A stretch of 56,301 nucleotides of DNA, the filler included, from Bipalium vagum (Eukaryota): the NCBI GenBank assembly GCA_037834085.1. It is 3 parts of 3 records of this genome, joined end to end, with 100 filler letters (N's around TTAATTAATTAA, not from the genome) between each part and the next. Parts side by side here need not be neighbours in the genome. Positions count along the whole stretch, not along the records: positions 34,796 to 56,301 come from JBBMKC010236250.1; 2 more parts are not named here. The stretch is one strand, 5' to 3'. The notes below the pieces were generated by a model. That model worked only from the letters and a program-made list of their open reading frames with translations. It ran no database searches and was not told the origin of the DNA. A program made the position numbers and the translations under genes. Positions 1 to 56,301 of the stretch are shown here, piece after piece (position 1 is the first letter of the stretch; each line of letters opens with the position of its first letter).

Positions 1-48
1 GCTTAAAAAATACATACATAAAAACTGTTTAATGTATTAATTTAAAAA

Positions 49-74
49 AATTGCTAATATTTTGGACGGCACTG
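49..74. mobile_element. Terminal inverted repeat end of a Tc1-like element extending left of the window
   Basis: ...TTTTGGACGGCACTG|TA; the reverse complement TA|CAGTGCCGTCCAAAA is a typical Tc1 TIR start with a TA target site. The partner end is not in the window. Confidence 0.5.
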
Positions 75-94
75 TATGTACCAATCTAATAGTA

Positions 95-1173
95 CAGCCT
101 AAACGTAGAAATTATACAGTGATCGAGTGGTTGGATTTAATAATCAAGGATGTGGTAAAACAATTTTAAAAACTGAAAATAATTTATTTATTTAATACAT
201 TAAAATATTATTATTTTTTCTTTTTAGCCTAATTTTGGACATGAAATATTTGTCATATTCTTGAAGACTGTTTAATTGTTTGCTAATCACATCAACGCAT
301 TTCAACATGAATTCTTTAAATTTTAAAAATCAATTATATTCGACGTCAAACGAAACTTTCGATTTCTCACCTTTCATTTCTTCAGTCTCATTATCCTCAC
401 TAACATTTGATATGAGCCAGTGAAAATATTTTGATTTAAAACTTCTTATTATTCCTTTGTCTAATGGTTGGGTGATGGATGTTAGATTGTGTGGTAAAAA
501 GATAATTTCGATATGTTTTGGTTCAAATTTCATTTTATGTACTGAACAATTCTCACATATTTACATAACTTTTCGATTTAAACGAAACAATTCTACATTC
601 AATTTCATTATCCATTCATTAAAAATTTTGTAGAAAAGTGCTGTTTCGTCAAAATTAAAGATATCAGCAGCTCTATATCCTTCCATGTTAGTTTTGATAC
701 TTTGATAAAATTCATTGAAATCATTTCTATTTATATTTGAATCTCTCTATATAACACTTTTAATTACATAATGCAAAAATTGTTGTGTAATTATTTCTTA
801 TAACTTACATATGTTTCTTGATCTTAAAGATTGGACAACCTGAATAGGTTTTTTCCTTTAAAAAATCGACCTCCCATAGCTCTCATGCTTACATCAAAGC
901 CAACTTCATCAATAAAAGTACATTACTTTCAGAAACCTGAGAAGGAAGTTTAATAAATTCTTGTACACAACTAAATCTTGAAAAATAATCAAAATAAACT
1001 AATATACACAGTAAAGTCAAATTTAAACCACACAATGTCAAAATTAAACTTAACATTGTCAAAATAAACCTATACAATGTAAAATTAGAGGTGAAAACGG
1101 TGTAAATTGTGTAATAATAGCGAAAAAGTTTAATTTTATAAGCTCTAGTGTCTCTTATAGATAGGTCTGGCTG
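95..1173 (-). mobile_element. Decayed, internally deleted pogo/Tigger (DDE_1) DNA transposon
   Basis: Minus-strand remnants DIFNFDETALF (~635-665) and IFLPHNLTSITQPLDKGIIRSFKSKY (ORF 330-533). Both ends read TA|CAGCC inward. Degenerate ~21-bp subterminal repeats at ~1005-1090. Confidence 0.75.
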
Positions 1174-1344
1174 TATTAACAATTTTTAAAGATGAAATAT
1201 GTATTCAATTAATATGAAGTTTGAAAAAAATTTTGAAATAATCTTTAAATGAAATAAAAAGTATTTGCTTTTTAGAAATTAAAGGTTTTAAGTATTCAAA
1301 AAATATTCTTATGTCAAAAATATTTTAAAAATATATTCTTACAG

Positions 1345-1595
1345 ATTTTGCCCGCTGCACAAAACATCCTTGACGAATTATTAGCATCAACATGTACTCC
1401 AATGAAATCTGTTAGAGGCGCACCTGGTTTGTCAATTAAATATTGTTGAGCAACATTGTTAGTAAACATTTTAGATTTAACAGCAGGATCATCTTTTGAA
1501 GACCTGTCAATGTGGTTTTTTGATCATTCATATATTCAGGGAAACATTTCAAAAATTCTTCAAAAGTTTTGTGTTCCGAAGCCTGTTGTTTACGG
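1345..1595 (+). CDS. ZSWIM8: ZSWIM8 exons 1345-1426 and 1475-1595 (48-nt intron); absent from the ORF track
   Basis: Hand translation: ILPAAQNILDELLASTCTPMKSVRGAP/DLTAGSSFEDLSMWFFDHSYIQGNISKILQKFCVPKPVVYG. Canonical splice sites. Confidence 0.88.
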
Positions 1596-2868
1596 GTATT
1601 TTAGAAATACGTTTTTTTAAAATTATTAAGAATATATATCTTTTAATTTGTTAGCCTAGTAATAATTGTAATTTTTATGTTCAACCAATTTAATTTATTA
1701 GTATATATTTATTTTTAAAAATATTTAATTTCTAGTATAAAATTTAACAATTTCTATAATTGATCTAACATCGAGTTCTTTTAATTTATAAAAAAAAGTC
1801 GATTTCCATTTAAGTATTTTATATTAATTAATTCTTTTAATTTTTAAAATGTTTTTTTCCAAGTATGAGAAGAATTTGGGATATTTTAACTTTTCTATAT
1901 TTGATAAAGAATTACTAATATTTTTATTCTTTTATTATCAGATTTCCTCAAAAATTTATTAACTACTAACTTATTTTTTAGTTTAATTTTATAATGGAGG
2001 AGATGATACTTGTACAGATAAATAATCCAGATTTATTTAGATGGTAAATACACGTCATAATATAATTTTGAAATAAAATCAAATTTGTTTCTATCGTTAT
2101 GTGCTACTATAATTATTTAAAATTTCAGAAAATGTTTATATATTCAATTTTTTAGATCTAAACATATCACCATTTATCCAAGACTAATATGATCTATTCT
2201 TATTAAATATTTTATAAAGAACGAAAGTGCTGTATGAAGCCACCGAATACCTTGTGAGATTTTTGGAGGTAATCATGAAAAATCTGGCTTTTAAATGACC
2301 TAGGAATCTACATAGATACATAAAATTTTCTAAATTGTCAAATTCCATTTTTAATTTTAATATTAAATTTTAAATAATTTAGACTAATTTTTAAAAATTT
2401 TATGTATCTGAGTAGATTTTAAGGTCATTTAAAAGCCAGATTGTTCATCGCAATCTTTTTGGCACGGAGGATACAATCTTCTTGCAGAGATTTTGAGAAA
2501 GTTTGCATCCTTCATCTTGATCTGCTTTCCATTATTTTTCAGCAGAAGTGTGTGTCATTACTGAAACTTTCTTTTTAAGGATACCCCCGATATTTTCGAT
2601 GGAATTTATGTTAGGAAAATTACCTGGTAAGAGTAAGAAATCAATATTTTCATTTTTTAAGAAAGTCTGGCTGGTTTTGGCTCTGTGGGGAAAAATGGAA
2701 ATTAATGTTCAATATTATCCATAATTAAATAAATTAATTTAATCTCATTGGATTTATTTATTTGTGAAATATTAAATTATTTCAAAATTCAAAAAATAAT
2801 GTCCTATTAATAATTGTTTCAAATATCAACATTAAATATGAATTTTGAAAAATATTAAGTTTATATAA

Positions 2869-2910
<42 letters not shown>

Positions 2911-5900
2911 TTCTTTATAATTGCGCAAAACGCATAGCATAAATGTATTTTGATGATTATCAGTCTTGGACAATATCTCCTCTGCTGTCTCTAACTTTTA
3001 CAGTAATCTTTTCCGATGAACAATATTATATCAATTTTTTTCACCATCCGTCACCAATTGTCTCAAAAGAACTATTTTGTTGTGCTTGATAAGCAATTCA
3101 AGGATTGTAAAGCGTGTTATTATGTAATAAATTTAAATATTAGGTCTACTGGAGAGTGTTTTCCGATTTGAGAAGTGGAATTTTATTTTCTTAAAACTTT
3201 TTTAAAAAAAGTTAAATGACTAATTTTTATTGCAATAAAATTATGGATTATAGTGAATCATTTGACCATCAACTCATTAATTATTGATTTATTTTATATG
3301 TAAAATTGAATAGATAAAGTACATATTCGTCATTTCATTCTTTATTGTACATGGTGGGATATGCGAGGACTCATTTATTATGAATTTTTAAGGATAAACG
3401 AAACTAAAGAACCTAAGAATCGAGGTGTTTTTTTTACTTAGCCTTAAGGATATGCTTGAGGTGGCTTCGATGGTGTGTGTGGTACGCTTAGCTTCTTTGC
3501 AATATTATGTATTGTTTTGTGACGATTTTTTCTGATTGTCTTTGAATTTTTCGTCATTGATGTCTAGTTGACTACCAGAACATTGATAATCTGTGATTGA
3601 AAAATCACAGGCCAATTACGAAAATATTGTTTTTTCATTAATCCTTTCCACACAGAAAAGTAAAATATTCCTCAAGTACGTGTTCTTTCATATTAAAGTT
3701 GACAAATAAAAACAATAACAAAGTGATTTATAAAATTAACTTACTGATCGAAATTTGAATTCATCAACTATTCTAATTTTATTGAAATGATTATTTTTTT
3801 AAAGTACATTTATATTGAAGTAAAATTGGTAATTCCTTTTTGCTAAAATTTACTTTTAAAAAATAATATAAATGTTTATTTAAGTTTAATGTTGTAATAT
3901 GTAACACGTCTACATTTTTATATATATGTGCAATTTTTAAGAGTACTTAGAGAATTATAATATATTGGATTTAAATTTATCAATCTTAAACTGAAGTGCT
4001 TTAAAAGTAGTTTAATTTATTTTAAAATTTAACTAAAATTTGAAAAATTATTGAAAATTTGTGGTTTAATTGATTTTTAATATTTTGTCAAGGTGTCAGT
4101 GATATTTACTTATTTGTGATGGTTTTGCTTTAAGTACGTCGTTATATTTACTTTATATTTCTAAGTGTGGAGCACTAAGAAATAGTACTAGATAAATATA
4201 TCTTGCAATGAATAAGATTATTTTATTATTGTATTTTTGAACAAATTTTGTGTACCAGAAAGTAACAATTTATTCCAAAATAGCTAAGAAAGCCTTCAAA
4301 TGATTCACTTTAGCATTATTTATCCACATAAATTTAGAAATTTTTTGTGTTTTTTAAAATTTGATAAAGGAAATATAATACAACTAAAATTGTTGTAGAA
4401 AATATTTTTAATTTATTAGGTTGATCAGAAAGTTTTTCACGTTTTTTTATATTCATTTTAAAACAGCATAAGTCAGCCGAAACAAAAACTTTATTAATTA
4501 AAAAAACAGAATTTACACATTTTCAAAAAAAAATGTTGATTTCCCATTCCAACGCGATAGAATTCAGTTGACCTAGAGACAATGAAATATTAGAATTCCA
4601 TTTTCGTTCTGAAATCTTTTTCCATTCAAATAATTTTGTAAATTTTTGAATCAATGGAAATTAGTTGACGAAAGATCGGGTGAGTATGGTTGATGTAGGG
4701 GAATTTCATAATTTAGGCTTCTCGGCTTATCCATGGTTTGCTGTATGCAGCCGGGCATTGTCATGCAATAAAATTGGACGTTTTCCATTGATCAATGTGG
4801 AGTACATTCTTTTCAACTTTAATGCATAATATCAATTTCTAGGTAGTATTTCTCTGCTGTTATCATTTATTCCTTTTACAGGTAATCGTAATGAATCACT
4901 TCTTTAGAGCACTACCATACCGTAACCATTATCTTTACATGTTGATTCAGTTCTAAGAAGGACATTCACAAATGTCTGAACTTTGTACTGAACGTTTAAC
5001 ATTGTTATATAGCAACTATTTTTCATCATAAGTAATCAGAAGATAAAGAAATAGCTCATTTTTCATCCTCAAAATGAGTTCTGAGCATATCTCAGCGCTT
5101 TATATTGATTTTTATGGTTAATTCATATGTCACCCATGTGTCCAGTTTCTTTGTATTACCTATTTGCTCCATATGACTAGAAACGGTCCCAATACTGACA
5201 TCTAGCCTTATCAAGTTTTCTTACTGTTTTTCGCTTTTCTTCTTCCACTGGAGTCTCTAAATCCTTGTCATCGTTTTGGAATGACGACCAATTCGTTCCA
5301 CATCCTCAAGGGATAAATTTCGATTACGGAACTTCAGGTTTCAACTTCGTACTGTTGACGGATTTACAGCACCATGGACCCAAACTTTTCGAGCAGTTTC
5401 AGCTGCTGTTGCATCCATTCGAAACGCATATCCTACATTAAAATGGGGAAAAGGTAGTGAAAATTTAATTTAAAAGCAAAACAGATTAATACTTTAAAGA
5501 GAGCAATATACAATCTTTTAAATGTTATATAATATTAAATAATTTCTAATAATTATTTTATTATTTTATTTATTATTCTTTTATTTATTATTATTTTGTT
5601 TATTATTATTTTATTTATTATTATTATTTATTATTACGTTTTATTTATTATTAATTTTAAATAATAGGTTATTTGAATTACAATTTTATTTACAATTTTA
5701 ATGTATATAAACAAAAAACGTGCAGAACTTTCTGAACTACATAATATTTAATTTTTTCATTATTTAATCCAAGAATCTTGAATCACTTCTGAAGCATGCC
5801 TGGCCAAATTACTCAACCTAAATGTTCATAACAAAATTTTTGTTTTCCTTGTCGTCTATCCAATTATACGAATTGTCAAAAAAAATGATTAGTAATCGTT

Positions 5901-8900
5901 AGAAATTTAATGAATTGAGTATATTGTCCATTGTCAAGAAATGACTCAATTGCGAAAAAATAATTATAATCACAGTTAAAATTTTTTTAAATTTTTTATT
6001 TTATTTCCCACAAAAATTCAAAAAATTTATTTATTTTAAACTTTTGTCTCTTTCAAAAACAATAAACATTAAGAAACATGTAAGTAAATGAAGTTTAACC
6101 GGAATTAGTATGTCTAAATGTATTTTTAAAATAAAACCTTTTCTATAATCATTTCAAATATGGATTTAAAGTGAAATGTACAATATTATGTATATCTTAA
6201 AATTCATTAATTAAATTAAACTATTATTAAATTTTTTTGTAAAATTTAGAGATCCTAGACATTTGTCTAACAACCTTCCTTTGCTTGCACAAGAATATCA
6301 AAACATCTTACGTCCAATGAGAGGCAAAGAACCAGAAAGTATATGGAATTTGATAAGTATAATTCGAGATATGTTTCGGAGAGAAGACAGGAATGCTTTA
6401 AGTTTGTTAAGAATACTTACTAAATGCCTGTTGGATTCAGAACCGGTTTGTTGATTGTTTATCATTATTTTTTTAAAAATAAAATATTTCTAATGATTGC
6501 TTAACAAATACATTTTAAATAAGTCATTAAATTAAATCTTAACATATATACATCTTTATAAATTCAATAAATAATGAGTATAAACATTAAAATCTGAATA
6601 TTTTAAAAAATTTTTAGTTCTTTATATTTATTTTTCTCAAAAATTGTGAAAAACGATTTTTAAGTTGAATTTTTTTAATGATTTATATTAGGTTGTGTAA
6701 AAATTTATGTCTCTTTTTTGGAATAATATCTTAGTTGAATATTAATCGACAATCTTTAAGTTAATGAAATAAGCTTTGTATATTTTATTGAAATACCATT
6801 ACAATTATTAGTAGGTTTTGTTTTACCACTTTAAATTGATTTAGAATTATTATAGACAAATTTGAAATTCCCATGAGTTCTGAGAAAATTAAAATATGTA
6901 TGTATTATTAATTGAAGCTGAACATTCCGCAGCCGAGGCAACCCGTAACATCATGCAAGCATTTGGTGAGGGTAGGGTTACAGAACATAGTTCAGCGTTG
7001 GTATGTACGTTTTCTTTCCAGAGATTTTGGACTTGAAGATAAGTGAAGGTCGTCCGCCAGGTCTTCTCGATGAGGTTTTAAAAGAGCAGATTTAATCTTA
7101 TCCTTCCCAGACAGTACGTGAAATTGCCAAATTCTCAATGTTCAACCTAAGACCATTGCAAAATATCTTCATCATATTGTCAGTGTGGAACCATGATCGG
7201 TTGGTTCTACACAAATGGACTGAGAAGAATAAATGTCAGCGTCTGAGTATCAGCACTTCTTTGGACTACGCAACAACAATTACCATTTTTTGAATAGAAT
7301 TATCACCAGTGATGAGAAGTGGATCACATATCACAATTCTCGTCGCCCTGAGTGAGTTGAGTCTACATGGAAAGTGGTAAAACGAGGCATTCATTCCAAG
7401 AAGACAATGGTAAGTGTCTAGTGGTTAATGTCAGGTGTAATCTACTATGAGTTTCTCAAATGAAGCCAAACCGCAACATTTGATGTCTACTGCATTATGC
7501 TTGAAAAAGTCCATGAAAATCTTAAAATTCAGCAATCATCATTGGTCAACAGAAAAATTCCAATTCTCCTTCAAGATAATGCAAAACCTCACACGTCAAA
7601 ATATATTGTACAAAGATTGAAAGACCTCGGCTACGAAACACTTCCCAATCCTTCTTATTCATCTGATATCGCCATTACAGATTTATATTTATTCAGGTCT
7701 GTCAAACTTTCTTCCAGACAAGTCTTTAAAAACCAAGATGAGGTAGAAAATACCTTTTGCGAATTCATTAATTTCAAAAATCAGCAATTTTACAAATCAG
7801 GTATCGAAATGTTAGTGGAAGCAGATGGTAACTATTTCAATAATAATTTTTCAATAAATTTTATTGTATGAATTAATTATTTTTGTTCAAAGTTTGTGTC
7901 ATAAAACCGACATTACTTTTTACACAACTTGATATTTCTTAATAGATTTTTATGAAAATATTTTTCAAATCAGAAATATAATTAATTTAACTGACTAATT
8001 TTCACATGACTAGTTTATGATATAGAAAATAACTTTTTTATAAATAATGAAGATTTAATTAGTTAATTTAATTTTCATAGATAAGTTTACCAAGTATCTC
8101 TTTATTTAGATTATGATGTGGTGGTATTGTGTGAAACTAAATCAAGATTCTTGTATTAAATCAAACTCACAGTCCAACAATTCCTTACATTCTCCATATG
8201 CGTCAGCTTACTTTTGCGATGAAATGGTCCAGTTGTGGAGAATAGCTGCGTTGCGCTATTCCCTTCAAACATGCTTTTTTTTAACACGTCGAAGATTGCA
8301 AATGCATAGATCTGAATTTTTCAACGAAACTATTATGCATTTGATGGAAGAAATTCAATCAATACACAAATCCGTGATTAGGACTGCAATAACCTGCCTG
8401 GAGAAACCACCAAGCAGGACACTACTTAATAATACCAATAACAATACTAATAGCAATAGCAATAGAAACTCGTTTCTCCATTCTTCCAATGTCACTAATA
8501 TTACCTCATTCAGTAAAGAAGTATCTATCACTGACGAAGAAGTACAAAAACATTTTGTTGGTTTCAAATCTGCTATCGAAGCATGCAGGTTAAAAGTCTT
8601 AAAAATTATTCTTCTTGTTATTAAACTGCAAATAAGATTCGTTTTATTTTTTAATTATGTATAGTTAATATAGTTACTTTCAAAGTGTTGAAAATTCTTT
8701 TCACTATTTTTTTAAAATATTAAATTATTGATTGATGCGTATTATTTGGAAATGTCAAATATTGTTGTCTTAATATTAATATCATACCTAAAATATAAAT
8801 ATAAACGCATCAGAGAATATGAAATTTTTCTTCGCCATTTTAACTGCTAAAAAATTCTATAAAGCTTTCAAGGTGTTAAAAATTGATAATTATTTGGTTT

Positions 8901-11900
8901 TACTGGATCATGAGCAACCAACTCTTTGGAAATCATTACTCGCCAGATATAAATTTATTGAATATGTTCGTATTCGAAAATAGGGAATTTGACACGAAAA
9001 AATGCAGTTTACGAAATTGATTGTCTTTCAAAACATGTCAAAATTTTCATGGAAATTAAAATTACAAAATCAAAGGATTGTGTCGCCTGAAAAAGTACCT
9101 GCAACAGGTAATTGAGGAGAATGGTAATTATATTTAACTACTTATGTTTGTATAAATATATTTTATTTTGAAGTTTTCTGCTTGTTAGACTTTAAAGTAA
9201 GACTTTTTTTAAACATCCTATATTACTGTTTATTCTATTATCCACCAAAAGCGATATTTCAAAAAACCAGGCGTTAAAAGAAAATGGTGGTTAAGATAAC
9301 AATGACAACAACAAGATTACACAACTTTTAATCATGCAAAATAAATTTTAATAAGCCAGGTATCAAATGTATTTATATTTCCCCTTTTTTCAAAGATTTA
9401 GTAATTTTATTAATACCAATGGCATCATTTATATCAATCATTCTTGGTTGATTGAAATGAACCTTAATTTCCTGGAAAGGCTCATAACATTTTGTTGTTA
9501 AAATTCTTGGGTCTATTTCTGATTGATGGTCAACATCATATTCATGTATAGGTGGTATATTAATTGGTTCTGAAGCAATACCTAACAAAATATATTTTTA
9601 ATTGAAATCTATATTCAGAAAATCATTTTCACCGGTTGAATCAGGAATCTCTTTTTTATTAATAAATTCTTTATTTTATTATTTTTTTAATTCTTCACTT
9701 TCATATTGTTATTCGCTTAAAGAATTTTCGTGTTCATACCACATTTCATGTTTGAAGCAATTAACAATTCTCAATGTGCTAACTTTTTGCCAAGAAAAAT
9801 TTATAAATATCATTACATCCTTTACTAACAGCCTTTGTATGACTCAAACACGTTATTACCACTTTTAATTCTTTCAATGATTATTTGAATTTTTCTCGTA
9901 AATTTTGATTTAAATCATCTAATTATTCCTTGATACAATGATTGAATGTTAGATTGCAGACTTAGAAGCATATACAGAGGTTCAATTGATTTTAGCTCAA
10001 TGTCAATTCTGTGTGAAGGACAATTATTAACAGTACCTTTTTTTATACAAATGTTTTTTTCCACTAATTCGATTTTGTAAATCCTAAGGGGATCCGAAAT
10101 ACAAAGGCGGATATAAAAAGTAAAATATTAAAAAAAAAATTACAAATAATAAAACCGTGTTTTATTGTTCGATTTCGGTTTTGACGAGATCAACAAATGA
10201 AAATCGATTTTAATTGACATCACACATGAGACAATAGTGTAGAGAAAAATAGGTAAATAATAAAGAATTTAGCGATTGTTTACGTTATAAGCTTGCCTTA
10301 TATCTTCTATGATTACTTGATTTTGATAATCAAAAATTGAGCATTAAATCAGTAATTTATAATTAAGAAATTCAATATTATTAAATGTAAGAAATAATTC
10401 TAAACAAATTATTATTTTATTTAGAATGTGCATAAAAATGGAATTTAGTGGAGAAAAATGTAAAAAAATATCAAGAAAAATGACAGTTATGGATGAATTT
10501 TTAAATTTTGATAATGAAGAGAAGAAAAATGTAAGTAAAACTAATTGTTCCGTCCTATCAAGCAATGGAAATATTCATGAATATGAAATGAACCAAAGTG
10601 TAAGTCTTGAATCAAACTGGAAAAGACAAAAGGATGAAGAATATGAATTTTTCTCTAAAAACTGTGATAGTGAATCAATTCTTTTTGATGACATCAATAA
10701 AAATTTTGATGATACTTCTGTAAGAATAATTTTTTATTATTTTGTTTCTAAGTTCTATATTGTATTATAATTTGTAATGTTTATCAGTACAAACAATCAA
10801 ATAGAAATTGGTATAAGATTTTAATGGCTTTTATACTAATAATATTAAATTTGAATCAAATTATATATTGATTTATATTTAAAATATTTTTTCACTTACA
10901 TGATAAATTATAAAAATAAAATAATAATTAGTTTTTTATTTATTTTTCAAAATATTAATTTCATTATTAATGTATCGAGTTGTTGAAAATGATATCAGTA
11001 ATTTTATAATTTAAAGTTAAATCTAGATAGCATTTTCATTGATGTATGAATTTAATTGTACATTTTTCGTATAAGTTTTCATTTTCGCAAAATATAGTTT
11101 TGTAAATACCATTTATAAATGTTTATTACAAGCACAATAGTTACCAGTACTGTAATTCATTAAAATTTAAAATCATTAAAAAAAATTTTTATAATTTTAT
11201 AATTTAAAATATTTCTGCTAGTTAAAATATGCAAAATGTGAAGCTTTGTATTATCATGGATATCCAAATGAGGCTGCTCAATTAGCTTATGAATTGGCTG
11301 AGGCTATGGTAAAAGAAAAAATGGAAATATGTGAGAAATATTATTTATTGGCCAGAATGTCTCTCATACAAAAAGTCAATGAATATCAAAAATTAACTGA
11401 GATCAATCAATTAAATCACAGTTTCGGAAATTGTCACCAAGCTCAAAATGTTTTACAGCAGTCTCAAAATCAACAACAATCACATAGCAAAATCCACTTT
11501 TCCTCTGGAAACAAAATCGTACGCAGATATCGAGGATGTGTCCATAATAATTTTTCTAATAATACTCTGAATTCTATTAATTTGAATGGTTGCAACAAGT
11601 CTACAGAAAATCATATTGAAACTGATGAAGTATATGAGGTTATATTAATTTTTTCGAAATTTTCTTAAAATTCAAAAATTCTTTAATTATTTTAAATTTT
11701 TTCTTTTCATTAAAATTGAGGTCTGTGGAATAATATAAATGTAAGTAACCTTAATTAATAATGGATAAATGATATTTTTTATAAATAATTGAAATTGTTA
11801 CGCTTCATATTACTATGAAAACTTTGGTAATAAACCTTTCATTTATGTCAATAATGTGTTCGAAAATAATTGAATCAAAACAGTAACTATAAAACTTTAT

Positions 11901-14900
11901 TTGGTAAAAAAAAACGATACACAAATGAATGTCCGAAAATATTTACGCACAACAATTTAAAAATCGATTCCAATTCGAAAAAATGGCACCAATAGTCAAT
12001 GAATTTAAAAGCAAATCGAATGTCATAATAAATAAACCGTCGAATGTAAATTGCCAAAAGTGTTAAATAATGGTAAAATAAAAAAAGAAGAAAATATTGT
12101 ATAAAACTCGCACTGCTTTTGATGACGATTTGTTTGTAGATGACTCCCTAACCAGTATAAATATATATATATATTCCTTTGCATAATAATAATAGAAATA
12201 AAGAAAAATAAATATTCATTACAAAAGTTCTTCTGACAACAAATATTCTTTGAAAATAAACGTTTAAATTTCTAAATTCTGGCCAAGCCATTGAGCACTC
12301 TAACGTCTTTTATAATGATCAGTAGATCACTAGTCTTAATTGGGAGTGTAAAGTCCCTTTTTAGGTTTATATTTCTAAATCGATCTCTAATTGTGGACCA
12401 TGATCTAGTCATGCAAATTCTACATTGGACATTAATTTTGTATTAATTTTTTACTTGTAATTATAAATTATAATTATATATTATTATTATAAATTATTAT
12501 TAAATTATCCCAAATCCTTGTATCGGTTTTTAAAATTTGAAGGGCTGAAGGGTTTCTTGAAATTTTATTATTTTGAGAAAACCCGAGCCATATAACTGAT
12601 AAATTAAATTATAACGGTTATTATCTTTCAAATAATCTCTATCAATTGACAGCGAAATTATTTTTAAAATTTATTATTGCAATATCTAATCACGAGGAGG
12701 AATATTGTATTATTCGAAAAAACAGAGTTCATTCAAAACTAGCCCAACAGAAATGGTGTTCGATAGGAAAATCAGTAGAAATGGATGGTTTCTCAGGCTG
12801 TCAGTCCAGGGACAAAAGTATTCAGTAATCCTCACTAAAAGGTACTTCGAAGTTGGAGACAAGTTTCTGGTAAAAGTGGAAGTTCGAAACAAAGACCATG
12901 ATAGATTTATGGAACTCTAGAGAAAATTCAGAATCGACGATATATTCTGGAAGATGAAGAAGATTTGAAACAAAAGCTTATGCGGAGAATCTTTTGATTT
13001 AGTAAAGATGTTGCAAGTAAATGAATGCTAACTTTAGCGGAAAAATACAAAATTATGAATATCAAAACATTGAAAATGCTAATGAAACAACACTTTTTTC
13101 AGAATGATGCCCAAAAAGTCATTAAATTTGCAAGGGGAAAATGCCACGGAGGAATGAAAACAAAAGAGCGTCTGACAATTTTATTAACTGCGTTTGCTGA
13201 TGGTACTATGGGAAAGCCGTGGGTTATTGGAAAAAGTAATAATCCTCGATGTTTCAAACACATAGTCAAGCAAAAACTTCTGGTTTATTATAGAGCCAAT
13301 GCAAAATAATGGATATCATCAGAATATCTACAGAATACTTACAAAAATTAAATCAAGAAATGATACGTGAAAATCGAAAAATTCTATTATTCATTGAAAA
13401 CGCAACTTGTCATCATATTGTAAAATTATCAAACATTAACTTGGCATATTTCCCACCTAATTGTCTTGAAGCCTTTAAATAATGGATTAATACATTGTAT
13501 GGATGTTATGTATAGAAAAGCAATGTTAAATAAAGTTATTATATGTATGTATTCGCTCAAAAGTTCTGAGAATATCGTAACGAATATTACGAAACTGGAT
13601 GCAATTATAATTTTGAAGTGCTTTGAAAGACAAATCTACTAGTTATCTGAAAATCTCCTTCAACAAATGTGGATTTCCAATAGATTGTGAATCAGTTGAC
13701 AAGAAATATGGCTTAGATGAGCTACAGTTAATAATTTCAGAATCGTCATCTAAAGATAAAGATGTTAAATCTCTGTTAATAAATGCAACTGATTATGTAG
13801 ACATTGATATAACATATCTACACAGAAAACGACACCATAAATATTGAAGATTTTGTTCTGCAGAAAGAAATTCCAAGGACAGAATCTGATGAAAACATTT
13901 GAATTTGTGAAGAAATTTAAATGTCAGTTTCAAATGAACTAATTTCATCTTTAAAAATATTTAATGATTTTGCAACATTAAGTTTATTTTCATATGATGA
14001 ATAAAATTGAACGATGGAATTTTTAAATATATTGTGAATTGCACAATAATCCCATAGTGCATCGACAAACCAAACTTTTAGTTTTTAACAAATAAATTTT
14101 TAAACTGTTCTCTTTTAATGTAGTTTAGATTATATTGTGTGTTTATTACATCACAAACTCTTGCATACCTGCTTATCACGAGAAACTGTCTAAGCCGGAA
14201 AAATAAAAGTTCTTGGTCCCATTCATTTCCGGCTCTCGCAGGTTTTATATATATCAATTACAGATATAAAATTTATAAAGGTTTTTTTTTAATTGAATGA
14301 TCTTGGTGAAACGACAGCTTTCAAAATTGTGCATTAACAAATGTTAAAATCATACTCTGGATTTTTAGTACCCTTTTTATATTCTCTTTTGACTTTGAAT
14401 CGCTTTTCTTTACGTCTTTCTCAGTTAATAATTTTTTGATTATTTCATTAATTATTTTTTTGCCTGGATATAAGTTTTCATTAGACTTCCTTTAATATTT
14501 AATATATATTCCTTTAATAATATCAAATTCTTTTCTATATCTTTATAATTTAAGAATAGTGACCATACTCTATGATTTTACTCTTTTATTAGACCTCACG
14601 TATTTTTCATAACAGAAAATTATTTATTTCTGAAGTAAAATCTTTTTTTCTATATTTACTGAACTTAAATTTATTATTGCTTTTCTCTTTTTTATAATAA
14701 CATCATACAAACGGGTCTTTCTATTTTAAAAAATTAATTGTTATATAGCATAAAATATCATGTGATTCAAACAAATTTGAAGTATTACTTTTATAAATTT
14801 TTTACCAATTAAAATATTTTTAAAAAATATTTGATGTACGATAAATTTTTTTTATAAATTTAATATAAAAACTTAATGATATCAACTAAAGTATATATAA

Positions 14901-24838: not shown

Positions 24839-27699
24839 TTATCCCACTGATTTTTTTTTGGAAATTAAACATAAAACAACATAAAATGGTTCATGTCAAA
24901 TCGACAATAAATGGATCACATCATACCAATCCTACATAAATAAAGAAAATAGATATATATTTTTTTAACAAAAAAAACTAAATAAAACGTAACAAATTTT
25001 CAGAGAAATGAGATTAGTAAGAGAAAAAAATCAATATCAAATAATATTATGTAATAGAATTTTTGACAAGCATTTATAAGCATGTAAATGGATCTCCAAC
25101 GGCGTGTTTTAGCCAGTTTGTTGCTGGATTTCTGTCCAGCCCTGCTTCACTCGGAGAATATCAGAATGAACAACAGGCAGAGAAAAACCGCAGAGAGGCA
25201 TAACAGCACGGCTTTCGATCTCTCCAATAGCAAAATCTCATGCCCGGTTCACATTACAGAGAATGTTGTCATTACTCATTTTCTGCAACAGACAAAGCCT
25301 TTTCGTTACCGGATCTCAAAATGCTACATTTTTCATTATTAAAATCACGATGACTGCCAGATTCCTTGTGATGTCTTTGTTGGAAAAAAAATCAACTGTG
25401 GTGAAAAATAAGTATTTTTCCACAGAAAATTGCTAATATGGTATAAAATTGTCCTTTTTATTACGGAAGACAATCCAAAAGTCCTCAAGTCAATGGGATT
25501 AAGAGAAGTAACTGAAGTTTACTAATTATCGTCATAGAACTGAAAATAGTTCAACTTGGGGATTGTTTTAATAACAAAAAAATCGTTTGGTACAGAAAAA
25601 TAAATTTTTTTGTAATTTATTTCAACTAATCCTACATTAACTACGATTTTTATTTTAACAAAAGATAATCGATAATAATTATTAAATCGATTGTTATTAT
25701 TATATTTTTTTCATTAGTAGACAGTGCATTATTAATACCACGAAATAAATAATTATATGTAATCAATATTTATTAAAATGTTGAAGGCCAATCAAACAAC
25801 AAAACTTTAAAATCTTTTTTATATTTATAATGTATTCTTCTTAATTTTAAAAATTTTTAATTTAATATAACATTCTTTTTAAATTATACATATAAAATAT
25901 ATTAAATAGAATTTAATTTAATATATTTTAAATTTTAAAAGTATTTCCTAACATTAAAATCATATGGTTTGATAAAATACTTTTGAAAATTAATATTTGT
26001 TTCAAGCAATAAATCGCTAAAAATTCTTTCTCTTACTGATTACAAACCAATAGATGTTAACCATGTATGATTTAAACAAACGAAGAATTGAAAAAAGAAA
26101 ACAAAAGATTGAGCAAATCTCCTTCAAATCGTCAAATAAATTGAAAAATGTCGATAGTCTTTATTATTCCATTGTTGTCAAGCTTCGCCAAATATTCTTC
26201 TTTGCATAATTCGCAAAAGTATTCACGTTTAAGAGCGATTTTAATCTAATAAACCCTGTCAAACAAACTGATCAAAGTTGATAAGATGACAAACAATCAT
26301 CACAGCGAATCAGTATAATTAGATTAGCCATTCGGAATCAACCAAAATTATACAATTATCATTTTTATCAATTTTATAACCGGGAATGAAAATACATCAA
26401 TTTCGCTTTACTCAGATAAGGGCTTGAAGCAAGATTAAATGATATTAACTGCTAAGCGATGGCAGAAAAGATAAAATCCTAGATGTAAGACCTGAACATT
26501 ACGAACCTTACAATGGATAAGTCAATAAATCAAACGACTTTCATATCACTTAAGACGCCGATTATATAATGGGTAAAAGCATTTTCATAGAATATTATAA
26601 TAATAAAAAAGCGAAAATAAAATATAGTATAAAGCAAAAAATTGATATCATCAAACGTAAAAAAATATTTAAGTTGATTGATTAAAAACCGCTCATCAAA
26701 TATACTTTCGCGTCAATATTATTTAACATTAAGCTTTGAATATTAAAAAAAATTTAATAAATTTATAAGTGTTTAAAAAATTAACTATAAAAATTATTAT
26801 TATTAATTTTTAAAGCCTTGAAAAGTAAATTAAGCATTTGATTACTATTCTTTTTCTTTTTGATGTTATAATTTATTTTAATAAAAATTGAATTTCGAAA
26901 ATAAAATCCTCATTTTTATTTATAAATTTTTATATTTTAAAAATATTTTGTAAGTATGTTTTATTAGTATTATTTATACTACAATTCATTAATCGAAATG
27001 TGTAAATATAACTTCACAGAGATAGGATATTGACATCTTTTTTTTACATTTAAAGCAATTTTTTATTTTTTTTTCAAGATGGAAAACAGTTTTCATTATA
27101 TTACCATTTATTGATATATATACTTTTGCTTAAGTAACTCTAAAGTATAAAATCTATCATCATTCTACATTTCTCACACGACTTTAAAATGAAATAATAT
27201 TTACTTTGAAAATATCTAATATTTATTATAATAACAAAATATGAAAATAAAGTATTAAAGTAACTAACTTTAAATATTGATCAAGAAAATTTTCATTACG
27301 TTTTAGAATTTTAAAGTTTTAAATTGGACACAGATAAATCAAAATTAACTAATGATGATTTATTTTAACAAAACCTTAAAAATATTTTTTTTCTTAAAGA
27401 AAATAAATTCGTCTGGGAGTCTGATATATTTTTATTATTTTTTATTTAATAGTTAATTTTGGTGTTTATTTTATTTAAAAATTTTGTAAGTTCGTTATTT
27501 ACTGTATTTTATATTCATGACTTTATATTTAATAATTATTGTATATATCATGTATAATAAATAATAATCTTTAGTAATTTAAAATAACTATTGGTCCTGT
27601 ATTTTTACGTATGTACAGAAATTTTCATTTCTTTTTTGTGAAAAATTTTCATTTTTATGATTCTCCTTCCTGCAAATTATTTGAAATCTTCTAATTTTT

Positions 27700-27960
27700 A
27701 ATCTTGAGAAGTCTTAGGAAGAAGTTATTTCTCAGTTTATTTTAATAAAATGACATAATTTTTAGATTTATATTTCTTAAATGTTCTTTTTTATTTACAA
27801 GTAGATATGAAAACTAGTTTTTGAGGGAAAACATTTAAAAAGTGAGATTTCTTATTGACAGATATTGGTCAACTTCGGATTTTTCATGTTTTATTTGTCA
27901 GATAATGTCTAGAAATTCTAATTTTCAATGAATTGAATATTTTAAAGTCAAAAATCATAA
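27700..27960 (-). mobile_element. Possible Penelope-like RT remnant
   Basis: Minus-strand KNIQF.. /KLEFLDII resembles the NIKFT.E....LPFLD motif; heavily decayed. Confidence 0.3.
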
Positions 27961-28780
27961 AAGATTAATTTTATTTTGTTGTTGATTTTGAAAGCAACTC
28001 ATTTTTTATAATTAAAATCAAATTAATTGATTAATTTAAACAAAAGAAATTGATTATTAATACAAAATTCTTCTAATTATATGTATATATTTATTTATAA
28101 CAGGAATTTTTAATAACATTAACTATATAACTGAAGAAATTGTTAGAGAAAATATAACACCATCTATACAATGAATAGACTCAAAATTATGATATTATTA
28201 AACACCGCGAAATAATAGTTTGCAAGTGAAAAGCGTGTACATTTTTGGTTTACAGAGAAATTTTCAAATTATATTTATAAAAATAATAAAATTATAAATC
28301 TAAAGATATTTTCAGGCCCTTTAAAATATTCAGCTTTTAAACTAAAATTAAAAAATTAAAAATAAATTGTTTTATTATTGTTTAATAATTATGTTTTATA
28401 CATATCTTCTACATATTATTAGACAAAATGGCTTGCTAAATTTTAAATAATTTTACTCATTTTTTACCTACGTAAATTCAATGTTAGAAAAAGAAGAAAT
28501 TAATATTAAATATATTTTTTCTTTTATTTTGTTAAATCAACTCAGAGTTCTTTTATATTATTTAAAGGGATTTGTCAACCATGACATTTTTAAAAATCAA
28601 TTATCTCTTGAAAACTTCAGAAACTTAACTAAGGAAAATATAATAGTAATGCTATATATTCAAGATATATAAATCAACACCTACATTCATCTAGAAAATT
28701 TCAACGTTTTAAAAACCGTATGAATTTTTAAGTTCATTACAAAGCAATTTTTCTACAATAACTAAATTATCATTTTCAAT

Positions 28781-30112
28781 ATGAAATCGAAATTGTTCTG
28801 GAAAAAACCCCATGCTCTTTCATATATTATTTTATTCTTTGCAGCATTGAGTGTGATATTTTTGAGAGGAAATCAAAGAGCATTTGGAACTTTATTGGCA
28901 GGATTTAGACAGGAATTCATAAATATAACTCAAGCAGAGTTTAATTGGATTGAAGTATCGAGTGTTGCCGTTGGGTTCAAGTCAACAGGAATTATTACTT
29001 TAATGATTTTTTATTTTAAGAAAAAATATGCACTATTTCAGTTTTTGGGGGCACTGTATGTACTTATCTCGTGCATCTCAAGCTCCCTTGTCCCTAGTCC
29101 TCATTGGCTACTCTCGACTCACACGTTATTTCATGGAATCGGTTTGGGCTTGATAATAAGTGCCATTGGATTGGTTGTTCATGAACATTTCCAATACAAT
29201 CATAAATATCATTTTTTGGCCACAACTTTAATTTCTTGTGGTCCAATGACTTCCAATATCTTTGTTGCAATATTTGACAATTTAATCCATCAATTCGGTT
29301 GGAAAAAAACTATAATAATTCTTGGAGTTACTTACTTTATAATTCATGGTATTGCAGCAATATTCTTTAGACGAAAAGAAGAATACAATGAAACTTCGAA
29401 AAAGAATACTGTTTACTGCTATTGTCAAGAAACTATAACTTCAATTCATTTACCGTTAGTTGTATTTTGGTATTTTGAGAGATTACTAACAGGTATAGTT
29501 ACTTATGATATGTTATTATATCTTAAAGATAGCATATATATCACAGAAGGTGCTTTCTTTAAGCAATCAGATTTTAAAAGTTCTTTTACATGGGGAGAAG
29601 CTACTGCACATTTAATTTGTATAGTTTTAACCGGTATTACAAAAAATTTCTTTAGAGATAAAATGAAATATATATTACTTAGTACTTCATTAGCAATGGG
29701 ATTCTGTTTGATTTCATTGGAATTTTTCAAGAAATTTTCCACGGGTAGTTACATTTTATGCTTTCTATCAGGTCTTAGTCTTGGACCTTCTATTGCCTTT
29801 CATTTTCCAGCAAGCGAAGAACTAACCCGACTTCCTAGTCATATGGCCTTTCCAATAGGTTTTACGGGAATGGGATTTGGTATATTTTTATCTCCTTTAA
29901 TAACTTATTTTATAGACGATAAAACATTACACAATTGGCTCTTTTTCATACTTGGATGTCTGGTTTTTTTGAAAGCTCTTTTCATATTGATTATCACTTT
30001 TATTTTGCATTTTTTCAAAAATTATCTTATTAAGACCACCGGTTCCTCACTTCAATCAGATACCCAAGATCAAAAGGATTTAGATGAAGATAATTTTTTA
30101 TTACGTGAATAA
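28781..30112 (+). CDS. Intronless MFS transporter, monocarboxylate transporter (SLC16/MCT)-like, 443 aa
   Basis: Uninterrupted ATG-to-TAA ORF with about 12 hydrophobic segments in a 6+6 layout. The N-terminus (AFGTLLAGFRQEF..WI), LFHGIGLGL and FGWKKTIIILG are MCT-like. Confidence 0.85.
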   Translation: MKSKLFWKKPHALSYIILFFAALSVIFLRGNQRAFGTLLAGFRQEFINITQAEFNWIEVSSVAVGFKSTGIITLMIFYFKKKYALFQFLGALYVLISCISSSLVPSPHWLLSTHTLFHGIGLGLIISAIGLVVHEHFQYNHKYHFLATTLISCGPMTSNIFVAIFDNLIHQFGWKKTIIILGVTYFIIHGIAAIFFRRKEEYNETSKKNTVYCYCQETITSIHLPLVVFWYFERLLTGIVTYDMLLYLKDSIYITEGAFFKQSDFKSSFTWGEATAHLICIVLTGITKNFFRDKMKYILLSTSLAMGFCLISLEFFKKFSTGSYILCFLSGLSLGPSIAFHFPASEELTRLPSHMAFPIGFTGMGFGIFLSPLITYFIDDKTLHNWLFFILGCLVFLKALFILIITFILHFFKNYLIKTTGSSLQSDTQDQKDLDEDNFLLRE

Positions 30113-32292
30113 AATGAATTGATCTAAGTTTTACAATCAGTGTTTTTCAGAAGATATTTGCTTACTTTTTTTCCCATCACATTTTAATTTTTTTATATCT
30201 ACTATTTTTTATGAGAAAATGTTTTTCGATGTGTACCCAGATGATTTCTCGAGAAACTGTTAAAACCCTGTTTAATTAAAGAAGAAACTTTGTTTCCGGA
30301 AACATACTCCGACAATGTAAACGATTCTGTTACTCTCGGTCTCTAATGAAATTTCATTGAAAGATTCAAGCCTGTGTATACTTGTCAATTCTGATTTGTG
30401 AATATAACTCATTACGTGAATATTTTAGTAAAAATTCTGTTTTGATTTTTATTTCACATCAGAATATTATAATTTTTCAGTAAAACCAAATTTTATAAGT
30501 TAACCTTTTTTGATTACCTTTTAAAAATTAATTTTCTGAAAATGTAACAAAAATGAAATTAATGAAATTATTACTTGGAGCATTTAAATTAAGAAATAGG
30601 AGAGAATAGCTTTGTATCTTACTTCGTAAAGTAAAGTTATTGAGCTTAATAAATTATGGTTTCTTTTCCTCTTAATCTTCTACAATCCTTTTTCATTAAG
30701 CATTCTCAATTTTTAATTCTTTACAAAATAAAAACTATAAAAATGCAAACTAATAATAAAACTCTGCTATATCTCATGTGAACTTCGATTTAAATGTAAA
30801 TAGAAGCCATTGCTTTATGCGAGTTCAGTTGGGGATTCCAAGGTTTTTATATTACATAAATAAATATTGCACGTGGTAAATATTAATATTTTAAAATTAT
30901 ATTATATAAAATATTAATGAAAAAAGAAGCATTTCATGTTGCAGGTGATGTTATATTTTGCATTGTACTTGAATTTGTACTCATTTGAAATAGCATAAAT
31001 GTTTGAGTTTTTATGTAGGTCAACCAATTAAAATTTCCATTTAATTTTCAAGTTTATAATATAGAAAGGCCAGCCATTTTGATTTGACATGACCTTTGTT
31101 GGTTTTGAGTTGCAATTTGCATTATGTATAGCTACGCCCCAATATCTTATCGATGTTTAATACCTATAGAACTAGCAAATAAAAAACCGGTTACTGGGTT
31201 CGGGATCATGAACTTCCCATCAATCTTTAATTCAATATTAAAAAAGCACGTTCAGGACAAAGGTTACACCTCTTCAGGTAAAAGCTATTTCAGGTTGCAC
31301 CCTCATTAAGTCAGAGTGTACATATAAACAACGTGATAACAGTTAGCAGATTTTAGGAAGCTACGTGAGTTGAGTGTAAAGAGTCACTCTAAAATAATAA
31401 GAGTAATAAATAATATATGAAAATGTAACATTTATTTTATGAAACACTGTAACCATCTTCGTCGAATTTTTTGATGCGTTCAACTCGTTAAAGATCATCT
31501 TTGGCATCTTTTGGTTTTTTCTTCCCGAAGGTTTTGTCAGCCTCGTCAGCCTTTCTTAACAGTCATTGGCAGTAGATTGGAAAGGATTAAAAGGAAAATA
31601 AATAAATTTATTTGGTTCCCTTCGCCAATCTTCAGCAGTACATAAAATCCTTATGAAATAAATCCACTGTCTTAATTGCGTCCAGGAAGAACTTTATATA
31701 ACTACCTCAATCCATCACCTATTAGATGTTTCTAAATTGCCTCATACCCTAAGTCATAAAAGTAAACAATATCAAAATTAAAAAAAAAGAAATAAGAGCT
31801 AGTCTTTGTGTTTTTATCGAAATATACTAATAGGTGGTTTTATATGTATTGAGTTCTTATAAGTAGTCCCTCCAGGAAAATCAAAAATTATACATAAAAT
31901 CCTTTATTAATCCTTTATTATTATTATAATTGTGAAATTTATAAACATAAATTGTTTTATCGTCAATATTATATTTTGTTTTTATTCATCTGTGATTATT
32001 TGCTATTAAGGAAGGTTGACTTATTGTTATGTTTTGGGACATTTGATTTGATAATTTCAAGAAATTTGATTTTTCAACTGATTTAGATTTTTTGTGTAAT
32101 TTTCGTGTTTTAATAAAGTTTTACTGTGATCGTTTTGATTCAATTTGGGGTGCGATTAAGGTTTTATTGTGAGGGTTTTGATTTAATCCAGTTTAATTTT
32201 TTGTGATTGTAAAAGTAAAGAAAACACAACGTTAGAAAGTCAGGAGTTATTCATTTCGAGCGAAAGTTACTTATTTCAGTTTAAGGATAATA

Positions 32293-33735
32293 TAGTGATG
32301 AGCAAATTTTTTGATGACACTTGAAATATCAATTTTTATGAATGTAGGTTATTTTTTAAAAATATATTTTTACGCAAATAATGTTAAATATTGCTTTCAC
32401 AGAGTTTTAAATTAAGTCTATGATTTTGTTACGCTATTAAATTACTATGAACCCTGGCGTAACACTTAGCTCACAAAGTTTACTGATCCTTTCATTTTTG
32501 TCAAAACGCGTACGCAAATGAATGAATAAAAACAACTACAAATGACGTTTTATTACCAAAGTTACAACCACAATGACTCACTGGAGAATGACCAAATCAA
32601 ATTGTCAATAAAATGCTTAAAATCACACAAAACAAAGAAAACAGCGATATCCTCACCAATTCTGTCGACGACAGCTCCAAAAGGTGGTTTGCTGAGTCCA
32701 ACCCGGTTTGCTCTGAAAGCCCTAACAGCACAGGACCCATCGTAAGCTTCTGTCGTATAATTGAGGGCATAAATGACACCAACTTGAAGACTTAGAATAT
32801 CTTCTGACAAAAAATAATCTTCCGACAAAAGTAATTCTTCTGACAATAATAATAAATTTTCCTTAATCTCTCTTTGTGACAATCATCTGCGGATTCCAAC
32901 TCCTTAAATATCTTTCTGGTCAGACGAATAATCATTCATAGACCAACTTGATTAATGAGGAATGTCAATTCCCATTTTTAGATTTTTTTCTGACGAGAAG
33001 TCATTTATTGATGGACCAGATGATTGAAGAACATATTAAAAGAAAAACGAGACACCAGAACAAAGGTGGAGGAATTATGGTATGGACTATGGTTTTACCA
33101 AATGATCTCTTGTCATATAAATATTAGAAAGAGATTTCAAAAGTACTGCATATATAGAACTACTTTGCAAAACTATTGCACCAATTTGTGAATTGAATTA
33201 TGGAAAGAACTTCTGGTTCTAACAGGATAATTCCAGAATCCAAACGCAAGGATATTTAAAAAAAGGATGACTGCTGCGCATTTTCAGTGTTATTATGGTC
33301 TGCTCGATCTCCAGGCTTAAATATAATGGAGAACATCTGGAAAATTTTGGAAGATGTCATATATGACCGGTCTCCACTAACGTCTCTAGGTGATTTAAAG
33401 GAAGAAATACAGAAAGTGTTCTTGTTAATCAATACCAACAAGCGAGGACTTATGATGAATCTTTTTGAGACATTTAGAAGCCAATTAGTCAAAGTAATTG
33501 TTTATAATGGTAATGAGATCAATAAATAGTTACGCATTGTTTTTTTCTAGATGTTGTCAATAATTATGCTCACTTAAAATAAAAATTTGTGAAATGAAAA
33601 TGTAAAAATCATAAATTTAATTTAAAACTGTGTGAAATCAAAATTTAACATTATTTGCGTGAAATATTTTTAAAAAATAACCTACATTCATAAAAATTGA
33701 TATTTCAAGTGTTGTAAAAAATTTGCTCATCAGTA
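32293..33735 (+). mobile_element. Tc1-like element with long IR/DR-type TIRs, 5' part replaced by foreign sequence
   Basis: 32293-32426 is the reverse complement of ~33605-33735. Transposase remnants FSDEK, GGGIMVW, F*QDNS and WSARSPGLNIMENIW (ORF 33287-33529). Confidence 0.9.
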
Positions 33736-34267
33736 TAGTAACATCTAGAATAACTAGAAAAAGAATTAATTTCACAACGTTAATAATTGTATTGGTTTTA
33801 ATATTCTTTTGATTTTAATATTCTCTACGGGCCTATTTTAAGGAAAATTTTAACGAAATCAAAATAACATGAAACCAGGAATGTGGGGTATACAAGCATC
33901 TATGATGGTCTTGAAATAAAAATTATCTTAAAAAATTCAATGAAATGTCATGATTATATTTGTTGGAATTTATTTTAAAATTTTAATTATAAAATCATGC
34001 TTCAATTAACATTTAATTTGAAAATGAAATATTTTTATTTAATTTTTACTTTTTATTAAGTAAATATATAAAGTAATTATTGTCTCAGTGTATAAAATAA
34101 CCCATTATGATATTTAAAGATTTTTTTTACTGATAAAAAATAAAATAATTATGAAACTCTCAAAGCATAAAAATCCAAAATTACTATAGATATTGGAAAA
34201 TCATTATAAATTATTAATTTTTAAATATTAAATTCAAATTTAATTTGATTTAAAATAATTAATTGAG

Positions 34268-34584
34268 AGAATTTAGTGATTTAGAGATGGATTCCGAAAC
34301 AATGGATTCTTTACAAGGAATACAATTTATTGAAAAATATGAAAATGAAATTCCAAATTTAGTAAAAATCAACTGGGAGAAAAAAAGTGAATTGGAAAGT
34401 TTGGATTCTTTGTTTTTTATTGTTGGAATTTCAATGGATGTTACATTTTCCGTTTTGATTTTTGTTGCACTGCTATTTGTGTTCAGGAGAAATATTATTT
34501 CCCTTTGGCATTCTATAGTATTAAAAAGTAAACATAAGGAAATGGACGAATTAAAATTCTCAGATATGGACTTGAAGAAATATT
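34268..34584 (+). CDS. Orphan exon-like ORF with one transmembrane segment
   Basis: 109-codon open frame with a hydrophobic FFIVGISMDVTFSVLIFVALLFVF followed by RR. Consensus donor gtgagt at 34585. The 5' boundary is uncertain. Confidence 0.4.
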
Positions 34585-34622
34585 GTGAGTAAATTAGTTT
34601 AATTATCATTAAGATAACTTGA

Positions 34623-34625
<3 letters not shown>

Positions 34626-34695
<70 letters not shown>

Positions 34696-34802
34696 NNNNN
34701 NNNNNNNNNNNNNNNNNNNNNNNNNNNNNNNNNNNNNNNTTAATTAATTAANNNNNNNNNNNNNNNNNNNNNNNNNNNNNNNNNNNNNNNNNNNNATTAT
34801 TA

Positions 34803-34870
<68 letters not shown>
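34626..34870. repeat. (ATT)n microsatellite on both sides of the assembly spacer
   Basis: Read directly from the sequence. Confidence 0.95.
34696..34795. other. Assembly spacer: 44 N + TTAATTAATTAA + 44 N
   Basis: Identical to 15862-15961. Confidence 0.97.
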
Positions 34871-34874
<4 letters not shown>

Positions 34875-35478
34875 TTAATATTAATTATTTTAATATCAGA
34901 TTTTTAAAACAATTTTAAACACAAGTGAATAAAGGTTTAGAAAATAAAACCTATTGAATATTTTGATGAAAAATGAGAAATTTGTAAAAACAATTAAAAT
35001 TGGGCAAAACTTCAATTATAATTTTGTTCAAATTCTTTTATAGAAATTTTTTTCAGACTTTACACATTTAATTAGTCACGTTGACCAACGGAAACTAATT
35101 TAATTTTGAATAATCCATTCAAATGACTCCCATTCATATCAGCCTTGAGTGTTACTTAATCAATTAGCCGTAAATTCCATAATATTCTTTTCATTTAATT
35201 TGTTAATTTACTCAATCACAAAACTTGAATGAGATATATGGGAAACTATTTCAGTCGCCAAACATTTTAATGGATAGCTGGATTGCAATCAGCAATATTT
35301 TTAAAAGAACAGTATTAACCAAAGCATTTTTTGTAGTATTTTATAATAATAATAAATTTGTGTAGAAATTTATTTAATTAAAATTATATTGATTTCCTAT
35401 TTTTATTAGTTCGTAAAAAACTATTATTGATTAATATCTTCTCAAAAATGATGTTATAAAAGAATATTAAAAAATTAC

Positions 35479-38400
35479 ATTTTCGGTTACTTTTTTCCAA
35501 AACAACGTCCGATAAGAAGACATTTTCCATTCGGGGATAAAATATAAAGTTTTGATTTATCGAAACGCATTTCTTATCGTTTTGAATCAAACGCAATATA
35601 CACAGCAATGTTTCCTGTAAAACCAGAGTAATATCACTGTCCATTTTGTCTGCCAGCAAATCAGAAGTGTTTAACTGCAATAAATATTTTTGATATTAAA
35701 AAACAATTTTTTTCTTTTTTATAATTTACTAACTGATTACAAAATAAAACAGGTCAATTAAAAACTATCTTGAAAATCAATAAATAGGAAATGAACAACC
35801 TTATATTTTAGTAAAATTCAGTTTTCAATATAAAAAATATTCATAAAATTTTAATATTGATTCATGGTGCCATTTAAGTAATAAATTATTTTTTAAATGT
35901 TCATATGGTAACATTAAGTAAAAAATAAAAATAGAAGCACACTAGATAGATTGTGGTTTTTGTTTTAATTTTTGTTAAGTAACAATATCATTATTGAATA
36001 GTATAAATATCAATTGTAAAAAGATCCACTTTATAAGTGCGTTCAAAACTAAATTATTGACTCAGAAATTTTTAAAGCGACAATTGTTCAAAAAAAATTT
36101 TATTTATTTTTAAAAGAACAGCTTTGTAAAATGTTTAGAGTTTTTAAAACGACATAATAGAGGAAATATGATTGAGAAAAATTAATAAAAAAATACCAAT
36201 TGAAATATCTAAAAATAACTGGTTAAGTTTTACAGGAAAATTTTTTATTTAAAATCATTTTAAAAGTGAAAATAAATAATAAATTAAAGTCAACTTCAAA
36301 TTTAAAAACTTAAATTATCGATTATTTGATTGAATATATAATAAAAGATAAGATCAACATCTATCGATTTATATTCCATAAGTATAAGTTTATAAATTAT
36401 TTATTTTGCGTCATCAACCAAAAGTTAAATATTCAAACAAAATTAGCAAACGAAGAGAATTCGTATTATTATAAATTTTAAAAATACCTTTAAATAATAA
36501 AATCTTTACATGCCTATTTAAAACTATTGAAATTATAACAGTAACAAATACTATAAAATTTTAAATTATTAAATTAAATTATTTAAATTATGTGTTGATT
36601 TATTTATTTATATTTTAAAATATTTTCGTTTTAAGATTAAATTGGAAAAATATCACAAGAACCTAGTTGGGGGTGCTTATTGAGAAATAGATCTATCAAT
36701 TTAATTAATAAGTAAATCAAATATATAAGAACAGTGGAAAAGTTTGAAAATTTTGACTTTTTACTAAAGATTTCAATTTTCAAATTTATTTCAATCCAGT
36801 TATTTATTTACCGATATAATGTGAAAGAATGTAAAATTAAGTAAGCAGTAAAATAATATTAATTTAAATTTTTAAAAATTAATTAATCAAAAGTCACTTT
36901 TGTAATGATAATTGGACACTTGATTTAGTTATTATTGTTCTGGTTTTTTCTATTTTCAAAGTTCAAAAATAATCTATTTTGATCATACATTAATGTTAAA
37001 AAAAAATTCGGTATTAAAAAAGGTGGAATAACAAAAGACATTACTAAGACGTATTAACATTGAAAAAAATAGACAATCTACGTCAAAACTAACATCGAAT
37101 TGATCACAAAAAATATATATTGATTAGTTTTTAAGATTTTAAAAAATTGAAAAAAAAATTCTAATGGTGATGACAAGAAATAAAATAACTTATGAATTTA
37201 ATAAATATATAACATTTTTAGATTGCCGCAAAACCAGTAAAATTCAAAATTAAAGCGATTATAATTGCTTAATATTCTAGAAATCAAATCAAATAACACA
37301 ACATATTTTGTATAGAGATATCAATTTTTTTATTGTTGTTATAATAAATTTGCACTAAATGACGGTGACACGCTTTGATGTAATTTTTCAAAATGAGATG
37401 ATATTTTCTTTTGACAATAAAGAGAGAAGGAATTTTTTCAATTATATTTGCATTAATTGTCTTTCGCAACATGTCTCCAAAGATTTTCAAATAACCGAAA
37501 CAAATATTTTTCGAATCGAATAATAATTAATAAGAAAATCTTAAATATTCATTAAAAGAAGTCTACTTTGATCATAGTATTTTATGATGGGAAATGGTTC
37601 CGGTATTTTATTTATGAGGTGTGCTTGTTTCATAGTTTACATTTTGAATTATAAGTGTCATCATTTATAACTGCAAAAACCTTATTAATCATACTAATCA
37701 ATATTTTCAGAGATAAAATTTTGTTAATAACCAATCTATTGGTGATTTAAAAATTCTCATTTGTTTGTTTGATCATATGGAAACTTAATAAAACTTCAAT
37801 TTTAACATAAGTTTTAAAATCGATCATTATTTAAAAATTTTATTTTCATTGGTGGCAAATGAAATTAAATACTAATGTAGATAAATAAAGACTATTTTTT
37901 AAATTGTACATTGTTTTTAACAAGTTAAAAATGTTTTATTTCAATATTTGAAAATTATTATTCTAAATATCAAAAACAATATAGGATATATTTTAGATAT
38001 AATTATTCATTTTGGTACAATATTATCAATTTGTTTGGTTCACAAGAATCTTGGTGGTTTTTTTCGGATTTTGATGAGAATAAAACTATAACTAAAATAC
38101 TTATTAAAATAATAGACTTCGGAGTTACACTACTTTTAAGTATAATTTAAATTTTTGTTAACATCTGTAGTTAAAGTTTAAATATTAAATTAAATAGTTT
38201 AAATATTACATAGGAAATAACTATTTTTAGTATCAAATGTTATTTTGCATGATTTATAACAATGAAAACAGTGATAATTTACATAAAAATTTTAAATTTA
38301 GATTAATATTTTAAAATTTAAAATTCACATGGTCTGATTGCAGTTTTTATAAAGTAATTTCGGGTTTGGATTTAATACAAATATTTTTCCTTCAATCTTG

Positions 38401-40093
38401 GTTTAATTAACGAACTACGATAAAATTACTTTTGTGAATCTCACAGCTCTTCATTTCGATGATATTTTCTTTGTTCATATGACAGATAAACTGACCTTTG
38501 TATTTTTAATCAATACGTTCTTACAAACATTGAAATATCGATTTCTGTGAAAAATATAAAGAGAAAAATGTGGTTAGTCAATCTTATTTAGGTTGCCTTT
38601 AAAAATTTGGCGATTACGGTCAAAATTTTCATAACACATGCATTTTAGGGTGGTTAACAATGCGCTTTATTTCTTAATACACACCAATTATTATTATGGT
38701 AATAAGAAACTAAATTTTAAAGCTTCAGAGAAATGAATATAATAAATCTTGCATTGATTTTAACATATTAAGTGGTCACTTTAAGGAATATATGATATAT
38801 ACCTCTAAATTATCGATAATTGGATTGTTTTCATTGACGACACATTTGAAACATAAAACCCATTTTCCACTTTCCGATTTAGAAAAATCTGGAATTTCAA
38901 CATTAAATGTCACGCTGATGAGTCCTGTGAGCACACTTGATTCGATATTTGAAATCTTTATCACATACGATCCCTTCTTCAGATAAAAAAATTATTATGA
39001 CAAATAACACAAATTGATTTGAAATAAAATCAATGGTGTAATTTTCAAATAGGCAAAAGTATAGCAATAATAAAATTTAATTAACAAATAAATAAATAAA
39101 TACATAAAAGAAAAAATCACTAAATTATTTCAAAATAAATTTTAAAGATGAAGAAATTTAACAAAAAATAAATAAACTATCAATGGAAAATAAATCAAAA
39201 GAAAAACAAAAATATAAATACAAAAATCTTTAAATGTGAAATGAAAATAAATAAAATAAAGCTATTTTAAAAAATAAAAAATCTGAATTTTAATATCAAG
39301 GAAAATATAGATAACGTAAATAATCAATAGAACCAATGTAAAATAAATTGCCAAAATTCATAATCTTTATGTACAAAAATAAAATAATCAATTCAATAAA
39401 TTTTTTGGAAAAATAAATAAAATTATTATATAAAAATCTGTAAATTTATATGAAAATCATTAGAATTATAAATAAATCAATAGATTATAAAAATTTAAAG
39501 GCACAAATTCAATTTAAAAAATAATATATATTTATTAAAAGAAATCAATAAATTTAACTAGAAATAAAAGTAATTTAAATAATCACGCGTCACACGCCAA
39601 ATCGAAAATACTTACAAAAATATTTTGCAAATCTGTTTCTAAATAAAAATAAAACGAAATTCAAATTGGTAAAAGACAGGATTAAAAGAATAAATTACCA
39701 CAATGGTCGATATTATTATCTTTACTCATTGTAAAATCCAAGTGATTGACAATATCTGACCCAGTGGCATCACGAATGTCGACCATCGTAGCCTGAAAAC
39801 GGTAGCGATGGATAAAAAAGGAAGCATACAGTGACGATACGCAGACACAGACAAATAAATTTCAAAGAGAAAAAACCTAACTGAATTAGAATTGGTAGCC
39901 GATGTCAATGATGATCCATGCACTGAAATCAGCTGAAGAGAACTCTTATTTAGAATATTGCTCGACAAAACGCTCGGATTGTCCATTTGCTCAGTTTCAA
40001 TGACATTTGAATAAATCATCGGTCCTTCGACTACGGTCGATGGAGTCGTATTTTTCAAAGCAAATGTAGTTTCAAGCAAAAGAGGTTTTTCTG
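35479..40093 (-). CDS. Putative uncharacterised multi-exon gene
   Basis: Exon-like, stop-free, less AT-rich blocks with plausible splice sites at ~40093-39882 (S/T-rich), ~38977-38803 and 35674-35479. A full phase-consistent model could not be built. Confidence 0.4.
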
Positions 40094-41994
40094 ACAGAAA
40101 ATTGGAATTAAAAAGAAAATTGTTTTTTCTTGAAAAATGAAGCAAGATTTAAAAAGTGATTTTTTGGTGACAATATGTATTACTTTTTGCAGCGAACCAA
40201 TACTAATTTTGCTCAAATTAAGGAAATAGATAATTTCTTAAACCGAAGACATCCAAATAAATATATTTATGTATTTTTAAAATATTAAAGGATATAAAAA
40301 ATATTAGTAAAACCTTTAAATCAATAGTTAAAATCAATAGTTAAATCAATATTATATTTAATATTGATAATCAATATAAATATTATCACCAATAAATCAT
40401 AATACACCAATAATGATATTGGCAATTTTTTTAACTGAAAAATTAACTTAAATTATTTTATTATTTAAAATTTAAAATTATTTATAAAATCATTTGGTTG
40501 AACAGATGGTAGGTTCAGTTTTTTTGGGGTAAATTTTTTTTAAAGCAGGAAAATTAATGTTTTTGATTCTGAATGATTTTACCAATTTTAAATTTTGTAT
40601 TTGGTTGGTTTTTAATTTGAAGATAAGAAAATTAAATCTACTCTGAAAATTTTTCTAGACCTCTGAATTCAATGTATATTTGGCAATCATAAATCTCAGA
40701 ATATAATTAATTCAATATTGTTCTTCGCAATATACTGGTTTTTTTAAGGAAAAATTTAATTTTTAGAAAATTTTAAGTTTTCCAATATTAAGAAACGAAA
40801 ATCAACATGTTTTCAAAATGATTTATTAACATAAATGATATTGATAAATATTTACGTTTATTCAAAAAATTAATGAAAACCATTAATAATAAGAAATTTA
40901 TTATATATTATTAATTTTTTTAAAAATGTTTTATCCTTGAAGTACCAATTCATCAATAATCATGATTCGATTTAAAATGAAAAGTTCTAGAAATTCACTC
41001 AAATATTAAACTCGATTTTTTGAAAAATCTAAACATGCACATAATTCTAACAAAAATTGCAGACAAATCATTGATGAATTCCACTGTAACCATGGAATAT
41101 TAATGTCAGAAAAGCTTGTGGTAAATAATGACCTTTTTATATTTCTCTTTCGTCTTTAGTTTCTGGTTATTTCAATTTTTGACACGAAAAAAATAAAATA
41201 ATCAACAAAATTGGAATTAATCAAAATGATCCGAACACATTGGACAGTGACAAAGATGAATGGTTTAGAAATTAAAAAGAATAATCCTATAAAAATAACG
41301 ATAAATAATGTTTAAGTTTAATTTTATCGGAATCAATATATGTTCAGACGAGAATTATTATTAATAAATGAAAACTAAGCATATATTTGGCTTTTGTGTA
41401 ATTACCAAAAAAGATAATGTATTTCCGAAAAGAGGTTTTTGAGTACGTTTTTTAATAGTTTGCCACCACTTTATTTTAAAATTAAGTATTTAACTACCAA
41501 CAGAATATCAATAATTTAACAAAATAAGATAATTTTTATTTAAAGAAAATGAATTAACAGATTGTTTTTAAATTAAATGAAAGAGAAAATCAAAGTTAAA
41601 AGAAAAACCATAATAAAAAACACTGAAAAGTCAAAAAAGAATTTGATAGAAAAATGCTTTCACATATTTTTATCTCCAACTAAACTTATAAATACAATCT
41701 GGTTTTTGTGGTTTTGAAAAAGAAAATCTTGTTTTAAATTGCTCAAATTTCAGATCAATAAAATTTGAAGATTTACAAAAAAAACAAAAAATCGACTTAT
41801 TTATTTTTATTAAAATTAAATTTAAAAATATCTATAATTCATAATATAATAGTGACAGAATCGTAAAAATAAATTGTATTAATAATATCAATAATTTTTT
41901 TTAAAAATTTATTTGGTACTATTGATTTTTATTGATTTTGAAATCGACTATATTAAATGAAAATACAAAAAATTGATAGAAAACTAAATATTTT

Positions 41995-44758
41995 TCAATT
42001 ACCGTTTTCCAGAGATTCCGTTTCGACGATCAGCACCGTCTCCTGTGCCACAGACTTGTTCTGCTTTCCATCGACATGGAAACAAGTATTGTTATCGGTA
42101 CTGATGACTGCATTGTAGTCTTTGTGGGAATTGTCTCGATAAACACTCATTTCTTTGTCCAATGATCGTTTGGCTTTGGTCCACATTCCTTTGTATTGAC
42201 TAATAATAGTAAAACTATTCATAATGCCTAAAATTATCGAAATTAAACTATTTATTCGATTAAATGGTTATAACATGAAAAACAAAACATAATGGACTTC
42301 AAATACTAGGTGAAACTAAAATAGTTTTTATGGACTTTTAGTGAATCAAATCTTGTGTCTCTTGTTATGCTAAAACCATAAAATGAAAAAAACAAAAATA
42401 TTTTGGAAATATTCTTAACTTCAAAAAGAAAGATTGTTTATTTTTGAACTTTTCATCCTTTTAAACTAAAATGAAAAATAATTATGATATCGATCAAATA
42501 ATGTAATATTCAGAATTGGTATTGATCAAAATATTTTACAGTCAATAAATTATATTTGTTATCAAATTTATTTTTATAATGGAAAAGATTATAGAAAGAC
42601 TAATTTAGCTTTTTTTTTAATATTTCCTCTTTGTTAATGAATTTTTTTTCATTTAAACAATATTTTGAGTTAAAAATCTCGAAAAATTCCCACTCATCTT
42701 TAGCACAAACCTTCATCCTGGTCGTCACCTGACTCCATTTCACCTTCTGAGATTTTAGCCGTTTTATTTGCTACTAACGAGTCCAAAATATCTCTCCATC
42801 GTCGACCCAGTAAATGTTTGACGAGACATTGCATTTGTAATTTGATACTGAGAAACAATTTGTCCAATTGGGCACCGATTGTGCTTTTGTCCTGTATTTT
42901 TGGGTTATCATAAACTCGAGACAATTTGTCTTCATATTCCAATCTCTTGATGAAGAATAGTCCAAAAAACGAAAATCAATCGATAATCTAAATTGATTTT
43001 TACCAGATTTTGAATCAGATCGGGAATATCTTGATCTTCCGCTTTATAAATGTCCAAATCGAACTCGAGAGATTCTCCATCATCCAATCCGAGTTCTTGG
43101 AGCATTCTTTTGTCCCGAAACCGTAACCGGAGATTAATTTTCGTACAATTGGGAATATTGGCAATGAATCGATCGATAACTTCCGTTCGATCAGAGATAT
43201 TGTCGTAATTCAATTCCACTTCGACCGGAAGACCTTTGGACTAAAAACAGAGAGAAAATTGAAATTTCTGACATTTCAACACAACAGACATACCTGGAAA
43301 ATTGGATGAAAATACAACTCTTCGGCCGTCGGTCGAAAACACGATAACGGATGAATACAAGAATTGATTATCTCTCGCAACCACTTATCACTGACCATCT
43401 CAATGACTTTAGGTCCTTTGCCGCTCAACGTTTTGGCTGCTACCTGGACAATGGTGTCACACTCATCGAAGGGAGTTCGATTTGTCATCACCTCCAACAT
43501 TAGCATGCCGAACGCGTAAATATCCACGCTCTCATCGTACTTTTCATCGAATATTTCCGGAGCCATAAAACCCAATGTCCCTGTTACCATGGCAACATTT
43601 GAAAAAAAATAATTAAATTAAGTAAAAACCCAATAAAAAATCAATAATACCCAGCATCGTTTTACGACCGCTCGTATGGACATGAGTGGCCAGACCAAAA
43701 TCGCCAACTTTAACGTTGAGGTATTCATCGTCGGTCTGACCGTACAGAAAGCAATTATCAGCTTTCAGATCGCGATGGATGATTGGAGGATCGCACTTTT
43801 GGTGCATGTAACGCAAAGCGTCTAATATTTGGTGCCACCAGCGGGTGATCAAAGGGAACTTTAGAATGCAATGGCCTTCCAAAAAATTTTTTTTAATAAT
43901 ATTCTTTAACGTACCTTCGCCCATCAATTCCTGGATAATTACAATTCCCTTTTCATCGATAATTGTAATGGAATCCTCATAAACATGCCATTCTCGCAAC
44001 ACGTCGAAACAGCGGACTATGTGCAAATGATTCATTTTTAACATAATTTCCGTTTCTCTAAACATGGACTGCCGTTTTTCTTTTGTATCAACGTGTTCAC
44101 GCTTAAATTCACACCAAGCTACATTTTTAGCTTCATCAACATCGTAACCTCTGTAAACAAATTTATATCCACCTTCTCCAATTTTTATATTAAATTTTAC
44201 CCAGCGACCGCATTTCGATTTTGCGATGGCCTTATGTTTAGCTTCCTGTTCAATCTGGTACTTTTTCAACATCTCCTCTTCCTTTTTTTTCTCACGTTCT
44301 TTTTTCCTTTCTTCTTTCGTCTTTTTTTTATCTTGAATGCTGGTATTTATATTATGTAATGAATAAACATCATTTGTATAATAAGTATTGCAGCTAACAT
44401 GTCTCTGTTTATTGTTGTTCATTAATTCCTCAAACTCAAACTCGTTGATTTTAGATATATCAATGATGCTATCAATATTGTTCAAAAATTCTTCCATTGA
44501 AAATTTTTGATCCGGAGAAGTGGATCTATCACAGTATTTAAATTCTTTGGGCGATTTTTGTAAGAAAGCAGCTTTACTTTCTAAGATATTCACATCATTT
44601 TCTTCGTCGCTTAATTTCGTTATGCAGTTTTTATCACTTGAATTATCAATAATAGACACATCATCATAAATTGATACATTCTTTTTGTTTAATTTATTTT
44701 CCGACTTTTTAAGTATTGATTTTCTACTATCATTATCTGTTTCATTATCAGAAAGCAT
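41995..44758 (-). CDS. WNK: WNK-family Ser/Thr kinase, compact (699 aa), atypical DFG motif
   Basis: Exons 44758-43651, 43580-43294, 43240-43004, 42945-42711 and 42227-41995 sum to 2100 nt in frame. GRWVKFNIKIGEGGYK (catalytic K in subdomain I), VAWCE (C in place of the subdomain II K), PPIIHRDLK, FMAPE, YDESVDIYAFG, then a PF2/CCT-like domain (INLRLRF..ESLEFDLD). Confidence 0.95.
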
Positions 44759-45881
44759 TCGATCAATATAACAATAAATGTAAAATCACAATATTTTTAA
44801 TTATATTTATTTAGTAAATCATTTAAAACACTTAAACAAATTTATTAAAATCATGTTCAATTAAAGATCCATAATTATTTATATTTATTAATTTATTATT
44901 ACTAATAAATTAACCTAGAAAAAAGTTACATTTACATTTATAAAATTATTTAATATATTTACAAAATGTTTTAGCCAAAAATTAATTTCATACAAAAAAT
45001 TTTAAATAAAAAAACTTAAATATGAATCAGAAAATTTCAGAAAATACATTAGAATGACTAAAAGTTTGTAGACTAATAGTTATTTGTTAGATAAACAATT
45101 AGACAATTGATTAATTAATAAATTATTATAATCAAGCAGGAGATCCAAATATTCAATCAATTCTAATAAAAAGAATAGATCAAACAGTAATGAAATATGA
45201 TGTAAAATATATTTTAAAATATTTTAAGGACAGACATGTTTCTCATATAAAATGATAATGAAGAGCAATATTCAAAATTAAACTTCAAAATAAAGACTAA
45301 AACGAGCTATAATAAAATTAACTGTGAAGAGTAAGATTGCTTTTGTTTATATTTTAAAACTCAGAAGCTTATTCTCAAAATAAGAGACATTTTAGCAAAA
45401 GAGCTTCATAAAGAGTTTAAAAGAAAGAGAATTTTTAAAAGTAAAAGAATTTAACAAAAATGCTATTTGGAGTTCAGGTATAACTTTTGTAAATAATTAA
45501 AAATCCATCAGTCACGAAGTGAAAGATGAAAAAGACTCACAAGACCTTCTGAACCAAAGAAAATCTACCAAATTATTCTAACAGTTTTAGATTTATAAGG
45601 CTGTATATATGTAAAGATTAAGTCAATATGTTATGAAACGAAGAGCATCTACGAATCAAGGAAAAATTGTAAAAAAAAAAAGAAGCATTCAATTTTGACT
45701 TCAGATGTTTAAATTGAATTTTTGCTTTATTCCTTTTTTTTTAATTTAAATTTTAATTGTTTTAATGTTTTATTTTAACATTTCCAGGAACAAAGTGACA
45801 TTATATTATTTTGTGATCCAATAAATTTTTATGTATTATATCATTAGAGTGGCAATACATAAATTTATAATTTATAAGATA

Positions 45882-46056
45882 CAGTCGGCGCTCAGTTATT
45901 TGAACTCGTGGGGATTTCAAAAAAGTTTAAATAACTCAATTATTGAAATAACTCAATTACAAATAAAATTTATTTTAAAACAAATCCATGATCTTCCAGC
46001 TTTTTTTCAAAAATTTATTCAAATAACTGAAAGTTCAAATAACTGAGCGCCGACTG
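45882..46056. mobile_element. 175-bp MITE (Tc1/pogo superfamily)
   Basis: Perfect 25-bp TIRs CAGTCGGCGCTCAGTTATTTGAACT, TA target duplication, internal AAATAACT repeats. Confidence 0.95.
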
Positions 46057-46164
46057 TATACGGTTTTGCAATGAAAGGAATGTATATATTGAATTATTCG
46101 AAAATTAGGAATTTGGATCCCACATGAATTGACAGAAAAATGCATTGGACTGCGAAAAACAATT

Positions 46165-46867
46165 TGTCAGCTTTCTCACTGAATACCCTAAAATATGAAT
46201 CAAAACATTTACAATAACAATTTATTCACTCTATCACAACAATTACAAATCAAAATCAATTTATAAATCAAATCAAAATCGTAAATCTATCAATGTCTAA
46301 AATGAAATAAAATCAAGTCAAATGGCAATGTTAATAATAAAGAAAAATATAATCAAATCAATAATCGATAATAATTATTAAGTAACAAAAACAGAAACAA
46401 AGTAATGTAAATGGATTTGTCTCACCGTGAGTGACAACAGGTCCCTGGGTCGTCCACTAGGCCCTTTTCAGGTCACCTAGGGAGTCCAAAACTCGACGGA
46501 ACCTTTTGTAAAATTCTTTTTCCGTATCTGTCATAATTTTCCGGGTTTATAATCCTGTTGAATACCTCTATTGAATAATCTCCTCGAATGTCTCTGAATA
46601 ATCCTCTTAAATCCTTCTAACGAATAATCTCCTGTGTCGTGTTGTTTTAAAAATTTCTTTTTAAATATTTTTTGGGGCATTTTTACGATCACCAAACCCT
46701 ACGCTTAGAGACGGCTATTTTTTTTATAATAGCCATCAACTCTATCTCCACGCTGAGGTAGATTCAGATCAATGCTAATGGAAACCTGCAGTTCACTCGA
46801 GAACGACTGTCGGAGAATCCATTATCTTAATGTGTCAAAATCCCCACGGCGAGATTTTGATAAGGTT
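46165..46867. repeat. LTR-like/unknown interspersed repeat running into the gap
   Basis: Begins TGTCAG, strong strand skew, repeated GAATAATC(T)CCT motifs at ~46560-46635, GC-richer non-coding patches. Confidence 0.3.
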
Positions 46868-47018
46868 NNNNNNNNNNNNNNNNNNNNNNNNNNNNNNNNN
46901 NNNNNNNNNNNNNNNNNNNNNNNNNNNNNNNNNNNNNNNNNNNNNNNNNNNNNNNNNNNNNNNNNNNNNNNNNNNNNNNNNNNNNNNNNNNNNNNNNNNN
47001 NNNNNNNNNNNNNNNNNN
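46868..47018. other. Assembly gap (151 N, no linker)
   Basis: Read directly from the sequence. Confidence 0.98.
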
Positions 47019-50000
47019 ATGTAAAAAAAAGTGTCAAGTCAAAAGAGAGAATTTGAAAAGTTGAACAAATTTTTTAAGAAAAATTTTGAGAATGAAGATG
47101 AAAATGAGACAGTAACGCTGAATAGTTTTAAAGAACAGAGTATTAAATATAATGTGATGAAAGGAAGGTCAAGTATAACTCTTAATATACATCGACGCGA
47201 AATGGAATGCTTGCTGGATACTGGAGCTAGAATAAATGTAATGAGTCGGAATATATTTCTAGAATTAGGCAAAAGTAGAAATACAAAGATGCACAGAGAC
47301 TATAAAGACTGCGAATAGTGAAATGAATGTGGTAGGAAAGATCACAGTTGATGTTTATATTGGAGATAGAGCTGAGTCAATGTCATTCATAATTGTAGAG
47401 AAGGTTTCACCAGAGTTGATTGGAGGAACAGAATTTTTGACAAAGTTCAGATTTATAATTAATGAAGATTCCGGTGGAAATGGAGGTCTCACAGGTATGC
47501 AACATTGAGACCACGTTTGGAAGAGTTGTTAAAAATGAAGAGCGCCTGCTGAGAGCAAAGAAGATATTAGTCACCGTCGAAGACAAGAAGCTCTTGGAAG
47601 CGATAGAAAAAAATAAAGAAGCATTTATGGCAGATCCGTGAGATATTGGATATACAAAAATGATGAAGCATGAGATCAAAACTATTAGAGAACCAATTTC
47701 CACGCAACAGTGGACACAGCCGATGCATCTAGAAGAGAAAATCGATGAAGCAATAAAGAATTTATTTAAGAACGGAATAATAAGAAAATACAACTCACCA
47801 TGGAACACTCCACTACTTTGCGTATGGAAAAAAGAAAGAAAAGATGTCAGATTACGACTAGACTTTAGAAAGCTGAATCAGGTGACTGAATGTCAGGTTT
47901 TTCCGATGCCAAATATAGAGGATTTATAGAATGGATTAGAAGAAGCGAATTATTTTAGCACAACTGAATTGGCTAATGCATAATACCAAGTTGAATTGAC
48001 GACAGATTCACAGGATATAAGAGCTTTTGCTTTTGGAATTTCCGCTGCTCCGAGTACTTTCCAAGAGCTAATGACTAAGGTTTAAGGAAATTTAAAGAAT
48101 ACGATGGTTTATTTAGATGATATCATGATTCATATAAAGGATATAGAACATCATTCTACGCGATATTAAATGAAGTGCTAAAGAGGATAAAAGAACAGAA
48201 TTATGAGTAAATCCAGAGAAGTGCTTTATATTAAGAACAGAAGTCAAATTTCTGGGCCAAATAATTGACAAACAAGGAATCAAGACAGACCCTGCGAAAA
48301 TTGAGACAATCAGAATCTTCAAGAAGCCAATATGTGTAAAAACTTAAAAAATCTTTCTAGGCATTTGTAATTACTATCGAAAATTTATCAATGGCATTGC
48401 AAAAAAACAAGAGTGTTAAAAAAATTGTGTAAGAAGAACAATGAGAAATTAATATAAACAGAAGCATGCACTGTAGCCTTCCAGGAATTGAAAGAGTCGG
48501 TAACAAAAACACCAGTGTTGTCTTTTTCAGACATTACAAGAACGTTTATATTAAACACTAACGACAATTTTGAAGCGACTAGAGCAGTGATGTCAAAGAG
48601 AGATTATAATGCTGGGACTGAAAAAGTTATTAAGTATACAGCTTATTTATACTATATGAAACACCTGAAAGAGACAGTAACAGAAGTTATAAAACCATGC
48701 GAAGAATCTTTTAGAAGAATAAAGTGGTCACAACAAAAACGAAAGAAGCTACAATAAAATTATCAGCAGATAAGCCATTAGAAAAGATATATATATAGAC
48801 ATTTTCGGAGCGTTAAAAGAAACATTTTGAGAAAACGATACATACTAGCTATTAAAGATCAGTATGTGGAGACTCTAGTCAAGCCAGACAATCCAAACAA
48901 ACCAAGATGGCCACCAAGAGCAGCCAATTCAAGACGCAACAACCAAAGACTGATAAAAACAGTAACATTTTAGTTGTGATCCTTTTTCTTTTTGAACAAT
49001 ACATTGTGTGATCCTTACTCCTTTCGAACAATGAATCAACACTTTAATTATGTATTTTGTGATTTCTTTGAAATGATAACGTGTTTTAATTTGATATTTT
49101 CAGTGTAGATATGGTTATAAAGTTTTAGTTATAAAAATATATGTATTAAAAAATTGTAAGTCGTCCTTGATTGATCCTTGATTGAAAAATAAATAATAAA
49201 ATGATATATAAAAAGAATGAAATATCATGTTAAATAGTATTTGTACTGTTGTATGGATAATAAAATAATATATAAAAATAATTTGAAATATCATGCGTAA
49301 TAATATATAAAAATTATTATTAACAGTTGTATTATTTATATTATTATATAAATTTAGTAAAATATTTGGAAATTTTTGTAAATTTAAAGAAATTTATAGT
49401 AAGGTAACATAAGGTTACTAAAAATAAAAAATAAGTGAAATTTTTATAATAAGAATTAAAGGAATAATAAAAATAATAATAAGAGTGGACAGAAGAATTA
49501 TAATAAGAAAAAGGAAGTTGTTATTTATAAAAAATAAGATAAAAATTACAGTATAGAAAGGGAACGAAAAAACATAGACGGCAGAAAGAAAAAGAAAAGA
49601 CAGCAATAATCCCACAGTAAAGTGCTCAATACTACGATTTCAACAGTTACAAAAATTTACTAAATCATAAAACGCCTATCAAAATCTACCACATTATAAA
49701 ATTAGAGTGAAGAACGTACAACAACCAAGCCCACTTCAATTATATCGAGAAACCAAGGAGATCCCACGCAGTCTATTCAGTTATATATAAAGGTGCTAGA
49801 AGAAACAAAAAATAAAAATAAAATAAAAATTTGACAAACGTATATGCTCTTCTGATTTTTCTTGAAAAGTAATTTTTAGTTCATTTTATTTTAACATTTT
49901 ATTTAGCAACTTGTTACACTCGTGTGACACTTTTATATATGTATTAATAATAAATTAAATTATTATTTATTTATTTTCTCAACTTGTTACACTCGAGTAA

Positions 50001-51400
50001 CAAAGTTTATTATAAAAAAATATATTATTCCCAATAATAGAAATAATAATAACTAGCTTGAAACCAAAGGTTATCAAGACTAGGTCGATTTTTAATAATA
50101 TATAAAATTCTTAAATTCTATTCAGAATCGATTTATTATAATTCCATAGAATTATAAAGAAATTTGATTTTGATTTGATATTTCATTTCATATATTCTTC
50201 TATTAATTAAAACAGGCGAGTCTTGTTAGACAAGACACCGTTTGTTTATAGTAAATAAATAAATAATCATGCCAGGACCTGAGGATTATCTAATTTTTTC
50301 ACTTTTACGTTCCTTTTACCTTTTTCTTTTTTCTTTTGTTATTTCACACACTAAGTAGGGCGATGAGATACATTTTTCTTCTTTAATCGAGGACCTCTGA
50401 GCGTAAGAGCGAGAGGATTTTTCTTAATAACAAATATAATTAATAAAATATTTTTCAATCAATCAAGGTCGATATCACACGTTTGTAAATTTAAACTTTA
50501 TTATAATAAAAATAAAAGTATTAAAAGTCAAATCGTTCTCTTAATCATTTTAACGAATATAAACGAACAGATAAACAAGCAACCTTCACACGTTAAGGCC
50601 TAAATACAGTAAACTTCACTTTTAAAATCTACCCATCTTTTAGGATCTTAACAAGTATATCAGGTACATTTCATTAACACCGATAATGAAACAAGATGAG
50701 GAAACAATAAGAAGAGTAATAATGGAAATTTGGATCTATAAATATGGGGAACCAAAGGAAATTCATGCAGACTGTGGAAAAGTCTTTGAATCTAGAGTTT
50801 TTAAGATACTAGTCAAACAAAGTAATGCAAAACTTTATTTGTCCAGTCCGTATCACCATAACACCAACAAGATAATAAAACAGCCATTCCGAACAATACG
50901 TGACTTCATGAATACTACTATGACTGAGAGAAGAAACAATGATTGGGAATTTTTTTTAGCAGGAATTGAGTTTGACTTAAACGCAAAATTTCAGAAAACA
51001 TTAGGATGCAGCCCAGCTGAAATCATATTTGGAAGAAAATTTTTACAGAGAGGCTTGGGCCAGTAATAAGATATCAGAAAGGTAGAAAAAGAAAACGTTC
51101 AAGAAAGACCAAGCAAAGCAACAACAAGAGGAAAGTTCGAACTTGGGAATCAAGACATGTAAAGGCCGACGGTAGAACTAAAGAGAAAGAAAGATATGAG
51201 GGTCCACATACGGTGAACAGAAATATTCACCAAAGAAGATAAGCATTAAAAGATAGAGAAGAAAAAACAATTGTAAGGAATGTTGAAAAAATTAAAATAT
51301 TCTTGAGAAAGGGGGATGTGAGTATTTAAACTGATTTCTAATTTTTAAATTTTAATACTGTGCCTAATTAAAATTTTTAATGAATTAATTTTAATTTTCA
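47019..51400 (+). mobile_element. Decayed Ty3/Gypsy LTR retrotransposon (PR-RT-RH-IN) with polypurine tract and start of the 3' LTR
   Basis: LLDTGARINV (protease); SPWNTPL..LDFRKLN..PMPNIED and VYLDDI (RT); RNase H remnant FILNTND; integrase IYID, IHADCGKVFES and SSPYHH. PPT GAGAAAGGGGGA is followed by TGTG at 51317. Confidence 0.93.
48865..50653. mobile_element. 1789-bp solo-LTR-like insertion inside the Gypsy integrase
   Basis: TG...CA termini with an AGTA target-site duplication (48861-48864 and 50654-50657). Removing it restores the frame AIKDQYIRYISLTPIMKQDE. Confidence 0.85.
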
Positions 51401-51915
51401 ATGTAACTGAAGGAATGGTTAGAAAATGGATTGCGGATAGGGATATCCTCGAGGGTATGCTAGCAACAAAAAGAGCCCGGCGTTACAAAAGGTCAAGTGT
51501 GAACGAAATTGAGGATGACATTTACAACTGGCTTGCGCAAAAGAGAAACCACATTAGACCAGTGAAAACAAATGATATACGAACCAGAGCAAAGAAGTTT
51601 GCAGAAGAGCACGGTTACCACAAATTTAATGCATCTTCGCGTTGGTGCAGTTATTCATGGTACGAAAAAAATTGTCAGTGTGAAGAAGAACAAGTGTTGG
51701 ACAATCACTGCCATGTGATCATCAGCAAAAATGTTTTTCTTTCCGGAAGTTTGTCGAAGCTGAAGCTTTAAACATTTATTCTCACAACCTAGGGAATATC
51801 GACGAAGTTCCTGTTCCCTTTGATGTCTTGTATGAACGGACTGTGGATGTTAAGGGGCGAGACAATATAAAAATTAATTTCACTGATCATGAGAAATCAA
51901 ACTTTACAGTTGTGT
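51396..51915 (+). mobile_element. pogo-family (POGK-like) transposase fragment
   Basis: FNVTEGMVRKW HTH, CENP-B-type HTH (IYNWL..FNASSRWC), then GNIDEVPVPFD..TVDVKG..HEKSNFTVV. Confidence 0.85.
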
Positions 51916-52500
51916 GACGTTAGAGTTAGATTGAAACGTTCATGATAATGTTAAATTAAAGGTTAAGGGTTTAAGTAATAACAGAAATATTAAAATTAAA
52001 ACGACAAAATTTACGGAAAACAACAATAGGCTCACCACTACGTAAGAGACAAAAGACTCTGCATCGTCAGCCAAAACAAACGGTTCGCTCAGAGATAGCC
52101 GAGCTCATATTGGAAAAAAGAGAAAAAATGCCTCGTAAAATATTTCTTTCACAATATCTCCGATTAGTTGTTTTTCCTCTTGTAATAGATTAACAAACCA
52201 ATCTCAGGCTACATTTTTGACGTTTTATCAACCTGAATAGCAATCCCTGACAATCAGTTTATCCAATTATTATTTTTATTGTCGAACCCTTTTTGTATCT
52301 CTTGAACATAACATCTTCAGGAAACTCAATACATTTGAAAGAGATAGACACTGAAATTCATCGAATTGCTCCGAGCGTTAAATGGTTTAGACGTATTAAC
52401 ATGAATGATTTCAGAATCCATGACAGACCCACTCAGATCAACCATCTAGATAGACCAACGAATTATTAAAGAGAATCCCTTAATGCATGTTTACCAATAT
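51916..52500 (-). mobile_element. Possible retrotransposon gag-like remnant
   Basis: Interrupts the pogo frame abruptly. Minus-strand VA*DWFVNL...IVKEIFYEAF resembles a retrotransposon gag motif. Confidence 0.3.
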
Positions 52501-53046
52501 AATGAACTTTCAATAAATAATAAAAGTAAATAAATAAAAAAAATTAGCAGATGTTACCTGTTCCTAAAAAAAATTCTCAATTAAATTGATTTTTGGATTT
52601 TAAGAATTCACAAATTACCTTGATGAAAAATATGGTAAATTTGATAATTTGTAGCTCTTAATAACTTGGTGTAGAAATTATTTTTCAAATCTTAATATTT
52701 ATAATTTTAGATCTAAATTGATTAATATTAATTGAAAAAAAATAAGAAAAAAACAATTTAGATATAAAATAAAGATATAAATTTATAGATAATTAGATTA
52801 AATCAATTAAATTACTCAGAATTTTTGAGTTTAATATATTTTCCACCGAAAATGCGACTTTTTCAAAAATTTTCATGCTTTCCAGAGCATAAGAATTATA
52901 AAATAATCATAAAAAATTAATTATACATAAAATCAAGTAAATCTACTTGGTTTAAGTTAAGAATATTTTTAAAATTATTAAAATTCGAAAATGCATAGTA
53001 ACATATGTTTTAAAGAATTAAGTAAATAAATTACTTTTAAAAATTC

Positions 53047-54123
53047 ATGACATCAATTCAAAAGGTTTTTCAACAAAGGAAGAAAACAGCAACAGAGTTA
53101 GAAAGTGAGCAATTTGAAAAGAATCAGGTAAGAATAAATAATTAAAATCATGTTTCAAAATACTTTTCAGAGTAATCATATTGCAAAAGCAATAAATTCA
53201 ATTGAAGGTGCTCCAAAAGAAAAGCATATAAGGGGTATAATTCTCGGAACCTTTCACTATGGTGGAGCTTCTTTATTTTTCAGACATACCAGTTTACATC
53301 AACTCCAAAGCAATCCAGTAGTGTGCTGGAAATATTTATATGTAGTTCATAAAATAATGAGAGATGGTCACGAGCAGGTTGAATATTACAATTATAATGA
53401 AACTATATAATAAAATATTGACAGGCATTGATAGACGTTATCAAAAACGAAAAAGTTACTCGCGAATTGGGTGACTTATGGGTAATAAAAATGTCCTATT
53501 TATTCGTAGACATTTCTATATTTTTAGGGTCATTTGAAGTCGAGTTACGGGGTAATTATTAGCACATTCTGTGCACTGTTATGTCAGAAAAACCGTTTCC
53601 ACAAAAAGGTAAGCTCATTTGTCCTTGTACCTCAAAAAATATCTGACGTGTAATCAATGCAGTACAGAAAAGTTCCGGGCAACTTAATAATGACCAATGA
53701 TGAAACATTTATATTTCACAAGAACATCGACAGTTTGTTCGTTTATTATCCGTTGTCGTTTGCGATGTCATGACTATTGGGTTTAGGTTTGAGTTGTGTC
53801 TGGACATTTTGGACTATTTACAGGAACTAGTCTCATTTGAGAAGTCCGTGGTCGATAGTCTAGACAAATCGAAAAGCAACTCTATGACCCCACAAGGTCA
53901 GTGTCGCCTGACTCCATTGATCCAAGTGATTCAAGATATGGCTACATTGTATGACATATGCGTTCGAATTATGTTCAGACTGTATTCCAAATTGGATATC
54001 GATCTGTTGTCAGGTCATCGACAGCGGTTCCTCAAATTGTTCGAGGCCATTAAAACTTTTTTCAAACAGGCTCAAACTTTTCAATATTTTAAAACCCTCA
54101 TCCAGGTTCCTGCGTTACCGGAA
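53047..54123 (+). CDS. HIP1: Huntingtin-interacting protein 1 / HIP1R / Sla2 family, N-terminal ANTH domain (gene presumably continues beyond the window)
   Basis: Exons 53047-53127, 53171-53377, 53425-53481, 53528-53608, 53663-53736, 53787-54123. Peptides EQFEKNQ, KAINSIEGAPKEKHIRGIILGT, WKYLYVVHKIMRDGH, ELGDLWGHL, SMTPQGQCRLTPLIQVIQD, LQ-type QYFKTLIQVPALPE. Confidence 0.95.
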
Positions 54124-56139
54124 GTATGATTGATATATTGATTTTTTTTCAATAGTAATTTCAATTTTTAATGAATCTGATTGGTGGACTTTGTTGGGTA
54201 CATAAGTTTACTTCACTTTCAGTACTCGTTACAAATTACCTTTTTTCTAATATTTCCAATTTTGGTTGATTTCCGATTTTGGATTTCTTGATTTCTTGAT
54301 TTATTTTATTTTTAAGGTCACACTGTGCAATGTTGATTTTTAAAATTCTAATTTTAAAATAAAATCCTATTGGGACCCTATATGTACTCTTAATCGGTTT
54401 TTATAATGGAAATAGATAAAATGTAAATTTCTGAACAATTATAATTGATTTTCATTTGGGATCCGCTATTTTCAAGTGATATTTATTTATTTTCATTCGA
54501 ATATTGATATTTAAGAGTATATAATGATTGATTATATTGTTATCATTTGTGATAATCTCAAGAAAACTGAGTGGAGGGTGTTCTTCTTTATGTTGATAGG
54601 GCGAATTGATTATTTATTGATTTATTCGATATTTTAAAAATACTCTTATTTTTAACGTCATAACCCGACAGTTTCAACATATTTTATAATCGATTAAATT
54701 AGGTTGGGAATCCATATGATCTTATCGATTTTTCATAAATTTGTAAAACTGATCATGACAGATTTTAATTTGTGATTTGTTTATTTCAAGTGATATTTCT
54801 TTGGTCACAAATAGATATCGATTTTTGAAAGTGAAAACTAAAACATGTGATATTCCTCCAGAGCATAATATTTGGGAGATTTTCTTTTTATTACTGTAAT
54901 GAATTAATATTTTATTGATTTCCGAAAATCCACTACTTTTCTTCACAAAATTTTATCCATAATAAATCTCTCGGAACACATTCTCTTGCTATCAAATGGT
55001 TTTCATCTCACCCGAGAAGCCTGTCTCAGTTACCCAGGGGGTCCATTCAAAAATGTTTTGTTTTATTTTTTATATTTAAAAGTTAATTTGTATCATCGAT
55101 TTTTTCAAGCCTTATCAAACCGATGCGCATGGATATTAATGCGTGTTAATTCTTTAACAATCGATTGAATAATTATTGAATAATTTTTTTTACAAAAGTA
55201 CTCAATACCCCCATACAACAAATTAAATTTATCCATTGATTTAAAAATAATTATAATTTATTGATCGATTTCAGTTCTATCAAAATTAAATTTTGATTTT
55301 TTTACTTTTCACAATAAAAATGTTAGAGAAATTTTCAATTTTTCTTCCTACCGTAAAATAAATTGATTATTTTGATTATTGATTTAAATTCAACTGCAAC
55401 TGTAAATTCATCTGAAATATCACATTTGGCATTGGGGTCTCTGTTTTGAAACTTGTAATCGATTTGAAATGAAGATTATTAAGAGATTTAAAATAAATCC
55501 CAAATAAAATATTAATTAATTTTTCCTTTATATTTTTGTGTAATTTTTTGGGATTTATTTTTAATAAATGATATAAATACAATTTTAAATTTTGATTATA
55601 AAACTTCATGAGTTATAAAAACTTCAAAAAAATGATAGTATTTTGGTTCTTCAACTTAAATTCATCTGGTTATATTTAAGTATTATTCTTATGTTGAAAA
55701 CAAAAGGCTTGAATATCTCGAATAAAATATTCACAAATTTATCGATAAATTTTTCGTTTTTAGTTTTTAATTTATCTGAGCGAAATTTAATTAATTAAAT
55801 TTAAAGATATATTTTGATAGTAGAGAATAAAAATGTCACAATCGATATAATTTTTGGTACTTCATTTTTGATTCATGTAATTAATTTTAAATTTAACAAT
55901 AGATTTTAATTGAATTGAATATAACAAAAGAAAGGTACTTAGAACTATTTAACAATATTAATTCATTAAATGGAAAGACTTATTGATTTGAATACATTCT
56001 TATGTGTCCTAATCGTTTTTCTCCACATTCTTACAGCTATTATTTTAAATTGTTTTGTGAGTTCCGTGGGTTTTTAAAAAGCTTTTTTCTAGTCTCTGAA
56101 TCTATAAAGTTGGTTTGTACTCTTATCAGGATCGACATA

Positions 56140-56301
56140 CAGTGATGGTAAAAAGTCTTGCATCACCACAATAAAAGTACATATTTTAACATTTTGAACA
56201 ATTTTTGTACAATCTTGTATGAAGTTTTTAGCAAACATTACAAGGCTAGCACTTCTCATGATATATCAAAAGAAATAGATAATTTTTCCCCGATAAAAGT
56301 T
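56140..56301. mobile_element. Left end of a Tc1-like element continuing past the window
   Basis: TA|CAGTGATGGTAAAAAGTCTTGCATCACC, a typical Tc1 TIR start. Confidence 0.55.

What the first reader, a model, noticed from the sequence alone, without database searches (positions are those of the whole stretch)
43660..43715. Natural 'chloride-blind' WNK: DFG replaces the chloride-sensing DLG motif
Seen: the kinase is unambiguously WNK (K in GEGGYK, AWC in subdomain II, downstream PF2-like domain), yet it reads NVKVGDFGLAT (DFG codons 43702-43694) where WNKs normally have VKIGDLGLAT. Established: chloride binds at the DLG motif and inhibits autophosphorylation, and the engineered L-to-F change at this position (WNK1 L369F, WNK4 L322F) reduces chloride inhibition. 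Inference: this is a naturally evolved chloride-insensitive WNK paralogue, possibly a rewired ion or osmotic signalling branch in a probably freshwater animal.
Basis: partly seen in the sequence, partly recalled or inferred. Interest (0 to 1): 0.75.

Follow-up and report, generated by a model that had tools for sequence, protein, structure and literature searches.

The report
Flatworm WNK kinase with DFG motif
This is the flatworm form of the salt-sensing WNK kinase; in every flatworm sampled the residues that let other animals' WNKs sense chloride and potassium are replaced, so it probably no longer senses these ions directly.

Summary
A minus-strand, multi-exon gene encodes a WNK-family kinase, and its activation-loop motif reads D-F-G (GAT TTT GGT, 43702-43694) where WNKs have D-L-G. 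A contig of a second, separate sequencing run matches these bases exactly.

The change is not a quirk of one species or of one paralogue. All 37 flatworm WNK-like proteins found, plus the window, carry DFG. They come from trematodes, cestodes, a monogenean and free-living Macrostomum. None of 147 other animal-type WNK sequences carries it.

Flatworms also replace other ion-sensor positions of WNK1:
- L299 to I.
- F283 to C, or Y in Macrostomum.
- E388 to G. Mutating E388 in WNK1, or E314 in WNK3, weakens potassium, chloride and water inhibition.
- T301 to Q, in Neodermata only.

The catalytic residues are kept: the Gly-loop Lys, HRD, the Asp of DFG, APE and an activation-loop Thr. A divergent CCT1/PF2-like domain is kept too.

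Best reading: this is the fast-evolving flatworm WNK lineage, catalytically competent, with direct chloride and potassium inhibition weakened or lost. That functional step is inferred, not shown. I could not exclude a canonical DLG copy elsewhere in flatworm genomes. DFG also occurs naturally in some protist WNK-like kinases.

The parts
43651..44758 (-). Exon 1: ATG, a low-complexity N-terminus, a coiled Lys/Glu stretch, and the kinase N-lobe through the start of the activation loop. It ends ...KTML + G in phase 1, followed by a GT donor at 43650-43649.
   Evidence: ORF; sequence; Pkinase 1e-28; tblastn of P0001/P0002/P0004/P0005.
44162..44164 (-). AAA, the Gly-loop catalytic Lys (WNK1 K233 equivalent) in GEGGYK.
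   Evidence: alignment to WNK1; the column is K in all complete rows.
44111..44113 (-). TGT, Cys at the beta3 position where other kinases have Lys (WNK1 C250 equivalent), in VAWCEF.
44009..44011 (-). TGT, Cys at the chloride-pocket position of WNK1 F283 (IVRCFD).
   Evidence: Alignment; columns. The position is F in 147 of 147 other animal-type rows.
43931..43939 (-). ATT ATC CAG = I-I-Q at the WNK1 L299-V300-T301 positions.
   Evidence: L299 is L in 145 of 147 other animal-type rows and T301 is T in 147 of 147.
43694..43702 (-). GAT TTT GGT = D-F-G at the WNK1 D368-L369-G370 positions. This is the finding itself.
   Evidence: a contig of run X2 is identical over 43511..43715.
43658..43660 (-). 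ACG, Thr at the activation-loop autophosphorylation site (WNK1 S382 equivalent).
   Evidence: It is T in 36 of 37 flatworm proteins.
43581..43650 (-). Intron 1, 70 nt, GT..AG, phase 1.
   Evidence: Sequence. The reading frame resumes at 43580. P0001 reads KTMLGTLGFMAPE across the junction.
43294..43580 (-). Exon 2: the rest of the activation loop (G)TLGFMAPE and the kinase C-lobe.
   Evidence: ORF 43276..43590; Pkinase 2.6e-12, profile positions 157-263; tblastn gives 98% identity to P0001.
43570..43572 (-). GGT, Gly at the WNK1 E388 position (TPEFMAPE has become TLGFMAPE).
   Evidence: columns; the role of E388 from PMC13397483; covered by the identical X2 contig.
43241..43293 (-). Intron 2, 53 nt, GT..AG.
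   Evidence: junction as in P0001.
43004..43240 (-). Exon 3: a divergent CCT-like 1 (PF2-like, autoinhibitory) domain, beta-alpha-beta-alpha-beta-alpha.
   Evidence: No Pfam or PDB sequence hit. hhalign against the canonical post-kinase profile gives probability 86.9%, E 4.2e-6. The AF2 model has pLDDT 74.8. The four best Foldseek rows are WNK2 CCT1, the WNK1 autoinhibitory domain, the WNK3 kinase-CCT1 didomain and WNK2 CCT-like 1, with E 0.05-0.16.
42946..43003 (-). Intron 3, 58 nt, GT..AG.
   Evidence: P0001 reads ...LIQNL|RLEYEDKL.
42711..42945 (-). Exon 4: a long helical region after the CCT1-like domain. The donor is inferred at GAAG|gt, phase 1.
   Evidence: helix 532-614 in the model of P0001.
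42003..42227 (-). Exon 5, with inferred boundaries: ...NSFTIISQYKGMWTKAKRSLDKEMSVYRDN..., conserved with trematode and cestode orthologues. The gene very probably continues towards 34796. Weak matches lie at 38803-38976 and 35483-35689.
   Evidence: tblastn of P0002, P0004 and P0005; sequence. Orthologues are 2000-2860 aa long.

Best explanation
The gene is this flatworm's copy of a WNK lineage found across the phylum. It is a long-branched sister of all other animal WNKs, and the data also allow it to be their fast-evolving orthologue. It keeps what a WNK needs to phosphorylate: the catalytic Lys in the Gly-loop, Cys at beta3, HRD, the Asp of DFG, APE, a Thr at the autophosphorylation site, and a CCT1/PF2-like domain after the kinase. 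The side chains that let WNK1, WNK3 and WNK4 be inhibited by ions are replaced: L369 to F (DLG to DFG), L299 to I, F283 to C, E388 to G, and T301 to Q in Neodermata. In mammalian and fly WNKs, L369F-type and E388A/Q-type changes each give active enzymes with weak or absent chloride and potassium inhibition. The flatworm enzyme is therefore most likely poorly inhibited, or not inhibited, by intracellular chloride and potassium. It would then be controlled by other inputs, such as abundance, partners, osmotic crowding or upstream phosphorylation. What is shown: identity, motifs, phyletic spread and fold. What is inferred: ion insensitivity and what replaces it.
For: Identity: WNK1/WNK3 score 117-122 bits against 55 bits for the next family. 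Foldseek ranks 1-27 for the model of the 97%-identical P0001 are all WNK1 or WNK3. Rank 1 is the WNK3 kinase-CCT1 didomain over 375 columns, E 8e-28. In the trees the flatworm clade has 100/100 support and joins the animal WNKs at 90/81 (quick tree). Spread: DFG is present in 37 of 37 flatworm proteins plus the window, from Schistosoma (6 species), Heterobilharzia, Dicrocoelium, Opisthorchis, Clonorchis, Calicophoron, Paragonimus (3 species), Protopolystoma, Echinococcus (2), Taenia (2), Mesocestoides, Rodentolepis, Hymenolepis, Schistocephalus, Spirometra and Macrostomum (names). In 147 other animal-type rows position 369 is L in 146, M in 1 and F in 0. Position 388 is E in 137 of the 140 rows that have a residue in that column, and T301 is T in 147 of 147. 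In flatworms E388 is G in 36 of 36 and L299 is I in 35 of 35. Function of the positions: the pocket F283/L299/L369/L371 and activation by L369F (PMC7606576 passage); E388A and WNK3 E314A/Q stay active with reduced potassium, chloride and water inhibition, and L295F reduces potassium inhibition (PMC13397483 passages); fly L421F behaves as chloride-insensitive in vivo. Orthology is not rejected: flatworms plus the annelid Helobdella as one clade gives p-AU 0.107. The S. haematobium orthologue is transcribed, and a Fray-subfamily kinase exists in schistosomes (PMC4669435 passages).
Against: No flatworm WNK has been assayed, so ion insensitivity is argued by analogy with point mutants in a different background. 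Chloride is held mainly by the backbone amides of G370 and L371, which are kept. F283C removes bulk next to the added Phe, so the pocket could be remodelled rather than lost. Macrostomum, however, has Y at that position. The free tree puts flatworms outside all other animals including Hydra, with 98/96 support for the others alone. An old paralogue is therefore possible. I could not search whole flatworm genomes for a second, canonical WNK. RFx[VI] docking motifs were found in only 6 of 15 flatworm proteins scanned and in none of the S. japonicum model. There is no RNA evidence for this copy. The C-terminal two thirds of the gene is not modelled in the window.
Confidence: 0.6

Rival explanations
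1. The sensor is remodelled but still works. The changes are compensatory: small Cys at 283 makes room for Phe at 369, and I replaces L at 299. Chloride would still bind the backbone amides, with a shifted set-point suited to flatworm cytoplasm, and the kinase would remain a chloride sensor.
For: G370 and L371, whose amides bind chloride, are invariant in flatworms. F283C and L369F are neighbours in the pocket named and change together in all 31 Neodermata-type rows. Published WNK paralogues already differ widely in chloride sensitivity (passages on WNK1, WNK3 and WNK4).
Against: Macrostomum has Y, not a small residue, at 283 and still has F at 369. E388, a second and separate determinant, is also lost in 36 of 36. 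The single change L369F is enough to blunt chloride inhibition in WNK1, WNK3 and fly WNK.
Confidence: 0.25
2. The DFG gene is an extra paralogue that coexists with a canonical DLG WNK in the same genome and forms a separate signalling branch.
For: The flatworm clade sits outside all canonical animal WNKs on a 1.27 substitutions-per-site stem, as an old duplicate would. Only the best 150 of 992 strong HMMER hits could be seen. The families-absent table of the S. haematobium kinome paper does not contain the word WNK, because the term occurs only once in the text.
Against: No DLG WNK with a flatworm name appeared. Of 20 invertebrate-like DLG representatives looked up, 13 had invertebrate names and one proved to be a mole; none of the 14 was a flatworm. 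Annotators call the DFG protein 'WNK1' or 'WNK4' in Echinococcus, Taenia, Clonorchis, Paragonimus and S. japonicum. The S. haematobium kinome text mentions a single WNK1-like kinase. No non-flatworm member of the DFG clade exists among 1.84 billion representatives. The AU test does not reject placement with an annelid.
Confidence: 0.12
3. It is a pseudokinase or scaffold. The enzyme has lost catalysis and acts only through its CCT-like and C-terminal regions.
For: The branch is very long. Gln sits at the otherwise invariant T301, and WNK1 T301A keeps only about 2% activity (table passage). Kinome software left the schistosome orthologue unclassified.
Against: The Gly-loop Lys, HRD, catalytic-loop Asn, Asp of DFG, APE and an activation-loop Thr are conserved across the phylum. 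Macrostomum keeps T301. The kinase domain is 71-82% identical between the window-type protein and trematode, cestode and monogenean orthologues, which argues for strong constraint.
Confidence: 0.04
4. It is an artefact: a base-calling error or a decaying pseudogene copy.
For: TTT is one base away from a Leu codon. Only contig-level read evidence is available, and there is no RNA run.
Against: A contig from a second study is identical. Open frames with GT..AG introns run through five exons. The same Phe is present in 37 of 37 orthologues.
Confidence: 0.01

Closest known systems
Canonical animal WNK kinases (human WNK1-4, Drosophila WNK, C. elegans WNK-1)
   Same: Kinase fold with the catalytic Lys in the Gly-loop and Cys at beta3. 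The PPIIHRDLK catalytic loop. An activation-loop phospho-acceptor. A CCT1/PF2-like domain directly after the kinase, then a long disordered C-terminus. About 40% identity to WNK1 and WNK3.
   Different: DFG instead of DLG. I, C and Q at WNK1 positions L299, F283 and T301. TLGF instead of TPEF, so E388 is Gly. Two insertions in the N-lobe and before DFG. The CCT1-like domain falls below Pfam detection.
Engineered chloride-insensitive mutants WNK1 L369F(/L371F), WNK4 L322F/L324F, WNK3 L295F and Drosophila WNK L421F
   Same: The same residue change at the same position. The mutants are active and poorly inhibited by chloride, and for WNK3 L295F also by potassium.
   Different: The mutants are single or double changes in an otherwise canonical pocket. 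The flatworm protein keeps L371 and changes three other sensor positions as well. It is a natural form conserved across a phylum.
WNK1 E388A and WNK3 E314A/Q (potassium, chloride and water-network mutants; PMC13397483)
   Same: The acidic residue after the activation-loop Thr-Pro is lost. In flatworms it is Gly in 36 of 36.
   Different: The natural change is combined with P387 to L/V/F, I384 to L and DFG. Its effect in this background is untested.
WNK-like kinases of protists and early fungi with DFG or DMG (diatoms, Alexandrium, Lotharella, one Paramecium, chytrids)
   Same: They have the Gly-loop Lys and lack the beta3 Lys, yet do not read DLG. Of 104 non-animal rows, 14 read F and 17 read M. 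Seven of the 14 DFG rows have also lost E388.
   Different: They have Asn or Ser, not Cys, at beta3 and lie outside the animal clade. They arose independently. None has been studied for ion sensing, as far as my searches show.

Membership tests
WNK kinase family | Catalytic Lys displaced to the Gly-loop (beta2; WNK1 K233) | tested here: met
   GEGGYK, Lys codon 44164-44162. It aligns with K233. The column is K in all complete flatworm rows.
WNK kinase family | No Lys at the usual beta3 position (Cys250 in animal WNKs) | tested here: met
   VAWCEF, Cys codon 44113-44111.
WNK kinase family | Closest by sequence, fold and tree to known WNK kinase domains | tested here: met
   117-122 bits to WNK1/WNK3 against 55 bits to GCN2. 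Foldseek ranks 1-27 are all WNK1 or WNK3. One clade with animal WNKs at 90/81, but as a long-branched sister.
WNK kinase family | DLG motif and the hydrophobic chloride pocket (F283, L299, L369, L371). This is conserved in animals but is not what names the family. | tested here: not met
   The window reads C, I, F, L at these four positions. The pocket residues are taken from the PMC7606576 passage.
WNK kinase family | Activation-loop autophosphorylation site (S382) | tested here: met
   Thr, ACG at 43660-43658. It is T in 36 of 37 flatworm proteins. Phosphorylation itself was not tested.
WNK kinase family | CCT-like 1 (PF2-like, autoinhibitory) domain directly after the kinase | tested here: inconclusive
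   Pfam PF12202/PF24889 gave no hit and PDB sequence search gave none. hhalign probability 86.9%, E 4.2e-6 over 35 columns. The didomain 5o2c is the best fold match for P0001. The four best fold matches of exon 3 are all WNK CCT1 domains, but with E 0.05-0.16. The alignment used for folding held canonical WNKs.
WNK kinase family | RFx[V/I] motifs that dock SPAK/OSR1 | tested here: inconclusive
   Present in 6 of 15 flatworm proteins scanned (Echinococcus x3, Macrostomum P0156, Dicrocoelium, Paragonimus heterotremus) and absent from 9, including S. japonicum P0004 and all short models. The window's C-terminal exons are not modelled.
WNK kinase family | Inhibition of autophosphorylation by chloride (and potassium) | not testable with these tools
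   This needs a kinase assay. The sequence predicts weak or absent inhibition.

The most novel reading that the evidence does not exclude
Flatworms as a phylum have a single WNK that has given up direct chloride and potassium sensing. The DFG, E388G and L299I changes were fixed before Macrostomum and the parasitic classes diverged. WNK's ion-sensor role would then not be universal in animals. Flatworm cell-volume and protonephridial ion control would run on a constitutively ion-blind WNK governed by other inputs. The repeated independent pairing of DFG with loss of E388 in protists would mark these two positions as one coupled sensor. The altered active site (DFG, plus Gln at T301 in parasites) would also set the parasite enzyme apart from the host's.
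Probability: 0.35. Interest if true: 0.75.

Novelty: new variant of a known kind. Interest (0 to 1): 0.62.

Why it matters
WNKs are the best-established intracellular chloride sensors of animals, and more recently potassium and osmotic sensors too. The field relies on L-to-F point mutants as chloride-insensitive tools. A whole animal phylum whose WNK naturally carries that change, together with loss of E388, is a ready-made natural experiment. It can show whether ion sensing is separable from the kinase's other roles, which residues are sufficient to restore sensing, and how osmoregulation is wired without it. The changes also mean the fluke and tapeworm enzymes differ from the host's at the active site, which matters for selective inhibitors. 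I found nothing on this in the searchable literature. The only flatworm mentions are an 'unclassified WNK1-like' kinase in the S. haematobium kinome and a planarian wnk1 RNAi hit.

Tried and rejected
- Sequencing error or pseudogene: rejected.
- Freshwater adaptation: rejected, because the motif is shared by parasites of mammals and by Macrostomum.
- 'DLG is universal in WNKs': rejected. 14 DFG and 17 DMG rows occur among 104 non-animal WNK-like rows, and diatom and dinoflagellate proteins also read DFG.
- Pfam, NCBIfam and PDB sequence searches of exon 3 found nothing useful.
- The ESM Atlas search returned only generic kinase clusters and added nothing.
- Paper search was badly set, since WNK was not required, and gave no relevant paper.
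- Looking for a canonical flatworm WNK could only be done indirectly. I named 20 invertebrate-like DLG representatives. Fourteen carried organism names and none was a flatworm; six were unnamed. The other roughly 840 strong HMMER hits were not visible.
- Rows dropped from counts: P0006 (unrelated repeat kinase), P0152 and P0155 (cluster members without a kinase match), and P0273 (misaligned, not WNK-like).
- The trees used 84 of 272 aligned rows (the animal and non-animal DLG/DMG rows were a random sample) and 39 named rows.
- Piala et al. 2014 was not seen. My recalled PMC id was not held, so its content is cited only through the passages of the reviews and later papers.
- The statement that T301 is the gatekeeper position is recalled, not tested.
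Full report
WHAT IS THERE. The piece 34796-56301 is very AT-rich. GC is 0.19-0.25 in non-coding stretches and 0.32-0.40 over the gene. On the minus strand lies a multi-exon gene.
- Exon 1 is 44758-43651. It starts at an ATG preceded by a stop.
- Intron 1 is 43650-43581 (70 nt, GT..AG).
- Exon 2 is 43580-43294.
- Intron 2 is 43293-43241 (53 nt).
- Exon 3 is 43240-43004.
- Intron 3 is 43003-42946 (58 nt).
- Exon 4 is 42945-42711.
- A further conserved exon lies at about 42227-42003.

Weak matches to the long orthologues continue towards the edge of the piece at 38803-38976 and 35483-35689. Orthologues are 2000-2860 aa long, so the gene very probably runs on. Each was handled by reference.

THE OBSERVATION. 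NVKVGDFGLAT is encoded with GAT TTT GGT at 43702-43694. GEGGYK carries the Gly-loop Lys (44164-44162). VAWCEF carries Cys (44113-44111) where kinases normally have the beta3 Lys.

Against all solved structures, exon 1 scores 117-122 bits with WNK1 and WNK3. The next family, GCN2, scores 55 bits. HMMER read 1.84 billion representatives and found 8969 hits at E<=0.001, of which I could see the best 150. Of those 150:
- 141 read D-L-G-L;
- one reads DMG (Creolimax);
- one, P0006, is an unrelated repeat kinase;
- seven WNK-like proteins read DFG.

These seven are the seven closest relatives at 143-440 bits; everything else scores 123 bits or less.

Read-level support is thin but independent. Run X2 belongs to a different study from the probable source run X1. 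It has a 205-base contig on 43511-43715 and a 261-base contig on 43759-44019, both with zero differences.

WHO HAS IT. The DFG proteins are flatworm proteins. Two further searches added more. In total there are 37 database proteins. They come from Schistosoma (six species), Heterobilharzia, Dicrocoelium, Opisthorchis, Clonorchis, Calicophoron, Paragonimus (three species), the monogenean Protopolystoma, Echinococcus (two), Taenia (two), Mesocestoides, Rodentolepis, Hymenolepis, Schistocephalus, Spirometra and the free-living Macrostomum lignano (four proteins), plus two unnamed proteins. All 37 read D-F-G-L.

I aligned 272 kinase domains. The 147 non-flatworm rows of the animal type (Lys in the Gly-loop, Cys at beta3) have L at this position 146 times, M once and F never.

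The window's own sequence groups with P0001 inside the Neodermata-type rows (100/100). It is about equally far (71-82% identity) from trematodes, cestodes and Protopolystoma. I leave the species unnamed.

MORE THAN ONE RESIDUE. A review passage names the WNK1 chloride site: the backbone amides of G370 and L371, with hydrophobic contacts from F283, L299, L369 and L371 (PMC7606576). The window reads C, I, F, L at those four side chains.

A 2026 paper reports three relevant results (PMC13397483 passages):
- WNK1 E388A and WNK3 E314A/Q keep full activity but lose much of their potassium, chloride and water inhibition.
- WNK3 L295F also loses potassium inhibition.
- T301 contacts D368.

In flatworms the conserved TPEFMAPE has become TLGFMAPE. 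The E388 position is Gly (GGT, 43572-43570). It is Gly in 36 of the 36 flatworm proteins that cover it. In other animal-type rows it is Glu in 137 of the 140 that have a residue there, and in non-animal rows in 93 of 104.

The other positions behave as follows:
- L299 is Ile in 35 of 35 flatworm rows.
- F283 is Cys in the 31 Neodermata-type rows and Tyr in Macrostomum.
- T301 is Gln in Neodermata-type rows but still Thr in Macrostomum. It is Thr in 147 of 147 other animal-type rows and 101 of 102 non-animal rows with a residue there.
- S382 is Thr.

The changes shared by Macrostomum and the parasites are DFG, I299, T382, L384, L387 and G388. These therefore predate the split between those groups. 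C283 and Q301 came later.

STILL A KINASE, STILL A WNK. The Gly-loop Lys, the alphaC Glu, HRDLK, the catalytic-loop Asn, the Asp of DFG, APE and a phospho-acceptor in the activation loop are conserved.

The AlphaFold model of P0001 is confident over the kinase (pLDDT 80-95) and over a beta-alpha-beta-alpha-beta-alpha unit that follows it. Its best match in the PDB is the WNK3 kinase-CCT1 didomain over 375 columns (E 8e-28). Ranks 2-27 are all WNK1 or WNK3.

The unit after the kinase is the window's exon 3. It is invisible to Pfam and to PDB sequence search. Three other lines of evidence point to a CCT1 domain:
- A profile of 13 flatworm post-kinase segments matches a profile of 113 canonical ones with 86.9% probability (E 4.2e-6, 35 columns) at the LRLR..D...EF.FD core.
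- Exon 3 folded alone has pLDDT 74.8.
- Its four best fold matches are WNK2 CCT1, the WNK1 autoinhibitory domain, the WNK3 didomain and WNK2 CCT-like 1, although with weak E-values of 0.05-0.16.

The folding alignment included canonical WNKs, which may favour this result. I therefore count the PF2-like domain as probable, not proven. RFx[V/I] motifs occur in six of 15 flatworm proteins scanned, for example GRFTV in Macrostomum and NRFTV in Echinococcus, but not in the S. japonicum model.

ORTHOLOGUE OR PARALOGUE. In a careful tree of 39 named rows the flatworm clade (100/100) sits on a 1.27 substitutions-per-site stem. It is sister to all other animal WNKs, which group without it at 98/96. Together they form one clade at 90/81. 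A quick tree of 84 rows agrees.

That position could be long-branch attraction or an old duplication. The AU test does not reject flatworms plus the annelid Helobdella as one clade (delta lnL 8.7, p 0.107).

No member of the DFG clade exists outside flatworms among the representatives. No DLG WNK with a flatworm name appeared in any listing. The 20 least vertebrate-like DLG representatives that I looked up turned out to be a tardigrade, insects, crustaceans, nematodes, a leech and a mole, plus six without names.

Annotators call the DFG protein WNK1 or WNK4 in several flatworm genomes. The S. haematobium kinome paper mentions one WNK1-like kinase, left 'unclassified'. It is transcribed in adults (TPM 2.6 in females and 9.8 in males), and the paper also mentions a Fray-subfamily kinase (passages). 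I put the chance of a hidden canonical copy at roughly one in eight.

HOW IT MOST LIKELY WORKS. What is shown: an intact WNK-type kinase gene in which the experimentally defined ion-sensor side chains are replaced, conserved across a phylum.

What is inferred: the enzyme autophosphorylates its activation-loop Thr and signals like a WNK, probably to a Fray/OSR1 kinase. The brake that chloride and potassium put on canonical WNKs would be weak or absent, because L369F-type and E388-type changes each blunt it in WNK1, WNK3 and fly WNK. With Phe restored, the motif is again the general kinase DFG. From general knowledge of kinases, which I recall rather than tested, that Phe packs into the regulatory spine and should favour the active arrangement.

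The main rival is a remodelled but working pocket, because the chloride-binding amides are kept and C283 makes room beside F369. Macrostomum's Tyr at 283 and the separate loss of E388 speak against it. A pseudokinase is unlikely given the conserved catalytic residues.

NOT UNIQUE AMONG EUKARYOTES. Outside animals the DLG is less fixed. Among 104 non-animal WNK-like rows, 14 read DFG. These include Lotharella, one Paramecium and several unnamed sequences. Diatom and Alexandrium proteins read DFG as well. Another 17 rows read DMG, mostly chytrids reading DMGT.

Seven of the 14 DFG rows have also lost E388 (G, H or Q), against 8 of 231 rows without DFG. The uncorrected Fisher p is 2e-6, but these rows amount to about three independent clades, and some of the eight are truncated fragments. 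With flatworms that makes about four independent pairings. This is a lead that the two positions work together.

NOVELTY. Seven searches of the paper library that required WNK together with DLG/L369F, DFG, schistosome, flatworm, planarian, kinome or chloride-insensitive terms found no description of this variant. The library lacks most subscription journals, and supplements were closed. I rate it a new variant of a known kind. The family and the effect of the key substitution are known. The natural, phylum-wide, multi-site loss of the sensor signature is, as far as I can see, not described.

VERDICT. Confidence in the best explanation is 0.6, and interest is 0.62.

Noticed in passing
window 53150-54129 (+): Two ORFs with ANTH-domain matches (E 5.5e-16 and 1e-20, profile positions 5-81 and 147-261). 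They look like exons of a HIP1/Sla2-like endocytic adaptor gene on the plus strand. The HIP1/Sla2 name is my recollection; Pfam gives only ANTH.
   Followed up: partly
window 47031-51066 (+), with N run at about 46865-47020: Broken remains of an LTR-retrotransposon pol. There are weak matches to gag-asp protease, RT_RNaseH_2, zf-H2C2 and integrase core in separate short ORFs, starting next to an N gap. I described it only and built no consensus.
   Followed up: partly
window 51415-51771 (+): An ORF with a Tc5 transposase DNA-binding HTH domain (E 9e-9), likely a pogo/Tigger-type transposon remnant.
   Followed up: no
proteins P0210, P0222, P0229, P0234, P0271, P0272, P0274: Non-animal WNK-like kinases that read DFG have also lost the E388 glutamate in 7 of 14 cases, against 8 of 231 without DFG. 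P0271, P0272 and P0274 even read T[LM]GF, like flatworms. There are about three independent clades, and the test is not phylogenetically corrected.
   Followed up: partly
proteins P0237-P0262 and others: Chytrid and related fungal WNK-like kinases read D-M-G-T with Thr at the S382 position. This is a third natural variant of the chloride-site motif, 17 of 104 non-animal rows.
   Followed up: no
window 43931-43933 (-): Gln at the otherwise invariant T301 position, which I recall to be the gatekeeper. It occurs in Neodermata-type sequences only; Macrostomum keeps Thr. WNK1 T301A is nearly inactive, so this change needs explaining.
   Followed up: partly
window 42650-44800, run X1: Run X1 holds all sampled words of the stretch (share 1.00), yet read laying placed only pieces of 35 bases or fewer from it. 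Its matching long contig seems to have been left out by a filter. The one joint listed there (43904 to 44343) rests on 22-base sides and is probably a repeat match.
   Followed up: no
window 34796-56301: Strong compositional contrast. Non-coding DNA has GC 0.19-0.25 and the kinase exons 0.32-0.40. The three introns inside the kinase and CCT1 region are only 53-70 nt.
   Followed up: no
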